Shown: piece by piece, positions 1-64,000 of the stretch
Position numbering within the stretch: position 1 is the stretch's first letter
Layout: each line of letters begins with the position of its first letter
Assembly (NCBI GenBank): GCA_965203905.1
Contig: CBDBDQ010000005.1
Coordinates: 2,336,001 to 2,400,000, forward strand
Source: Spirochaetia bacterium
Lineage (GTDB): Bacteria > Spirochaetota > Spirochaetia > SZUA-6 > Bin103
Reading direction: 5' to 3'
DNA: 64,000 nt
Translations under genes and position numbers: made by a program
Notes under the pieces: generated by a model
Seen by the model: the letters and a program-made list of their open reading frames with translations, nothing else
Told to the model about the DNA's origin: nothing
Databases searched by the model: none

Positions 1-596
1 GCACGATTTCGTGGATAAGACGCTCGGCAAGGCGATTCCGTACGGGATCTACGACGTGACCGGTGACACCGGCTGGGTGAGCGTGGGGGAGGATCACGAC
101 ACCGCGGTATTCGCCGTGGAGACACTGCGGAGGTGGTGGCAGAGGATGGGCCATATGGCGTATCCACAGGCGCGGCGGTTGCTGATCACGGCCGACGGGG
201 GCGGTTCAAACAGCAGTCGCAGTCGGCTGTGGAAGGTGGAGTTGCAGCAGTTCGCCGATGCCACGGGGCTGCGCATCTCGGTGTGTCACTTTCCGCCGGG
301 GACCAGCAAGTGGAACAAGATCGAGCATCGGATGTTCTGTCACATCACCGAGAACTGGCGCGGGCGACCGCTGGTGAGCCGGCAGGTGGTGGTGAACCTG
401 ATCGGCCACACGAGGACCAGGAGCGGCTTGACGATCCGCTCGGAGTTGGACCACAACAGCTACCCGACGGGGCAGACGGTGAGCGACGAACAGATGCAGG
501 CACTGAATCTGAAGCGCGATCGGTTTCACGGCGAATGGAACTACATGCTGACTCCCCGACAGTGACTAAAAGACCAACTTATTTTGGCGAGACTCC
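1..596 (+). mobile_element. ISAzo13-family insertion sequence, 3' part (truncated by window start)
   Basis: Near-identical to the reverse complement of the end of the complete copy at 56136-57444 (about 3 substitutions seen by eye). Terminal repeat TTATTTTGGCGAGACTCC at 579-596 is followed by TAA. Confidence 0.93.
11..565 (+). CDS. ISAzo13-family transposase, C-terminal part
   Basis: Motifs AIPYGIYD, ITADGGGSN and HFPPGTSKWNKIEHRMF. Protein identical to the C-terminus of ORF 56167-57387. Confidence 0.92.
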   Translation: MDKTLGKAIPYGIYDVTGDTGWVSVGEDHDTAVFAVETLRRWWQRMGHMAYPQARRLLITADGGGSNSSRSRLWKVELQQFADATGLRISVCHFPPGTSKWNKIEHRMFCHITENWRGRPLVSRQVVVNLIGHTRTRSGLTIRSELDHNSYPTGQTVSDEQMQALNLKRDRFHGEWNYMLTPRQ

Positions 597-599
597 TAA

Positions 600-751
600 G
601 CATCTACCCCCGTGATGAGTCGTCGCTTCTGGGACGACTACGAAAGCCTGCTTCCCTCATCGCCCACCCCAGAATCCACCCAGACCCAGCCAGACCCAGC
701 TCGACCCAGCTCGAGGCGGCCTGACCGCTACCACACTGACGGAATGCACCC
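600..751 (+). mobile_element. 3' end remnant of an ISKra4-like element
   Basis: 673-751 (AATCCACCCAGACCCAG...CTGACCGCTACCACACTGACGGAATGCACCC) matches 2935-2993, which follows an ISKra4-type transposase fragment. Ends in CCC, consistent with a GGG-starting inverted repeat. Confidence 0.6.
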
Positions 752-766
752 CAGCGGCACCTTGCC

Positions 767-2065
767 TCACGTCACCGAGTCTCGCGGTGCGGAGCGCTGC
801 CGGCGCTGGTGGCGGTAACGGTGGTGAGCCGCGCAGCGCAAGACGAGGTTCCCCGGCTCCGCGCCGCCGCCAACCGCGACCGGAACGATGTGGTCCATCT
901 CGAGGAAGAAGCGTGAGCCGCAGCGCCGCCCGCTGTCCCAGTCGACGAAGGTGCAGCAGCCCTGGTCGCGCCGCCAAACCTCTCGTTTCACCGCAGCCGG
1001 AATCGATCTGCCCGACGATCTGGCGGACTTCTCCACCGAAGTCGGCTCCCCTGCGCCGCCGGTCCTCCGTTCCGGTGTCGAACTACCGGTTGCCACGCGG
1101 GACTTCGCCGCCGAAGTCGGCTCCGCCGATCCTGCGCCCCCCGTGCTCCGCTCCGAAGTCGAATCGCTAGCTGCCACGCGCGGCTTCGCCGCCGAAGGGG
1201 ACACCGCCGCCGCCGCGACGCGATCTGCCGTCTCCCGCCCCGCTGTCCCGGACGGACGCTCGCCACCCGCAGAGTCTGACTTCCGCTTCCGGCGGCGCGG
1301 CCGGCTCGGATCGTAGCGCTCCAGGCCCTCCCGCACCAGCCGCCCGACGAGTTGCCCAACCGTCAGGTGCGGATCCACGTGCGACAGCAGCTCCCGCAGC
1401 TGCTGCAGTCCACGCTGGCACTCGGCGTCGATCACCGCCTTCAGCTCCCAGCGCCCGTCCCCCAGCGCGCGCAGCCGCTCGGCCGGCGCCGCCGCCTCGG
1501 GATCCACCTCCGCCAGCATCTGCTGCACCTGCCGCGTGCTCTTGCCCACCGCCTGCTCCACCAGCTGCTGCCGGGCGTGCGCATCCAGCACCGGCGATGG
1601 CGCACCCTCCGCCTCGCCCGGCGTCGCGGATGGAGCCGAGCCGGCACGCGGCGCGGCGTTGGTGCCGGCTCCCGGCGATCCGGTGGCGGTCCGTCCGCCT
1701 GCGCTGCGGTCCCAGCGCTCGAACGAGTTCTGCAACAGGGCGGCGTTGCTCAGGTTCAGCGAGCCGTCCTGCAGCCACGCGCGCACCCCGCGGGTCTCGC
1801 GGCACAGGCGCATGGCCTTGATACGGCGCCACGCGGCTGCCTCGGTATAGTGCAGCTCGCGCACGGTGTAGTCGAACAAGCTGGAGTAGCCGAGGCGCAG
1901 GTACAGGCGCCGGGCCTCGATTTCGCGCAGGTGGTCGAGGACGCTGAGCTGCAGCGCCTGCTCGTGGCGGGCGAGCATTCTGGTCCGCTCCAGCAGCACC
2001 TGGTCGGGGAGCACGGCGACCGTGGAGAGGAGCTCTTCGGAGGCTGACTCGGTCACGTTCGTCAT
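767..2065 (-). CDS. HNH endonuclease with long helical N-terminal region (DUF222-like) and low-complexity linker
   Basis: C-terminal RSIPAAVKREVWRRDQGCCTF...RCGSRFFLEMDHIVPVAVGG...NLVLRCAAHH (HNH/Zn). N-terminal 'LYLRLGYSSLFDYTVRELHYTEAAAWRRI'. ATG at 2065 lies 6 nt after TGGTATATT. Confidence 0.85.
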   Translation of the reverse strand: MTNVTESASEELLSTVAVLPDQVLLERTRMLARHEQALQLSVLDHLREIEARRLYLRLGYSSLFDYTVRELHYTEAAAWRRIKAMRLCRETRGVRAWLQDGSLNLSNAALLQNSFERWDRSAGGRTATGSPGAGTNAAPRAGSAPSATPGEAEGAPSPVLDAHARQQLVEQAVGKSTRQVQQMLAEVDPEAAAPAERLRALGDGRWELKAVIDAECQRGLQQLRELLSHVDPHLTVGQLVGRLVREGLERYDPSRPRRRKRKSDSAGGERPSGTAGRETADRVAAAAVSPSAAKPRVAASDSTSERSTGGAGSAEPTSAAKSRVATGSSTPERRTGGAGEPTSVEKSARSSGRSIPAAVKREVWRRDQGCCTFVDWDSGRRCGSRFFLEMDHIVPVAVGGGAEPGNLVLRCAAHHRYRHQRRQRSAPRDSVT

Positions 2066-2287
2066 GGCGTAAATATACCACTGGATTGAAAATGCCACGA
2101 ACTTCCAGGTCTCGGACAGGCGTCGGAGATGGCTCAGGACGGGCGTAGCAAGGGCGCTATCGATCCAGCGGGCGCGAAGTGTTCTCTGGAAAGTCGGAAG
2201 CGCCGCTACGGCCCGTAGAGGGCCGTCATGAGCGCGTCAGAATGCGTCAAGTGTTTTCTTGCAAATTTTGGGGATTTTTTGGATCGT

Positions 2288-2705
2288 CAGCCGGCCGCAC
2301 CGGCCGGGACATCTGCCGCACCGCCGCCTGCTGCGATGCCGTCAGAGCCGCCTCGACGTTCACGGCAAAGACCTCCCGCCCCGTCTTCAACGAGACGGCC
2401 GACACCCACACCTCCGGCGCCAGGTCCACGACGTCGCCCATGTTGTCGGCGACGCCCACGGTGTTGACGAACTGATTGACCACGTCGAGAGCGCCAGCGG
2501 CGGACCGGCAGAACGCCTGCACCGCCGCGTCCTCGGTCACGTCGACCACTTCGTGGTACACCGTCGCACCCTGCCCGGTGAGCACCGTGGCCAGGTGTGC
2601 CAGCTCCGCGGCGCGGATGTCGCCGCGCCGGCGCCGGCGAAGGCGCGCGCGATCGCCTCACCGATACCGCCGCAGGCGCCGGTGACGATGACTTTCGATG
2701 CGCTG
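2288..2705 (-). pseudogene. Degraded short-chain dehydrogenase/reductase
   Basis: Rossmann motif KVIVTGACGGIGEAIARAF lies in one frame and VDVTEDAAVQAF...VNTVGV in another. Frameshifted and truncated. Confidence 0.7.
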
Positions 2706-2993
2706 TGAAGGCGCAGCCTGCTGCACCAGGGGTGCGTGGGCCGCCGTAAATCAAGGAACTGCAGGAATCGCACGCCAGTGGGCGCTACAGCAAGCAGCAG
2801 TGCTACGACCTCCAGGGCGAGATCAACTACTTCACGGCCAACCAGAAGCGCATGGACTACCCGCTGTATCGGTCGTGCGGTCTGCCGATCGGCAGCGGGG
2901 TCAGTCGAGGGGGCCTGCAAGAAACGTGGTCGCCAATCCACCCAGACCCAGATCTAGGCTGCCTGACCGCTGCCACAGTGACGGAATGCACCC
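2706..2993 (+). pseudogene. Degraded ISKra4/UPF0236-like transposase fragment plus element end
   Basis: Frameshifted pieces read EINYFTANQKRMDYPLYRSCGLPIGSGV/VEGACK, typical of the ISKra4 C-terminal catalytic-Glu region. They are joined to the end sequence shared with 673-751. Confidence 0.7.
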
Positions 2994-3064
2994 ACGGGCC
3001 CACGGGCCCAATCGGCTCGACTGTCTGGCAACCAGGCGTTAGACTGTGAAGATCGAGCTTCCCC

Positions 3065-3802
3065 ATGGCTGACCACGACGGACACCGTGAACCGGCGACT
3101 CCTGAAGAGGTCTGGAGTATTCTGCGCGAGGTCGCGGAGAGCCAGAAGGAGACCGACCGGCGCATGCAGGAGACCCGCCAACAACTGGAGCGGCAGGGGC
3201 AGGAGACCGACCGGCGCTGGCAGGAGACCCGCCAACGAATGGAGCGGCAGGGACAGGAGACCGACCGGCGCTGGCAGGAGACCCGCCAACGAATGGAGCG
3301 GCAGGGGCAGGAAACCGACCTGCGCCTGCGCAAGCTCGACGAACTGTTCAACGGACAGTGTGGGAAGCTGATGGAGTCCCTCGTCGAGGGCGGCCTCGTC
3401 AAGCTGCTGACAGAGCGCGGCATAGCGGTCGATCACACCATGAACAGTCCGAAGAGGAACTACGGGCCGCAGCGTTGGGAGTTCGACATTCTGGCCGTCA
3501 ACGGCCGGGAAGTCGTGGTGGTGGAGGTGAAGACCACCCTCAAGGTCGACGACGTCGACTACTTCGTGGAACGGCTGCAGGACTTTCCCGAACTGATGCC
3601 CGAGTACGCCGACCGGCGAGTGTACGGCGCGGTGGCGTACCTCAAGTCACACGAGTCGGTGAACGTGCACGCCGGACGGCAGGGCCTGTTCGTGATCCGC
3701 GCTACCGGCAGCAGCGCGAGCATTGCCAACGCCCCGGGATTCACGCCGCGTGCCTTCGGTCGCCGGCGCCAAAGCCGCAACGGCGCCCCCGCTTTACCCT
3801 GA
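3065..3802 (+). CDS. Coiled-coil repeat protein with C-terminal PD-(D/E)XK nuclease-like domain (DUF3782-like)
   Basis: ATPEEVWSILRE start, 18-aa repeats, then GKLMESLV...EFDILAVNG..VVVVEVKTTL. Confidence 0.8.
   Translation: MADHDGHREPATPEEVWSILREVAESQKETDRRMQETRQQLERQGQETDRRWQETRQRMERQGQETDRRWQETRQRMERQGQETDLRLRKLDELFNGQCGKLMESLVEGGLVKLLTERGIAVDHTMNSPKRNYGPQRWEFDILAVNGREVVVVEVKTTLKVDDVDYFVERLQDFPELMPEYADRRVYGAVAYLKSHESVNVHAGRQGLFVIRATGSSASIANAPGFTPRAFGRRRQSRNGAPALP
3149..3320 (+). repeat. In-frame 54-bp tandem repeat (about 3 copies)
   Basis: GAGACCGACCGGCGC...GGAGCGGCAGGGGCAG units encoding ETDRRWQETRQRMERQGQ. Confidence 0.9.
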
Positions 3803-3923
3803 CGCGAGAATCGGGGCGGCGGGGCCGAGGTCCACGTCTTCCTTGGTACGCCCACGATCAGGGACGGCGCCCTTCCCCGCGGAGCGTTTGCGATACGCCG
3901 CAACCCCGGAGTATCGTGTGACA

Positions 3924-4754
3924 ATGCCTATTGCGGCAGTCCTCCGGTTCGACCGCCGCCGGGATGCGCCGGAGCGTCGCGGGAATCTGCGCGGCGCGCT
4001 CCTTTGCATGCTCGCCGGGCTGCTGGTGAGCGGGTGTTCGGGGGCGCTCGAGATCGTCGTGGTCGAAGAAGACCGGCATGGTGACTCTCCGTCCACAGCC
4101 ACGCCGCTCCCCACCCCTGCTCCCCCGCCCGATCCCCCGATCCGCGATGATCCGCCCGCCGGATACCTGGCCGCCGGCGACGTCGATTACTTCGGAGTAA
4201 CCGTGGCGGAGCTGAGCTCTCTGTACGTGGAGAGCGGCGGCACCACCGACACGTTCGGGGAATTGCTCGACAGCCGGGGCCGGTTGTTCGCCGCCGACGA
4301 CAACTCCGGGCCGGGCCGCAACTTCGCCGTCGCACACCGGCTCAGTCCAGGCACCTACTTTCTGCGGGTCACCGGTACCGGAGTGCGGCCGGTCGGACCC
4401 TACACGCTCAGGGCCGCCCGGACGCCGATCACCGAGCATGGCGACACGCGCGCAACCGCCACCTACGTGTCCCTTGGCACCTCGAGTTACGGCTTCATGC
4501 GCCGCGGCGACGTCGACTACTTCAAGTTCGTGGTCGCCCGGCAGGTAGCGCATATCAGAGTGTACTCGACCGGAATCACCGACACCGTGGCGGCCCTGGA
4601 AGACCGCTTCGGCAGGAGGCTGGACATCGACGACGACTCCGGGCCGGGCCGCAACTTCGGCTTCTCGGCGCTGGTCGGCGCCGGCATCTACTACGTCCGC
4701 GTCGAAGGATTCCGCCTGACCACGGCCGGCGACTATCGCCTGTTCATCGAGTAG
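3924..4754 (+). CDS. Lipoprotein with two tandem PPC (pre-peptidase C-terminal-like) domains
   Basis: Lipobox LLVSGC. Twice-repeated D/EHGD...GDVDYF...TDT...DD(N/D)SGPGRNF motif. Confidence 0.75.
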   Translation: MPIAAVLRFDRRRDAPERRGNLRGALLCMLAGLLVSGCSGALEIVVVEEDRHGDSPSTATPLPTPAPPPDPPIRDDPPAGYLAAGDVDYFGVTVAELSSLYVESGGTTDTFGELLDSRGRLFAADDNSGPGRNFAVAHRLSPGTYFLRVTGTGVRPVGPYTLRAARTPITEHGDTRATATYVSLGTSSYGFMRRGDVDYFKFVVARQVAHIRVYSTGITDTVAALEDRFGRRLDIDDDSGPGRNFGFSALVGAGIYYVRVEGFRLTTAGDYRLFIE

Positions 4755-5205
4755 CACCGACACCGGCGATCACCGTTGCAGACTGGTGCATCAGACGTGG
4801 CGGTCCCGAACTGCGCTGGCGGCTGGTGATCCCGGACGAAATAATGGTATATGAGCTATAAAGTATTTCATTGAAAACAAATAGATCATATTCGTATGCA
4901 CTGTTGGAGATGGTGTAGAGCGCCAGTTCGGTCACATTCACGAATTGACGTATTAGTCCCGTAACCCACAAAAAATTCGCCACTTGTCGATCTGACCGTA
5001 GAGGATCTCCCAAGTCTTTGGGATCCTCGGGGACGCAAGTCCATGCTTATCGGCGTAGCGCGCCGCCGCAGACCAGCGCGAGTTCTGCAGCAGCAGAGAA
5101 TCACGAACGCGACCGCCACCGCGGCCACCTCGGTGCCGTCCCTCGCTCTGCCAACTGTCTTGCCGGTAACTGGCGGCGGGTCACCGGGCGGCTGTCCGGT
5201 GCGGG

Positions 5206-7446
5206 TTACTCGCCGTTGGTGGCCTGGTGGGCGAGGATGCCCTCCAGCACGCGGGACGGGGACATCGGCACCTGGCGCAGGCGCACGCCGGTGGCGTCGT
5301 GGATGGCGTTGGCCACGGTCGCCAGCGGCGCCACGATGGCGTTCTCGCCCACGCCGCGCACGCCGTACGGGTGCTTGGGGTTGGGCACCTCGACCACCAC
5401 CGGGTCGATCATCGGCAGATCGAGCGCCACCGGCATGCGGTAGTCCAGGAAGCCGGCGTTCTCCATCACGCCCTGCTCGTTATAGTAGTAGCCCTCGTTG
5501 AGCGCCCAGCCGATGCCCTGCGCGGCGCCGCCCTGGAACTGGCCTTCCACGTAGTCCCGATGCAGCGCGCGGCCGGCGTCCTGGCACACGGTGTAGCGCA
5601 CCACGTCCACCTTGCCGGTCTCCCGGTCCACCTCCACGTCGCAGATGTGGGTGCCGAACGCCGGCGCCGCGAAGCGCGCATTGATCGACGCCTCGGCACC
5701 CAGCGGACCGCCGGTCTGCGACGAGCTCCCGGCCAGCTCGCGCAGCGACAGCGGCTCCTCGGAGCCGTTGCTGCCGCCGTTCAGGTGCGCGGCGCCGTCC
5801 TTCCAGGTAACCTGCTCCTTGTCCACCTCCCACACCTGGGCGGCGCGGTCGCGCAGCTCCTCGATCAGCTTCTGGGAGGCCTCGTGGATCGCCATGCTGC
5901 TGGCGTAGGCGGTGCTGCTGCCCTCGGAGATGCCGTTCATGCCGACCGTGTCGGAGTCGCCGATGGAGGGGTTGACCTCGTCCACCGGGATGCCCAGCTC
6001 CTCGGCCAGCACCATCGCCTGGGCGGCGCGCGAGCCGCCGATGTCGGGGCGCCCGGTGATCAGCGACACGCGCCCGTCGGGCAGCACCGAGATGTTGGCG
6101 GTGGCGTCGCCGCCGATGTTCATCCAGAACCCCGAGGCCACGCCGCGGCCCTGGTTGGGACCGAGCGGCGCGCTGTAGTGCGGGTGCGCCTTGGCGGCTT
6201 CCAGCGTCTCGATCATGCCGATCTCGGGGTAGACCGGGCCGTAGGCCGCCTTGGTGCCCTTCCTGGCGGCGTTCTTGAGGCGGAACTCGATCGGGTCCAT
6301 GCCGATCTCGTCGCAGATCTCGTCGATGATCGTCTCGGTGGCGTGCGCGGCGTTGGGCGCCAGCGGCGCGCGGTAGGGGCGCATGAACGGCTTGTTGACC
6401 AGCACGTTGTAGCCCTTGATGTGGTAGTTCTCGACTTCGTAGGGGGCGGTGAGGCACATCATCCCCAGTCCCATCAGCGGCCCTGGGAAGCTCCCCGACT
6501 CGTACCACAGGTCGGCGTCCACCGCGGTGATGCGGCCGTCCCTGGTGGCGCCCATCTTGAGGCGGATGTGGCTGCCGGGAGCGGGGCCGCTGGAGGTGAA
6601 CACCTCGGCGCGGGTCATCACCATCTTCACCGGGCGGCCCGTCTTCTCGGCCAGGCGGATCGCCACCGGCTCCAGGAACACGGTGGTCTTGCCGCCGAAG
6701 CCGCCGCCGATCTCGGCCGGAATGGTCTTGATTCGTGACGGCGAGACACCGAGCTGCCCGGCGGTCAGGTCGCGGATGGCGAAGTGGCCCTGGCTGGACA
6801 CCCACAGCAGGATGTTGCCGTCCTCGCCGTAGCGGGCGACGCAGGCGTGCGGCTCGATGTAGCCCTGGTGGATGGTGGCGCTGTCGAACTCGTGCTCGTA
6901 GATCACGTCGGCGGCGGCGAAGCCGGCCTCCACGTCGCCGGCGTCGAACACGTCGGTGTTGGAGATGTTGGAGGGCGGCGCGGACTCGTCGCCGTCGGTG
7001 CGCAATTCGGGATCGATGATCACCTTGCCCTGCGCCGCTTCCCACACGTCGGTGACGTGCGGCAGCACCTCGTAGTCCACCTCGATCAGAGCGAGCGCCT
7101 GTTCGGCGATGGTGGGCGTGGCGGCCGCCACCGCGGCGATCGCATGGCCCTCGTAGCGCACGTGGCCGCGGCACATCACCACCTGCGCGCTCACCTGGTC
7201 CGGGGTCTCGGCCGGGAAATCGTCGCCGGTCACCACCGCGAACACGCCGTCGAGCGCTTCCGCGGCGCTGGTGTCGATGGAGCGGATGCGGGCGTGGGCG
7301 TGGGGACTGCGCAGCACCTTGCCGTGCAGCATGCCGGGCAGGTGGAAGTCGGCGCCGTAGTTGGCGCGGCCGGTCACCTTGTCGACGCCATCGTGGCGCA
7401 CCGGGCGGGTGCCCAGTACCCGATAGGCGGTGTTCGTGTCGCTCAT
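5206..7446 (-). CDS. Xanthine dehydrogenase/CoxL-family molybdopterin-binding subunit
   Basis: RHDGVDKVTGRANYGAD, LRSPHAHARI, IGGGFGGK, YRAP and RGVGE motifs. GGAGG RBS before ATG 7446. Confidence 0.92.
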   Translation of the reverse strand: MSDTNTAYRVLGTRPVRHDGVDKVTGRANYGADFHLPGMLHGKVLRSPHAHARIRSIDTSAAEALDGVFAVVTGDDFPAETPDQVSAQVVMCRGHVRYEGHAIAAVAAATPTIAEQALALIEVDYEVLPHVTDVWEAAQGKVIIDPELRTDGDESAPPSNISNTDVFDAGDVEAGFAAADVIYEHEFDSATIHQGYIEPHACVARYGEDGNILLWVSSQGHFAIRDLTAGQLGVSPSRIKTIPAEIGGGFGGKTTVFLEPVAIRLAEKTGRPVKMVMTRAEVFTSSGPAPGSHIRLKMGATRDGRITAVDADLWYESGSFPGPLMGLGMMCLTAPYEVENYHIKGYNVLVNKPFMRPYRAPLAPNAAHATETIIDEICDEIGMDPIEFRLKNAARKGTKAAYGPVYPEIGMIETLEAAKAHPHYSAPLGPNQGRGVASGFWMNIGGDATANISVLPDGRVSLITGRPDIGGSRAAQAMVLAEELGIPVDEVNPSIGDSDTVGMNGISEGSSTAYASSMAIHEASQKLIEELRDRAAQVWEVDKEQVTWKDGAAHLNGGSNGSEEPLSLRELAGSSSQTGGPLGAEASINARFAAPAFGTHICDVEVDRETGKVDVVRYTVCQDAGRALHRDYVEGQFQGGAAQGIGWALNEGYYYNEQGVMENAGFLDYRMPVALDLPMIDPVVVEVPNPKHPYGVRGVGENAIVAPLATVANAIHDATGVRLRQVPMSPSRVLEGILAHQATNGE

Positions 7447-7669
7447 ACTCCCTCCAGAGACGGTCCGCCGTTGCGGCGATGCTGGTTCCGATCGTAAATC
7501 AAAGCAGTCATGTACGGCAACCGCGCCCGCGGGGCATCGATCGCTGGTCCGGGCATCCTCGGCACCTGCCGCCGAGAGAGCTGTGAGGCCCCGCTCAGGT
7601 GATCTCGACATGAGTGCTTGTTCGGAGTATATTCCGATTTAGTAGAACTATTTCGGATCAGATTTCCAA

Positions 7670-8294
7670 TTGTCGGATTACGCCCGCATCCTCGACATCG
7701 ACCTTCCGCATGGCCAGTCGGCGTTCCTCTGGGGTCCGCGCAAGACCGGAAAGTCGACTGGGCGTCGATTCGAAGACGGTGCGGGAGTACTTTCAGATTC
7801 TCGTGGACACCCTGCTCGGTGTCTTCGTGGAGCCATTCACCGGCCGCTCCCGTTCACGCGCCGTCATCGTGCGGGCGCCGAAGTTCTATCTGTTCGACGT
7901 CGGCGTCGCCGGATACCTGAGCGGACGCCGTATCGGGCGCGCGGCCGGCCCCGACTTCGGACGCGCTCTCGAACACTTCGTGCTGATGGAGCTGCTCGCC
8001 TACCGAAGCTATCATGAGTGCGACTTCGCGGTGCGCTTCTGGCGCACCAGGTCGGGCCTGGAATGCGACTTCGTGCTTGGGCGGGAGGGGGAAGTGGCGC
8101 TCGAGGTCAAGGGCGGCGCCAGCCCCGGGCCGCGGGACCTCAGGGCCATGCGCGCCTACGTGGAGGAACATCGTCCTCGCCTCGCCGCCGTGGTCTGCAC
8201 CGCGAGCGCTCCTCGCCGGACGCCCGACGGGATCCTCGTCTTGCCCTGGGAGGAATTCCTGGAGCGCCTGTGGACCGGCGCCATCATCACGTGA
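7670..8294 (+). pseudogene. AAA+ ATPase-DUF4143 gene with large internal deletion
   Basis: Walker A FLWGPRKTGKST is joined out of frame at about 7760 to the C-terminal part GVDSKTVREYFQILVDTLLG...PKFYLFDVG...FWRT..GLECDF...LEVK. Confidence 0.85.
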
Positions 8295-8331
8295 CGAGCG
8301 GCCGGAGAGATTCGCCAAGAGGTAAATCGCG

Positions 8332-8847
8332 ATGAGACGAGTCCGCTACCGTTGCGCCATCAGCCTGGACGGCTACATCGCCGGCCCCGGCGGCGAGTTC
8401 GACTGGATCGTCATGGATCCCGAGATCGACTTCCGCGAGATGATCGGGGAGTTCGACACGCTGCTGGCCGGCCGGCGCTCCTTCGAAGTCGCCGCAGACG
8501 GCGACCAGCGGTTGATGGGCCTGCCCACCTACGTGTTCTCGCGCACGCTGCGCCAGGGCGACTACCGGAACGTCACCGTCGTGGGCGAGGACTGGAAAGC
8601 AACGGTGCAGTCGCTGCGGAAGCGGCCGGGCAAGGACATCTGGCTGTTCGGCGGCGGAGTCCTGTTTCGGAGCCTCGCCAAGGCCGGCCTGGTCGACACC
8701 GTGGAGGTCGCGGTGATCCCGACGATACTCGGCGGCGGCATTCCGCTGGTCGCCGAACCGGCCGCGCGCATCCCGCTGACGCTCACGGACCAGAGAACCT
8801 ACGACAAGACCGGCACCGTCATCCTGGTGTACGCCGTCAACCGGTGA
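8332..8847 (+). CDS. Dihydrofolate reductase/RibD C-terminal family protein
   Basis: AISLDGYIAGPGGEFDWI, GKDIWLFGGG and IPTILGGGIPL motifs. Confidence 0.9.
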   Translation: MRRVRYRCAISLDGYIAGPGGEFDWIVMDPEIDFREMIGEFDTLLAGRRSFEVAADGDQRLMGLPTYVFSRTLRQGDYRNVTVVGEDWKATVQSLRKRPGKDIWLFGGGVLFRSLAKAGLVDTVEVAVIPTILGGGIPLVAEPAARIPLTLTDQRTYDKTGTVILVYAVNR

Positions 8848-8853
8848 GTTGCA

Positions 8854-9240
8854 CTACCAGAGGATTGGAACTGGATAGCGCGCGATCAGCGGATCCGGGG
8901 TCACAAGTGTCAACCCGTTGACGATCGCCTGGGCGATGAGCCCGCGATCGAAGGGGTCACGGTGATGCGGCGGCAGCAGCCCTTCGTGGACGGCGCTGGA
9001 TTCGTCGAAACTCAGCGGCTCGATCCGGAGCGCCTCGCGCCGACTCACCACGTAACGCACGGGCGGCTCGGGCAGAGGCAAGCGCCCAAGCCGATGCTTG
9101 ATTGAGATCTCCCATGCGCAGACCGCGCTGAGAAACACGGCGTTGTCGGGACTGCGGCAGGTGCTGCGGGCACGCGGCGTCAGCCGGGCGTCGTCAGCCG
9201 CCAGCCAGAGAAACGTGCAGGTATCGAGCAGGAGTCTCAC
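8854..9240 (-). CDS. vapC: VapC PIN-domain toxin
   Basis: LLLDTCTFLW...WEISIK...HRDPFDR.LIAQA..LTLVTPD. Confidence 0.92.
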   Translation of the reverse strand: MRLLLDTCTFLWLAADDARLTPRARSTCRSPDNAVFLSAVCAWEISIKHRLGRLPLPEPPVRYVVSRREALRIEPLSFDESSAVHEGLLPPHHRDPFDRGLIAQAIVNGLTLVTPDPLIARYPVPILW

Positions 9241-9485
9241 CCGGATCCACTCCTTCCCTCGAAGGCATCGAGCAGGTCGTCAGGCAACGGGTCGAAGAAG
9301 CTGTCAGGGATCGTCATGCCCCGATCGATCCCCACGGGACGCGGCTGTCGCAGTGGGGCCGGAATCGGCCGCAACTCGGCTATCGGGACGTTTCGGCGAC
9401 AGATGATCACCGTTTCACCCTTGCCAACCTTGTCGAGGTAATGCGACAGACGAGCCTTCGCCTCGGCGACATTGATCTGATTCAT
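9237..9485 (-). CDS. Phd/YefM-family antitoxin
   Basis: MNQINVAEAKARLSHYLDKVGKGETVIICRRNVPIAEL. 4-bp overlap with the toxin gene. Confidence 0.9.
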   Translation of the reverse strand: MNQINVAEAKARLSHYLDKVGKGETVIICRRNVPIAELRPIPAPLRQPRPVGIDRGMTIPDSFFDPLPDDLLDAFEGRSGSG

Positions 9486-9522
9486 AGTCACATAGTAGAT
9501 CAATTAGTTGACTATATCTACT
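9485..9522 (-). promoter_or_regulatory. Putative leaderless promoter and operator of the TA operon
   Basis: TACTAT lies 6 nt before the ATG. Inverted repeats AGTAGAT/ATCTACT (9494-9500, 9516-9522) and TAGTCA/TGACTA. Confidence 0.55.
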
Positions 9523-9596
9523 GTCGATACTCTATGCGACGTGGATCCCCTGCGGGCCAGGGGGGATTGAAGTACGCTTCTGTTACACTGGCCGCG

Positions 9597-10352
9597 ATGA
9601 GCGAGTGGACCATCGCGCAGGAGGATCCCGAGCATTTCCAGCAGCATCGCGCGCAGGGATGTATCATCCCGTACTGGAAGTTTCCCCATCCGGCGTTCGC
9701 CGAGTTGCTCGCCGACCCGCGCGCGCTGGCCGTGTTCGCGGCCATGGGGTTCGAGCGGCCGCGGGCGTGGAGCGGGTTCGTGATCAGCAAGCCGCCGCAC
9801 GCTCCGCCGCTCTACTGGCACCAGGACGGGGTGCTGTGGGACCACCCGATCAGCTACACCGACCGGCCGCAGCAGTACTTCCTGATGTACTACCTGGTGG
9901 ACACCACCCGCGACAACGGCTGTCTGCGGGTGATCCCGGGCTCGCACCTGAAGCGCCATCCGCTGCACGACCTGCCGCGCCAGGCACACGAGACGGACCA
10001 GGTGGGAACCGCCGCCAACCTGGAGCACCCGGCCTTGCAGCCGGCCGCGGGCGAGGTGGACGTGCCGGTGCGCGCAGGCGACGTGGTGGTGGGCGACGCA
10101 CGCCTGCTCCACTCCGCCCACGCCAACCGCTCCGACCGGCGCCGCACGGTGCTCACCATCTGGTACTGGCCCGCCTACGACGAACTGCCCGAGGAGGTGC
10201 AGGCCCTGATCGCCGGACACGTCACCGAGCGGCCCGACTGGTGTGAGTGGGTCGAGCAGACCTGCTCCGTTATCGGCGACCTGATGCCGGTCTACCACGG
10301 CGCGACGGAGCCGGCCACGTGGAACAACCTCGCCGGCCCCGGGTTGAAGTGA
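9597..10352 (+). CDS. Phytanoyl-CoA dioxygenase (PhyH)-family 2OG-Fe(II) oxygenase
   Basis: WHQD, NGCLRVIPGSH and LLHSAHAN.S..RRT motifs. Confidence 0.88.
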   Translation: MSEWTIAQEDPEHFQQHRAQGCIIPYWKFPHPAFAELLADPRALAVFAAMGFERPRAWSGFVISKPPHAPPLYWHQDGVLWDHPISYTDRPQQYFLMYYLVDTTRDNGCLRVIPGSHLKRHPLHDLPRQAHETDQVGTAANLEHPALQPAAGEVDVPVRAGDVVVGDARLLHSAHANRSDRRRTVLTIWYWPAYDELPEEVQALIAGHVTERPDWCEWVEQTCSVIGDLMPVYHGATEPATWNNLAGPGLK

Positions 10353-10354
10353 CC

Positions 10355-11062
10355 ATGGACACCCTCGCACTGCTGCGCGCGGCGAGCACCGCCACCCTGA
10401 CCACCGTGCTCAAGGAACACGGGCTGCGCAACACCTTCATGCACGGGGTGGCGCCGCTGCGGCCCGACTGCCGCGTGGCCGGCCCGGCCTTCACCCTGCG
10501 CTACATACCGGCGCGCGAGGACCTGGACGACCGCCCGGTCGACAACCTCACTGATGCCCAGCGTGTCGCGATCGAGCGCGTGCAGCCGGGGAGCGTGTTC
10601 GTGATCGACGCCCGCGGCGACACCCGCGCCGGCACCCTCGGCTCCATCCTGGCCACCCGGCTGCAGCACCGCGGCGCCGCCGGCATCGTCACCGACGGCG
10701 CCTACCGCGACACCCCGGCCATCCGCGACCTCGCCATGGGCTGCTACGCGGCGGCGATGAACGCCCACACCAACAAGACCATCCACCACCCCAGCGAGTA
10801 CCAGGTACCGATCGCCTGCGGCGGCGTGGCCGTGTTCCCGGGCGACATCATTGCCGGCGACGGCGAGGGAGTGGTCGTGGTCCCGGCTCACCTCGCCGCC
10901 GAAGTGGCGGCCGCCGCCGCCGAGCAGGAACGCCTTGAAGAATTCCTCCTGCGCCGGGTCCAGGGCGGCGCCAGCATCGTCGGCACCTACCCCCCGGACG
11001 AGGACGTGCTCCGCGCCTACCGCGAATCGCAGCGTCCCGAAACCGGCGAGGGATCGCGTTGA
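10355..11062 (+). CDS. RraA/HMG-aldolase family protein
   Basis: GPAFTLRY, VIDARG, GIVTDGAYRD and VFPGDIIAGDGEGVVVVP motifs. Confidence 0.88.
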   Translation: MDTLALLRAASTATLTTVLKEHGLRNTFMHGVAPLRPDCRVAGPAFTLRYIPAREDLDDRPVDNLTDAQRVAIERVQPGSVFVIDARGDTRAGTLGSILATRLQHRGAAGIVTDGAYRDTPAIRDLAMGCYAAAMNAHTNKTIHHPSEYQVPIACGGVAVFPGDIIAGDGEGVVVVPAHLAAEVAAAAAEQERLEEFLLRRVQGGASIVGTYPPDEDVLRAYRESQRPETGEGSR

Positions 11063-12150
11063 GCGCAGACCACCGCGACCATCCCGAGATCACGTCGATC
11101 AGCATTGAGGGATTCAAGAGCATCGAACGTATCAAGGATCTGCCTCTGCGCCCGATCAACGTCCTCATCGGCGCGAACGGCTCGGGCAAGTCCAACTTCA
11201 TCGGGGTGTTCTCGTTGCTGCAAGCTAAGCGTGACAACACGGTCGACGAGTATGTCGAGCGATCAGGGGGCGCCGACCGGATACTGCACTTCGGGTCGAA
11301 GATCACGGACAAGCTGAAAGTTGTAGTCAACTTCAGCGGCAATGCGTGGTTCGAGTTGGCCCTGGTGGTAGCCGAAGACGATCGCGTGGTGGTCACGAGC
11401 CGCGTGCCATTCGGTGGCAGAATGTTGATAAGAGAGGGCAGCACCGGTGTGACCCAACTCATGCGGGATCAACTCCAGCGGTTCCGTGTTTACCACTTCC
11501 ACGACACCGGTCCGACCGCGCCGATGAAGCGGACTGCAGATATTCACGACAACCGGTATTTGCGGGAAGACGGATCCAATCTTGCCGCATTGCTCTACCG
11601 TCTGCTGCACAAGGAGCAGACGCCGTACGAGATGATCGTGCGTACCGTACGGCTGGTAGCTCCCTTCTTTGACGATTTCGTGCTCAAGCCGCTGGCGCTG
11701 AACGAGGACAAGATCCGCCTGCAGTGGCGCCACCGCGGCTCGGACGCCTATTTCGACGCCTCATCGCTGTCGGATGGTTCGCTGCGCTTCATGGCTTTGG
11801 CGACCCTGCTGCTGCAGCCGGCCAACCTCCAGCCCTCCATCATTCTGCTGGACGAGCCCGAACTGGGCCTGCATCCATACGCGATCACCATCTTCTGTTC
11901 GCTCGTAAAGCAGTGCTCCGCCGACAGGCAGATCGTGCTCGCTACCCAGTCGCCGCTGGTTGTGGACCATTTCGAGCCGGAGGACGTGCTCGTGGCCGAT
12001 CGCGTCGATGGCCGAACCGAGCTCACACGTCTTGAGCGGGACAGGTTGGCCAAGTGGCTGCAGGACTACAGCCTCGGGGAGCTCTGGCAGAAAAACGAAC
12101 TCGGCGGCCGTCCCGCCCCTGAGGCACCCGGGAAGGATCGCACCGGGTGA
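11059..12150 (+). CDS. AAA_21/COG4637-type ABC-like ATPase
   Basis: GANGSGKSN Walker A, LSDGSLRF signature, ILLDEPELGLHP and ATQSP. Confidence 0.9.
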   Translation: MSADHRDHPEITSISIEGFKSIERIKDLPLRPINVLIGANGSGKSNFIGVFSLLQAKRDNTVDEYVERSGGADRILHFGSKITDKLKVVVNFSGNAWFELALVVAEDDRVVVTSRVPFGGRMLIREGSTGVTQLMRDQLQRFRVYHFHDTGPTAPMKRTADIHDNRYLREDGSNLAALLYRLLHKEQTPYEMIVRTVRLVAPFFDDFVLKPLALNEDKIRLQWRHRGSDAYFDASSLSDGSLRFMALATLLLQPANLQPSIILLDEPELGLHPYAITIFCSLVKQCSADRQIVLATQSPLVVDHFEPEDVLVADRVDGRTELTRLERDRLAKWLQDYSLGELWQKNELGGRPAPEAPGKDRTG

Positions 12151-12265
12151 GCAGATCGGCCTGCCCGCCATGCGCGCCGCATGCCCCGGATTCCGGCGTT
12201 GGCTGGAACGCCTGGAGAGGCTGGGACCTGACCACCGATCGGCCTCCAGCGCCACAAGCTGCTGA
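12147..12265 (+). pseudogene. Remnant of DUF4276-like partner gene
   Basis: A GTG overlapping the ATPase stop is followed by only a C-terminal-type segment EQIGLPAMRAACPGFRRWLERLE, in a different frame. Confidence 0.65.
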
Positions 12266-12534
12266 CGGGTGCGAAGTTGCTCGGAGCCATCCTCCCGATG
12301 CTCCGAATTGAACCCTACTGGCGTCACATCCCTGGTTCCCGGCAGTGACTCTCGCCACGCCTCGTAGAGCACCACGGGGACCAAGACTCATTCGTATCGC
12401 TCGGCCCGACCCTCAAGTCTCTGCAAACGACGATCGGCCTTGGTTTCCGGGTCGGCGAGGATCAGCCGATCTAAGATCTCCGCCATCCCAGAGAAGATTC
12501 CGCTGCTGTCTGCACTGCAGACCATCGACAGTAA

Positions 12535-12587
12535 TGTATGATTTTATATCAGTCAACGTATGATACGTTTATATCCTGTATGATTTT
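12535..12587. promoter_or_regulatory. Putative operator array upstream of the XRE-ImmA gene
   Basis: GTATGAT at 12536, 12558 and 12578. Perfect 7-1-7 palindrome AACGTAT-G-ATACGTT at 12555-12569. TTTATATC occurs twice. Confidence 0.55.
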
Positions 12588-12624
12588 CCGTCGTGGGAAC
12601 GCCGCACGACTGGTAGGGAGAGGG

Positions 12625-13866
12625 ATGATGGAGGCATGGGAGCTTGGGAGCAGGTTGCGTTTGGCGCGTGAGGCAAGGGGCCTCAGTCAGCAAGCAGTGG
12701 CTTCCGAGCTTGGGGTGCCGCGGACTGCCATCGGGGGACTGGAGGCCGGTAGTCGTTCGGTGTCGACGCTGGAGTTGACCAGACTCTCGGAACTCTACCT
12801 TCGACCTGTCGCTGATCTCCTACAGGGAGGAGCGCGGGACGAGGATGAGGACGTCGTGGTGGCCCTGCTTCGCGCGGCACCCGGGCTGGAACAGGATACG
12901 GCGATGGGCGACCAAGTGGCCCGGTGTGTCAGCCTGTGCCGTGAGGGGGTCAGGCTGGAGCGCCTGCTCGGCGCCGAAGTTCGCTCCGGTCCGCCGAGCT
13001 ACCAGGCTCGGGTACCTCGTTACTCGGGAGAAGCCGTGGCGCAAGGCGAACAGACCGCGGAACAGGAGCGAAGGCGCCTTGGCCTCGGCGACGGGCCCAT
13101 CTCCGACATCGCCGATCTGATTGCCTCGCAGGGGATCTGGGCGTCGGGAGTTGAGCTCCCCGACAAGATGTCCGGCCTGTTTCTACGGCACCCGAGCGTC
13201 GGGGTAGCGATTCTCGTGAATACAACGCATGCGCGCGGCCGAAAACGTTTCTCGTATGCACATGAGTACGCCCATGCCTTGCTTGACCGCGACCGGGACA
13301 TGGCGATTTCCAGCACGGACAACGCGTCCGAATTGGTGGAGACGCGCGCGAACGCATTAGCTGCGGCGTTCCTCATGCCGGGAACCGGGATCTACGGTGC
13401 GCTGCGAAGCCTGGACAAGGGCCTGCCGAGTCGGCAGCAGCAGACTGTCTTCGATGTTGCCACCGCGGGACGAATCGACGCCGAGTTGCGCTCGCCGGCC
13501 GGTTCCCAGCGCATCACGTACAAGGACGTCGCCATGGTGGCACACCACTTCGGGGTGAGCTACCAGGCGGCCGCCTATCGGTTGAAGAGCCTCCGCCACG
13601 TCTCCCATCCCGAGTCCCATGGCCTTCTCGGACAGGCGGACTTCGGGCGGGAGTATCTGAAAGCCCTCCGCATGTTCAGCGATGTTGGCGAACCCGAGCC
13701 CCATGACTACCGAGATCGAGAGCTCCGCAGCGAGATCACCCATCTTGCAATAGAGGCGTATCGCCGCGCGGAGATTTCTCGCGGTCGCATTCTGGAGCTC
13801 AGCAGGGCGCTGAGGATCCCCGGCGATACTCTGCTTCGTCTGGCTCAGGTGGCACGTGGGGACTGA
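12625..13866 (+). CDS. XRE HTH-ImmA/IrrE (M78) metallopeptidase fusion
   Basis: N-terminal HTH LRLAREARGLSQQAVASELGV. RKRFSYAHEYAH (HExxH) and ETRANALAAAFLMP. Confidence 0.92.
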   Translation: MMEAWELGSRLRLAREARGLSQQAVASELGVPRTAIGGLEAGSRSVSTLELTRLSELYLRPVADLLQGGARDEDEDVVVALLRAAPGLEQDTAMGDQVARCVSLCREGVRLERLLGAEVRSGPPSYQARVPRYSGEAVAQGEQTAEQERRRLGLGDGPISDIADLIASQGIWASGVELPDKMSGLFLRHPSVGVAILVNTTHARGRKRFSYAHEYAHALLDRDRDMAISSTDNASELVETRANALAAAFLMPGTGIYGALRSLDKGLPSRQQQTVFDVATAGRIDAELRSPAGSQRITYKDVAMVAHHFGVSYQAAAYRLKSLRHVSHPESHGLLGQADFGREYLKALRMFSDVGEPEPHDYRDRELRSEITHLAIEAYRRAEISRGRILELSRALRIPGDTLLRLAQVARGD

Positions 13867-13874
13867 TCCTGCTC

Positions 13875-14390
13875 GTGGGCAAAGGGCCACCCACCGTCGT
13901 AACCGATGCGTCGGTGTTGTTGAACTTTCTCAGTATCGACCGGATGGATCTTCTTGCCCGTCATTCCCACCGATTCGTGATCACGGATCATGTCGCTGCG
14001 GAGGTTGCCGATCGATATCCCCACCAGCAGCAGCGGTTGGCCGCCGCGGTGAGCGCGGGCGTCGTTCTGCAGACGAGCGTCCGCAGCCCCGCGGAGATGT
14101 CTTTCTTCGGCGAGTTGTCGGCGTCCGGGCGGTTGGGGGCAGGTGAGTGCTCCGCCATCGCCGTTGCGGTGTACCGGCACCTCACCTTGGCGATCGATGA
14201 TCGCCAAGCTGTGAAGCAAGCGCGGCGCACGGACCCGGTACTCCGTATTCTCACCACCCAGGATCTGGTTGTCTCCATGATCGGCGAGGGCATTCTCGAC
14301 ATAGCAGACGCGGACCGTATCAAGGATGAGTGGGCTGTCCGGCACCGATTCCGCCTCAAGCTACGGAGCTTCCGGGAGATCTGTCGGTAG
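13875..14390 (+). CDS. PIN-like domain protein (DUF3368/COG2405-like)
   Basis: VVTDASVLLNF, LGAGECSAIAVA and LAIDDRQA motifs. Confidence 0.8.
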   Translation: MGKGPPTVVTDASVLLNFLSIDRMDLLARHSHRFVITDHVAAEVADRYPHQQQRLAAAVSAGVVLQTSVRSPAEMSFFGELSASGRLGAGECSAIAVAVYRHLTLAIDDRQAVKQARRTDPVLRILTTQDLVVSMIGEGILDIADADRIKDEWAVRHRFRLKLRSFREICR

Positions 14391-14608
14391 CCGAGACGTG
14401 GTCCGCAGCGAGTTCGACCGGGTGGACGGCGTGCGCAGCGCACGAGATGCCGGACTTGAGGTAGGCGGATCTCCGATATACTGCCGGGGCCAGCAGATTC
14501 GCGCATCGACTTCGAGAGAGTCAGCACGGTCACTCCGTGACACGGAAGACCATGAAAACGGCGCATGGAGCAGTACACGGTGGCAGCCATTTTCGGACCA
14601 GTCAGGCA

Positions 14609-15760
14609 ATGAGAGCCGAGCCGAGTACCGGGATCCCGCAGCCGAGCCACGCCGAAGCCGAGGCGGTGGTTCCCGAGGCGCGTTCGCAGGGGGCGCTGAT
14701 CTGGCTGCGCTTCAAGAAGCACCGGGTTGCGACGGTGTCCCTGGGGGTGCTCGCGGTGCTTGCGGTGCTGGGCCTGTTCGCCGAGTTCTTCATCCCCAAC
14801 TCGCCGTTCGAGCAGTTCAAGGGGTACAACTACGCACCGCCCCGTCCGTTGCGCTTCGTCGCGGCGGACGGCTCCTTTCACCTGGTACCCTTCATCTACG
14901 ACTACGAGAAGAAGCTCGATCCCGAGACCTTCCTGCAGGCGTGGTCCGAGATCGAGGAGCGCCGCTACCACCTGCGGCTCTTCGTGCGCGGTTTCGAGTA
15001 CCGGCTGCTGGGGTTGATCCCCGCCGACCTGCACCTGTTCGGGCTGGAGGAGGGGGCGCCGCCGCTGCTGCTGTTCGGCTCGGACCGCATCAGCCGCGAC
15101 CTCTTCAGCCGCACCATCTTCGCCACCCGCGTATCGATCAGCGTGGCGCTGTTCGGGGTGTTCATCGTGATCGTGATCGGGGTCAGCCTGGGTGCGATCT
15201 CCGGCTACTTCGGCGGCCTGGTGGACGACGCCATTCAGCGCGTCAGCGAGCTGCTGCTGGCGGTCCCCAAGCTGCCGCTGTGGCTGGCGCTGGCCGCCGC
15301 GGTGCCGCGCGACATGCCGACCATGGAACGCTACGTGCTGATCGTTATCATCGCCTCGCTGACCTCCTGGCCCGGCGTCGCCCGCGGGGTGAGGAGCAAG
15401 CTGATCTCGCTGCGCAGCGAGGACTTCGTGCTGGCGGCGCGCAGCTACGGCTCCAGCGACCGGCGCATCATCTTCCGCTACCTGGTGCCCAACTTCACCA
15501 GCTACATCATCGTCGCCATCTCGCTCGGCATTCCGGCGATGATCCTGTTCGAGACTTCGCTCAGCTTCCTCGGCATCGGGCTGCAGTCCCCGGCCATCAG
15601 TTGGGGCGTGCTGCTGGAGCAGGCGCAGAGCTACACCAACGTGATCTTCAACCCGTGGCTGATGATTCCGGGAATCTTCGTCGTGGTCGCCATCCTGGCG
15701 TTCAACTTCGTCGGCGACGGCATTCGCGACGCGGCCGACCCGTACGAGAAGCTGACGTGA
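14609..15760 (+). CDS. Dpp/Opp ABC transporter permease (C-type)
   Basis: LIWLRFKKHR, FGSDRISRDLFSR, EDFVLAARSYG and AFNFVGDGIRDAADP motifs. Start position approximate. Confidence 0.9.
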   Translation: MRAEPSTGIPQPSHAEAEAVVPEARSQGALIWLRFKKHRVATVSLGVLAVLAVLGLFAEFFIPNSPFEQFKGYNYAPPRPLRFVAADGSFHLVPFIYDYEKKLDPETFLQAWSEIEERRYHLRLFVRGFEYRLLGLIPADLHLFGLEEGAPPLLLFGSDRISRDLFSRTIFATRVSISVALFGVFIVIVIGVSLGAISGYFGGLVDDAIQRVSELLLAVPKLPLWLALAAAVPRDMPTMERYVLIVIIASLTSWPGVARGVRSKLISLRSEDFVLAARSYGSSDRRIIFRYLVPNFTSYIIVAISLGIPAMILFETSLSFLGIGLQSPAISWGVLLEQAQSYTNVIFNPWLMIPGIFVVVAILAFNFVGDGIRDAADPYEKLT

Positions 15761-16791
15761 GCCGGCAGCGCGAGGTGCAGGCGGCGCCCGCCGGCCGCGA
15801 CTCGCGGGCCGACCTGCCGCTGCTCGAAGTGGAGGACCTGAGGACCTGGTTCGATACCCCGGACGGCGTGGTCAAGGCGGTGGACGGGGTGAGCTTCAGC
15901 GTCGCGCAGGGCGAGGTGCTGGGCATCGTCGGCGAGAGCGGCTGCGGCAAGAGCGTGACCGCGGCGTCGATCCTGCAGATCGTGACTCCGCCCGGGCGGC
16001 TGGCCGGCGGCCACATCTTCTACCATCACGCCGGTGCGCGCACCGACATCGCCGCGCTTTCGCCCAGGGACCCTCGCATCAGGGCGATCCGGGGCAACGA
16101 GATCGCGATGATCTTCCAGGAGCCGATGGCCGCTTTCAGCCCGGTGTTCACCATCGGCAACCAGCTCTCCGAGGCGATCCTGCTGCACTCCGAAGTGGGC
16201 AAGGCGCAGGCGCGCGAGCGGGCGGTCGGCCTGCTGGAGCGGGTCGGCATCGCGGCGCCGGCGCAGCGCTTCGACCAGTACCCGCACGAGCTGAGCGGCG
16301 GCATGCGGCAGCGGGCGATGATCGCCATGGCCCTGTCCTGCAACCCCAGCCTGCTGATCGCCGACGAGCCCACCACCGCGCTGGACGTCACCATCGAAGC
16401 GCAGATCCTGACGCTGCTGCGTGATCTGCAGCGCGAGTACCGGATGGCGATCATGCTCATCACCCACGACCTGGGGGTGGTCGCGGAGCTGGCCCACCGG
16501 GTGGCGGTGATGTACCTGGGCCGGATCGTGGAGCTCACCGACGTGCGCACCATCTACTACGAGCCCAAGCATCCCTACACGTTGGGGCTGCTCAACTCGA
16601 TCCCGCTCATCGGCCCGCGCGAGCGGCGCCGGCTGGACCTGATCAGCGGGGCGGTGCCGAGTCCCCTGGCGACGCCAGCCGGCTGCCGGTTCGCACCGCG
16701 CTGCCCCTACCGCTTCGAGGAGTGCGACCGCGATCCGCCCATGACGCCGGTCGCCGAGCGCCACGCGGTGCGCTGCTGGCTGTATGGCTGA
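15757..16791 (+). CDS. Dpp/Opp ABC ATP-binding subunit (D-type)
   Basis: [30 protein letters not shown] and GCRFAPRC motifs. GTG start overlaps the permease stop. Confidence 0.92.
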
Positions 16792-16796
16792 GCGGC

Positions 16797-17888
16797 ATGG
16801 CTGACAACGGCGTGCTGCTGGAGGTGCGCGGGTTGAAGGTGCACTTCCCGATCAAGACCGGCCTGCTGCGGCGCGTCACCGGCTCGGTGAAGGCGGTGGA
16901 CGGGGTGGACTTCTTCGTGCGCGAGGGCGAGACCCTGGGCCTGGTGGGCGAGAGCGGCTGCGGCAAGACCTCGACCGGCCGCGCCGTCGCCCGCCTGATC
17001 CCGGCCAGCGCCGGCCGGGTCGAGTACCGGGGGCGCGACGGCACCGTGCACAGCCTGCTGGAGCTGGAGCGGGAGCAGCTCAAGGAGCTGCGCAGGGAGA
17101 TCCAGATCGTGTTTCAGGATCCCTACGCATCGCTCAACCCGCGCATGACGGTGGGCACCATCGTCGGCGCCCCGCTGGTGGTGTACGGCATCGGCGACCG
17201 CGAGGCTCGCCGCGAGCGGGTGCGCGAGCTGCTGGCGCTGGTGGGGCTGTCGCCCGAGCACGTGAACCGCTTCCCGCACGAGTTCAGCGGCGGCCAGCGG
17301 CAGCGCATTGGCATCGCCCGCGCCATGGCGCTCGATCCGCGGCTGATCATCTGCGACGAGCCGGTATCGGCCCTGGACGTCTCGGTACAGGCGCAGATCC
17401 TGAATCTGCTGGAGGAGCTGAAGGAGCAGCTCCAGCTCAGCTACCTGTTCATCGCCCACGACCTGAGCGTGATCCACCACGTCAGCGACCGGGTGGCGGT
17501 GATGTACCTGGGCAAGATCGTCGAGCAGGCCGACAGCGAGGCGCTGTACCAGGCCCCCAAACACCCCTATACGGAAGCGCTGATGTCCGCCATTCCGGCG
17601 CCGGACCCGGAGATCGAGCCCGATCACATCCTGCTCGCCGGCGAGGTGGCGGATCCCTCCGACCCGCCGCCCGGCTGCGCCTTCCATCCCCGCTGCCGCT
17701 ACGCGGCGGAGCAGTGCCGTACCCGGCAGCCGGCGCTCGGCCCGGTGGACGGCGCCGCCGGGCGGCTCGTCTCCTGCCACCTCGCGGCCGAGCTGGCGCT
17801 GCAGGCCGCGCCCCACCAGCACCTGGCCAGCCGCCACCTGACCCTCGACGCCGAAGCGCTGAGACGTTTGCGGCGCAATCCGCGCTGA
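16797..17888 (+). CDS. Dpp/Opp ABC ATP-binding subunit (F-type)
   Basis: [20 protein letters not shown] and CDEPVSALD motifs. Confidence 0.92.
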
Positions 17889-18388
17889 CGCCGGCTCCGC
17901 GGCAGGGCAGTCGGCAGCAGTCGGCACCGAAATCCTCGCCCAAGCACCGAATTCTCCATTCGCGAAGTCGCGAAGTCGCGAATTGGCGGAGTATTCCCGA
18001 ATCTACTCTGAAATGCGCCATTTCGCGATGGGTCGGATTCCTCGGCATGATCTCGAACCAGCGCAAGTAAGTCGTCTCGTTAAAATGAATTGATGAACAG
18101 TCAGCGGTGTAGAGCACCGAGATGGAAAGCGATCTGTCAAATTCACGAATTGGCGAACAGTCGCGAAACCCTCACAAACAATTCGCCATTTCGCGAGTGT
18201 ACCCGATCGAGTGGCAGCTTTAGTCAGGACCACCCTTGGGAGCACAAATCCATGCGTTTCAATAGTTTATGCAAAGATTCACCAGGTAGGCCGCGGATCA
18301 GGGTCGGCACGGCCGGGGTTGATTATCCATGGCACCGGGTACGATCCTGGTCATCAATCACATCTTAAACGAGACAAGGAGTCCCACG

Positions 18389-19240
18389 ATGATGAGTTTT
18401 CTCCGTACTGCACCAGCCATCCTCATGCTCGGTGCGCTGGTGCTGGCCGGCTGCAGAAGCTCGGTCGATATGCCGGATCCGGTGGATCCGGTACCTGACG
18501 TGGCGTATGCGATGCGCTGGTGGAATGTGCTGACCGCGCCGCAGATGGTGGCCGCGCTGTACGGCGACACCGCGACCGCGGCGCAGGAGGCGGCGGCGGC
18601 GAAGATGTACGCCGACCTGGACCCCGAGACCAAGAAGAAGGTGAACGCCGCGGCGGCCGAGATCTACGGCGAGGGCGGACACGCCAGCGTCGGGGCTTGG
18701 TGGGAGACGCTGGACTGCCGGCTGATGCGGGTGGCGGCCGGGGACGGCAACACCCACGACCCGATGAGTCCGTACTGCGCGCACTATCCGGGATCGGGTC
18801 ACGCGACGATCCTGGGCGCCGACGAGAAGGCGTTCGTCGACGTGGTTGGAATGGCCCTGCTAGGGCGCATGGATCCCGGTGTCTACCCGCCTCTGAACCC
18901 TCCGCAGTGGCTTCACGGAACCTGGTTGGTCGGCTGTGCTCCTGAGAACCCTGTCCCCATTACCTGGCAGTTCTCGGAGCACCAGATTGTGTTCGCATCC
19001 GGGGAGGACAGCTTGGACTTCCGCATGGTGGTGGAGAATACGCCGCAGGCGACGCTCTCGGAAGAGCACGGAGCTACCTGGTATCGCTTCGACTCTCAAC
19101 TCCCGGTCCCGGACGGCGAAGGCGTGACCTTGGCTCACGCCTGGAACCGGTTTGACATGACGGAGGATCCCTCGCGTGTCGCCTGGACCGGCAACCTGAG
19201 CACCACGCCCATTCCGATGTGCCTCCTCGAGAGCCAGTAG
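18389..19240 (+). CDS. Hypothetical lipoprotein with Trp-rich N-terminal domain
   Basis: AAGGAG RBS and lipobox LVLAGC. WWNVL...WWETLDC motifs, then a compositionally different C-terminal domain. Confidence 0.75.
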   Translation: MMSFLRTAPAILMLGALVLAGCRSSVDMPDPVDPVPDVAYAMRWWNVLTAPQMVAALYGDTATAAQEAAAAKMYADLDPETKKKVNAAAAEIYGEGGHASVGAWWETLDCRLMRVAAGDGNTHDPMSPYCAHYPGSGHATILGADEKAFVDVVGMALLGRMDPGVYPPLNPPQWLHGTWLVGCAPENPVPITWQFSEHQIVFASGEDSLDFRMVVENTPQATLSEEHGATWYRFDSQLPVPDGEGVTLAHAWNRFDMTEDPSRVAWTGNLSTTPIPMCLLESQ

Positions 19241-19253
19241 CCGCATCAACACC

Positions 19254-19288
19254 GAGATCAGGCGGGGCGACTACCCTCGCCTGATCTC
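19254..19288. terminator. Hairpin between convergent genes
   Basis: GAGATCAGGCG ... CGCCTGATCTC, an 11-bp stem. No clear U-tract. Confidence 0.5.
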
Positions 19289-19415
19289 CCGCTCTGGTTC
19301 ACGTTGCACCGTTCTGCAGGACCGCGGTGGCCCCGCGGCAGGCAGCAACGCTATACAGCAGCAACTCTATACAGTACGGCCGTTGTAACCGGCCGCGAGA
19401 CGCTCGGAGCCGTCA

Positions 19416-20429
19416 TCAGTAGCGTTGCGCCCTCGAGTAGTCGATGCGGGGATCGGATATGGCCAGCAGAATGTCGGATATCAGCGTGCCGACGATGGTC
19501 AGCGTGCTCAGCATGAAGACGATGGCACCGGCCAGAAAGCTGTCCTGGCTCAGCAGGGCGGTGAACAGCACCGGCCCGATGTCCGGAATGTCCAGCACGA
19601 TCGAGATGATCACGCCGCCGGACACGATGATCGGCAGGCTCCACCCCACCGACGCCAGGATCGGGTTGACGGCGATGCGCAACGGGTACTTGAAGATCAG
19701 CCGGCGTTCGGTCATCCCCTTGGCACGGGCCACCCGCATGTACTCCTTGCCCAGCTCGTCGAGCATCGCCGCGCGCAGGACGCGGATGGTGCCCGCCGTG
19801 CTGGCCGCGCCGATCACGATCACCGGGACCACCAGGTGCTTGAGCAGGTCGACCACCTTTTCTCCCGACCAGCCGGGATCGTTCTGGAACTCCGGCGACA
19901 GCAGGCCTCCCAGCGGCCAGTCGGGGATGGTGTGGAAGAACAGCACCATCAGCACCAGGGCGAGCAGAAACTCGGGGATCGACATGCCCACGAACGAGGC
20001 GAAGGTGAGCCCGTAGTCGGCAACGCTGTTCTGTTTCACCGCGGTGACCACGGCGATGGGAACCGCCACCACGTATTGAAAGAACAGCACCAGGAGGCCG
20101 ATCCCCACCGTGATGGGAAGCCGCTCGCGCAGGATCCGCCGTACCGGCTGATCGTAGTTGAAGGAGAGGCCGAAATCGCCCCGGGTGACGATCTTGCCGA
20201 TCCACAGCAGGTACTGCTCGTGAATCGGACGGTCCAGCCCATAGCGGCGCACCGTGATCTCCAGCAGTTCCCTGCGCCGCTCTTCGCTCATCAGCTCCGC
20301 CTGCAGCCGCGCCACGTAGTGCGTGGCGTAGTCGCCGGGCGGGGCCTGGATCACGTAGAAGGTGAGGATGGAGAGCAGGAAGATGAGGATCAGCGAAGCC
20401 AGCAGCCGCCGGAGGATGTAGCGAATCAC
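19416..20429 (-). CDS. Dpp/Opp ABC transporter permease (B-type)
   Basis: MIRYILRRLL, YGLDRP, GDFGLSF, EYMRVARAKG and DPRI motifs. Confidence 0.92.
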   Translation of the reverse strand: MIRYILRRLLASLILIFLLSILTFYVIQAPPGDYATHYVARLQAELMSEERRRELLEITVRRYGLDRPIHEQYLLWIGKIVTRGDFGLSFNYDQPVRRILRERLPITVGIGLLVLFFQYVVAVPIAVVTAVKQNSVADYGLTFASFVGMSIPEFLLALVLMVLFFHTIPDWPLGGLLSPEFQNDPGWSGEKVVDLLKHLVVPVIVIGAASTAGTIRVLRAAMLDELGKEYMRVARAKGMTERRLIFKYPLRIAVNPILASVGWSLPIIVSGGVIISIVLDIPDIGPVLFTALLSQDSFLAGAIVFMLSTLTIVGTLISDILLAISDPRIDYSRAQRY

Positions 20430-20501
20430 CGTGCCACCTGGCCCGCGGAGCAGGGCGGAGAATCCCGCCCTGCTCCTGGTCCGTTGCGCCGGAACCTGCG
20501 G

Positions 20502-22628
20502 TTACTCGGCGCCGAGCCAGCCGTGGTCGACGGCCCGGTCGATAGGGTTCTTGGCCCGTTCCGCGAGGTCGTACATCTGCGGCAGCAACGAGTCCTCGGC
20601 GGTAATCCGGGGCCGGTCCTCGAAGAAGAACTGTGCGGGTGTATAGGCATTCGCCCACCACACGTCCCACGACCAATAGAGCGGTCCGTGGTCTCTGGTG
20701 GGGATGTTCTTCATGTCCTCGGCCGTGACCACCGGGTAGGGGAAGTCGGCCACCGTGTCGATGAACCAGAAGTTCTCCACCTGGCTGCGCCAGACCTTGA
20801 GGCCGGCCTCACGCATCTCCTCCTCGTTGCCGGAGGTCAGGTACTCCTGGTAGAACCAGTCGTAGAACTCCACCACCTCGGGAGGCGGCTCCACGCCGGA
20901 GGCGCCGCGGGAGATATACCAGGTCCGCCAGCAGACGCCGTTGTGTCCGGGAGCGCCGTGGAAGTCGCGTGACTGGCTCAGCGGGATGTTGGACTGCGAG
21001 TGCCACAGCAGCATGGGCAGCTCGTTGGCGCCGAACATCTGCCAGTGCAGGCTGCCCTCGACGATCTGCGCGTCGACGTTGAGCCCCAGCTCGTTCCAGT
21101 CCTCCAGGATGATCTCGATGATCGGTACGCGCGGCGTTTCCACGTCCATGTAGGGGATGGTCCACTTGAGCGGCGCACCGCCCGGCGCGTCGCGCCAGCC
21201 GTCGCCGTCGGCGTCCACGTAGCCCAGCTCGTCCAGGATCGCAGCCGAGCGCTCCGGCTCGAATTCGATGTACCTGGTCTCCAGCTCCTTCTCGAAGAGC
21301 ACGTTGGTCTCCGGCTTGGGAACGTGGCGCACCACCCGTGCCTGCCCGAACATGACCTCATCGTTGATGCGGTTCCGGTCCACCGCCAACTGCAGTGCCA
21401 TGCGGAAATCGCGCTCCCGGAACGCGGTCGCCAGCGCCTCGTCGGCGTAGCAGTAGTTGGGCCACAGCACCAGGGCGGTGAAGGTGTTCTGCCAGATGGT
21501 GGTGCGATAGCCGCCCTGCTCCTCGTACTGCCGGTAGAGCGGAATCGAGGTGGTATTGGTGTTGAAGCCGGCAAAGTCGGCGTCGCCGGCGATGATCCGT
21601 GCATCCACCGCTTCGCGGTCGGTCACCTGGTTGGTGACGATGCGATCGATGTAGGGCAGCTGCTGGCCCGCCGTGTCCACTTTCCAGTAGTAGGGGTTGC
21701 GTTCGTAGACGCGGCGCGCGGCGCCCACGTCGACCATCACGTACGGCGCCAGGGTCGGCGGCAGGTTGCCGATGAACTGGCCGGAGCTCTGCCGCTGGGC
21801 CTGGCCGACGTGCAGGTAGAGCTGATACCAGTGCTCGAAGCCCGCCTTCTGCGCCAGCGTCTGCGCCGTGTCCATGCCGATGAACGCAGGATCGAGCTGG
21901 TTCAGGAAGTGCATCGGGCGAATCACGCTCTCCATCATCGAATAGCTGTGGCTCGCGGAGTTGATCAGGAACGGATACGGCTTGTTGGAGGTGTACTTGA
22001 TGGTGTAGTCGTCGACGACCTCCTTGCGCACCGTGCGGCCGACGGCCTCCAGCGGCTCGTCGGTAAAGGTGATCGCATCGTCCTCGATCACCACCTTGTC
22101 GGGGTCGATCCGCGGGTTGATGTCGGGATTGGCCCGGTAGTAGCGCCAGTAGTCGTACATGGTCCTGGCGGTGAACAGCTCGCCGTCGGACCACCTGACG
22201 CCCGGCCGCAGGTGGAAGGTCCACTCGGTGAAGTCGTCGTTCACCTCGTACCCGAGGTAGAGCTGCGGCAGGCCGGGGGTGCCGTTCACGTCCTGCACGA
22301 ATGGCGTGGCGACGCCCATGAGCTGCATCAGCTCGAACGTGTAGGCGGGCTCGTAGATGTTGGCGGTGCCGCCGTAGCGTCCCACCTCGTCGAGCGGGGT
22401 CACCACCTTGGGCTCGTCCGGCAACCGTTCCGCCACCGGCGGTATCAGCCCCTGCCGCACCATCTCGGCCAGCAGCGGGTGTTCCCGGTACTCTCCGGGA
22501 GCCGCGGCTTCCATCTCCGCGGCGGGTGCGGCGCCGCTCTCGTCGGATTCGCCGCCGGCAAAGGCGCCGGCCGCTGCCACCAGCAGCGCGGTCACGGCGA
22601 GCGCCAGACAGCATCGATAGCTCTGCAT
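20502..22628 (-). CDS. ABC transporter solute-binding protein, family 5
   Basis: GAGGAGG RBS and signal ending AFAGGESD. IPPVAERLPDEP, FHLRPGVRWSDGELFTA and RNPYYWKVD..GQQLPYID motifs. Confidence 0.9.
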   Translation of the reverse strand: MQSYRCCLALAVTALLVAAAGAFAGGESDESGAAPAAEMEAAAPGEYREHPLLAEMVRQGLIPPVAERLPDEPKVVTPLDEVGRYGGTANIYEPAYTFELMQLMGVATPFVQDVNGTPGLPQLYLGYEVNDDFTEWTFHLRPGVRWSDGELFTARTMYDYWRYYRANPDINPRIDPDKVVIEDDAITFTDEPLEAVGRTVRKEVVDDYTIKYTSNKPYPFLINSASHSYSMMESVIRPMHFLNQLDPAFIGMDTAQTLAQKAGFEHWYQLYLHVGQAQRQSSGQFIGNLPPTLAPYVMVDVGAARRVYERNPYYWKVDTAGQQLPYIDRIVTNQVTDREAVDARIIAGDADFAGFNTNTTSIPLYRQYEEQGGYRTTIWQNTFTALVLWPNYCYADEALATAFRERDFRMALQLAVDRNRINDEVMFGQARVVRHVPKPETNVLFEKELETRYIEFEPERSAAILDELGYVDADGDGWRDAPGGAPLKWTIPYMDVETPRVPIIEIILEDWNELGLNVDAQIVEGSLHWQMFGANELPMLLWHSQSNIPLSQSRDFHGAPGHNGVCWRTWYISRGASGVEPPPEVVEFYDWFYQEYLTSGNEEEMREAGLKVWRSQVENFWFIDTVADFPYPVVTAEDMKNIPTRDHGPLYWSWDVWWANAYTPAQFFFEDRPRITAEDSLLPQMYDLAERAKNPIDRAVDHGWLGAE

Positions 22629-22740
22629 GACAACCTCCTCGCACACAACGTGTGCGCGTATCAGGCAACTGTACGCCGTCCCGACTGCGGCCGCAAGGAA
22701 GCGTCCCCGGTGCCACGGTGCCGCGGTGCGGCTGAGGAGC

Positions 22741-22784
22741 TTGACGCAGCTACTAGGTAAGATTATCATATGTAAGAGTATTAC
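22741..22784 (+). promoter_or_regulatory. Sigma70 promoter and operator of the AbrB/VapC operon
   Basis: TTGACG(22741)-N17-TATCAT(22764). Palindrome GTAA-N5-TTAC at 22772-22784. Confidence 0.7.
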
Positions 22785-22786
22785 TT

Positions 22787-23017
22787 ATGAAGATTACCTC
22801 CAAGGGACAGGTAACCATCCCCCAACGGTTCCGTCTGAAGTTCGGCTTGCTGCCCCATTGCGAGGTGACGTTCGGCGAAACCGAAGGCGGCGTCGTGATT
22901 CGGCCCGCGCTGAGCAAGGGGCAGATGATTGCGCAGCGTCTTCGCCGAGCGCGGGGGCGGGCGTCCGGGCGTGTCACGACCGCCGAGGTGATGCGGCTCA
23001 CGCGTGGGGACGATTGA
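22787..23017 (+). CDS. AbrB/MazE/SpoVT-family antitoxin
   Basis: MKITSKGQVTIPQRFR. Confidence 0.9.
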   Translation: MKITSKGQVTIPQRFRLKFGLLPHCEVTFGETEGGVVIRPALSKGQMIAQRLRRARGRASGRVTTAEVMRLTRGDD

Positions 23018-23018
23018 G

Positions 23019-23417
23019 GTGGTGCTGGTCGATACCAACGTCCTGCTCGACCTGTTTACCGATGATCCGCAGTGGCGCTCCTGGTCCGAACGTGCCCTGG
23101 CCGACGCACTCATGACCGATGGCGTGGGCATCAACCAGATCGTGTACGCGGAAGTCTCGCTGGCCTTCGACGACGCGGGGAGTCTGGACCGAGAGTTGGG
23201 CGAACTCCTGGTCACCCGACTCCAACTTCCCTACGGTGCCGCATTCGGAGCGGCCCGTGCCTTCCTGCGCTACCGTCGCGCGGGCGGCGCTCGGGAAGCA
23301 CCCCTCCCGGACTTCTATGTCGGCGCTCATGCGGAGAGCGAGGGGCTCAAGCTCCTGACTCGCGACGCCAGCCGCTATCGAACCTACTTCCCCGCGGTGC
23401 ATCTGATCGCGCCCTGA
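23019..23417 (+). CDS. vapC: VapC PIN-domain toxin
   Basis: LVDTNVLLD, IVYAEVS, PLPDFYVGAHA and LLTRD..RYRTYFP motifs. Confidence 0.9.
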   Translation: MVLVDTNVLLDLFTDDPQWRSWSERALADALMTDGVGINQIVYAEVSLAFDDAGSLDRELGELLVTRLQLPYGAAFGAARAFLRYRRAGGAREAPLPDFYVGAHAESEGLKLLTRDASRYRTYFPAVHLIAP

Positions 23418-23466
23418 GTCATTCCTGAAGCGGGTGCCAGGGAGCACCACGCCTTCGCAGCGGCGG

Positions 23467-25263
23467 CTACCTGGCGAGCGGGTGTGGGAGGCCGGAGGCG
23501 CGGTAGAGGGCGTCTTCCACGGCGCGGCTCCACTGGTCGCGGGTGCCGGCGAGCACGTCGGCGGCGGCGGCCAGGGCGGCGGCGGTGCGGGTGCGGCCGG
23601 CCCGGCGCTCGGCGGTGGCGGCGGCGCGGAACGGCTCGGCGCCTACCTCCACGTAGGGCAACTCCTCCAGTTGGGTGAGGACGAAGTGGGAGCCGAAGGG
23701 GGAGCGGCGGCCGACGTCGCGGATCAGCTCCGGCGCGGCGGCGAGGCCGGCGACGCGCTGCACCATCCAGTCGAAGTCGATCGGATCGCGGGCGTGCTCG
23801 GCGAGGTCGGCGGAGGAGGGCTCCGAGGTGTTGGTGAGGTAGTAGGGCACCGTGGGACCGCAGACCTGGTGACGCGACAGGTAGTGAACGTGGCGCGAGC
23901 GGATGCCGATCTCGGTGCCGCCGTCGACGAAGTTGACCGCGGCGTCGCGCGCCAGATTCTGCTCGTGCTCGCGGTAGGTGCGCGCTGCCGCTGCCCCGCT
24001 GTCGGCAATGAAAAGGTCGGTGTAGGGCGGAGCGGCGCCGAACATCAGCGTGGGAAAGCGCTCCGCCGGGCCGGGACCGGCGACCTCGGTACCCTCCGGC
24101 AGAGAGTTCAGCAGAGCCTCGACGCGAGCGTCGTCGGCGGAGAACCCCGCCAGCGCGACGCGTGGCGCGGAAGCCAGCCCGCGTATTCGCCGCTCGGCGC
24201 CGAGAGCCTCCGGATGAATCATCTCGCCGACGGCGGCGCTCGCCTCGTCGGCGGCCCCCGACGGCGCTGGGGGAATTCTCATCGGCAGATAGATGTCCGG
24301 GTCGCTGGCGCCGGCGAAGTTGTTGAGGTTGCCGCCGGGTCGCACCAGTTCAGTGGCCAGATCGTAGCTTTGCTGGTTGGCGTAGAAGGTGATGACCACG
24401 TCGAAGCGGCGGCCGGCGCGCAGCTCCGCCAGGGCCGCCTGGTCGGTGCGATCTACCAGTTGCACGGTCACGCCCCGCTCGCGCAGTGTTGCCACTACGG
24501 CGGTAGCGCCGAGCTGCCGCAGGCGGCCGGCACTGCCAGTGACGGCGATCCGGCGCGGCCGTTGCGGCCCGCGGGCGAATATGGCCAGCGTGATCATCGC
24601 CATTCGCCCGGTGCCGCTGAGCATGGCCACGTCGGCGTCCGGCGGCACCCCGGCCACCAGTTCGCCGTCCGGCCCACGGGTGAACATCTGGCGCAGTGCG
24701 CCGCGGCAGCAAGCGAAAGGCTCGGCGTGCGCCAGGGTCGCCAGGCTGGTGCCCGGGTCCGTGCTGATCGCGTCGGGAATCGGAATGAACAGCTTGCCCA
24801 TGCCCTGCTCGGCGACCACCTCGCCGACCCGTTCCGGCAGGCCGCTGTAGCGGCGCAGGCCGGCGGCGTAACGGAACGAGTAGCCGAGGGCCGCCAGCAC
24901 TCCGCCTTCCGGGTCGGGCGCGAACGAGTCGGGGTCCACCGGCGTGCTCGACAGGCCGGGGGTGATCAGCACCACCTGGCCGGGGCGGACCGGCGTCGCC
25001 GGCGGCGCCGCCACCACCCGGTGCACGGTTTCGTGGCCGAGCGCCACCTGGGTGGCGTCGCCCGGGATCCGCGCGTGCTCGGTAAACTGCCTGACCGCCT
25101 TCTGGTCCGACGAGCACACCGAGTTGCCGAGCGACTCGGTGATCACGTAGTCGCCTTCGAACCAGCTCTCCGGCAGGCGGTCGCGGCGCAGCTCCACCCG
25201 TCCCGGAGCGGTGATGAACACTCCGTGATGGGGCTGACGGGCCGCCTCGACGGCGCCACTCAT
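23467..25263 (-). CDS. Zn-dependent MDR dehydrogenase, L-sorbose-1-phosphate reductase (SorE)-like, long form
   Basis: SVCSSDQK...VALGHE Zn motif, AHAEPFACC and SGTGRMA. Start overlaps the stop of the SorD-like gene. Confidence 0.7.
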   Translation of the reverse strand: MSGAVEAARQPHHGVFITAPGRVELRRDRLPESWFEGDYVITESLGNSVCSSDQKAVRQFTEHARIPGDATQVALGHETVHRVVAAPPATPVRPGQVVLITPGLSSTPVDPDSFAPDPEGGVLAALGYSFRYAAGLRRYSGLPERVGEVVAEQGMGKLFIPIPDAISTDPGTSLATLAHAEPFACCRGALRQMFTRGPDGELVAGVPPDADVAMLSGTGRMAMITLAIFARGPQRPRRIAVTGSAGRLRQLGATAVVATLRERGVTVQLVDRTDQAALAELRAGRRFDVVITFYANQQSYDLATELVRPGGNLNNFAGASDPDIYLPMRIPPAPSGAADEASAAVGEMIHPEALGAERRIRGLASAPRVALAGFSADDARVEALLNSLPEGTEVAGPGPAERFPTLMFGAAPPYTDLFIADSGAAAARTYREHEQNLARDAAVNFVDGGTEIGIRSRHVHYLSRHQVCGPTVPYYLTNTSEPSSADLAEHARDPIDFDWMVQRVAGLAAAPELIRDVGRRSPFGSHFVLTQLEELPYVEVGAEPFRAAATAERRAGRTRTAAALAAAADVLAGTRDQWSRAVEDALYRASGLPHPLAR

Positions 25264-26051
25264 GCGCGCGACTTCCCGCCGCTGACGTTGATCACGGTGC
25301 CGGTGACGTAGGAGGCGCGCGGCGAGGCCAGGAACAGCACCACGTTGGCAACCTCCGCCAGCGCACCCGCGCGGCCCAGCGGAATCGCCGACGCGTAGCC
25401 GCGGTCGATTGCCTCGGGGGTGGTGTCGCGCGCCTTCGCCAGGGCCGCCATGTAGGTGCTGCCGGTCATGCCGGTGGGTTCCAGCGGCCCCGGCGCCACG
25501 CCCACGACGCGCACCCCCCGCGGCCCCAGCTCCTTGGCCCACGAGCGGGTCAGCGAGTAGACCGCCGCCTTGCTCGCGGCGTACACGCTCTGGCCCGCCG
25601 ATCCTTCCAGGCCTGACTCCGAGGCCATGTTGATGATCACGCCGCCGCCGGCCGCCGTCATGCCGGCCGCCGCCGCCTGGGCGCACAGGATCAGACCGGT
25701 CTGGTTCACCGCCAGGGTTCGCGCGATGCTGTCCGGGTCGACGCCGAGCAGGGTTGAGGGCAGGTTGATGCCGGCATTGTTGACCAGAATGTCCAGCGTC
25801 GCCGGCGCCGCTGCGGCGAACAGCTCGCGCACGCTGTCCGGATCGGTCACGTCCACCGCCGCGAAGCGATGTCCGGCCTCCGCGCCGCCGGTCAGTTCCT
25901 CGGCCACGCGCGCGCCCGCCCCGGCCTCGCGGTCCGCCACCACGACCCGTGCCCCGACCTCGGCGAACGCGCGCGCCACCGCGCGGCCGATCCCCGAGGC
26001 GGCGCCGGTCACCAGCGCGGTCTTCCCTGCAAGCTGCAGCCAACCATCCAT
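25260..26051 (-). CDS. SDR, sorbitol-6-phosphate 2-dehydrogenase (SorD)-like
   Basis: MDGWLQLAGKTALVTGAASGIG, NNAGINLP, ASESGLEGSAGQSVYAASK and terminal NVSGGKSR motifs. Confidence 0.82.
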   Translation of the reverse strand: MDGWLQLAGKTALVTGAASGIGRAVARAFAEVGARVVVADREAGAGARVAEELTGGAEAGHRFAAVDVTDPDSVRELFAAAAPATLDILVNNAGINLPSTLLGVDPDSIARTLAVNQTGLILCAQAAAAGMTAAGGGVIINMASESGLEGSAGQSVYAASKAAVYSLTRSWAKELGPRGVRVVGVAPGPLEPTGMTGSTYMAALAKARDTTPEAIDRGYASAIPLGRAGALAEVANVVLFLASPRASYVTGTVINVSGGKSRA

Positions 26052-26139
26052 GGTCGATTCCGCGTTCAATATATCGCCGCGGGCTCGGTAACGGGCACTG
26101 GCACCGGCCACGATCCCGCCGCAAGTAGCGCTCACCGGC

Positions 26140-27048
26140 TCAGGACCGGTCACTGGCGTTGACGAAGATCGCCACCGCCACCAGGAGCGCGCCCAGCAGC
26201 AGGCTCGGCCCCAGCGGATCGCCTACGATCCACCAACTCAGGACGGTGCCGGACAGCGGCGTGGCGAAGAACATCACGGTGAGCCGGCTGGCGCGGAAGC
26301 GCGCCAGAATCGTGGTCCAGGCGAGAAAGCAGAACCCGGCGACCACCACCCCCACGTAGCCGATGGCGAGGATGCCGCCGAGGTCGAAGGCGAAGCGCGC
26401 CTCCCGTTCCAGCAGCGGGCTCAGCGCCGCCGCCGCCGGCAGGCTGAGCAGCAACATCCAGAACAGCAGCTTCTCGGCGCTGACGGCGTGCAGCATCCGC
26501 TTCGAGACCGCGGTGCGCAGCCCCAGCAGGGCCGCGCTGGCCAGCACCGTGGCGCTGCCGAGCGCGGATCCCGACAGACCACCGGCCATCAGCTCGGGCG
26601 CGAAGGTCGCCACCACGCCCGCGAATCCCAGCAGCAGGCCGGCGGTGGTTCGCGCCGTGAGGCGGTCACCGGCGATCAGCAGGTGCGCGAACAGCGAGGT
26701 GAACAGGGGGTAGGTGCTCATCATCACGGTGGAGTGGGCCGCCAGCGTGAAGTGGGTGCCGACGTGCAGCGCGAGCACCTGCACCAGGAACAGGCCCGCC
26801 AGGGCCGCGAGGGGCAACAGCTCACCGCGCTGCAGACGCAGCGGGATGCGTCGCAGGGCGGCCCAGCCTCCGATCACCGCGACACCCAGCGCCAGCCGCA
26901 CCGCGGTGAGAGCGAACGGCGGCAGGGCGCGCAGGCCCACCTTGATGAAGACGGAGTTTCCTCCCCACAGCAGCGCCAGCAGCGTGACCAGCGCTACCAC
27001 GGCGGGGGTCGGCGCGAGGACATTGCGCGTTGGAGCAGAGAGGCTCAT
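26140..27048 (-). CDS. EamA/DMT-family transporter
   Basis: LLWGGN..IKVGL..LPPF motif and about 10 hydrophobic segments in two repeats. Confidence 0.88.
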   Translation of the reverse strand: MSLSAPTRNVLAPTPAVVALVTLLALLWGGNSVFIKVGLRALPPFALTAVRLALGVAVIGGWAALRRIPLRLQRGELLPLAALAGLFLVQVLALHVGTHFTLAAHSTVMMSTYPLFTSLFAHLLIAGDRLTARTTAGLLLGFAGVVATFAPELMAGGLSGSALGSATVLASAALLGLRTAVSKRMLHAVSAEKLLFWMLLLSLPAAAALSPLLEREARFAFDLGGILAIGYVGVVVAGFCFLAWTTILARFRASRLTVMFFATPLSGTVLSWWIVGDPLGPSLLLGALLVAVAIFVNASDRS

Positions 27049-27091
27049 GCGAGGTCGCTACCGGATTGTGCTTGTGGAGAAGGCTGACGCA

Positions 27092-28024
27092 TCAGCCGAG
27101 GTGTTCGCAACTCGTGATCAGATAGCGGGGCCGTCCGAGCCCTACGCGCCGCGCGTGGGCGTAAATTCTGACCGACACTCCCAGGATTCGATTGATATCA
27201 TTCTCACTTTCAAATGGAGCTACTTGACACGTGATTATCTTTCCGATTTCGTCTCTAAGAAACTCCGCATCGGTTTGGTCAACCAGGAATTCGGCGCGTC
27301 GGCTGTTGGGTAGAAATCCTTCGAACCGACCATCAATCACTACTTGATTTTCGCGAATGTTATCTACACTAAGGCGTTGTTCGCTACGTCTGACCTGGGC
27401 CGAATCGGAGAATCGAAACACGTTTCCTCTAAATTCCATTGCACATACAGCGTTCTGATCGGCTACGGTCTTGAGGAAGTTACGCATCGCACTCAATGCG
27501 CGCTGGTCAGACTCGGTGATCGCCTCCGAGAGGTCATCATCAGTCCTTATCGATGCTTCCAGGATAGCCTTGACTCTTTCCAAAGCTCGTTCTACGGGAC
27601 TCGGTTCCAGGGGGAGCATCGGCTGTTGTGACGCATCCTCAATCCGGAACCCGAATGATCCTCGTACTGTGTCGGTGATCAGGAGGCGATAGTTGTCGCT
27701 CTGAGGTACCACTCCACGAGAACCAAGGGTAGAGTGTTGGCTGGCTCCTACCGCATTTACAGTACTGGCAAACGCTTTCAGCGCATCGGCCACGAAGTCC
27801 GCATGGATCCCGCGATTACCCGATACAGGACTGCCCTGGAATGTCAGGCATGCGTCGATCTGCCGCGGAAGTCTTCCTGCGTAAGCAGCAAGTTCTGCTT
27901 CAACCTTGTTCCTGCGCCGCTGCAGGCTCATGCGGCTGATGACTTTATCGGAAGGTGTCTCGGCTATCAGCCTATCCAGAGCTCCCCGTTCCGAGAGGAG
28001 GTGTCGATATTCGTGAATGGTCAC
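27092..28024 (-). CDS. Hypothetical protein, partner of the upstream nucleotidyltransferase
   Basis: 310-aa intact ORF in an AT-richer segment, starting 3 nt after the upstream stop. Confidence 0.8.
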   Translation of the reverse strand: MTIHEYRHLLSERGALDRLIAETPSDKVISRMSLQRRRNKVEAELAAYAGRLPRQIDACLTFQGSPVSGNRGIHADFVADALKAFASTVNAVGASQHSTLGSRGVVPQSDNYRLLITDTVRGSFGFRIEDASQQPMLPLEPSPVERALERVKAILEASIRTDDDLSEAITESDQRALSAMRNFLKTVADQNAVCAMEFRGNVFRFSDSAQVRRSEQRLSVDNIRENQVVIDGRFEGFLPNSRRAEFLVDQTDAEFLRDEIGKIITCQVAPFESENDINRILGVSVRIYAHARRVGLGRPRYLITSCEHLG

Positions 28025-28027
28025 CGG

Positions 28028-28594
28028 CTACGCTCCTTCGTCCGAACTGACCTCAATCTCGTTTTTGGCAACCGCATCACCATCGCCCGCTAGGGTAACC
28101 TGCACGTAACCCTTCCAGTCGCCAGTCCGAGTGTGAGACCAGACACTATACCAGTACACGCACTGGTCTACCACGATTCGCAGGCTACCAGGATCCAGAA
28201 ACACGAAGTAAGAATCGACATTGAATTGTTCTGCTGTGCTATCTCCGTCGAATAAGTGTGGATAATCACGAAGCAGTCTGCGTTCGTCATAGCCTTCCGG
28301 AAAATGAGCGAAAGTCACAACATCGACATCTTTCGGAGGGCGGTTCCGCAATGTTTCTACGTCTTCTACGAAGCTACCGTCAATCCATTGGAAACCATCG
28401 ACGAGACCAGCTTCATGTAGCTTCCTGCGAAAATCCAGAAAGCCTCGTATGATATGACGCCGGTCTCCCGTGTTGGCAAATCTCGTGACAAAATCAACCA
28501 GCGAAACTACATACGGGGACCGGTAGTGAGACGTAGGTTCGTCCGCGTCGTTGGCCGGAAGAACACCCTCGTGAGTCCAGTTTGGAAGTGGCAT
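28028..28594 (-). CDS. Minimal Pol-beta-type nucleotidyltransferase (DUF6932-like)
   Basis: FQWIDGSFVE...PKDVDVVTF (GS-x-DxD) plus a third Asp in VDSYF. N-terminal PNWTHEGVLP..RSPY, C-terminal SHTRTGDWKGY. Confidence 0.8.
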   Translation of the reverse strand: MPLPNWTHEGVLPANDADEPTSHYRSPYVVSLVDFVTRFANTGDRRHIIRGFLDFRRKLHEAGLVDGFQWIDGSFVEDVETLRNRPPKDVDVVTFAHFPEGYDERRLLRDYPHLFDGDSTAEQFNVDSYFVFLDPGSLRIVVDQCVYWYSVWSHTRTGDWKGYVQVTLAGDGDAVAKNEIEVSSDEGA

Positions 28595-28900
28595 GTCGAC
28601 CATCACAGGTGCGGGAGACGGTCCTTCCGGTTGCCTGAGACCGGACGCGGACCGTCTCACCGTTAACTACAGCATACCAACGAACAACGGAATGGCAACT
28701 GGCTGGATCCAAGAAGATCCACCATCCATTGGCTCTCCGGCGGAAGGAGGAGGCAAGCGCGCTCGACGGGATCCGGGGATCTCGCGGCGTGCAGATCCAC
28801 TGGTGCTCCTGACGGCGGCGGCGGATCTCGATAGCGGCATTCAAGGTGGTAGCCTACGCTAACGCCCACGAGGCCGCCGATCAACGCCCGCGTCGCGGGT

Positions 28901-28970
28901 AGCGTTGACGCAGCGTTGACGCAGCGTTCACGCAGTGTTTATGACTACGGCTCACCGCGTGAGGTATCCT
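28901..28970 (+). promoter_or_regulatory. Four 11-bp direct repeats (putative OmpR/PhoB-type box) and -10 element of the RND operon
   Basis: AGCGTTGACGC, AGCGTTGACGC, AGCGTTCACGC, AGTGTTTATGA at 28901-28944. TATCCT at 28965-28970. Confidence 0.7.
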
Positions 28971-29043
28971 GTACCGTGATGCAGCGCGCGGTTCGGCATC
29001 ACCCTGTCCTTACGCACTGCTCCGGCACCGAGGAGCGCCGGGC

Positions 29044-32000
29044 GTGAAGATCGTCTCGCTGGCGACGCGCCGCCCCGTTTCGGTGGTGGTGTTCTTCGTC
29101 GCCCTGGTGATCTTCGGGCTGATCTCGTTCCGGGAGCTGCCGGTCGACCTGCTCCCCGACCTGTCGTTCCCTACCCTGACCATCCGTACCGAATACCCGG
29201 GTGTCGCCCCCGCCGACGTCGAGACCTTCGTCACGACCCCGATCGAGGATGCCGTAGGAATCGTCTCTGGCCTGGTGGATATCTCCAGCATCTCCCGTGC
29301 CGGCCTCTCCGACGTGATCATGGAGTTCGCCTGGGGCACCGACATGGACTTTGCCGCCATCGACGTGCGCGAGCAGCTCGCCCAGCTGGCGCTGCCGGCA
29401 GGCGCCGAAGATCCGATCCTGCTGCGCTTCGATCCCGCCCTCGACCCGATCATGCGCATCAGCGTCGGCAGTGCGGTTCCCGGCACCGTGGGGATTGCCG
29501 ATCAGGCGGGGCTGCGACTCCTGGCCGACCAGTCGATCAAGCAGCGCCTGGAGAGCATCGACGGCGTGGCGGCGGCCATCGTCGCCGGCGGCGTGGAAGA
29601 GGAGATTCAGATCAACGTCGACCAGAGCCGCGCGGCGCTGCTCGCCATCTCCCTGTCCCAGATCGCCAGCCGGCTGCAGCGTGAGAACGTGGACGTCACC
29701 GGCGGCAGCATCGCCGACGGCGCCGCGGAGTACGTGGTGCGCGTGCTGGCTCGGTTCGCCGACCTCGACGAAATCGGCCGCATCGTGGTGGGCGAGGTAG
29801 GCGACGTCCAGGTGCGGCTGCAGGATCTGGCCGAGGTGCGCAGCGGCTACCAGGAGCAGTCCACCATCACCCGCACCAACCGCATTCCGAGCGTCGAGAT
29901 CGCCATCCACAAAGAGGCCGCCGCCAATACTGTCGCCGTGGCGCAAGCGGTACGGGGACGCCTGGGGGAGGTCGAACAGGAGCTTGAGGGGGTGGTCGAG
30001 GTGGAGCTGCGGGTGGTGTCCGACCAGTCGCGCTTCATCGAGCAGTCGATCCGTGACGTGATCCAGGCCGCCGTGCTCGGCGGGGTGCTGGCGATTGCGG
30101 TGCTCTACCTGTTCCTGCGCCGGCTGCGCAGCACGCTGGTGGTGGGGCTGGCGATACCCATATCGGTGATCGCCAGCTTCTTTCTCATGTTCCTGGGGGG
30201 TGTTTCCCTCAACATCATGTCGCTCGGCGGGCTGGCGCTCGGCATCGGCATGCTGGTGGACAGTTCCATCGTGGTGCTGGAGAGCATCGACCGCCACCGG
30301 GTTGCCGGCGCCGATCGCGTCACCGCGGCCCGTACCGGCGGCGCCGAGGTGGGCAGCGCGGTGGTGGCCGCGACCCTGACCACCCTGTGCGTGTTCATCC
30401 CGGTGGTGTTCGTCAGCGGCATCGCCGGGCAGCTGTTCGTGGACCCGGCACTCACCGTCACCTTCTCGCTGCTGGTCAGCCTGGCGGTTGCGCTGACGCT
30501 GATCCCGATGGCCAGCGCCGCAGGGTCGCGCATGGATCAGCCCGCGGCGCCGCCCGAGCCGCCGCCGGCGCCCGAGCCACACCCCGAGTCGGATGACGGC
30601 GAGGAGGCACCGCCGCGCGCCGTGCCGGCCGAGGATGTCGCCCGCGAGCTGCTCTCGGTGCGCGTGGCCGCGGCGCCGGGACGTGGCATCGTGGCGCTCA
30701 TCCAGGGGCTTGGGATCGTGCTGCGGGTGCTCATCACTCCGCTGATCTGGCTGTTCGAGCGCTCTTTCGGCGTTGTGACCGTGGTCTACCCGCGGGTGCT
30801 CGGGTGGGCACTCCGCCATCGTCTCGCGGTCATACTCCTTGCGCTCGTGCTGCTTGGCGGATCCCTGAGCCTGGTGCCGCTGCTCGGCACCGAGCTGATC
30901 CCCGAGATTCGCCAGGGCACCATCGTCGCCGACGTGGAGCTGGCGCCCGGCACGCCGGTGGCACGCACCGACGCCACCCTGGCGGAGATGCAGCGCCGTG
31001 CCGCCGAGCTTCCGGCCGTGGCGCAGACCTACGCCGTGGCCGGCTCATCGAGCACCGGCGAAGAGGTGCGCGAGAACAGCGGCCAGATCCTGATCGATCT
31101 GCACCCCGAGTACCGGCGCGCTGCCGAAGATCGCGCCCTGGCCCAGCTCCGCGGCGCACTGGCGGGGGTTCCCGGCGCCAGCGTCACGTTCGGGCGGCCG
31201 CCGCTGCTTACCTTCGATGCCGCCGTGGAAGCGCGCATCAGCGGCGCCGCGCCGACGGTGCTGGAACGTGCCGCGCAGGCGGTGGCAGAGCGCCTGGCAC
31301 GGGTTACGGGACTGGCCGACGTGAGCGCCCGTCTCGCCGGCACCAGTCCGGAGGTGGTGATCGACCTCAACCGCGCCCAACTGGCCGAGCTGGACCTGGA
31401 CGCCGAGGCGGTGGGGCAGATCGTGGCCTCCAAGCTGCAGGGCGAAGTGCCGACCGAGCTGGAACGTGGCAGGCAGGACGTGGCGCTCCGGGTGCGCACG
31501 CGCCCGGAGGATCGCGCCACCATCGAAGACCTGGCCGGCCTGATCGTCACCACCGTCGGCGACGTCCCGGTGCCGCTGTCGGCGGTGGCGGCGGTCAACG
31601 TGGCCGAGGGCGCCAACGAGATCCGGCGCGTCGATCAGCGTCGGGTGGTGCTGGTGACCGCCAACCTGGACGGGCGTGACCTGGGCAGCGTTACCGAGGA
31701 AGTGCAGGCGGTGCTCGATTCCGTGGCCGCGGAGTACGACGTCGGCGCCGAGCTCGCCGGCCAATGGCAGGACATGGTCGAGTCCTTCGCCAGCATGCAG
31801 CTCGCCCTGATCCTGGCGCTGGTGCTGACCTACCTGGTGATGGCGGCGCAGTTCGAGTCGCTGATACATCCCCTGATCATCCTGGCGGCAGTGCCGTTCG
31901 GACTGGTCGGCGTCGTGCTGACGCTGGCGATCTTCGCCGTTCCGGTGAGCGCCATCACACTGATCGGCGTGATCATGATGGCCGGCATCGTGGTCAACAA

Positions 32001-32334
32001 TGCCATCGTGCTGGTGGACTACATCAATCAACTGCGGCGCCGCGGGATGGAACCGCGGGCGGCGATCCGGCAGGCGGCGGCGACCCGGGTGCGCCCGATC
32101 CTGATGACCACCGCCACTACGGTGCTGGGGCTGGTACCCCTGGCCCTGCGCCTCGGCGAAGGCTGGGAGCTGCGCCAGCCGCTGGCGGTGACGGTGATCG
32201 GCGGGTTGCTGTTCTCCACCTTGATCACGCTGGTCCTGGTGCCGACTCTTTACTCCCTGATTGGCGGTCACGGCGTGCGCCGTGAGACCGCTGAAGCGAC
32301 CGCGAACGGCGCGGCGCTGGAGGTACGCCCATGA
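29044..32334 (+). CDS. RND (AcrB/AcrD/AcrF family) permease 1
   Basis: LPVDLLPD, GMLVDSSIVVLE, GIVVNNAIVLVD and RVRPILMTT motifs. Confidence 0.95.
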   Translation: MKIVSLATRRPVSVVVFFVALVIFGLISFRELPVDLLPDLSFPTLTIRTEYPGVAPADVETFVTTPIEDAVGIVSGLVDISSISRAGLSDVIMEFAWGTDMDFAAIDVREQLAQLALPAGAEDPILLRFDPALDPIMRISVGSAVPGTVGIADQAGLRLLADQSIKQRLESIDGVAAAIVAGGVEEEIQINVDQSRAALLAISLSQIASRLQRENVDVTGGSIADGAAEYVVRVLARFADLDEIGRIVVGEVGDVQVRLQDLAEVRSGYQEQSTITRTNRIPSVEIAIHKEAAANTVAVAQAVRGRLGEVEQELEGVVEVELRVVSDQSRFIEQSIRDVIQAAVLGGVLAIAVLYLFLRRLRSTLVVGLAIPISVIASFFLMFLGGVSLNIMSLGGLALGIGMLVDSSIVVLESIDRHRVAGADRVTAARTGGAEVGSAVVAATLTTLCVFIPVVFVSGIAGQLFVDPALTVTFSLLVSLAVALTLIPMASAAGSRMDQPAAPPEPPPAPEPHPESDDGEEAPPRAVPAEDVARELLSVRVAAAPGRGIVALIQGLGIVLRVLITPLIWLFERSFGVVTVVYPRVLGWALRHRLAVILLALVLLGGSLSLVPLLGTELIPEIRQGTIVADVELAPGTPVARTDATLAEMQRRAAELPAVAQTYAVAGSSSTGEEVRENSGQILIDLHPEYRRAAEDRALAQLRGALAGVPGASVTFGRPPLLTFDAAVEARISGAAPTVLERAAQAVAERLARVTGLADVSARLAGTSPEVVIDLNRAQLAELDLDAEAVGQIVASKLQGEVPTELERGRQDVALRVRTRPEDRATIEDLAGLIVTTVGDVPVPLSAVAAVNVAEGANEIRRVDQRRVVLVTANLDGRDLGSVTEEVQAVLDSVAAEYDVGAELAGQWQDMVESFASMQLALILALVLTYLVMAAQFESLIHPLIILAAVPFGLVGVVLTLAIFAVPVSAITLIGVIMMAGIVVNNAIVLVDYINQLRRRGMEPRAAIRQAAATRVRPILMTTATTVLGLVPLALRLGEGWELRQPLAVTVIGGLLFSTLITLVLVPTLYSLIGGHGVRRETAEATANGAALEVRP

Positions 32335-35300
32335 CTTCTTTTGCCGAATTCTCGGTGCGGCGGCCGCTTGGCGTGATCCTGGTGATTGCCGCGATCTCCG
32401 TGTTCGGGTTCTTCGCGATCGGCCGGCTTCCGCTGCTGTTTCTGCCGGAGATCGAGAGTCCGAACCTGAGCGTGACCGCGCCGTTCCCGAACTCCTCGCC
32501 GGAAGAGGTGGGGCGGCGCGTGGCCACGCCGCTGGAGGGCGCCATCGGCGGCATGAGCGGGATCGAGTCGGTGAGCTCCACCTCCTCGGCCAGTTCGGCC
32601 CGCGTACGCGCCCAGTTCGCGGTCGGCACCGACATGGACCTGGCGGCGGCGGAGATCCGTGACCGCATCGACCGTATCCGCGGCACGCTGCCGGACGGCG
32701 TGGGCCGTATCCGCGTGTCCAATTTCTCCACCACCGATATCCCGATCCTGCAACTCAGCGTGAGCCTGGACGGCTCGCGCGCGGAGCTGGAACGCCTCAC
32801 CGAGGACCTGATCGTGCCGCGGCTGCTGCGCCTGGACGGAGTCGCCGACGTGCAGGTGCGCGGCCTGCAGGACGAGCAGGTGATGATCGACGTCGATCCG
32901 CAGGCGATGGCCTCCCTGGGAGTGGCGGTCGACGACCTGACCCGCAGCCTGCGCGCCAACAACGTGGACCTTGCCGGGGGCTACCTGATCGACGGCGGGC
33001 GCCGCTACTTCGTGCGCTCGGTGGGTTCGTTCACCGACCTGGAGGAGATCGCCTCGTTGCCGATCGCCGGTGCCGGCGGGGTGCGAATAGGCGACGTCGG
33101 GACAGTCCGCCGCGGCGTCGGCGACCAGGACAGCGTGCAGCGGCTCAACCTGGCCGAGGCGGTCACGGTGCGGGTGTTCAAGGGCAGCGACGCCAACGTG
33201 GTGAGCGTGGTCCGGGCCGCGCGCGGCCAGTTGGCGGAGATCGAAGCGGCGGAGCCGCGCCTGGCCACGTTCGTGTTCTTCGATCAGTCCGAGGAGATCA
33301 CCACCAGCCTCAACAACCTGCGCAACTCGGGGCTGATCGGTGCGGGTCTGGCGGTGCTGGTGCTGTTCGCGTTCCTGCTCAGGGTGCGCGCCACGCTGGT
33401 GGTGGCGATCGCCATCCCCATCTCCATCATCGCCACCTTCGCCGTGGTCTACCTGATGCGGCGCGTCGGCGGGCTCAATTTCTCGCTCAACATCATCTCG
33501 CTGAGCGGGCTGATGCTGGCGGTGGGCATGCTGGTGGACAACAGCGTCGTGGTGCTGGAGAACATCTACCGCTACCGGGAACGCGGCCTTGCGCCGCAGG
33601 CGGCGGCAATTCGCGGCGCCGGCGAGGTAACGACGCCGGTGCTGGCCGCGACCATCACCTCGATCATCGTGTTCGTACCGGTCCTGTTCAACGCGACCAG
33701 TGCGTTCGGCCGCTTCATGGGCGATTTCGCGACCACCATGGTAGCGGCGATGATCGCCTCCCTGGTGATCTCCCTCAGCCTGATTCCCGTGGTCAGCTCG
33801 CGCTTCCTGGTGGCAGCCGGCGCCGGGCGGCATCGCCTCATGGACGGGCTTGCGGCAGCCTACCGGGCACTGCTGCGCTGGACGCTGCAGCACCGGCTGA
33901 TCACGGTCGCCTGCATGCTGGCGGTGCTCGGCGGCGGCATCTACCTGCTCACCAAGATCGAACGCGAGTTCACGCCGCCCACGCCGTCGCGGCGCATGTC
34001 GATCGCGGTCACCGCCGAGAACGGAGTGACCTTCCAGGAAACCAGGCAGGTGTTCGACGCCTTCGAACGTGACCTGCTGGCGCGCACCGAGGAGCTGGAG
34101 ATCGACGCGGTGGCGGCCAACTTCTCCGCCCGCAGCGGCAACGTGACGGTGTACTTCCGCGACGACCAGTCCACGCAGCGCTCCACCAACGAGCTCACCA
34201 ACGAGATCCGCGCCATGCTGCCGCAACTGCCCGGATACAACTTCTCCGTGGGTCGACGCTGGGGCCGCGGCGGCGGCGGCGCGCTGGGCGTCTCGGTGGA
34301 CATAACGGGCCCGAACACCGAGGTGCTGGCGCTGTTTGCCGAGGACATCGGCGCCAGGCTGGGGGCCCTGCCCGGGGTCGAAGACGTAAGCACCAACCTG
34401 GAGTCGGGGGACGAGCAGCTTCAGGTGCGGGTCAACCGCGACCGCGCCACCGCCGCGGATCTGACTCCGACGGCGGTAGGTCAGCTCTTGAGCTCCAACC
34501 TGAGCGAGAGCAACGCCGGTACGCTGGCCGCCGGCGAGGACGAGCTGCCGATCCGGGTGCGCGTGAACGAGGCGGCGCGCGTCGACCTGAACGGACTCGC
34601 GCAGCTCCCCGTGGAGCAGGGCGCCGACGCGGTGCCGCTGGGTGCGCTGGCGACCTTCGAGCGCCAGCCGGGCCCGCGCTCCATCCAGCGCGACGGCGGC
34701 AGCGAGATCGTCTCCGTGACGGCCAACACCGACCTGCGCGGCATGTTCCGCCTGCGCGGCCAGATACAGGGCATGCTCAACCAGCAGCAGCTCCCACCCG
34801 GATACAGCGCGGAGGTAGGACAGAACTTCCGGCGCTTCCAGGAGTCGGAGCAGCAGTCGCTGCTCGCCCTGATCCTTGCCGCCGCCTTCATCTACCTGGT
34901 GATGGCGGCGCTGTTCGAGTCATTCGTGCATCCGATCACCATCCTCACCTCGCTGCCCTTCTCGCTGCTCGGCGTAACGGTGTTGTTCTATCTCACGGGA
35001 ACGACACTCAACACCAACTCCTGGCTCGGGATCATGGTGCTGGCGGGGGTCGTGGTGAACAACGGCATCATTCTGGTGGACCACATCAACCGCCTGCGCG
35101 CAGGCGGGATGGCGCGCACCGAGGCGATCATCACCGGCGGGCGCGACCGCCTGCGGCCGATCCTGATCACCGCCTGCACGACGCTGCTGGGGCTGTTCCC
35201 GCTGGTGGCGCCGCTGGTGGCGCCGGGGGTATTCGGCCCGGTGGAGGGTCGTGCCGGTATCTGGGGTCCGATCGCCCTGGCGGTCGTGGGTGGTCTGACC

Positions 35301-35444
35301 ACTTCCACCTTCATGACGCTGGTGGTGATGCCGACCATCTACTCACTGTTCGACGACTTGGCGGAATACCTGCGGCGCGTGACGCGGGCGATGCGTCCGG
35401 CGCCGCGCCAGCCGGCACAGCCTACCCCGGAGGGGGGAGGTTGA
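32331..35444 (+). CDS. RND (AcrB/AcrD/AcrF family) permease 2
   Basis: GMLVDNSVVVLENI, GVVVNNGIILVD and RLRPILIT motifs. Confidence 0.95.
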   Translation: MTSFAEFSVRRPLGVILVIAAISVFGFFAIGRLPLLFLPEIESPNLSVTAPFPNSSPEEVGRRVATPLEGAIGGMSGIESVSSTSSASSARVRAQFAVGTDMDLAAAEIRDRIDRIRGTLPDGVGRIRVSNFSTTDIPILQLSVSLDGSRAELERLTEDLIVPRLLRLDGVADVQVRGLQDEQVMIDVDPQAMASLGVAVDDLTRSLRANNVDLAGGYLIDGGRRYFVRSVGSFTDLEEIASLPIAGAGGVRIGDVGTVRRGVGDQDSVQRLNLAEAVTVRVFKGSDANVVSVVRAARGQLAEIEAAEPRLATFVFFDQSEEITTSLNNLRNSGLIGAGLAVLVLFAFLLRVRATLVVAIAIPISIIATFAVVYLMRRVGGLNFSLNIISLSGLMLAVGMLVDNSVVVLENIYRYRERGLAPQAAAIRGAGEVTTPVLAATITSIIVFVPVLFNATSAFGRFMGDFATTMVAAMIASLVISLSLIPVVSSRFLVAAGAGRHRLMDGLAAAYRALLRWTLQHRLITVACMLAVLGGGIYLLTKIEREFTPPTPSRRMSIAVTAENGVTFQETRQVFDAFERDLLARTEELEIDAVAANFSARSGNVTVYFRDDQSTQRSTNELTNEIRAMLPQLPGYNFSVGRRWGRGGGGALGVSVDITGPNTEVLALFAEDIGARLGALPGVEDVSTNLESGDEQLQVRVNRDRATAADLTPTAVGQLLSSNLSESNAGTLAAGEDELPIRVRVNEAARVDLNGLAQLPVEQGADAVPLGALATFERQPGPRSIQRDGGSEIVSVTANTDLRGMFRLRGQIQGMLNQQQLPPGYSAEVGQNFRRFQESEQQSLLALILAAAFIYLVMAALFESFVHPITILTSLPFSLLGVTVLFYLTGTTLNTNSWLGIMVLAGVVVNNGIILVDHINRLRAGGMARTEAIITGGRDRLRPILITACTTLLGLFPLVAPLVAPGVFGPVEGRAGIWGPIALAVVGGLTTSTFMTLVVMPTIYSLFDDLAEYLRRVTRAMRPAPRQPAQPTPEGGG

Positions 35445-35517
35445 GGTGCGGCGGCACGAACCGCCGCTACGGCGCAATGGCAGTGCGTTTGGAGTGAGTC
35501 GACAAACAGGAGGCGGG

Positions 35518-37347
35518 ATGGTGAGACGACTGGCGCTGGCCGGGTTGTTGTCGCTGACGGTGGCGCTCGGTGGCTGCGACGTGGTGAACAACATCCTGGG
35601 CCGCTCCGGGGGCCAGACGGCCGGTGCGGGGGGAGGCTTCGGTGGTGGTGGCTTCGGCGGCGGCTTCGGCGGGCAGGCCGCCGCGCTTCCCGTGGTGACC
35701 GCGGACGTGGTGCGGCAAACGGTATCCAGCTTTCTCGTGGCCACCACGACCCTGAGCGCGGAGCGATCGCTCGACGTGGTGGCACGCGCCGGCGGCGAGG
35801 TGGTCGAGGTGCTGGTGGAAGAGGGCGACGCCGTGCGCGAGGGGCAGCTGCTGGCACAGTTGGACCCGAGTGACGCGCGGCTGGCGCTGGCCGAGGCGCA
35901 GGCGCACTATGACAACCTCCAGCGCGAGTACAACCGCACCGTCGAGCTGGCCGAGCACGGCGGGGTCACCGATCAGGAGCTGGAGAACCAGCGCTACCAG
36001 GTCGAGTTGCGCACGATCGCCCTGGAGCGTTCCCGGCAGCAACTGACCGATACCGAGATCCGTTCGCCGATCACCGGCATCGTCGGCGCGCGCTCCGTGG
36101 AGGCGGGCGCGACCATTTCGGCCAACACCCGCGTGTTCCACGTGCTCGATCCCGATCCGCTGCTGGCGGTGATCCACATCCCGGACGCCAGTCGGCAGAG
36201 CCTGCGCGCGGGGCAGAGAGTGCAGATTCAGGCCGCCGGCGGAGTCCAGGCGACCGGGGTGATCGATCGCATCAGTCCGGTGGTCGATGCGGAGTCGGGC
36301 ACGGTAAAGGTCACGGTGGAGCTGGATGCGGCCGGCACGGACGCCGGCATGCTGGTGCCCGGATCGTTCGTCACGGTCCAGGTGCCGACCGAGACCCGCC
36401 CCGATGCCGTGGTGGTGCCCAAGCGTGCGATCCTCCTGGAGCGGGACCAGAGCATCGTCTACCGCGTGCAGGAGGGGGTGGCAGTGCGCACGCCGGTGGC
36501 GGTGGGGCTGTCGGCGCAGGACCTGGTGGAGATCACCAGCGGCCTGAGCGTCGGCGACGCGGTGGTGACGGTCGGACACGAGTCGTTGCGCGACGGCGCT
36601 CCGGTGCGCGCTGCCGGCGAGCCGCTGCCGGAGTCGGCCACGGCCGGCGCTCCGGCCGGCGGGCCGGGCGGCGGCGGCGGCGGTTTCGATCTGGCGCAGC
36701 TACCGGCGGAACGCCGCGACGCGTTGTTCGAGCGGTTGCTCCAGAATGCCGAGTTCAAGAAGGCATACGACGCCAAGCTGCAGGAAGACCCGGCACTGGA
36801 GAGGGACGAGGACAAGAAGCTGGCGTTCTTCCAGGAGCAGATCGCCGCGATGGGCGGTATGCGGGCGATATTCGCCGGCGGCGCCGGAGGCGGAGCGCGC
36901 CAGGGAGCTGCGGGCGCTGCTGGCGGCGGGCCGGGCGGTGGCGCCGCGGCTGGCGCCGGTGGTCAAGCTGGCGGCGGTACGCAGGGTGGCGGCGCCGACC
37001 AGGCGGCTGCCGGTGCAGCGGCCGGGCAGGCCGCTGCGGGCGCGGGGGGCGGCGGAGCGCGCGCCGGCGGTGGCGGCGGCCAGGGCGGATTCGCCGGTGG
37101 TGGCCCGGGTGGCGGCGGCTTCAGCCTGGCGAACCTGCCCGAGGAGCGCCGCGAGAGGTTGATAGCGCGCCTGCTGCAGAACGAGGAAGTGAAGAAGGCC
37201 TACGACGCGAAACTGAAGGAAGATCCGGCGCTGGAGAACGACGAGCCACGGCGGCTGCAGTTCCTGCAGGAGCAGCTCCAGGCGATCGGTGGCCCGCGCG
37301 CGCTGTTCGGCGGCGGCGGTGGCGGCGGCGGTGGCTTCGGCGGCTGA
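35518..37347 (+). CDS. RND periplasmic adaptor (MFP) lipoprotein with Gly-rich tail and duplicated C-terminal helical domain
   Basis: Lipobox ALGGC. VEEGDAVREGQLLAQLD, IRSPITG and ISPVVDAESGT motifs. Confidence 0.9.
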   Translation: MVRRLALAGLLSLTVALGGCDVVNNILGRSGGQTAGAGGGFGGGGFGGGFGGQAAALPVVTADVVRQTVSSFLVATTTLSAERSLDVVARAGGEVVEVLVEEGDAVREGQLLAQLDPSDARLALAEAQAHYDNLQREYNRTVELAEHGGVTDQELENQRYQVELRTIALERSRQQLTDTEIRSPITGIVGARSVEAGATISANTRVFHVLDPDPLLAVIHIPDASRQSLRAGQRVQIQAAGGVQATGVIDRISPVVDAESGTVKVTVELDAAGTDAGMLVPGSFVTVQVPTETRPDAVVVPKRAILLERDQSIVYRVQEGVAVRTPVAVGLSAQDLVEITSGLSVGDAVVTVGHESLRDGAPVRAAGEPLPESATAGAPAGGPGGGGGGFDLAQLPAERRDALFERLLQNAEFKKAYDAKLQEDPALERDEDKKLAFFQEQIAAMGGMRAIFAGGAGGGARQGAAGAAGGGPGGGAAAGAGGQAGGGTQGGGADQAAAGAAAGQAAAGAGGGGARAGGGGGQGGFAGGGPGGGGFSLANLPEERRERLIARLLQNEEVKKAYDAKLKEDPALENDEPRRLQFLQEQLQAIGGPRALFGGGGGGGGGFGG

Positions 37348-37366
37348 CGCCCGTCCGGCCTCCGCG

Positions 37367-38092
37367 GTGGAGGAGGCAGCCGATCCGGATGCCGCCGCGG
37401 CCCGCGTCCTGGTGGTAGAGGATGACGCTGCCATCGCGGAGCTGATCGAACTGTATCTGCACAAGGAGGGGCTGGAGAGCACCTGCGTCGCTTCGGCCGA
37501 GGAGGCGGAGAGCACCCTGCGCCGGATGGTTTGCCACTTGGTGATCCTGGACATCAACCTGCCCGGTCGCGACGGCTTTCAGTTCCTGACGCAGTTTCGC
37601 GCGCGCCACTCTACCCCGGTGATCATCGTGTCGGCGCGCGACTCCGACGAGGACAAGGTGCTCGGCCTCGGGGTCGGTGCGGACGACTTCGTCACCAAGC
37701 CGTTTTCGCCGCGCGTGCTGTTGGCGCGAGTGCGGACCAACCTCCGCTACCTGCAGCGCGGGCCGGCGCCATCGGTACGGGCGGTTCGCTTCGGTGACTA
37801 CCTCATCCACCTGAACGAGTACACCGTCACCCGCGACGGCAGCCGCGTGACGCTGGCTCCCAAGGAGTTCGATCTGCTTGCCTACCTGGTGAGCAACGCC
37901 GGGCGCGCCTTCAGGCCGCAGGAGCTGTACGCGCGCGTGTGGGGCAACCGCTTCGGCGACCTGTCCACGGTCACCGTGCACGTGCAGCGGTTGCGCAAGA
38001 AGCTGCACCGTCCGGGAACGGCACCGCTGATCGAGACCGTCCCACGGGTCGGCTACCGCGCCTCTTCCGCCGTCGTGAGCTTCGAGACGTGA
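37367..38092 (+). CDS. OmpR/PhoB-family response regulator
   Basis: VLVVEDD, ILDINLPG, GADDFVTKPFS and winged helix TVTVHVQRLRKK..IETVPRVGYR. Confidence 0.92.
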   Translation: MEEAADPDAAAARVLVVEDDAAIAELIELYLHKEGLESTCVASAEEAESTLRRMVCHLVILDINLPGRDGFQFLTQFRARHSTPVIIVSARDSDEDKVLGLGVGADDFVTKPFSPRVLLARVRTNLRYLQRGPAPSVRAVRFGDYLIHLNEYTVTRDGSRVTLAPKEFDLLAYLVSNAGRAFRPQELYARVWGNRFGDLSTVTVHVQRLRKKLHRPGTAPLIETVPRVGYRASSAVVSFET

Positions 38093-39456
38093 CGATCAGA
38101 ACCAGGCTCGCGCTGCTGGTCGTGGCGGTGGTGTGCGTGCCGGTAGGGGTGGTGGGTCTGCTCAGCTATATCGACTCCCGCTCGCTCAGCGACCGTGAGG
38201 AGGCCCGAATTGCGGCGTTTCATACCGTGCATACCTGGCTGGCGGAGGAGGTTGCACCGAGCTGGGCGCAGGTTCGCACCCTGGAGCCGCCGGCCGGTCA
38301 CCAGGCCATCGTGGTGGATGCCGGCAGCGTAGTGCTGGTCTCGTCCGTAGCCGACGTGGCAGCCGGCCAACGGGTCGACAGGGGCACGCTGGCGGCGCGG
38401 TTCCCGCCACCCGAGCATCGGATTCTGGAGTTCCCGATTTTCGCCGACGGCGCCCTCGTAGGCGCCGCGTTCGAGGTGCGGCCGCGCCCGAGCCCCTGGT
38501 GGCTGCGCTGGCGCTGGCTGCTGGACAGCGGCCGTTACGGGTTGGCCACCCTCATCGTCATCGGCGTCGCCATGGTGTGGTGGCTGGCCCACGCGCTGCG
38601 CCGCTCGCTGGGCGATCTGGACCGTGCCTCACAGCGCATCGCCGCCGGCGACCTGAACTTCCAACTGCGTGCCGAGGGCCGTGACGAGGTGGCCGCGGTG
38701 GCGCGCTCGTTCGACCGCATGCGGCGCGCGCTGATCGAGGAACGGCGCATGCTGCGTGCCGAGCGGGAGCGCAAGCGCAGTTTCCTGATGGCCGTATCGC
38801 ACGATCTGCGGACGCCCCTGACCAGCATCAAGGGCTACCTGGAGGCGCTGCAGGACGGCATGGCGGGCGACCGCGGGGCGGAGCTGCGCTACCTGCGCAT
38901 CGCCCGCGATCGGGCGGATTTGCTGGAGAACAGGATCGCGGATCTCAACGAGTTGTTGCGCATGGAGACCGGCGAGTGGCGGACGCAGCGCGAGCCGCGC
39001 AGCCTGACGGGAATCCTCGGCGGCCTGGCAGCCGACTATCGCGAAGACGCACTGCTGCTCGGACGCCGATTCGAGGTGGCCATCGACCTGCCGGACTATC
39101 TGGTCGTGGACGCTGACTGGAGTCTGTTCACGCGCGTTACCGACAACCTGATGGAGAACGCGCTGCAATACACTCGCAACGGCGACCGTATCCGGTTCAC
39201 GGCGCTGCAGCATAACGGCGCCGTCGAAGTCGCGGTCCGGGACAGCGGCCCCGGCATTCCGGCAGAGCAGTTGGCACACATCTTCGACCCGTTCTTCCGT
39301 GGCGCCGCCGATCGCCGCGAGCCGGGCAACGGCCTGGGACTGGCGGTGGCCCGCTCCATCGTCGAGGCGCACGGTTGGAAGATCAGTGCCGCCGCCGGCA
39401 ACGGCGGCGGAGCATGCTTCACGATCCATATCCCCGTCACACAGCGTACGCCCTGA
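38089..39456 (+). CDS. HAMP-domain sensor histidine kinase
   Basis: Two TM segments and HAMP. VSHDLRTPLTSI, NLMENALQY, DSGPGI and GNGLGL motifs. Confidence 0.92.
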   Translation: MTIRTRLALLVVAVVCVPVGVVGLLSYIDSRSLSDREEARIAAFHTVHTWLAEEVAPSWAQVRTLEPPAGHQAIVVDAGSVVLVSSVADVAAGQRVDRGTLAARFPPPEHRILEFPIFADGALVGAAFEVRPRPSPWWLRWRWLLDSGRYGLATLIVIGVAMVWWLAHALRRSLGDLDRASQRIAAGDLNFQLRAEGRDEVAAVARSFDRMRRALIEERRMLRAERERKRSFLMAVSHDLRTPLTSIKGYLEALQDGMAGDRGAELRYLRIARDRADLLENRIADLNELLRMETGEWRTQREPRSLTGILGGLAADYREDALLLGRRFEVAIDLPDYLVVDADWSLFTRVTDNLMENALQYTRNGDRIRFTALQHNGAVEVAVRDSGPGIPAEQLAHIFDPFFRGAADRREPGNGLGLAVARSIVEAHGWKISAAAGNGGGACFTIHIPVTQRTP

Positions 39457-39463
39457 CCAGGCG

Positions 39464-40903
39464 TCAACGCACGATGGCGGTCAGTTGCTGCTGCAGGTCC
39501 AGGCCGAGGTCGCCGGCGAGCGACAGGTAGGCGCTTCCCAGGGTCAGCGCGGCCGCGTGTGCACCAGCCTCCGCCTCGCGGAGCTGTACGGCTGCTTCCT
39601 CCAGCGCCGAATCGCTGATCGCACCGGCATCGTGGCGTCGCACTGCGCGCTCCAACTGCAGGTCAGCGCGCTCCAACCGCAGCGTGGCCAGTTCTTCCGC
39701 GGCCAGCGCGGAACTCAGCTCCAGCCGCGCTCGTTCGAAGCCGCGCTCTACACTGGTACGGGTGGTGGTCAGACTGCGCCGGGCCGTGGCCGCCTGCTCC
39801 CGTGCCTGCTCGCTCGCAAGCGCCCGGCGGTCGCTGTCGTAGAGCGGGTAACTGCCGGTGATCGACAGGCTGAGCGAACCGGGTCGCGAAGCCGAGCGCG
39901 ATTTGCGGTAGTCGAGGCTGACTGAGAGTTCCGGCAGCAGCCCGGCCTGGGCGCGCTCGGCGCGCAGTTCGGCGCTGGCCAGCGCAGCCTCCGCCTCCAA
40001 TACTTCCAGGGCGCTGCCGATCGCACCCGGCGGAGCCGGCTCCGCGAGCAGCGCCCCGGCGTTCCGGCGCAGAGCGTCGAGGTCGGCTTCCGGAACCGTC
40101 AGCGGCCCCGGCGTCAGATCGAGATCGGCGAAGAACTCGGCCCGATCAAGGTTGAGGACGGCACGCTGTTCGGCAGTCGCATTGCGCTGCTCGGCAACGG
40201 TGATCGTCGCATCGATCAAGTCGAGCCGGTCGGCCGCCTGCCGCTCCACCCGCGACCGGGTGTGCGCCAGGTCACGCTCGGCGAACGCCAGGCGCTGCTC
40301 CGCCAACGCCAGAGCAACCTGGCGTGAGGTCAACGACAGGAAGGTGCGTGCAACGTGCAACACCACGTCATTGCGCGCGCGCCACAGGCGCAGACGCGCC
40401 AGGCGAAGCTGATCATCGCGCTCAGACAGTGCCAGCGCGGACGCGGAAAGCCCCGCCGGCGGAAGCAGGCCCTGGGAAACCGACAGACTGTGGGTGTCGG
40501 TCAGGCTGTCGGCGACCGGCTCCGGGCCATCGAGGTCGACTTCGCCGGTGTAGCTGCCGGTGATCTCCATGCCCCACGGAAAGCCTATGGCAGCAGAGAT
40601 CGTACCCCCGGCACCGAAACTGAGGGTGTCGGCGACGTCGCTGGCCGTGCCACTCTGAAGCGGAGCCAGGTCGACGCTTGCCGCCGGAGTGGCACTCAGC
40701 GTGACGGCAACGCCGCCGTGGTCGATCTCGGCAAGGCGCAGGGCGATCGCGGCCGATCGCGCACCTGCGTCCGCCTCCACCACGGAGCGGTGCACGGCGA
40801 GGCCTGCGGCAACTGCGTCGCCGATGCGCAGCGCCTCCTGTGCGTGCGCCGACAGCGCCGCGGTCAGGCCGAGCAGGATCGGCAACCAGCGACCGGCGGT
40901 CAC
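39464..40903 (-). CDS. TolC-family outer membrane efflux protein
   Basis: Signal peptide, helical repeats, LLPELSVS and SYPLYD motifs. Confidence 0.8.
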   Translation of the reverse strand: MTAGRWLPILLGLTAALSAHAQEALRIGDAVAAGLAVHRSVVEADAGARSAAIALRLAEIDHGGVAVTLSATPAASVDLAPLQSGTASDVADTLSFGAGGTISAAIGFPWGMEITGSYTGEVDLDGPEPVADSLTDTHSLSVSQGLLPPAGLSASALALSERDDQLRLARLRLWRARNDVVLHVARTFLSLTSRQVALALAEQRLAFAERDLAHTRSRVERQAADRLDLIDATITVAEQRNATAEQRAVLNLDRAEFFADLDLTPGPLTVPEADLDALRRNAGALLAEPAPPGAIGSALEVLEAEAALASAELRAERAQAGLLPELSVSLDYRKSRSASRPGSLSLSITGSYPLYDSDRRALASEQAREQAATARRSLTTTRTSVERGFERARLELSSALAAEELATLRLERADLQLERAVRRHDAGAISDSALEEAAVQLREAEAGAHAAALTLGSAYLSLAGDLGLDLQQQLTAIVR

Positions 40904-41952
40904 TCCATCCCCGGCAGCTCGAGGCCGGCTGCATCCTGGAGCCGCACCCAGGCGAACCAGGCCGACCAGCGCGCCGCGCGCAGGGTATTGACCGCCGCAA
41001 CCAGGTCCGCCTGCGAGCCGTCGAGGTCGGACCGGGTAACCATGCCGGCGTCGAATTGCTCCCCGGTGCGACGCGTCCGTTCCGCCTGCAGTGCAAGTTG
41101 CAGCTCGCGCAACGTCACCGTGCCGTAGGCCTGCTGCGCGGTTGCGAAGGCGCTGGCGGTTGCGGTCTGCAAGTCCAGTCCGGTGTTTTCCAGCGCCGCC
41201 TGGCTGCTCTCCACGGTGTTGGTCGCCGTCTCCAGATCGAGCCGCGAGGTTTCCTCCGCGGAGAGCAGATCCAGGTTGATCTGGTCGACTTCCAGTTGCT
41301 GCGCGGCGTGGCGGTGCTCCGCGCGCCGCGCGGTGGCGGCGGAGTAGCTGTCCGGCGTGCCCAGCTCCGGCAGCCCCGGCGGCTCCGAGGCGAGCACCGC
41401 CGCGTCCAGAGCCGCGAACGCCAGGCCGCTCTTCTCCACCAGGTTCGGCAGCGTGTTGAAGCGCCTCTGGTTACGAGCGCTCGCCAGGTTCAGTTCGGCG
41501 GTGAGCGCTGCCACCTGTGACTGCAACTGCTGCGTGGCGCCGGTGGCGCCTACCTCCACCCGCGCGTTCGTCAATTCCAGGTCGAGCTGTGCCAGTCGCA
41601 GTCGTTCTTCCAGCAGGGTGAGGTCTTCGTTCGCCTGCTGCAGATCCACGTAGGCTTGCGCGATGGCCAGCAGTTCGCGGACCGTCCCCTGACGGACGTT
41701 GAGTTGTGCCCGCTCCCATTGCAGTGTCGCCACCATCTGGTCCAGGCGCGCATCCGAGGCTGCCGAGGCACGGTCGAACGCGACGCGCGCATTTTCCTGT
41801 TGCAGCGCCAGAGACTCCAGTTCCGGGTTGGCCGTCTGCGCCGCGGTCAGGACCTGTGACAGCGTCAGCGTATCGGTCTGCTGCTGCGCCACTGACGGCA
41901 GCGTGATCGCCAGCAGAAGGGCGATGGCGGACAGGGCGATGCGAGTGTTCAT
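40900..41952 (-). CDS. Short TolC-like protein
   Basis: GGAGA RBS, signal peptide, TLTLSQVLTAAQTANPEL and EQFDAGMVTRSDL. About 350 aa. Confidence 0.75.
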   Translation of the reverse strand: MNTRIALSAIALLLAITLPSVAQQQTDTLTLSQVLTAAQTANPELESLALQQENARVAFDRASAASDARLDQMVATLQWERAQLNVRQGTVRELLAIAQAYVDLQQANEDLTLLEERLRLAQLDLELTNARVEVGATGATQQLQSQVAALTAELNLASARNQRRFNTLPNLVEKSGLAFAALDAAVLASEPPGLPELGTPDSYSAATARRAEHRHAAQQLEVDQINLDLLSAEETSRLDLETATNTVESSQAALENTGLDLQTATASAFATAQQAYGTVTLRELQLALQAERTRRTGEQFDAGMVTRSDLDGSQADLVAAVNTLRAARWSAWFAWVRLQDAAGLELPGME

Positions 41953-42171
41953 GTAATCTCCTCCGATAGGGAACTCCAGAGGATCTCCCGCGGACGGCGG
42001 CAGGAGCGGTCGATGCCGCGACGGCCCCGCCCGCCACGGCAGGTCCCCTGGCGCTGCGTGGGGTTGTCGGTGTGTGCCGTTCGCAAGTATACCGGCTGGA
42101 CTGGGCGGCACCGTTACGAATCCGATCAATTCTCGGTAAACGTGCGCCGCCCTTCGGCAGGCCCAATGCAA

Positions 42172-42198
42172 AGAGCCCCGCGTGAGGCGGGGCTCTCT
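42172..42198. terminator. Intrinsic terminator of hsp20 copy 1
   Basis: AGAGCCCCGC-GTGAG-GCGGGGCTCT hairpin followed by TTT on the minus strand. Confidence 0.75.
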
Positions 42199-42221
42199 GT
42201 CGGACAGCGGTGGCCGCTGTG

Positions 42222-42656
42222 TCAGGCGCCGCTGGTCACGGCGATCTGCTTGCGCTGCGCCGTGGCCGTCTTGGGCACGGTCACCGTCAGCAGTCCATCC
42301 CGAAAGCTGGCGCTGATCTGCTCGGGGTCGACGTCCTGCGGCAGCGCGAAGGAGCGCTTGAAGGTGCCGCTGCGCCGCTCGCGGATCACGTAGCCGTGCT
42401 CGTCGCGCTCGCTCTCCTGCTCGGACTGCGAGGCGATGGTGAGCAGGTTGTGCTCCACGTTGACGGTGAAGTCCTTCTCGGTGAGACCGGGCAGCTCGGC
42501 CTCCAGGTGGTAGCCGTCGGCTTGCTCGCGGACGTCCACGCGGGGCGCGGCGGTGGCGAAGGTAGGACGGCTCCAGTCCTGGAACAGGGAGTCGAACCAG
42601 CGGTCGAGGTTCACCGGCGAAAGGCGATACGGTCGATAGGTAACCAGGCTTCTCAT
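42222..42656 (-). CDS. Hsp20/alpha-crystallin small heat shock protein
   Basis: PRVDVRE, AELPGL, ERRSGTFKRSFALP and DGLLTVTVPK motifs. AGGAGG RBS. Confidence 0.95.
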   Translation of the reverse strand: MRSLVTYRPYRLSPVNLDRWFDSLFQDWSRPTFATAAPRVDVREQADGYHLEAELPGLTEKDFTVNVEHNLLTIASQSEQESERDEHGYVIRERRSGTFKRSFALPQDVDPEQISASFRDGLLTVTVPKTATAQRKQIAVTSGA

Positions 42657-42694
42657 GTCTTTCCTCCTATGAGATTGGTCTGTACCAATCAATA

Positions 42695-42711
42695 AGCAGC
42701 AACCGTGCCAA
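42695..42711 (-). promoter_or_regulatory. Sigma54 (-24/-12) promoter of hsp20 copy 1
   Basis: Minus strand reads TTGGCACGGTTGCTGCT, matching TGGCACG-N4-(T)TGC. Confidence 0.8.
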
Positions 42712-42914
42712 CCTGCTTACACCCTCGATTCAGGCGACTCTGAGGCGTTTCCCGCCGCGTTTTCGGAGCATCCGGGTGGCCCAACGGGTCGAAACGACAC
42801 GCCGCTTGCGGGAGTCGGTTCAGTTGGGACATTTTCGCCCACCGACGCCGCTCGCGGCAGAAATTCTGTTACCGGTAGCACAGCGGCGGCGGTGGTGAGA
42901 CTCGAAATCGAACG

Positions 42915-45284
42915 TCATCCCTCGCGGGCAAGTGCGGAGCGGAGTCGGTCGAGTTCACCGGCGCCCGCGTTGTCGGCCAACCCGGCGTGCTCGGCGGTCT
43001 CGACCAGCAGGCGCATGTGCGTAAGGTCCGCGGCATACTCTTTCAGACGCCGCTCGTGCCCGGCACGGGTCTTGGTGCACACCAGGGTGTACGGACTTCC
43101 TTTGCGCTCGGTCTCGTGGAGCAGGTCGAGGCCGTCGCGGTCGATGGTCTCGTGGACATGCCGCCGCAGTTCCTTGCGTAGCGGAAGCCGGAGCACCTGC
43201 GCCTGCGGGTCGGCGTAGAACCGTTGCAGGCGGCCACAGTGCGGGCAGCGACATGAGATGGTGGCATCCAGCGCCCAGTCGCTCGGCGCCGCCGGGAGCT
43301 GTGCGCTTCGTGCCAGCAGGAAGCCGGCGGCGTGGCGCCACAGTGTCACGAACGCGGGTCCTGCCGCGGCGTTGTCCGTGTGTCGCGCCAGTCCGGCCAG
43401 CGCGCTCGGCAGCGCCCGATCGGGCGGCGCCGCGACGGGATGCTCGATCAACAACGTCGCGGCTGCGAGTGCCTCCCCGTTCAGGTCGAAGTGCCAGGCC
43501 AGCGCCAGCAGGTTGCGGATCGCGGCCGCCCCGAGCGGTTGCGGCGGATTGTGCGGTGGCCGACTCCGCGCCGCGTCGGTGCGCATCTCCAGGGCGCCGG
43601 AGATGGATTGCAGCAGAAGCTGGGCGGCGGCGCGCAACGAGCGTTGCCAGTCGGCGTCGTGCCCGTCGGGAATCCGGCTGAGCCGCCACACCAGATCGAT
43701 CACGCCGTCCGTGCTGCGCAGCAGATTCGCGCGGATGAACTCCGGCAGCCAATCGCGGAGCGCCTCGGGCGTGATCACGGCCGCCAACTCCTCGTTGGCG
43801 CCGCCGCGGTAGATCGAGGTAGCGACCTCGCGTAGGTAGCGCAGCGTCGTGGGTCGGTCCCCGAGCCGGCACAGCAGCCGGAGCGCCTCTCGGCAGCTCT
43901 TGTCGATGTCGGTCCGGAGCCCAGGCGGCGGCTTCGGCCATGCGTCGATGATCTGCGTGGCAAGAGCGCGCAAGCGGCTGTCCTCGGCCTCCGACCGGTC
44001 GCTGCGCTCCAACTCCCCGTCCACGTACGCAACCAGGGCGCCGATACCGGCGCCGGCCAGGGTGGTGACGGTCCGCGCCCGCGGCCACAACACCAGCGCC
44101 GCCGAGCGATAGGCACGCTCGATCTCCACCCCCGCGTTCCCCGTGGCCTCGTTTGCCCACTCTTCGTCCGGGTCGACGCCATCCAGAGCGCCGGCCGGCA
44201 GCAGTTCGCCCGCCCGTAGCGGCAGCTTCCCATAGTGCGGCCTGGTATCGTCCGGCGCTACCCAGCCATCGAGCCAATGATCCGATTCGATCACCTCGCC
44301 GGCCTCCAGGTCGCTGTCGTCGAGGTCGACCCCGTACGGCAGGTCCTGCGGGTACTCGGCCACGCACGCTTCTTCGATGTGGAGGATCGCCGCGTACAAG
44401 GCACAATCCGCGCGCCGCGCCGCTGCCGCCAGGGCGCGCGCCACGGCGGCGTCGGTGTTCTTCAAGGCCGCGAACGAGAGTCCCTCCTCGCTGTACTCGT
44501 GCTCCAGCAGCCAGACGATCTTTTGCGCGCCGTGCGTAGTGCGGTCCCACCGCTCCAGCAGGGCGGCGATGCGCTCCGCCTCCGCGTCGTGGTCCGGTGC
44601 CCGGTCCAGCCGGCTACCGCCCCCACCGCGCAGTACGAGTTGGTAGACGAGGACGATTCGGTGGCCGGTGGCGACCGGACGGATCTCGTGGACGCAGTCG
44701 GCGTAGAACGCCGCGAACGCGAGTTCCGACGGATCCTCGATGCGCAGGTCGATCACCGTCTCACGGCTTTTATGGTGGATCACCAACTCGCCGCCGGTAC
44801 CGGCGACCGGCAGCGAGATCACCAACGTGGCGACCATACCGGTCGCCTTCTCGCTGTCGCGGTGGGCGCTGAAGAAGCCTCCCGGCTCGTACACCAGGAG
44901 TTTGTAGAGGAGCGCCTCGGTGCGCTCGCGCGGGCAGCCGAGTCCGTCGGCGGCACGACCGACGATTTGCGCCAGGGTGTCGCTCCAGGCCCCGCCGCCC
45001 ACCGCCACCCGGTCCGCGTCGATCTGCCAGCAGTCGCGTACCGAACGGTCCAGCACCGTGTCCGGTCCCCTGCCGTACGGTGCCCGTTCCGCCGTCGCCA
45101 CCAGAGCCTCGGCCTGGGCAGGCGGAACCGGAAACGGGATCAGCCCGGCGCCCGCAACCTCCAGGCGTGGCAACGGCGCGAACAACCGGCCGTGCGTACA
45201 GTACTCGCCGGGGCGGTCAATCGACGCAATCACGGCTTCCAGGTCTGACTGGGCGGGGTGGTATTCAATCTCGAAGTCCGGCAT
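42915..45284 (-). CDS. Large 2OG-Fe(II) oxygenase-domain protein
   Basis: LYKLLVYEPGGFFSAHRDSEK, AFYADCVHEI.PV..GHRIVLVY and C-terminal CRCPHC motifs. Confidence 0.85.
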   Translation of the reverse strand: MPDFEIEYHPAQSDLEAVIASIDRPGEYCTHGRLFAPLPRLEVAGAGLIPFPVPPAQAEALVATAERAPYGRGPDTVLDRSVRDCWQIDADRVAVGGGAWSDTLAQIVGRAADGLGCPRERTEALLYKLLVYEPGGFFSAHRDSEKATGMVATLVISLPVAGTGGELVIHHKSRETVIDLRIEDPSELAFAAFYADCVHEIRPVATGHRIVLVYQLVLRGGGGSRLDRAPDHDAEAERIAALLERWDRTTHGAQKIVWLLEHEYSEEGLSFAALKNTDAAVARALAAAARRADCALYAAILHIEEACVAEYPQDLPYGVDLDDSDLEAGEVIESDHWLDGWVAPDDTRPHYGKLPLRAGELLPAGALDGVDPDEEWANEATGNAGVEIERAYRSAALVLWPRARTVTTLAGAGIGALVAYVDGELERSDRSEAEDSRLRALATQIIDAWPKPPPGLRTDIDKSCREALRLLCRLGDRPTTLRYLREVATSIYRGGANEELAAVITPEALRDWLPEFIRANLLRSTDGVIDLVWRLSRIPDGHDADWQRSLRAAAQLLLQSISGALEMRTDAARSRPPHNPPQPLGAAAIRNLLALAWHFDLNGEALAAATLLIEHPVAAPPDRALPSALAGLARHTDNAAAGPAFVTLWRHAAGFLLARSAQLPAAPSDWALDATISCRCPHCGRLQRFYADPQAQVLRLPLRKELRRHVHETIDRDGLDLLHETERKGSPYTLVCTKTRAGHERRLKEYAADLTHMRLLVETAEHAGLADNAGAGELDRLRSALAREG

Positions 45285-45290
45285 CGATCG

Positions 45291-46604
45291 TTACCAGTAG
45301 CGCAGGGCGTCGGCAAACAGGGCGCTCAGATCGGTTTCCGAGGCCGGGCGCGGCGCCAGCTTGGTGACCCGGTGCTGCGGCACGGTGCCCGCCACCAGCG
45401 CCGGGATGTGCTGTTCCGTGAACCCGACGGCGGCCAAGCCCGCCGGCATGTCGACCGCCCGCATCAGGTCGATGATGGTGTCGGCGAGGATGGTCCCGGC
45501 AGCGGCCGGATCGGCACCCTCCACCTCGGCTCCCATCAGGCGCGCGGCGCGCAGGTGGCGCTGCGGGTCGGCGGCGGCGGTGAAGCGGAACACCGCCGGG
45601 GCGTTGAGGATCACCGACATGCCGTGCGGACACATCGGGTGGTCGTCGGGATAGCCGACGGGATGGTAGCCGGGACCGGCGGTCTGCCGCCCGGCCACCA
45701 TGCTGGAAACCGGGTAGGACATGCCGTGCGGCAGGTGGACGCCGGCGTTGCCGAAACCGTAGCCGGCGAAGGTGGCTGCGAGCAGCATGGCGGTGCGCGC
45801 CTCTTCGTCATCCGCATCGCGCATGGCGCGTACCAGGTTGCCGGCCACCAGCTCGATGGCGCGTTCGGCCCACAGGTCGCTGATCGGATTGGCGCCCTGG
45901 TAGGCCGGACGCAGCGCCGGCTCGGCGGGCGCCTCGCGCGCCGTGTAGGGGAGGGCGGTGAACGACTCCACGGCGTGGCACAGCACGTCGAGGCCGGTGC
46001 TGGCCGCCACCACCGGCGGCAGGGTGCGCGTGTTGTCGGGATCGACTATACCGAGCGTGGGCCTCAGAGCGCGGTGCGCGATGCCGGTCTTGGCGCCCAT
46101 CTCCAGGTAGTCGAAGATCGCCACGCCGGTGGTCTCGCTGCCGGTGCCGGCGGTGGTGGGCACCGCCACCAGCGGCTTCAGCGGCCCCGGCACCGGCTCG
46201 CCGCGCCCGATCGGATGGTTGACGTAGGTGAGCAGGTCGGCCGGATAGGTGGTGTACAGGTTGGCCGCCTTGGCGGTGTCCATGCTGGAGCCGCCGCCCA
46301 CCGCGGCAAAGCCGTCGCAGCCGCTGTCGCGGGCGGCGCGGATCGCCTCCTGGAACGAAGCGTCGCTGGGCTCGATACGGGAATCGGTGAACAGCACGGT
46401 GTCGATCCCCGCGGCCCGGATCGAATCGCGCGCCACCGCCACCGGCTCCGACTGCGCCATCACCGGATCGGTAACCAGGAACGCGCGCCGCACGCCGAGC
46501 GCGCGCAGTTCGAAGCCCAACTCGCGGGTGGCGCCGGCACCGAACTTGATGCGCGCCCCCTCCATGTTCAGGATCGTCTCAGTAGCCATGTCTGTACTCG
46601 TCAC
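45291..46604 (-). CDS. Hydroxyacid-oxoacid transhydrogenase (Fe-ADH family)
   Basis: GGGSSMDTAK, PTTAGTGSETT, RPAYQGANP and FGNAGVHLPHGMSYP motifs. Confidence 0.9.
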   Translation of the reverse strand: MTSTDMATETILNMEGARIKFGAGATRELGFELRALGVRRAFLVTDPVMAQSEPVAVARDSIRAAGIDTVLFTDSRIEPSDASFQEAIRAARDSGCDGFAAVGGGSSMDTAKAANLYTTYPADLLTYVNHPIGRGEPVPGPLKPLVAVPTTAGTGSETTGVAIFDYLEMGAKTGIAHRALRPTLGIVDPDNTRTLPPVVAASTGLDVLCHAVESFTALPYTAREAPAEPALRPAYQGANPISDLWAERAIELVAGNLVRAMRDADDEEARTAMLLAATFAGYGFGNAGVHLPHGMSYPVSSMVAGRQTAGPGYHPVGYPDDHPMCPHGMSVILNAPAVFRFTAAADPQRHLRAARLMGAEVEGADPAAAGTILADTIIDLMRAVDMPAGLAAVGFTEQHIPALVAGTVPQHRVTKLAPRPASETDLSALFADALRYW

Positions 46605-46864
46605 GATGCCCGGTCCGGGCGCCGCGTGCCTATCCCTCGATGCCGGACATCACCCGCTCTTGCAGCGCGGCGATGCAGCGCAGCAGGATTGCAGCAGTCA
46701 GCGCGGCAATGCCCTGCCCGGGACCAACTCGCGCAGGAAGCGGTCGACTGGAATGCAACGCACACCGTGGCTGCTCGTGGGAGCGTCGAAGAATCTCTGC
46801 ACAATCGCCATTTCGGGGCTCAATTTCTCAGCCACGCTGCGAAAATGCTACCTGCGAATGCAAA

Positions 46865-46888
46865 GAGCCCCGCGCAGAGGCGGGGCTC
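46865..46888. terminator. Intrinsic terminator of hsp20 copy 2
   Basis: GAGCCCCGC-GCAGAG-GCGGGGCTC hairpin. Confidence 0.7.
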
Positions 46889-46916
46889 GGTATCGGATTG
46901 GCGGGTGGCCGCTGTG

Positions 46917-47351
46917 TCAGGCGCCGCTGGTGACGGCGATCTGCTTGCGCTGCGCCGTGGCCGACTTGGGCACGGTCACGGTGAGCAGCCCATCCTGAAA
47001 GCGGGCGCTGATCTGCTCGGGGTCGACGTCCTGCGGCAGCGCGAAGGAGCGCTTGAAGGTGCCGCTGCGCCGCTCGCGGATCACGTAACCGTGCTCGTCG
47101 CGCTCGCTCTCCTGCTCGGACTGCGAGGCGATGGTGAGCAGGTTGTGCTCCACGTTGACGGTGAAGTCCTTCTCGGTGAGACCGGGCAGCTCGACCTCCA
47201 GGTGGTAGCCGTCGGCCTGCTCGCGCACGTCGACGCGGGGCGCGGCGGTGGCGAAGGCGGGGCGGCTCCAGTCCTGGAACAGGGAGTCGAACCAGCGGTC
47301 GAGGTTCACCGGCGAAGGGCGATAGGGGCGATAGGTAACCAGGCTTCTCAT
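46917..47351 (-). CDS. Hsp20 small heat shock protein, second copy
   Basis: 144 aa, differing from copy 1 at about 6 residues. Confidence 0.95.
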   Translation of the reverse strand: MRSLVTYRPYRPSPVNLDRWFDSLFQDWSRPAFATAAPRVDVREQADGYHLEVELPGLTEKDFTVNVEHNLLTIASQSEQESERDEHGYVIRERRSGTFKRSFALPQDVDPEQISARFQDGLLTVTVPKSATAQRKQIAVTSGA

Positions 47352-47389
47352 GTCATTCCTCCTATGAGATTGGTCTGTACCAACCAATA

Positions 47390-47406
47390 AGCAGCAACCG
47401 TGCCAA
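47390..47406 (-). promoter_or_regulatory. Sigma54 promoter of hsp20 copy 2
   Basis: Identical TTGGCACGGTTGCTGCT. Confidence 0.8.
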
Positions 47407-47610
47407 CTTGGTGCGGCCCTGATTTCTGGCCGTTCTGAGGGGTTTCCCGCCGCCTCGGTGTGCTGACCGGGTGGTCGAATGGGTCGAAACGACCCGCCAC
47501 TTACGGGAGGCCGTTCTGTTGGGACACTTTCTCCCAGCTCAGCCCGTGGCATCGTACAATCTGTTACCGCTATGGGCGCCCGGCATACGCTGCGGGTCCC
47601 GGAGGCAGCC

Positions 47611-48147
47611 ATGAGCGATCAGCCACCCGTCCATGTCCATCATCACGGCCCGCCGCGAGTACGGTTCTGCAGCGGCTGTGCCGCGCCGCTGGAGCGCCGC
47701 AGCGTGGAAGGCAAGACACTGCCGGTTTGCCCGCGCTGCGGCCAGGTGGTGTACGCCGATCCCAAGGTGGCGGCGGGCACGATCATCGAGGACGCCGGCC
47801 GTGTTCTGCTGCTGCGCCGCGCCATCTCGCCGGCGCGCGGGCTGTGGACCTTTCCCGGCGGCTACGTGGATCGCGGCGAGCCGGTGCCCGAGGCCGCCGC
47901 CCGCGAGGCACATGAAGAGGCGGGGGTGACGGTTGCGGTGGGGGAACTGCTCGGCGTCTACTCCGCGCGCAACGTGCCGGTGGTGCTGATCGTCTACCGC
48001 GCCCGGATCGCGGCCGGCACGGCGCAGCCCGGTCCGGAGGCGCTGGAGCTGCGCTGGGCGGGACCGGATTCGATCCCCTGGGAGGAACTGGCGTTTCCGA
48101 GCACCGCCACGGCACTGAACGACTGGCGGCGGACGCTGGAGGAGTAG
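47611..48147 (+). CDS. NUDIX hydrolase with N-terminal Zn ribbon
   Basis: FCSGC...CPRC and Nudix box PGGYVDRGEPVPEAAAREAHEEAG. Confidence 0.9.
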   Translation: MSDQPPVHVHHHGPPRVRFCSGCAAPLERRSVEGKTLPVCPRCGQVVYADPKVAAGTIIEDAGRVLLLRRAISPARGLWTFPGGYVDRGEPVPEAAAREAHEEAGVTVAVGELLGVYSARNVPVVLIVYRARIAAGTAQPGPEALELRWAGPDSIPWEELAFPSTATALNDWRRTLEE

Positions 48148-48162
48148 CGGACGCGGCGGGCG

Positions 48163-49905
48163 CTACTGCTTGGCGGCGCGCTGCAGCCTGGCCCAGGTGT
48201 CGCGCAGGCCCACCGAGCGGTTGAACACCGGTGCACCGGGGCGGGAGTCGCGGTTGTCGACCACGAAGTAGCCGTGGCGCAGGAACTGGAAGATCTGCTC
48301 CGGCTGCGCCGCCGCCAAGCCCGGCTCCACCTTGCAGCCGGTCAGGATCACCTCGGAGTCCGGGTTGAGACGCTCCCCCAGATCCTCGTGGTCCACCTCG
48401 TTCATGTTCTCGGTGGTGAACAGGTGATCATAGAGGCGTACCTCGGCGGTATGAGCGTGCTGCGCCGAGACCCAGTGCAGCGTGCCGCGCACCTTCCGGC
48501 CGTCCGCGGTGCCGCCGCCGCGGGAGGCGGGATCGTAGCTGCAGCGCAGCTCGGTCACCTGCCCGGCGTCATCCTTCACCACCTCGTCGCAGGTGATGTA
48601 GTAGGCGCCCTTCAGCCGCACTTCGCGCCCCGGTGACAGGCGGAAGAACCTGCGCGGCGCCTGCTCCATGAAGTCGCTGCGTTCGATGAGCAGCTCGCGG
48701 CAGAAGGGCAGCGCCCGGGTGCCGGCGTTCGGGTCCTCGGGGTTGTTCTCCACCTCCACCTGCTCGCTCTTCCCCTCGGGGTAGTTGGTGATCACCACCC
48801 GCAACGGGTCCAGCACCGCCATCACCCGGGTGGCTGTGCGGTTCAGCTCCTGGCGCAGGTAGTACTCCAGCTGCGCATAACTGATCAGCACCGTGGTCTT
48901 GGTGAGGCCGACGCTGCGCACGAAGGCGCGGATGGAGCTGGGGGTGAAGCCGCGCCGGCGCAGGCCGCGCAGCGTCAGCAGGCGCGGGTCGTCCCAGCCA
49001 CGTACCGTGCCGTCGGCCACCAGCCGGCGCAGGACGCGCTTGTGCAGCACCGCGTAGGCCACGTTGAGGTGGTTGAACTCGATCTGCCGCGAGCGGAAGA
49101 TCCCCAGCTTCTCCAGGTACCAGTCGTACAGCGGGCGGTTGTTCTCGAACTCCAGCGAGCACAGCGAGTGGGTGACGCCCTCGATCGAGTCGCTCTGGCC
49201 GTGCGCCCAGTCGTACATCGGGTAGATGCACCAGGCGTCGCCGGTGCGGTAGTGGCGCGCGCGGCGGATGCGGTACATCACCGGATCGCGCAGGTTCAGG
49301 TTGGGCGAGGTCATGTCGATCCGTGCGCGCAGCACGTAGGCGCCGTCGGCGAACTCGCCCGCGCGCATGCGGCGCAGCAGGTCGAGGCTCTCCGCCGGCG
49401 GCCGGTTGCGGTCCGGGCTCTCGCGGCCGGGACGGGTCGGGACGCCGCGGTACTCGCTGATCTGTTCCGCGGTCAGGCTGTCGACGTAGGCGTCGCCCTG
49501 CTCGACCAGTTGCTCGGCCAGCTCGTAGAGCCGCCCGTAGTAGTCGGAGGCGTAGTACTCGTGCTCGCCCCAGTCGAAGCCGAGCCAGCGGATATCCTCC
49601 TTGATCGACTCCACGTACTCCAGCTTCTCGCGCTCGGGGTTGGTGTCGTCGAAGCGCAGGCTGCAGAAGCCGCCGAACTCGCGCGCGACGTCGAAGTTGA
49701 GGGTGATCGCCTTGGCGTGGCCGATGCCGATGTAGCCGTTCGGCTCCGGCGGCCAGCGCGTCTGCACGCGGTCGAAGCGGCCGGCGGCCAGGTCTTCGCG
49801 AATCGCCTTGCGAATGAAGTCGGACACCTCGGGAGCGGTCTCGATGGCGGGGGAGGGACTGGCGCTGCTCACGTCGCTGCTAAAGTTAGCTCGCCGCGTG
49901 GCCAT
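48163..49905 (-). CDS. glnS: Glutamine--tRNA ligase (atypical signature motifs)
   Basis: PPEPNGY, LRFDDTNP, YPMYDWAHGQSDSIEG.THSLC.LEF, GWDDPRL and FQFLRHGYF motifs. Start uncertain. Confidence 0.88.
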   Translation of the reverse strand: MATRRANFSSDVSSASPSPAIETAPEVSDFIRKAIREDLAAGRFDRVQTRWPPEPNGYIGIGHAKAITLNFDVAREFGGFCSLRFDDTNPEREKLEYVESIKEDIRWLGFDWGEHEYYASDYYGRLYELAEQLVEQGDAYVDSLTAEQISEYRGVPTRPGRESPDRNRPPAESLDLLRRMRAGEFADGAYVLRARIDMTSPNLNLRDPVMYRIRRARHYRTGDAWCIYPMYDWAHGQSDSIEGVTHSLCSLEFENNRPLYDWYLEKLGIFRSRQIEFNHLNVAYAVLHKRVLRRLVADGTVRGWDDPRLLTLRGLRRRGFTPSSIRAFVRSVGLTKTTVLISYAQLEYYLRQELNRTATRVMAVLDPLRVVITNYPEGKSEQVEVENNPEDPNAGTRALPFCRELLIERSDFMEQAPRRFFRLSPGREVRLKGAYYITCDEVVKDDAGQVTELRCSYDPASRGGGTADGRKVRGTLHWVSAQHAHTAEVRLYDHLFTTENMNEVDHEDLGERLNPDSEVILTGCKVEPGLAAAQPEQIFQFLRHGYFVVDNRDSRPGAPVFNRSVGLRDTWARLQRAAKQ

Positions 49906-49995
49906 CTACAACCGGATTCTGGGCCGCGCATCCGCAATCCGGCTGCATATCCCGCGCCTTGCGTGGCCTCGGCTCCTCTGGCACGCTCGCGGGAC

Positions 49996-51228
49996 ATGGA
50001 CACGCTGCGCGAGCCGACCCTGCTGCTGCGGGGTGGTCACGTCATCGACCCGTCCGCGAATGTCGATGGCAGAGCCGACGTGGTGGTGGCCGGCGACCGC
50101 ATCTCCCGGGTGGTGGTCGGCGGCGGCCTGGCGGAGGAAGAGTGCCCGCCCACGGTGGTGGACTGCAGCGGTCGCTACGTGTGTCCCGGTCTGGTGGACC
50201 TGCACGGCCACTACTACGAGGGCAGCCTGTACGGCGTCGATCCGCGCGCCGCGCTGCGCGGCGGAGTCACTACCGCGGTCGATGCGGGCACCTGCGGCTG
50301 CGTCAACTTCGCCGAGTTCCGCCGCACCGCCATCGACGGTGCGCCGGTGCGCATCCTGCCGTTCGTCCACATCGGCTGCCTGGGAATCCCCACCCCGACG
50401 CTCGGCGAGCTGCTCGACCTGCGGCACGCCCGCCCGCGCGAGACCGCGGCGACGATTCTGGAGCATCGCGACGTCGCGCTGGGGGTGAAGTTGCGCGCCG
50501 GCATCATGGCCCTGGGACACAATGTCGAGGCGGTGGAGCTGGCGCTGCGCGCCGCTGCCGAGAGCGGCTCACGCATGATGGTGCACATCAGCCTGCAGGG
50601 CGACACCCGCGAGGTGCTGCGGCGGTTGCGTCCGGGCGACATCGTCACCCACTGCTTCACCGGCCGCGGCGACGGCATTCTCGACTCCGCCAGCGGCGCA
50701 CTGCTGTCCGAGACCAGCGCGGCGCGGCAGCGCGGGGTGGTGTTCGACGTCGGCCACGGCTCCGGCAGCTTCCGCTGGGATACCGCGCTGAAGGCGTTCG
50801 AGCACACTTTCTATCCCGACACCATCAGCACCGACCTGCACCGCTACAACGTCGAGCAGGTGGTGTTCGACCTGCCCACCACCATGTCCAAGTTCCTGCT
50901 GCTGGGCATGACGCTGGCGGAGGTGGTGGAGAAGGCGACCCTGGCGCCGGCCCAGGCGATCGGACGTGCCCCGGAGCTCGGCACCCTTGCGCCCGGGGCC
51001 AGCGCCGACGTGCTGGTGTTCTCGGTGGAGCAGGGCGAGTTCCGGTTTCAGGACTCGCACCTGCGGGAGCGGGTCGGGGAACGCCGCCTGCGGCCCGAGC
51101 TGGTGGTGTCCCGCGGCCGCGTGGTGCGGCCCGCGGAGGTGCCGGTGCGCCTGCGCCGCATGACGCCCTGGGACGACGAGACCTACGCCGCGCTGCGCAC
51201 CTCGGCAGCCGCCGCGGGAAAATATTAA
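49996..51228 (+). CDS. Amidohydrolase (dihydroorotase/deacetylase-like)
   Basis: PGLVDLHGH, GVTTAVDAG, GVKLR, MVHI, THCF, DVGHGSGSF and ISTDLH motifs. Confidence 0.88.
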   Translation: MDTLREPTLLLRGGHVIDPSANVDGRADVVVAGDRISRVVVGGGLAEEECPPTVVDCSGRYVCPGLVDLHGHYYEGSLYGVDPRAALRGGVTTAVDAGTCGCVNFAEFRRTAIDGAPVRILPFVHIGCLGIPTPTLGELLDLRHARPRETAATILEHRDVALGVKLRAGIMALGHNVEAVELALRAAAESGSRMMVHISLQGDTREVLRRLRPGDIVTHCFTGRGDGILDSASGALLSETSAARQRGVVFDVGHGSGSFRWDTALKAFEHTFYPDTISTDLHRYNVEQVVFDLPTTMSKFLLLGMTLAEVVEKATLAPAQAIGRAPELGTLAPGASADVLVFSVEQGEFRFQDSHLRERVGERRLRPELVVSRGRVVRPAEVPVRLRRMTPWDDETYAALRTSAAAAGKY

Positions 51229-51445
51229 AGCAAGGCTGAGAATAGCGTGTTATTTAAGAGCGTACGCTACAGGCGGTTGATGCTACACTACTAGTTGTGG
51301 TGCATGATAGCGTTTGTCAAAGTGTTTATCCTTGGCGCACGGCGAGCCACACGAGCGCGGCCGCACTCGGCGGGCTGGGATACCATCGTTGCGTGTTGTC
51401 GCCTGCACTCGGTGGTGACGAGGCGTCGCAAATGGACCCGACGAA

Positions 51446-52321
51446 TTGAGATACGCATTGCCGAACAGTCTTCAGCATGATCTGGCCGGATTTCAAGTCT
51501 GTACTGAACTCTATGAGCGCACCAAAGATCGGCGTTTTGATGAAATTGAGATCGACATGCGCAGCACGACTTGGTTGGACGCCGATATGTGTGCAATTAT
51601 CGGTGCACTTCTCTACTATATTGGATCACGCTTGAATACGGTACGGCTTACAAACATAAACTCGCGAGTGCGTTCTGTTCTCTCGAAGAATGGATTTCTC
51701 ACCCATTACGGAGAAGAGAGGATACACGATCGTTGGGGTACGACAATAGCATATCAGAGATTCGACGTACAAGATGACAGATACTTTTCAGAATATATCG
51801 AGAGAGAGTTCATCCATCGCACAGAGATGCCAACGATGTCACTTGGTTTGTTGAAGAAATTCCGTGAGAGTATATTCGAGATTTTTAGCAACGCAGTATT
51901 ACACTCAAATAGCAGATTGGGAATATTCAACTGTGGCCAATACTCCCCTAATCGAGGTCAACTGAATCTTACGGTAGCCGATCTAGGCGTTGGAATGAAG
52001 AAGAATGTGGGCGACCATATTAGGATAGATATCGCGCCGGAGAAGGCAATTGAGTGGGCGACTCAAGAGCGGAATACTACTAAAATAGGCAGTGTTCCTG
52101 GAGGTCTCGGGTTGAAGCTTCTACGCGAATTCATCGACCTAAATCGAGGTTGTATTCAGATAGTGTCAGATGCAGGGTACTGGTGTCGGCAGAACGGCCT
52201 AACTACCATGCATAGGCTCCGACACCAATTTCCCGGAACAGTGGTGAGTGTAGAGATCAATACAACAGATACACACTCATATCGGTTACAGTCAGAAGTG
52301 TCACTCGAGGACATATTTTAA
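51446..52321 (+). CDS. STAS-like plus GHKL/HATPase protein
   Basis: EIFSNAVLHS (N box), VADLGVG (G1), TTK...GGLGL (G2) and FPGTVV. No HisKA domain. AT-rich segment. Confidence 0.82.
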   Translation: MRYALPNSLQHDLAGFQVCTELYERTKDRRFDEIEIDMRSTTWLDADMCAIIGALLYYIGSRLNTVRLTNINSRVRSVLSKNGFLTHYGEERIHDRWGTTIAYQRFDVQDDRYFSEYIEREFIHRTEMPTMSLGLLKKFRESIFEIFSNAVLHSNSRLGIFNCGQYSPNRGQLNLTVADLGVGMKKNVGDHIRIDIAPEKAIEWATQERNTTKIGSVPGGLGLKLLREFIDLNRGCIQIVSDAGYWCRQNGLTTMHRLRHQFPGTVVSVEINTTDTHSYRLQSEVSLEDIF

Positions 52322-52331
52322 GGCATTTAGA

Positions 52332-52711
52332 ATGAAAAATCGGATCACGATTTCGGCATTCGAGGTAATAGGAAGCCCCCTATGTGTGGCTTCCGCGGAC
52401 GGCCAGAAGATCTACGATCGTATCGCGCGAGTTTTGAAAGAGGGTGGATATGCTGCGGTGTCATTTCGAAATGTCAGTACCCTCACGTCTGCTTTTCTAA
52501 ATGCAGCCATTGGTCAGCTATATGGTGAGTTCGACAATGACACGATTCGCAGTAGGATAACGATAGAAGAGATGGAGCCGAACGACATCGCGCTATGAGG
52601 CGCGTAGTTGACACCGCCAAGGAGTACTTCAAAGATCCACAAAGGTTCGAGCAGGCTGTTCGTGATACATTGGGAAACGGAGATGGCGGCTCAGAATCCA
52701 ATATCAGTTGA
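52332..52711 (+). pseudogene. STAS-like (DUF4325) protein, frameshifted
   Basis: VASADGQKIY...SFRNVSTLTSAFLNAAIGQLY. Stop at 52598, but the shifted frame continues RRVVDTAKEYFKDPQRFEQAV to 52711. Confidence 0.75.
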
Positions 52712-53071
52712 GCACTATGTCTTCCAGGAAGATGACTGTGTATTCCTTGACGCCAATATCTGGTTGTTTGTTTATGGTCCACAGCAACCAAAAGACAAGA
52801 CGAGGATTTATTCGGATGCCCTTAGTCGTATCTTGAAGGCACGGTGCAGAATCTATATCGATATACTGGTAGTGTCAGAAGTAATAAACGCATTTGCAAG
52901 GATTAGATGGAGACTAAACGTATCCAGGCTACCCTTTAAGGTGTTTCGAAACAGCCCTCTGTTTGTACCGGTAGCTGAAGCTGGAAGCTCGTTACGGATG
53001 ACGGCGATTTTGATGCCCAAGGGATACCGGTCATAACCGCCAATTCCGGTCTGCTACGCTCGCGCACATGA
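52683..53071 (+). pseudogene. PIN-domain protein with internal deletion and frameshift
   Basis: VFLDANIWL...VVSEVIN...FKVFRNS. After about 52980 another frame gives KLVTDDGDF..IPVITAN; the middle of the domain is missing. Confidence 0.78.
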
Positions 53072-53144
53072 AATAGGGGCTCAACACTGAGTAGGCGCAT
53101 CGAAGCAGAATGAACGGGGAAGACAGACGATATGGATTGCGTGA

Positions 53145-54260
53145 TCAGGGCAATTTCGTGGCTTCGGAGGCTGCCTCGACTGGAAGATGCGTGGTGAGAA
53201 ACCGGACTGCATTATTGCTCAGGATCCCCGCGATCTGTTCATCAGTATAGCCGCGTTCGGTCAGGATTCCTCCCAGCCGCTGCAGGTCGGCGATCGTGGT
53301 CAGTTCGCGCGGCGTCTGCTCGGAGCCGAAGCCGCCGTCCAGGTCGCTGCCGACGGCGGCCTGCGACGCGTTTCCCGCGAGCTGGCAGATGTGATCGACG
53401 TGGTCGGCCAGCGTGGTCATCGGCACCTGCTCGCTGCTGGTCTCGCCGCGTACCCAGCCGGGGTAGAGCATCCAGGCGTCGCAGGCCACGGCCACGATGC
53501 CGCCGCGCTCCAGCACCAGGCGCAGTTGCTCGTCGGTAAACTGGCGTCCGCCGGGGACCAGGGCGCGGCAGTTCTGGTGGCTTGCCAGCACCGGCCCGGG
53601 AAAGCGGTCGAGGGCCTGGAAGAACGCAGGATCCGAGAGATGGGTCAGGTCCAGGATCAGGCCTGCCTCCGCGAATGCGTCCAGCAGCTTGCGGCCGGCC
53701 GCGGTCAAATCCCCGTCGGTGCCGGTGCCGCCGGCGTAGCGACCCAGCCCGTAGTGCACCAGGCTGGCCACCCGCAGGCCGGCGGCATGCCAGCGTGCCA
53801 CGTGGCCGGGTGAGATGATCGGGTCGCTGCCCTCCATGGCCAGCACGATACCCACCCGGCGTTCCTCGCCCGCCCGCCAGCGCCGGGCGTGCGCCTGAAG
53901 CTCGTCGCCGGTGGCGAGCAGCGCCACCTCGCCCGCTTCCTCCAGCGCCCGGTACCAGGCGAGCTGCCCGGTGGCGACCGCCCCCGCCGCCGCCGGCGTC
54001 GGGTAATCGAGCAGGCCGCCGTGGATTGCCGTCGCGCCCACCGGAGTGCGCGCGATCAGCGTCGCCATGCACAGCCCCACGCCACCGGCGCGCATCTCGG
54101 GCAGGGTGGTGGTGGCGCGGCCGCGGCCCCGCTCGTCGGTCAGGCCGCGCTCGCGGTCGTTGAGCCGCTCCAGCGGCAGCGTGAGGTCGCGCCGGAAGCC
54201 GAGCGCGTTCCAGGCCAGGTCCAGGTGGCAGTCGAAGATGAGCCGGGCATCGTGGTGCAT
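53145..54260 (-). CDS. Membrane dipeptidase (peptidase M19)
   Basis: FDCHLD, AMEGSD, LDLTHL, ASHQN and VGSDLDGG motifs. Confidence 0.9.
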   Translation of the reverse strand: MHHDARLIFDCHLDLAWNALGFRRDLTLPLERLNDRERGLTDERGRGRATTTLPEMRAGGVGLCMATLIARTPVGATAIHGGLLDYPTPAAAGAVATGQLAWYRALEEAGEVALLATGDELQAHARRWRAGEERRVGIVLAMEGSDPIISPGHVARWHAAGLRVASLVHYGLGRYAGGTGTDGDLTAAGRKLLDAFAEAGLILDLTHLSDPAFFQALDRFPGPVLASHQNCRALVPGGRQFTDEQLRLVLERGGIVAVACDAWMLYPGWVRGETSSEQVPMTTLADHVDHICQLAGNASQAAVGSDLDGGFGSEQTPRELTTIADLQRLGGILTERGYTDEQIAGILSNNAVRFLTTHLPVEAASEATKLP

Positions 54261-54268
54261 GTGCTACA

Positions 54269-55930
54269 GTGCAGCGCACCGTGCGGATTACGTCCAGTGA
54301 CCATTACATAGGCCGTCGCTCGCCGGCGCTCTCCAGCCGCGGCATGGTGGCCTCGTCGTCGCCGCAGGCGTCCCTGTTCGGCCTGCGCATGCTCGCCGCC
54401 GGGGGCAGCGCGGCCGACGCGGCGCTGGCGGCGGCCGCCGGCATGCAGGTCACCATGCCCTGCCAGACCGGCCTCGGCGGCGACTGTTTCGTGCTCTACT
54501 ACGAGGCGGCGAGCGGCACCGTGCACGCCCTCAACGGCTCCGGACGCAACGCCCGCGGACTGAGCCTGGAGCTGCTGCGGCGCGAGGGGCTGGCGACCGC
54601 CCTGCCCGCCGGCCACGCCCACAACGTGACCGTGCCGGGCGCCCCCGCCGCCTGGTCCGACCTGCACGCCCGCTTCGGCATCCTGCCGCGCGCGCAGGTG
54701 GTGGAGCCGGCCGCCGAGCTGGCCGCCGCCGGGTACCCGGTGGCCCCCATCAGCGCGCGCCTGTGGCAGGCCGCCGCCGGCCAGCTCCTGGCGGCCCGCC
54801 ACGGTGGAGAGCTGCTCGTGCAGGGACGCGCCCCCCATGCGGGCGAAGTGATGCGTATCCCGACGCTGGCCGCCTCGCTGCGCGCCTGGGGCGACGTCGG
54901 CGCGGAGCCGTTCTACCGCGGGCCGATCGCCGAGCAGGTGGTGGCCGCCGTGCGCGAGGCGGGCGGCGTGCTGGCCGTGGAAGACCTGGCCGCGCACCGC
55001 AGCGAATGGGTGCAGCCGCTGTCCGTCGACTACCGTGGCAGGCGGATCTGGGAGTGCCCGCCCAACGGCCAGGGCCTGGCGGTGCTGGTCGCCCTGCAGA
55101 TCCTCGGCCGCTTCGAGTTGCCCGCCGCGTCGGGCCCCCATCCGGGCGCGGATCGGTATCACCTGCTGATCGAGTGCATGCGCCGCGGCTTCGCCGTTGC
55201 GGCCCGCTACGTGGCCGACCCCGAGCACGCGGAGCTGCCCCTGGACCAGCTCCTGGACGGCGACTACGCGGCCGCGCTCGCGCGCCACGTCGATCCGCAC
55301 CGGGCCAGCGCTCCACCCGTGGGCGGGGAGGAACCGGTGCCTGCCGCGGACACCATCTACCTGTGCGCCGCCGACGGCGCCGGCAACGCCTGCTCCTTCA
55401 TCGGCAGCAACTACATGAGCTTCGGCACCGGCATCGTGCCGCGCGGGTGCGGCTATTCACTGCAGAACCGCGGCGCCGGGTTCTCCCTCGATCCGCGCCA
55501 CGCCAACGCCCTGGCGCCCGGCAAGCGTCCCTATCACACCATCATCCCGGGCATGATCACGGACTCGGACGGCGCACTGCAGGCGGCATTCGGGGTAATG
55601 GGCGGCTTCATGCAGCCGCAGGGTCACCTGCAGGTGGTGTCGGCCCTGGTGGACGATGCCGTGGATCCGCAGGCGGCCCTGGACCGGCCCCGGTTCCAGC
55701 TCGCCGCCGGCAGCGTGGCGGGGCTACCGGGCGCCCCGGTGGCACTGGAAGAAGGCCTGGAACAGGTGGCCGGGGACCTGGAAGGCCGCGGTCACCGGGT
55801 GCAGATGGTGGCCGGAGCCGAACGTCCCGGGTTCGGGCGCGGGCAGGTGATCTGGCGCGACGGGGAAGGCGTGCTGTGGGGCGGCAGCGACCCGCGCGCC
55901 GACGGCTGCGCCCTGGGCGTGCCGGGATGA
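54269..55930 (+). CDS. ggt: Gamma-glutamyltransferase family protein
   Basis: GLGGDCF, PPNGQG, ADTIYL (Thr nucleophile), PGKRPYHTIIP, GVMGGFMQPQG and GGSDPRADG motifs. Start approximate. Confidence 0.9.
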   Translation: MQRTVRITSSDHYIGRRSPALSSRGMVASSSPQASLFGLRMLAAGGSAADAALAAAAGMQVTMPCQTGLGGDCFVLYYEAASGTVHALNGSGRNARGLSLELLRREGLATALPAGHAHNVTVPGAPAAWSDLHARFGILPRAQVVEPAAELAAAGYPVAPISARLWQAAAGQLLAARHGGELLVQGRAPHAGEVMRIPTLAASLRAWGDVGAEPFYRGPIAEQVVAAVREAGGVLAVEDLAAHRSEWVQPLSVDYRGRRIWECPPNGQGLAVLVALQILGRFELPAASGPHPGADRYHLLIECMRRGFAVAARYVADPEHAELPLDQLLDGDYAAALARHVDPHRASAPPVGGEEPVPAADTIYLCAADGAGNACSFIGSNYMSFGTGIVPRGCGYSLQNRGAGFSLDPRHANALAPGKRPYHTIIPGMITDSDGALQAAFGVMGGFMQPQGHLQVVSALVDDAVDPQAALDRPRFQLAAGSVAGLPGAPVALEEGLEQVAGDLEGRGHRVQMVAGAERPGFGRGQVIWRDGEGVLWGGSDPRADGCALGVPG

Positions 55931-56135
55931 TGACAACGGAAGTATTATGCCACAATCACGCGAATGTGGCGTACAAAACAACTAATGCGCCACGTGTGGC
56001 ACACAACGTCGGCATTTGGGTTTGGAGAGTACGCCCTTCTTTGCCGGGGGCGTCACAGCACCATTCGACCCTCGACGAGGTTCACCAGAGCCGGGAATCC
56101 CAGTACGTTGGCGCGACGGCCGTTGCCGGCGCTTA

Positions 56136-57444
56136 GGAGTCTCGCCAAAATAAGCTGGTCTTTTAGTCACTGTCGGGGAGTCAGCATGTAGTTCCATTCG
56201 CCGTGAAACCGATCGCGCTTCAGATTCAGTGCCTGCATCTGTTCGTCGCTCACCGTCTGCCCCGTCGGGTAGCTGTTGTGGTCCAACTCCGAGCGGATCG
56301 TCAAGCCGCTCCTGGTTCTCGTGTGGCCGATCAGGTTCACCACCACCTGCCGGCTCACCAGCGGTCGCCCGCGCCAGTTCTCGGTGATGTGACAGAACAT
56401 CCGATGCTCGATCTTGTTCCACTTGCTGGTCCCCGGCGGAAAGTGACACACCGAGATGCGCAGCCCCGTGGCATCGGCGAACTGCTGCAACTCCACCTTC
56501 CACAGCCGACTGCGACTGCTGTTGGAACCGCCCCCGTCGGCCGTGATCAGCAACCGCCGCGCCTGTGGATACGCCATATGGCCCATCCTCTGCCACCACC
56601 TCCGCAGTGTCTCCACGGCGAATACCGCGGTGTCGTGATCCTCCCCCACGCTCACCCAGCCGGTGTCACCGGTCACGTCGTAGATCCCGTACGGAATCGC
56701 CTTGCCGAGCGTCTTATCCACGAAATCGTGCACCTTGACGCGCTCCGGTTGGCCCTTCGGGCGCCACTCTCGACCCCCGTTGCGGTACTCGCCCACCAAC
56801 TCCTTTTTCTTGGTGTCAACAGAAACTACCGGCTGCCGCAGAGCCTGAAACGCGCGCACCCTCCGGTTGATGTGCTTGAACTGCGCATCGCGGTCGACAT
56901 GCTGCGTGCCTTCCAGCGTCTTGCGGTTGGCCTGCAGGCTGTAGCCCAACTCATGCAACAGCCGGTTCACGGTCCGCTCGCTCACCGGGTGACCGGCCGC
57001 CTGCAGTTCCTCGGCCAGCCGCGCCGCGCTACTGCAGGTCCACAGCAACGGCCCCATCGGGTCGCCGCGGGTGACCGGGTCGACCAACCGCTCCAGCGCC
57101 TGTGTCAACTTCGGGTCGCGGGCGGTCAACGGCTTACGGCCTGCGCCGGGTCGTCGCTGGCGTCCGCTGTTGGCTTGTGCCCCTGCTGCTGCGCCGGCAT
57201 CCAGTTCCTTCAGCCCGGCGTGAATGGTGGTCCGCGAGATCCCGGTGGCGGCTGCCACACAGGCGATGCCGCCACGGCCCAGCAGGCGCGCCTCCACCGC
57301 AGCCCAGCGGCGCCGGAGGCGCTCGTCAAACAATGGATTCAGGGCTGCGAACTTGGTCTTGACCGCTTGGGTGAGAATTGGGTCCACTACGTCTGAGTAG
57401 ATTATCGGCTACTCCTTTCGACCACTTTATTTTGGCGAGATCCC
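56136..57444 (-). mobile_element. Complete ISAzo13-family IS (1309 bp)
   Basis: 18-bp TIRs GGAGTCTCGCCAAAATAA and TTATTTTGGCGAGATCCC (16/18 match). TTA duplicated at 56133-56135 and 57445-57447. Confidence 0.95.
56167..57387 (-). CDS. ISAzo13-family transposase
   Basis: ERLRRRWAA.EA, TRGDPM.PLLWT, DRDAQF, VSVDTKKKELVG and SKWNKIEHR motifs. Confidence 0.95.
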   Translation of the reverse strand: MDPILTQAVKTKFAALNPLFDERLRRRWAAVEARLLGRGGIACVAAATGISRTTIHAGLKELDAGAAAGAQANSGRQRRPGAGRKPLTARDPKLTQALERLVDPVTRGDPMGPLLWTCSSAARLAEELQAAGHPVSERTVNRLLHELGYSLQANRKTLEGTQHVDRDAQFKHINRRVRAFQALRQPVVSVDTKKKELVGEYRNGGREWRPKGQPERVKVHDFVDKTLGKAIPYGIYDVTGDTGWVSVGEDHDTAVFAVETLRRWWQRMGHMAYPQARRLLITADGGGSNSSRSRLWKVELQQFADATGLRISVCHFPPGTSKWNKIEHRMFCHITENWRGRPLVSRQVVVNLIGHTRTRSGLTIRSELDHNSYPTGQTVSDEQMQALNLKRDRFHGEWNYMLTPRQ

Positions 57445-57744
57445 TTACCGTCGTCAGAATGCCCGCTTCGAGCAGGACTCGGAGCAACCGATGCGCCGTT
57501 CGCGGTGGCAACCCTGCCGTCGCGGCGTCCGGATGGGGAACCGCGGCGAGCACGCCATCGTAACGCGCGACCGCGGCTGACGCAGGGCCTATCAGGGGAA
57601 TCAGCTTCGGCCAGTCCAGCCGCGCGTCCGGTGGGAAAGCGCCTCTGCGGTAGTGGACCGGCGGCATCAGGCGCCCACCACGAGATGCTGCCGACTGCTA
57701 AACGTTGTGGATGCCGGATGACCGCGGGCGCTCGTGGGAGAGCC

Positions 57745-57981
57745 TCAGCGATACCTGGCGATGAGCCGGTCGACCTTGGGCTTGTCGAAGCCGACCACGA
57801 TGGTGCCGTGGAAGTCGAGCACCGGCACCGCGGTCTGGCGCGACTTGTGCAGCATCTCGCCGGCCTTGCGCTCGTCGCGCGACACGTCGTAGTCCACGAA
57901 CTTGACGCTGCGCTGGCGCAGATAGTTCTTGAGCTGGTCGCAGAAGGTGCAAGTGGGGGTCGAGTAGATGCGAACCGCCAT
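57745..57981 (-). CDS. Glutaredoxin-like protein (NrdH/YruB family)
   Basis: VRIYSTPTCTFC...TAVPVL...VVGFD. Found at the 3' end of a long spurious ORF. Confidence 0.88.
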   Translation of the reverse strand: MAVRIYSTPTCTFCDQLKNYLRQRSVKFVDYDVSRDERKAGEMLHKSRQTAVPVLDFHGTIVVGFDKPKVDRLIARYR

Positions 57982-57999
57982 TACCATCACCATTATACC

Positions 58000-59370
58000 A
58001 TGGCTGCCAGCGACAGACCCAACGTCATCGTCTTCTTCACCGACCAGCAGCGCTGGGACACCGCGGGCGTGCACGGCAACCCCGCCGGGCTCACCCCCAA
58101 CTTCGACCGCATGGCGGTCGAGGGCACCCACCTGTTCAACTCGTTCACCTGCCAGCCGGTGTGCGGCCCGGCCCGTTCCTGCCTGCAGACCGGCCGCTAC
58201 GCCACCGAGACCGGCGTGTGGCACAACGGGCCGGGGCTGCCCGACGACCTGCCCACCCTGGCCGGACTGTTCGGCGCGGCCGGCTACCGCACCGGCTACC
58301 TCGGCAAGTGGCACCTGAGCAGCGCCGGGCCCGCCGCCGTGCCGCCCGAGCAACGCGGCGGCTACCGGGACTGGCTGGCGTCCAACGTCCTGGAGTTCAC
58401 CTCCGACGCCTACCGCACCCGGATGTACGACGGCGCCGGGGACGCGGTGGACCTGCCCGGCTACCGGGTCGACGCGGTCGCCGACGCGGCCATCCGCTAC
58501 GTCGACGCGCGCTCCCGCGAGGCGGACCCCTTCCTCCTGTTCCTCTCCTTCATCGAGCCGCACTTTCAGAACAGCCGCGACGACTACCCGGCCCCGACCG
58601 GCTACGAGGAGAGTTACACCGGGACGTGGGTACCGCCCGACCTGGCCGCCCTCGGCGGCTCCACCCACCAGCACCTGGCCGGCTACTACGGCATGGTCAG
58701 GCGTCTCGACGAGGCGCTGGGACGGCTGCAGGACGCCCTGCGCAGCCTCGACCTGCTGCGCTCGACGGTGCTGCTGTACACCACCGACCACGGCTGCCAC
58801 TTCAAGACCCGCAACGGCGAGTACAAGCGTTCCTGCCACGAGAGCTCGGTGCGGCTGCCCACCGCCCTGACCGGCCCCGGCTTCGACGGCGGCGGCCGCG
58901 TGCAGCAGCTCACCAGCCTGATCGACCTGCCCCGTACCCTGCTCGACGCCGCCGGCATCACCCCGCCCGCCGAGATGCGCGGCCGTTCGGTGCTGCCGCT
59001 GCTGAGCGACCCGGCGGCGCGCACCGACTGGCCGGACGACGTGTTCATCCAGATCAGCGAGAGCCAGGTGGGACGGGCCGTGCGCACCGCGCGCTGGAAG
59101 TACGGGGTCACCGCGCCGGGGATCGGCGGCAGGCGGCAGCCGGCGGCGGACCGCTACCAGGAACAGTACCTGTACGATCTGCTGGCCGACCGCTACGAGC
59201 TGAACAACCTGGCAGGCAGTACGGCGCACGCCGAAGTGGCGCGCCGCCTGCGCCGGCGGCTGCTGCGCCACCTGCGCGCGGTGGAGGGGGCCGAACCCGC
59301 CATCGAGCCTGCCGGGGCGCGCAGCGGCGGTGGCATCCGGGTAGGGGCGGAGGAGCTGGCGGGCCTGTAG
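58000..59370 (+). CDS. Sulfatase (formylglycine-dependent)
   Basis: RPNVIVFFTDQQR, CGPARSCLQTG (CxPxR), GKWHL and TTDHG motifs. Confidence 0.93.
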   Translation: MAASDRPNVIVFFTDQQRWDTAGVHGNPAGLTPNFDRMAVEGTHLFNSFTCQPVCGPARSCLQTGRYATETGVWHNGPGLPDDLPTLAGLFGAAGYRTGYLGKWHLSSAGPAAVPPEQRGGYRDWLASNVLEFTSDAYRTRMYDGAGDAVDLPGYRVDAVADAAIRYVDARSREADPFLLFLSFIEPHFQNSRDDYPAPTGYEESYTGTWVPPDLAALGGSTHQHLAGYYGMVRRLDEALGRLQDALRSLDLLRSTVLLYTTDHGCHFKTRNGEYKRSCHESSVRLPTALTGPGFDGGGRVQQLTSLIDLPRTLLDAAGITPPAEMRGRSVLPLLSDPAARTDWPDDVFIQISESQVGRAVRTARWKYGVTAPGIGGRRQPAADRYQEQYLYDLLADRYELNNLAGSTAHAEVARRLRRRLLRHLRAVEGAEPAIEPAGARSGGGIRVGAEELAGL

Positions 59371-59448
59371 CCGAGGCCGTGCGCGGGGCGTTCCCGCACG
59401 CCGGGTCCGGCGGTTGACGGCCGGCGCCGCCGCCGGCACGGTAGCCGG

Positions 59449-60765
59449 GTGGAGGAGCTCGGTCCGCGCGGCCTGGAAGGGTCCTGGAGCGCGGAGATAC
59501 GCCGCCTCGAACGGGAGGAAGCCCACCTCACCGCGCGGGTAGCGGAAGAGGAACGGCGCTTCGCGGGCCTGAAGGACCTGGACGATGTGTTCGCGCTCGT
59601 CGCGGTCCGTTTCTCGCTGGCGCTGCGGATCCTCGACGGCCTGCGTGCGACCGGAGAGCCGGCGCCGCGCCTGTATCGGCGCGCCCGCGACTGCGCCACC
59701 CGCGGCCTGGCGCTGCTGGAGGAGCTGCTGGCGGCGGGAATCTCGCTCGATCAGCGCGAGCTGGTCACCGGTGACGCCGGCTACCGGCGCGCCCAGGAGC
59801 TGTTTCAGCAACTGCTGCTGCGCGGCGGCGGGGCGCTGTTCGAGCCGGACGAGACCCCGGCGGCCACTTCGCGCGCGCTGGCACGCATCGTGGTGCAGGC
59901 GCTTCGCAAGCACGCGGCACGCGACGACACTTACGCGCCGCTGTTCCACACCGAGCGGCTGCCGCGGCCGTGGCGGGGCGTGGTGAAGAGTCTGCTGCGG
60001 ACCGTGGCATGGGAGGGACAGGCCGACCCTCCCTACGGGGTGGAGGAGGACGCGGAGCAGGAGCAACTGGTGGCCGAGCGCATCAGGCTGCCCCTGTCGC
60101 AGGCGATCCGGCTGTTCGAGGAGGAGATCCTGCCGCCGCTGCGGCAACGGCTGGAGCAGGCTCCGGGGGACGCCCGGCTGCAGCAGGAGATCGCGCGCAT
60201 CAGCGGCCAGCTCGAGGAGCTGCGGCGCATGCGCTTCATCCCCCGTTCCACGCCGATCGTGGTGGAGCACGGCCTCTACACGCAGTGGCTGACCGGCTAC
60301 ACGGTGGATGGGGAAGCGCTGGTGAGCGTGCCGTTGCGGGTGACCTACCGCGGCGGCACCAACCTGGACCGCGCGCAGCAACTGATCCAGGACGAGATTA
60401 CCCGCAAGGCGGCCGGACGCGGCATCAGCCCGGACCTCGACGCCTCCTACCGCCACCTGCGCTCGCTGCAGAGCGGCATCCGCGGCAGCAGCCGCACCCC
60501 CAGCCTGCGTCTGAACGCCAAGCGCGGGTTCCAGGCCCTCAAGCAGACCGTGCCGTCGCTGGCGCGGCTGGAGGACCGTACCGAGCTGCGCCGCCTGATG
60601 GCGCTGGTCACCAGTTCCTCGCGCTGGCGCGCGGAGCGGGAGATCGCGGCGTTGCTGGCGGCGGGGCGCGACCTGTCCCTGCCGGCACGCGACGGGAATG
60701 GCACCGCCGGGCCGGCCGGCGAGGCCCCGCGGGAGGGCGGGGATGGGCCGGCTCCCGCTCCTTAG
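59449..60765 (+). CDS. Hypothetical helical/coiled-coil protein
   Basis: 438-aa ORF with high GC3 codon pattern in line with its neighbours. No recognised motif. Confidence 0.7.
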   Translation: MEELGPRGLEGSWSAEIRRLEREEAHLTARVAEEERRFAGLKDLDDVFALVAVRFSLALRILDGLRATGEPAPRLYRRARDCATRGLALLEELLAAGISLDQRELVTGDAGYRRAQELFQQLLLRGGGALFEPDETPAATSRALARIVVQALRKHAARDDTYAPLFHTERLPRPWRGVVKSLLRTVAWEGQADPPYGVEEDAEQEQLVAERIRLPLSQAIRLFEEEILPPLRQRLEQAPGDARLQQEIARISGQLEELRRMRFIPRSTPIVVEHGLYTQWLTGYTVDGEALVSVPLRVTYRGGTNLDRAQQLIQDEITRKAAGRGISPDLDASYRHLRSLQSGIRGSSRTPSLRLNAKRGFQALKQTVPSLARLEDRTELRRLMALVTSSSRWRAEREIAALLAAGRDLSLPARDGNGTAGPAGEAPREGGDGPAPAP

Positions 60766-61981
60766 CAGGAGGTTCGCGGGCGCCGCCCCAGCTCCAAGCG
60801 GCGCGATCCAGCGCCGCCGGCTGCTGCCGCTCGCCATCGGTCACTTCTGCGTCGACTCCTACGCCGGCATGTTGGCGCCCATGGTGCCGTTGCTGCAGGA
60901 GCGCCTGCAGCTCAGCCTGGCGGCCGCCGGCACCGTCGGCGCGGTAGTCGCCTTCAGTGCCATGTCGCAGCCGCTGCTGGGCCTGCTCGGCGACCGCATG
61001 CGGCGGCGTTTGCTGGTGCCGCTGGGGGTGCTGCTGGCGGCGCTGTGCATGCCGCTGATGGGGGTGGCGCCGAACTACCCGCTGCTGCTCGTGGTGGTGA
61101 CCCTCGGCGGCCTCGGAGTGTCGGCGTTCCACCCGCAGTCGTTCGTGATCGCGGCCGATCTGAGCGGCCAGCGGCGAGCGTTCGGGATCGCCCTGTTCGT
61201 CTTTGCCGGCACGCTCGGTCTGGCCGTGACCCCGGTCTGGGTCACCTTCGTGGTGCAAGCCCGCGGCCCGGGGGTGCTGCCGCTGGCCTCCCTCGCGGGG
61301 GTAGCGGCAGCGCTGCTGATCTGGCGCCTGGTGCCGCTGGCCGCCGATCCCGGCCGCGACCGCAGTTGGCGCAGCGTGGGCGCACAGTTCGCCGCCAGCC
61401 TGCGACCGCTGGCCGCCATCCTCGCCGTGGTGGTCCTGCGCTCCATCGCCTTCCTCGGCTTCAACCTGTTCATCGCGGTGTTGTCGCTCGACCGCGGACT
61501 GACCCTGGGCGCCGGTGGCCTGGCGCTGTCGGTGTACAACCTCTCCGGCGTACTCGCCAGCCTGGGCCTGGGCAGGATCGCCGATCGCGTCGATCCCAAG
61601 CCGCTGATCTGCGGATCGCTGATTCTCTCGACACCGTTCCTGTGGGCCTACGCCGCGCTGCCGGGGCCGCTGAGCTTCGTCTGGCTGGCGCTGGGCGGGG
61701 CGCTGCTGGGTGCCACCACCTCGGTGATGGTGGCACTTGCCCAGCAGGCGGCGCCGGGGCTGCGGGCGCTGGCTTCCAGCCTGCCGCTGGGGCTGAGTTG
61801 GGGCCTGGCCAGCCTGACCCTGCCGCTGCTCGGCTGGATCGCCGATCAGGTCGGGGTCACCGCCATGCTGCGCGGCCTGGCCTGGCTGCCGCTGGTGGCC
61901 GCGGCGGTCATGCTGTTGCTGGTGCCTACCCGGCGCCCGGTGCCGCTGGTCGAACCAGCTCCTCCTGCAGGAAGCGGGTGA
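60743..61981 (+). CDS. MFS transporter (Fsr-like)
   Basis: GHFCVDSY, SQPLLGLLGDR and SAFHP motifs. About 12 TM segments. Confidence 0.88.
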   Translation: MGRLPLLSRRFAGAAPAPSGAIQRRRLLPLAIGHFCVDSYAGMLAPMVPLLQERLQLSLAAAGTVGAVVAFSAMSQPLLGLLGDRMRRRLLVPLGVLLAALCMPLMGVAPNYPLLLVVVTLGGLGVSAFHPQSFVIAADLSGQRRAFGIALFVFAGTLGLAVTPVWVTFVVQARGPGVLPLASLAGVAAALLIWRLVPLAADPGRDRSWRSVGAQFAASLRPLAAILAVVVLRSIAFLGFNLFIAVLSLDRGLTLGAGGLALSVYNLSGVLASLGLGRIADRVDPKPLICGSLILSTPFLWAYAALPGPLSFVWLALGGALLGATTSVMVALAQQAAPGLRALASSLPLGLSWGLASLTLPLLGWIADQVGVTAMLRGLAWLPLVAAAVMLLLVPTRRPVPLVEPAPPAGSG

Positions 61982-62825
61982 TGATGCCGGTGAGTGCCGG
62001 CACCGTATCCGGCGCCTGGATCGCTCCGGCCAGCTCGTGCAGCTCCGCCTCCGGGAACTCCACCAGCCGCTTGCGGGTGCTGCCGATCCGTTCGTAGGCG
62101 CGCTTGATGGCGGCGACCGAGACCACCCGGTCCTGCTCGGTATAGACCACCAGCACCGGGCAGCGGATCTGCTCCAGGGGCGTGCGCCGCCCCAGGCGCA
62201 CCGCCTGCATCATCGGTACCAGGGAACGCGAGTGGTGGCGGGTGGTCCAGTAGCGGTCCTCCTGCTCGCTGTTCCCGGAGAGATCGCGGTAGCGGCCCAC
62301 CAGCAGCCGCGCCAGCAGCGGACCGGCGGGCGACAACAGCAGGCTCACGCCGCGGTTGCGCGGCCAGAAGTTGGGCGACAGCAGCACCAGGGCCGCCGTC
62401 TCCGGGTGCCGCGCCACCCACCAGGCGGCCAGCGTGCAGCCGGTGGACATCGCCACCAGCACCACCCGACGGCCGATCACGGCGCCGATCCGGGCCGCCT
62501 CGGCCAGGTCCCGCTGCCAGTCGCCCAGGGTCACGGCGCCGATCGCATCCGCGCCCAGCCCGCCGCCGGTCAGACGGGCGCAGAACAGGTTGGCCTCAAG
62601 GCGCGCCGCCACCTGGTCCGGTACCGGTGCCACCGACTGGCGGCTGCCGGTGTAGCCGTGGATGAACACCAGGGCCAGATCGGTGCGGCAGGGGGCGCCG
62701 CCGTTCCATGCCACGAGCTTCTCGGTTCCCGGCGTGATCGGCCGCGCCGCCGCCGTTGCGGACTCCGCCTCCGCGGCGTTCAGCCAGGCTTCTACGGAAT
62801 CGGGTGCACGTGGCTCCTGGGGCAC
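61926..62825 (-). CDS. Alpha/beta hydrolase
   Basis: FIHGYTGS, nucleophile elbow AMSTG, QDRVV and terminal HELAG. Confidence 0.85.
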   Translation of the reverse strand: MPQEPRAPDSVEAWLNAAEAESATAAARPITPGTEKLVAWNGGAPCRTDLALVFIHGYTGSRQSVAPVPDQVAARLEANLFCARLTGGGLGADAIGAVTLGDWQRDLAEAARIGAVIGRRVVLVAMSTGCTLAAWWVARHPETAALVLLSPNFWPRNRGVSLLLSPAGPLLARLLVGRYRDLSGNSEQEDRYWTTRHHSRSLVPMMQAVRLGRRTPLEQIRCPVLVVYTEQDRVVSVAAIKRAYERIGSTRKRLVEFPEAELHELAGAIQAPDTVPALTGIITRFLQEELVRPAAPGAG

Positions 62826-62945
62826 GTGGGATGGTTTACCGTGCCGTCGAGACTCGCGCCAGGCATGGGCGGGCCCCTGCGGGACGCCGCGGCCGTTCCT
62901 CTGCCGACTCCGTCGCCGCCGTTCGCCCGCGGCCTGCGGTGTCCG

Positions 62946-63992
62946 TCACCCCGGATCCGAGCGCGGGTCCGTGGCGGCGACCCCGGAGTTGGTGGCGGCC
63001 GGTTCCTGCTCTGCCGGAGTTCCTTCGACATCGTCCGCGTGCACCCAGCCGAAGCTGCGGTAGCTGCCGCGCACCCGGACGTCGTACCAGCCGTCCACCT
63101 TGCCGGAGGCGAACAGCAGCTCGCCGCCCCGCAGGTGCAGCCTCACCGTCGACTCCCGGTCCCTGGCGGCGTGCAGCGGCGCTCCGCCGCGCGGCGTCCG
63201 CAGGACGATCGGCTCCACCGGCGGCAGGGTCTCCCAGCGGTCGAACGGGTCGCGCTGCTGCAGGTAGGCGAGGACGCCGGCGGCCAGCCCCTGCGCCGCC
63301 ACGGCGGTGTTCTTGCGCAGGAACGCACGGTCTACGGGGTTGCTGACGTAGCCCATCTCCAGGATCGCCGCCGGCGTCGTATCGGCGATGGCGTGGCGGT
63401 AGCGGTAGCCGTTGAAGGCGTAGTAGCCGCGCATGTTGTAGGTGACGCCGTTGAGGTCTTCCGGCAGCCCGGTCGTCTGCCCGTAGTGCCGGTGCAGGGC
63501 GGCCGCCAGCAGGCGGGAGGCGGGCGAGGCGCGCCACGGCGGCGAGACCTTGTAGCCGCGCGCCGAGGAGTCGTTGTTGCCGTCGGCGTGAACCGAGACG
63601 AAGGCGTCGGCGTCGAAGCCGGGCGGGATGGTGGCCGGCAGCAGCGTCACGTCTATCCCCTCCGCCTCCAGCAGGGCTGCCGCGGCACGGGCCACCACGA
63701 TGTTTATCTGCACCTCGGCTACGCCGGCGGCCCAGGCGCCGGTCGAGCCGTGCAGGCGGGACAGCTCCGCCGGCAGTTCCGCGGCATGCAGGTGACCGAC
63801 CTGGATACCTACCCGCCACGGCGCCCCGGCGCCGCGCACCGCCACCGCACGGGTGGGGTGCCACTGCGTAGCGGCACGCTGCGCCGCACGCGCCAGTGGC
63901 CGATTGGAGTTCAACATCACCCCCGCGGCAATGATCAAGCCCGCGGCTACGACCAGCAGGCTGCGCCCAGCAATACGCATAGGTCCGGACAA
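62946..63992 (-). CDS. N-acetylmuramoyl-L-alanine amidase (Amidase_3) with C-terminal SH3-like domain
   Basis: GIQVGH, AEVQIN, FVSVHAD and AILEMGY motifs. C-terminal GWYDV...GWV. N-terminal TM segment. Confidence 0.88.
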   Translation of the reverse strand: MSGPMRIAGRSLLVVAAGLIIAAGVMLNSNRPLARAAQRAATQWHPTRAVAVRGAGAPWRVGIQVGHLHAAELPAELSRLHGSTGAWAAGVAEVQINIVVARAAAALLEAEGIDVTLLPATIPPGFDADAFVSVHADGNNDSSARGYKVSPPWRASPASRLLAAALHRHYGQTTGLPEDLNGVTYNMRGYYAFNGYRYRHAIADTTPAAILEMGYVSNPVDRAFLRKNTAVAAQGLAAGVLAYLQQRDPFDRWETLPPVEPIVLRTPRGGAPLHAARDRESTVRLHLRGGELLFASGKVDGWYDVRVRGSYRSFGWVHADDVEGTPAEQEPAATNSGVAATDPRSDPG

Positions 63993-64000
63993 TATAATTC

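What the first reader, a model, noticed from the sequence alone, without database searches (positions are those of the whole stretch)
27092..28594. Intact low-GC two-gene cassette: minimal nucleotidyltransferase plus a 310-aa protein of unknown function (candidate new defence or toxin-antitoxin system)
Seen: two ORFs 3 nt apart form a visibly AT-richer block inserted between EamA and the RND promoter. The first has the Pol-beta catalytic signature DGSF-x-DVD plus a third Asp. The second has an N-terminal helical hairpin, a central LTFQG...GSFGF segment and a beta-rich C-terminus (GRFEGFLP..RAEF), with no RxxxxH HEPN motif. Known: minimal NTases act as AMPylating antitoxins (MNT-HEPN), as toxins (AbiEii, MenT) or as signal synthases (CD-NTases). 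Inference: this pair matches none of those architectures and, unlike several neighbouring modules, is undamaged. It may be an undescribed NTase-effector anti-phage or TA module.
Basis: partly seen in the sequence, partly recalled or inferred. Interest (0 to 1): 0.75.

Follow-up and report, generated by a model that had tools for sequence, protein, structure and literature searches.

The report
Nucleotidyltransferase plus OB-barrel partner cassette
An intact, horizontally acquired two-gene cassette encodes a small nucleotide-transferring enzyme and a conserved partner protein of unknown function; it is a distant relative of a catalogued but never validated candidate anti-phage system, so it is a reasonable but unproven defence or toxin-antitoxin module.

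Summary
Two intact minus-strand genes, A (28028..28594/28606) and B (27092..28024), lie 3 nt apart in a GC 0.53 islet. The rest of the window has GC 0.68. The islet sits between an EamA gene and an AcrB efflux operon.

A belongs to Pfam DUF6932 (E 2e-29). It has the Pol-beta signature G77-S78, D93-x-D95 and D131 on the expected strands of a confident model. B has no Pfam family. Its model shows a helical hairpin, two alpha/beta modules and a C-terminal OB-like barrel. It has no conserved His and no membrane segment.

The pairing is strong:
- A lies directly upstream of B in 21 of 24 genome loci and in 5 of 5 plasmid records that hold B.
- The genes overlap by 4 nt in 18 of 23 loci.
- A and B distances co-vary (Mantel r 0.88).

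The pair is not wholly undescribed. All 37 A relatives tested match PADLOC candidate PDC-M63A. A minority of B relatives weakly match PDC-M63B and PDC-M32A. Both proteins also match PHROG families of unknown function. Homologous cassettes sit inside type I RM operons (3 loci), beside type IIG/ISP RM genes (4 loci), in a prophage-like region and on plasmids.

Function is untested. The one published PDC-M63 deletion gave no phenotype. My verdict is a divergent PDC-M63-type conflict cassette whose mechanism is inferred only.

The parts
28028..28606 (-). Gene A: DUF6932 minimal Pol-beta-type nucleotidyltransferase. It is 192 aa from GTG 28606.
   Evidence: Pfam PF22014 matches at E 2e-29 over the full model. 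PADLOC PDC-M63A matches at E 1e-9, and 37 of 37 relatives match it. phrog_9194 matches at 4.4e-31. G77 S78 D93 D95 are invariant and D131 near-invariant. The AF2 model has pLDDT 90.9, with GS after strand 71-76, DxD at strand 94-100 and D131 at strand 130-136.
27092..28024 (-). Gene B: 310-aa partner with no curated family. It has an N-terminal helical hairpin, two alpha/beta modules and a C-terminal OB-like barrel (about residues 220-310).
   Evidence: No Pfam, NCBIfam or PADLOC hit. phrog_18731 matches at 2.9e-53 over its full length. There are 119 related clusters in one library and 959 clusters at 50% identity in the other. The AF2 model has pLDDT 88.6. OB-fold proteins are the best PDB matches. 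DUF6575-type phage proteins are the best viral matches, at 5.8e-11.
28033..28039 (-). Shine-Dalgarno-like GAAGGAG, 8 nt upstream of the GTG start of B and inside the end of gene A.
   Evidence: Read directly from the sequence. It fits coupled translation of A and B.
28671..28698 (-). Sigma-70-like promoter match (TTGCCA, 16 nt, TATGCT, with TG) upstream of gene A.
   Evidence: This is a consensus match only: 2 sites were found against 0.9 expected in shuffles.
28615..28658 (.). Perfect 10-nt inverted repeat (GAGACGGTCC / GGACCGTCTC, 24 nt apart), between the promoter-like site and the likely start of A. It could be an operator or a leader hairpin.
   Evidence: I15. Its function was not tested.
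27050..28800 (.). Low-GC islet that carries the cassette. No integrase, tRNA or flanking direct repeats were found.
   Evidence: GC; no tRNA in the window; no convincing flanking repeats; flanking genes are EamA and AcrB.

Best explanation
The two genes form one horizontally mobile operon. It is a divergent member of the family that PADLOC lists as the candidate anti-phage system PDC-M63.

Shown here:
- A is a DUF6932 protein with an intact Pol-beta nucleotidyltransferase catalytic set.
- B is a conserved, soluble, His-poor protein. It has a coiled helical hairpin and a C-terminal OB-like barrel, and no recognisable catalytic motif.
- The two genes are almost always adjacent, usually overlap by 4 nt, and diverge in step.
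- The cassette is AT-richer than its host DNA everywhere I looked.
- It recurs inside or beside restriction-modification operons, in a prophage-like region and on plasmids.

Inferred:
- The pair acts as a protein complex in a biological-conflict role, either abortive infection or a toxin-antitoxin-like function.
- A is the only enzyme in the pair.
- My favoured mechanism is a type VII toxin-antitoxin-like control. A, encoded first, would transfer a nucleotide onto B and keep B's growth-arresting or sensing activity off until infection disturbs the balance. The invariant hydroxyls T117 and S123 in the Gly-rich 'T-x4-GSFGF' hairpin are candidate acceptor sites.
- I favour B as the core because B-like folds also occur with another partner (PDC-M32) and alone (DUF6575 proteins).

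I give about 0.7 to the classification as a PDC-M63-type conflict cassette with A as an active NTase. I give about 0.3 to the specific 'A modifies B' mechanism. The single confidence figure of 0.5 is for the statement as a whole.
For: NTase assignment. Pfam DUF6932 matches at 2e-29. G77-S78, D93-x-D95 and D131 are conserved in 37 sequences. They lie on the loop after strand 1, on strand 2 and on strand 3 of a pLDDT 90.9 model. The best PDB fold hits, though weak, are minimal NTases: 2rff, the MntA antitoxins 7ae9, 7bxo, 5yep and 6m6u, HI0073, CdnC and CCA-adding enzymes. The nearest named Atlas clusters are NTP_transf_2/Polbeta at 0.80-0.82.

Pairing.
- A is directly upstream of B in 21 of 24 genome loci. 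The three misses are a contig that starts 107 nt before B, a broken B, and a 60-aa fragment.
- All 5 plasmid records with B have A adjacent.
- The genes overlap by 4 nt in 18 of 23 loci.
- An SD-like site for B lies inside A.
- Mantel r is 0.88 over 21 pairs, and 0 of 5000 permutations reached it.

Link to PDC-M63.
- All 37 A relatives match PDC-M63A, best E 4.3e-16.
- Of 44 B relatives, 6 match PDC-M63B model PDLC04746 (best 8.9e-5), with one match each to two further PDC-M63B models.
- The PDC-M63B model is 306 positions long and aligns colinearly with B relatives.

Conflict and mobile context.
- The order hsdM-yhcG-hsdS-A-B occurs in L014 and L016, and hsdS-A-B in L011.
- Type IIG, Eco57I-like or type ISP enzymes lie within 5.5 kb in L002, L004, L005 and L013.
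- The P. aeruginosa copy sits after an integrase.
- The Bradyrhizobium plasmid copy sits beside a multiubiquitin/ThiF operon and an ImmA/IrrE gene.
- Cassette GC is below flank GC in 19 of 19 loci, and in the window.
- Both proteins have PHROG families.

B as the core.
- The Foldseek viral library gives near-full-length matches to a DUF6575 protein at 5.8e-11 and to two other phage proteins.
- The Atlas lists DUF6575 at 0.88.
- Vassallo et al. 2022 list DUF6575 among the domains of experimentally recovered E. coli defence systems (PMC9519451, passages read).
- B relatives also match PDC-M32A.
Against: - No experiment supports any function. The only published test of PDC-M63AB was a deletion in E. 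coli NILS69 challenged with 10 phages, and it gave no defence phenotype (passages read).
- The window's own B matches no PADLOC model even at E 10. The B to PDC-M63B link rests on weak hits (E 1e-3 to 9e-5) in a minority of relatives.
- Fold evidence for A is weak: no PDB hit at E <= 1e-3, and TM-scores are 0.26-0.39.
- The OB-like part of B also has no PDB hit at E <= 1e-3. It is not basic (K+R 12 against D+E 14), so nucleic-acid binding is not implied.
- B shows no known toxin domain, so calling it an effector is inference.
- Only 7 of 24 loci have an RM gene nearby, and I computed no background rate. Many copies, including the window's, sit among housekeeping or transport genes.
- The distance correlation shows co-inheritance, not physical binding.
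- The complex prediction could not be run.
Confidence: 0.5

Rival explanations
1. The NTase is the toxin, in the manner of MenT or AbiEii. A nucleotidylates tRNA 3' ends or another RNA and stops translation. B is its antitoxin or phage sensor, and holds A inactive until infection.
For: A is the only component with a catalytic signature. NTase toxins of this logic are established families (recalled knowledge of MenT and AbiEii). B's OB-like barrel and helical hairpin would suit a binding or sensing role. Translational coupling fits stoichiometric control.
Against: A shows no Pfam or PADLOC match to AbiEii/MenT-type (DUF1814) models, and no such structure appears in the 50 Foldseek rows shown. 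The nearest folds are MntA-type antitoxins. The gene order puts the enzyme first, which is the MntA-HepT order, not the AbiEi-AbiEii order (recalled). B-like folds occur with other partners or alone, which argues that B, not A, is the constant core.
Confidence: 0.25
2. Signal or oligonucleotide guard. A makes a nucleotide-derived product, either a second messenger or a short template-independent oligonucleotide. B's barrel binds that product, and phage factors that deplete or compete for it switch B on. This resembles Hailong-type logic (recalled).
For: A has an NTase core with all three carboxylates. B has an OB-like barrel whose fold neighbours include SSB, RPA, PriB and IF1.
Against: A is about 190 aa and lacks the extra domain of CD-NTases. 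It matches no CBASS model in PADLOC. B has no membrane segment or known effector domain. Its barrel is not basic, and its best barrel matches are metal chaperones (CusF/SilF) as much as SSBs.
Confidence: 0.1
3. The pair is not an immunity module. It could be a mobile-element accessory pair with another role, for example a phage or plasmid counter-defence factor or regulator, or a small-molecule NTase (ANT/Lnu-like) with a helper.
For: Both proteins belong to PHROG families. One copy lies in a prophage-like early region. The only PDC-M63 deletion tested gave no defence phenotype. Many loci, including the window, have housekeeping flanks.
Against: The pair sits inside type I RM operons, on the same strand directly after hsdS, in 3 loci, and lies next to type IIG/ISP enzymes in 4 more. 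That placement fits host defence better than counter-defence. Neither protein has a tblastn match in the 50,697 phage records. A has no match to aminoglycoside or lincosamide NTase families in Pfam.
Confidence: 0.12

Closest known systems
PADLOC phage defence candidate PDC-M63 (A+B), from the 'guilt-by-embedding' set of Payne et al., bioRxiv 10.1101/2024.01.29.577857 (passages read; its tables S3-8 could not be opened)
   Same: It is a two-gene, same-strand cassette. The first gene is a DUF6932-type protein: the window's A matches PDC-M63A at 1e-9 and 37 of 37 relatives match it. The second gene is about 306 aa, the same size as B, and aligns colinearly with some B relatives. The cassette is found embedded in type I RM operons.
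   Different: The window's B is not recognised by any PDC-M63B model, even at E 10, so PADLOC would not call this locus. The B clade here is large (959 clusters at 50% identity) and is mostly from Chloroflexota and other environmental phyla. PDC-M63 itself is unvalidated, and its deletion in E. coli NILS69 gave no phenotype.
MntA-HepT (MNT-HEPN) type VII toxin-antitoxin system
   Same: A small Pol-beta NTase is encoded first and is coupled to a downstream partner. MntA structures are among the best fold neighbours of A. This system is the template for my favoured 'enzyme modifies partner' mechanism.
   Different: The partner is not a HEPN protein. It has no Rx4-6H motif, no conserved His (at most 14 of 44 in any column) and no HEPN Pfam hit. 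A is about 190 aa, with extra conserved N- and C-terminal elements ('IPxW..GVLP', 'YWYSxWSHTR..WKGY') that are absent from the ~100-150-aa MNT chains listed.
AbiE (AbiEi/AbiEii) and MenA/MenT NTase toxin systems
   Same: They are two-gene conflict modules whose enzyme is a nucleotidyltransferase.
   Different: A matches no DUF1814/AbiEii-type model. The enzyme is encoded first, not second. The partner is not a wHTH antitoxin.
DUF6575 proteins (PF20215), a domain in one E. coli defence system recovered by Vassallo et al. 2022 (PMC9519451, passages read)
   Same: These are the best whole-length structural matches of B in the viral library (5.8e-11, 296 aligned columns). The Atlas gives a feature score of 0.88.
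   Different: No sequence-level match was found: 0 of 44 B relatives hit PF20215 at E <= 0.01. The TM-score is only 0.34-0.42 with rmsd above 13 A, so the domains are similar but arranged differently. DUF6575 proteins are about 370 aa. I did not see which named system carries the domain.

Membership tests
PADLOC candidate PDC-M63 | The first gene matches a PDC-M63A HMM. | tested here: met
   The window's A matches PDLC04744 at E 1.1e-9. All 37 relatives match it, best 4.3e-16, and 22 of 37 also match PDLC04745.
PADLOC candidate PDC-M63 | The second gene matches a PDC-M63B HMM. | tested here: inconclusive
   The window's B has no hit at E <= 10. Of 44 family members, 6 hit PDLC04746 (best 8.9e-5), and one each hits PDLC04747 and PDLC04749. 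The alignment is colinear with a 306-position model.
PADLOC candidate PDC-M63 | The two genes are adjacent on one strand, and instances are embedded in BREX, DISARM or type I RM systems. | tested here: met
   Adjacency holds in 21 of 24 loci. The pair is embedded after hsdS in L011, L014 and L016. The window's own copy is not embedded.
Pol-beta superfamily nucleotidyltransferase (minimal NTase) | An hG[GS] motif, then Dh[DE]h on the next strand, and a third carboxylate on a later strand. | tested here: met
   G77 S78 D93 D95 are invariant and D131 is at least 90% conserved. The strand positions agree. The GS to DxD spacing is 14 residues, just above the usual 9-13 (a range I recall).
Pol-beta superfamily nucleotidyltransferase (minimal NTase) | Significant fold or profile similarity to solved NTases. 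| tested here: inconclusive
   The top Foldseek hits are NTases, but the best E is 0.023 and the TM-score is at most 0.39. The profile search against PDB sequences found nothing (best E 0.93). Atlas scores are 0.80-0.82, which are leads only.
Pol-beta superfamily nucleotidyltransferase (minimal NTase) | Nucleotidyl-transfer activity. | not testable with these tools
   This needs a biochemical assay.
MNT-HEPN (type VII TA) | The partner is a HEPN protein with a conserved Rx4-6H motif. | tested here: not met
   The window's B has no Rx4-6H motif, and no His column is conserved (at most 14 of 44). There is no HEPN Pfam hit.
AbiE / MenAT | The NTase toxin belongs to the DUF1814/AbiEii family, with an upstream antitoxin. 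| tested here: not met
   A matches only DUF6932 and PDC-M63A. The enzyme is the upstream gene.
CBASS | A CD-NTase (about 300 aa or more) is paired with an effector that carries a cyclic-nucleotide sensor. | tested here: not met
   Neither protein hits a CBASS model in PADLOC. A is about 190 aa. CdnC appears only as a weak fold hit (E 0.16).
DUF6575 (PF20215) | Match to the Pfam model. | tested here: not met
   The window's B has no hit at E <= 1, and 0 of 44 relatives hit at E <= 0.01. Only structural similarity was found.

The most novel reading that the evidence does not exclude
B-like proteins (this family, PDC-M63B, PDC-M32A and DUF6575) form one unrecognised superfamily of non-enzymatic immune sensor-effectors built on an OB-like barrel. 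In this branch the protein is kept switched off by covalent nucleotidylation from a dedicated DUF6932 NTase. That would be a new type VII-like, 'nucleotide-latched' defence mechanism, widespread in environmental phyla and invisible to current defence finders.
Probability: 0.15. Interest if true: 0.75.

Novelty: new variant of a known kind. Interest (0 to 1): 0.5.

Why it matters
If the cassette is functional, it would add an NTase-based two-gene conflict module whose partner has no known domain. It would give a first function to Pfam DUF6932 and to a partner family of about 959 clusters at 50% identity that has no curated family.

It would also show that the PADLOC candidate PDC-M63 is the visible tip of a much larger family. 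That family is mostly environmental, with many members in Chloroflexota, and current defence finders miss it because the second component has diverged beyond their models.

It offers a tractable test of whether enzyme-modifies-partner control extends beyond MNT-HEPN. If no phenotype is found, it is simply another conserved mobile gene pair of unknown role.

Tried and rejected
- Profile searches of both families against PDB sequences: nothing for A (best E 0.93). For B the only hit was a BAG-domain match at E 0.009. The aligned region is predicted to be strands while BAG is helical, so I rejected it.
- RF1/RF2 whole-length Foldseek hits for B have rmsd of about 20 A and TM-scores of at most 0.17. 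I rejected them as noise.
- Search for longer fused forms of B (572-2000 aa): none found, which is weak evidence. One 484-aa relative with an HsdS domain (P0098) was not examined further.
- tblastn of A and B against 50,697 phage records: no match.
- The first related-loci run, with the 40-sequence alignment, failed for lack of a conserved stretch. I repeated it with 17 closer sequences, which biases the loci toward the closer, mostly Dehalococcoidia relatives.
- I tried to fetch Leptospira phage LE1 by a recalled accession to test the DUF6575-like hit by sequence. The record was not in the collection.
- The supplement of Vassallo et al. held no 'DUF6575', so the named system that carries the domain stayed unidentified.
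- Literature searches for DUF6932, PF22014, PF20215, phrog_18731 and phrog_9194 returned 0 papers. A search combining 'nucleotidyltransferase', 'OB-fold', 'anti-phage' and 'two-gene' also returned 0 papers.
- I found no flanking direct repeats, tRNA or integrase that would define how the islet was inserted.
- Decay patterns (which gene breaks first) could not be used. Frame breaks in L006 and L017 may be long-read assembly errors.
Full report
1. What is in the sequence

Two ORFs lie head to tail on the minus strand. Gene A runs from 28028 to 28660 (210 aa from the first GTG). Gene B runs from 27092 to 28024 (310 aa, GTG start).

The sequence shows the TAG stop of A at 28030-28028, three bases (CCG), then the GTG of B. 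A GAAGGAG Shine-Dalgarno-like site at 28039-33 lies 8 nt upstream of B's start, inside the end of A.

The true start of A is uncertain. Most homologues are 189-198 aa. The closest one (89% identity, 188 aa) starts at the equivalent of 28594.

GC falls to 0.49-0.57 across about 27000-28800, against 0.67-0.74 on both sides. The cassette is 0.530 and the rest of the window 0.679.

The flanks are an SDR gene and an EamA transporter gene (26140-27048, minus strand) on one side. On the other is an efflux operon: two AcrB genes, a HlyD-type adaptor, a histidine kinase and two OEP genes.

The window has no tRNA. I found no convincing flanking repeats and no integrase nearby.

2. Gene A

A matches Pfam DUF6932 (PF22014) at E 2e-29 over the whole model. 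It also matches phrog_9194 (unknown function) at 4.4e-31.

The word-index search found 282 related clusters. All 120 listed carry PF22014.

In an alignment of 37 of them (192-aa numbering), these residues are invariant:
- G77 S78 F79
- D93 and D95
- Y151 W152
- H158
- K165 G166

D131 is conserved in at least 90%.

The AlphaFold2 model has pLDDT 90.9 and pTM 0.88. It places GS directly after strand 71-76, the DxD on strand 94-100 and D131 on strand 130-136, with helix 47-65 before the first strand. This is the order of elements in the Pol-beta nucleotidyltransferase core (my knowledge of the fold).

Independent support is weak but consistent:
- Foldseek against the PDB gives no hit at E <= 1e-3. 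Its best hits are minimal NTases: 2rff at E 0.023, MntA antitoxins 7ae9, 7ae2, 7bxo, 5yep and 6m6u, HI0073 (1no5), CdnC, CCA-adding enzymes and FAM46C.
- The Atlas feature search, with DUF6932 excluded, returns NTP_transf_2/Polbeta clusters at 0.80-0.82, which are leads only.
- A profile search of PDB sequences found nothing.

I accept A as a divergent, probably active minimal NTase. The motif conservation is the main evidence for that.

3. Gene B

B has no Pfam, NCBIfam or PADLOC match. It does match phrog_18731 (unknown function) at 2.9e-53 over its full length.

The family is large:
- 119 clusters at E <= 1e-3 in the word-index search. Every one that has a source name is called 'hypothetical protein', and none carries a Pfam domain except one 484-aa protein with an HsdS domain.
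- 959 clusters at 50% identity in the exhaustive search, of which 668 have E <= 1e-10.

Nearly all listed members are about 300 aa. No longer fused forms were found, which is weak evidence.

In 40 sequences the invariant residues are R37, F62, G64, F77, T117, G122, S123, F124, F183, G236 and P239. Across 44 more diverse members the near-invariant set keeps R37, the 'GSFGF' hairpin, R175, G232, G236 and P239.

The model has pLDDT 88.6. Its elements in order are:
- a long helical hairpin (residues 3-48);
- a beta-beta-alpha-beta-beta module that holds 'LTFxGxPV' and 'GSFGF' (58-130);
- a helical and hairpin module (143-217);
- a five-stranded barrel (223-308).

Foldseek against the PDB has no hit at E <= 1e-3. 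Its best local matches (E 3e-3 to 3e-2, probability about 1, 85-100 columns) are OB-type barrels: CusF/SilF, SSB, RPA32, Rim1, PriB and IF1.

B has no membrane segment and no Rx4-6H motif. The family has no conserved His: at most 14 of 44 sequences share a His in any column. The barrel is not basic. B therefore looks like a non-enzymatic binding or scaffold protein.

Against predicted viral structures, three near-full-length matches stand out:
- a DUF6575 protein at 5.8e-11;
- a Leptospira phage LE1 protein at 8e-10;
- a Myoviridae protein at 2.9e-9.

Their TM-scores are only 0.34-0.42 and their rmsd is above 13 A, so the domains are similar but arranged differently. The Atlas also lists DUF6575 at 0.88. 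No sequence-level link to PF20215 was found.

4. Are the two genes a unit?

Yes. A scan of one genome per species returned 24 loci encoding B relatives. Most are Dehalococcoidia or other Chloroflexota MAGs. Others come from Acidobacteriota, Deltaproteobacteria, Desulfobacteraceae, Treponemataceae, Clostridia and Pseudomonas.

The sample therefore leans toward closer relatives.

tblastn with A finds a homologue directly upstream of B, on the same strand, in 21 of the 24 loci. The three misses are:
- L018, where the contig starts 107 nt before B;
- L020, where B is broken and no A is present;
- L024, which holds only a 60-aa fragment.

Among 72,556 plasmid records, B occurs in 5 and A in 7. All 5 records with B have A adjacent. 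The two A-only records are a Rhizobium copy followed by a transposase-like ORF (by my reading) and a 34-aa fragment.

The stop of A overlaps the start of B by 4 nt in 18 of 23 loci that hold both genes.

Pairwise distances of A and B over 21 pairs correlate at r = 0.88. None of 5000 label permutations reached that value. This shows co-inheritance as a unit. It does not show physical contact.

5. Context elsewhere

I scanned 209 greedily chosen ORFs within about 5.5 kb of the pair against Pfam. The ORFs came from 22 loci.

Embedded in type I RM operons (3 loci):
- L014 and L016 read hsdM, yhcG (DUF1016), hsdS, A, B.
- L011 reads hsdS, A, B.

Large type IIG, Eco57I/MmeI-like or type ISP enzymes close by (4 loci): L002, L004, L005 and L013.

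Other neighbours are ParE, HicB, a PLD-SNF2 helicase, HEPN_Swt1, a Fic_C/Schlafen-AlbA_2 protein, an HNH protein, an AAA_21/SMC ATPase, a transposase and NurA.

About a third of loci, like the window, have only housekeeping or metabolic flanks: L003, L007, L008, L009, L010, L012, L019 and L024. I did not compute a background rate, so I can show recurrence but not enrichment.

In P. aeruginosa record CP109682, the pair follows a site-specific integrase, among genes that I read as a prophage-like early region. On Bradyrhizobium plasmid pBs5S5b it lies beside a multiubiquitin/ThiF/DUF6527 operon, a VPA1262-family gene and an ImmA/IrrE gene.

The cassette is AT-richer than its flanks in 19 of 19 loci with flanks, two of them by less than 0.01, and in the window.

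6. Relation to what is catalogued

The window's A matches PADLOC model PDC-M63A at 1e-9. All 37 A relatives match it (best 4.3e-16), and 22 of 37 also match a second PDC-M63A model.

The window's B matches nothing in PADLOC, even at E 10. Among 44 diverse B relatives:
- 6 match PDC-M63B model PDLC04746 (best 8.9e-5);
- one each matches two further PDC-M63B models;
- 5 match PDC-M32A model PDLC04576 (best 1e-4);
- 1 matches a second PDC-M32A model, PDLC04575 (1e-6).

The PDC-M63B model is 306 positions long, which is B's size, and it aligns colinearly (residues 92-196 to positions 95-198).

I conclude that the pair is a divergent sister of PDC-M63. The A link is secure. The B link is probable but not proven.

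PDC systems are 145 untested candidates, derived from genes embedded in BREX, DISARM and type I RM systems (Payne et al., bioRxiv 10.1101/2024.01.29.577857; passages read). PDC-M63 is not named in that main text, and its supplementary tables could not be opened.

The only experimental mention I found is a deletion of prophage-borne PDC-M63AB in E. coli NILS69. It gave no change in infectivity for 10 phages, and the authors describe the system as never previously verified (10.1101/2024.12.20.629700; passages read).

PDC-M32 appears only as a PADLOC call in Sinorhizobium prophages (PMC12429752; passages read).

DUF6575 is listed among domains of systems recovered by functional selection in E. 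coli (PMC9519451; passages read). I could not see which system carries it.

Searches for DUF6932, PF22014, PF20215 and the two PHROG ids found no paper.

7. How it most likely works

What is shown:
- an NTase with a conserved catalytic set;
- a tightly coupled, co-inherited, non-enzymatic partner;
- a mobile, AT-rich cassette that recurs in restriction-modification operons and on mobile elements.

What is inferred:
- The two proteins form a complex with a conflict function.
- I favour a type VII toxin-antitoxin-like arrangement, in which A, encoded first as MntA is, nucleotidylates B and keeps it off.

The reasons for favouring that arrangement are:
- A's nearest folds are MntA-type.
- The enzyme-first gene order matches MntA-HepT.
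- B carries invariant hydroxyls in an exposed-looking Gly-rich hairpin (T117, S123).
- B-like folds are the constant element across PDC-M63, PDC-M32 and stand-alone DUF6575 proteins.

Against this, B has no recognisable toxic domain, and none of it has been tested.

The main rival is that A is a MenT/AbiEii-like toxin and B is its antitoxin or sensor. Lesser rivals are a nucleotide or oligonucleotide signal bound by B's barrel, and a non-immune mobile-element function.

8. Novelty and verdict

Its reading of a candidate NTase-based defence or TA module is reasonable. The 'undescribed' claim is overstated, because both proteins sit in existing unknown-function families and the pair is a divergent relative of a named but unvalidated candidate system.

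What is new is modest but real:
- the partner family is large, uncurated and invisible to the PADLOC models;
- it has an OB-like barrel architecture related in fold to DUF6575;
- the pairing with DUF6932 is near-obligate.

I rate it a new variant of a known kind, with interest 0.5.

Noticed in passing
window 28901-28933: Three tandem copies of the 11-mer AGCGTTGACGC (the third has one mismatch) lie in the intergenic region between the cassette and the AcrB start at 29044. They could be an operator for the efflux operon or for the cassette.
   Followed up: no
window 28615-28658 and 28671-28698: A perfect 10-nt inverted repeat with a 24-nt spacer lies in the leader of gene A. It sits just downstream of a sigma-70-like promoter match on the minus strand.
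   Followed up: partly
window 51300-53100: This is a second low-GC islet (GC 0.47-0.54) with three plus-strand ORFs: 51446-52321 (291 aa, no Pfam), 52332-52598 (DUF4325 STAS-like, 4e-16) and 52608-53036 (142 aa, no Pfam). It looks like another acquired small module.
   Followed up: partly
window 11059-13866: An AAA_21 ABC-type ATPase (11059-12150, 1e-29) is followed by an HTH plus Peptidase_M78 (ImmA/IrrE-like) protein (12538-13866). The stretch has GC 0.60-0.63, so it may be another mobile or defence-like module.
   Followed up: no
L006 7380-10200: A rearranged, partial second copy of the cassette (A residues 84-208, B residues 1-218) lies directly downstream of the first. The first A copy has frame breaks, which may be long-read assembly errors.
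   Followed up: partly
L022 6670-6870; L017 8001-8940; L023 8001-8552; L020 6816-7509: These are fragments or broken copies of B: an extra N-terminal fragment in L022, a frame break in L017, an internal deletion of about 120 residues in L023, and a broken B without A in L020. They suggest frequent decay of the cassette, but assembly errors cannot be excluded.
   Followed up: no
L014 5207-6025; L016 3603-4631: A YhcG/DUF1016 PDDEXK nuclease gene is embedded between hsdM and hsdS in the same two type I RM operons that carry the A-B pair after hsdS.
   Followed up: no
L026 6859-9691: A DUF6527, ThiF-family adenylyltransferase and multiubiquitin-domain operon lies directly downstream of the A-B pair on the Bradyrhizobium plasmid. 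A VPA1262-family gene and an HTH/ImmA-IrrE pair are also nearby.
   Followed up: no
P0098: A 484-aa B relative carries a type I RM specificity (HsdS, PF01420) domain. It is either a fusion or a mis-called gene spanning hsdS and B. I did not examine it.
   Followed up: no
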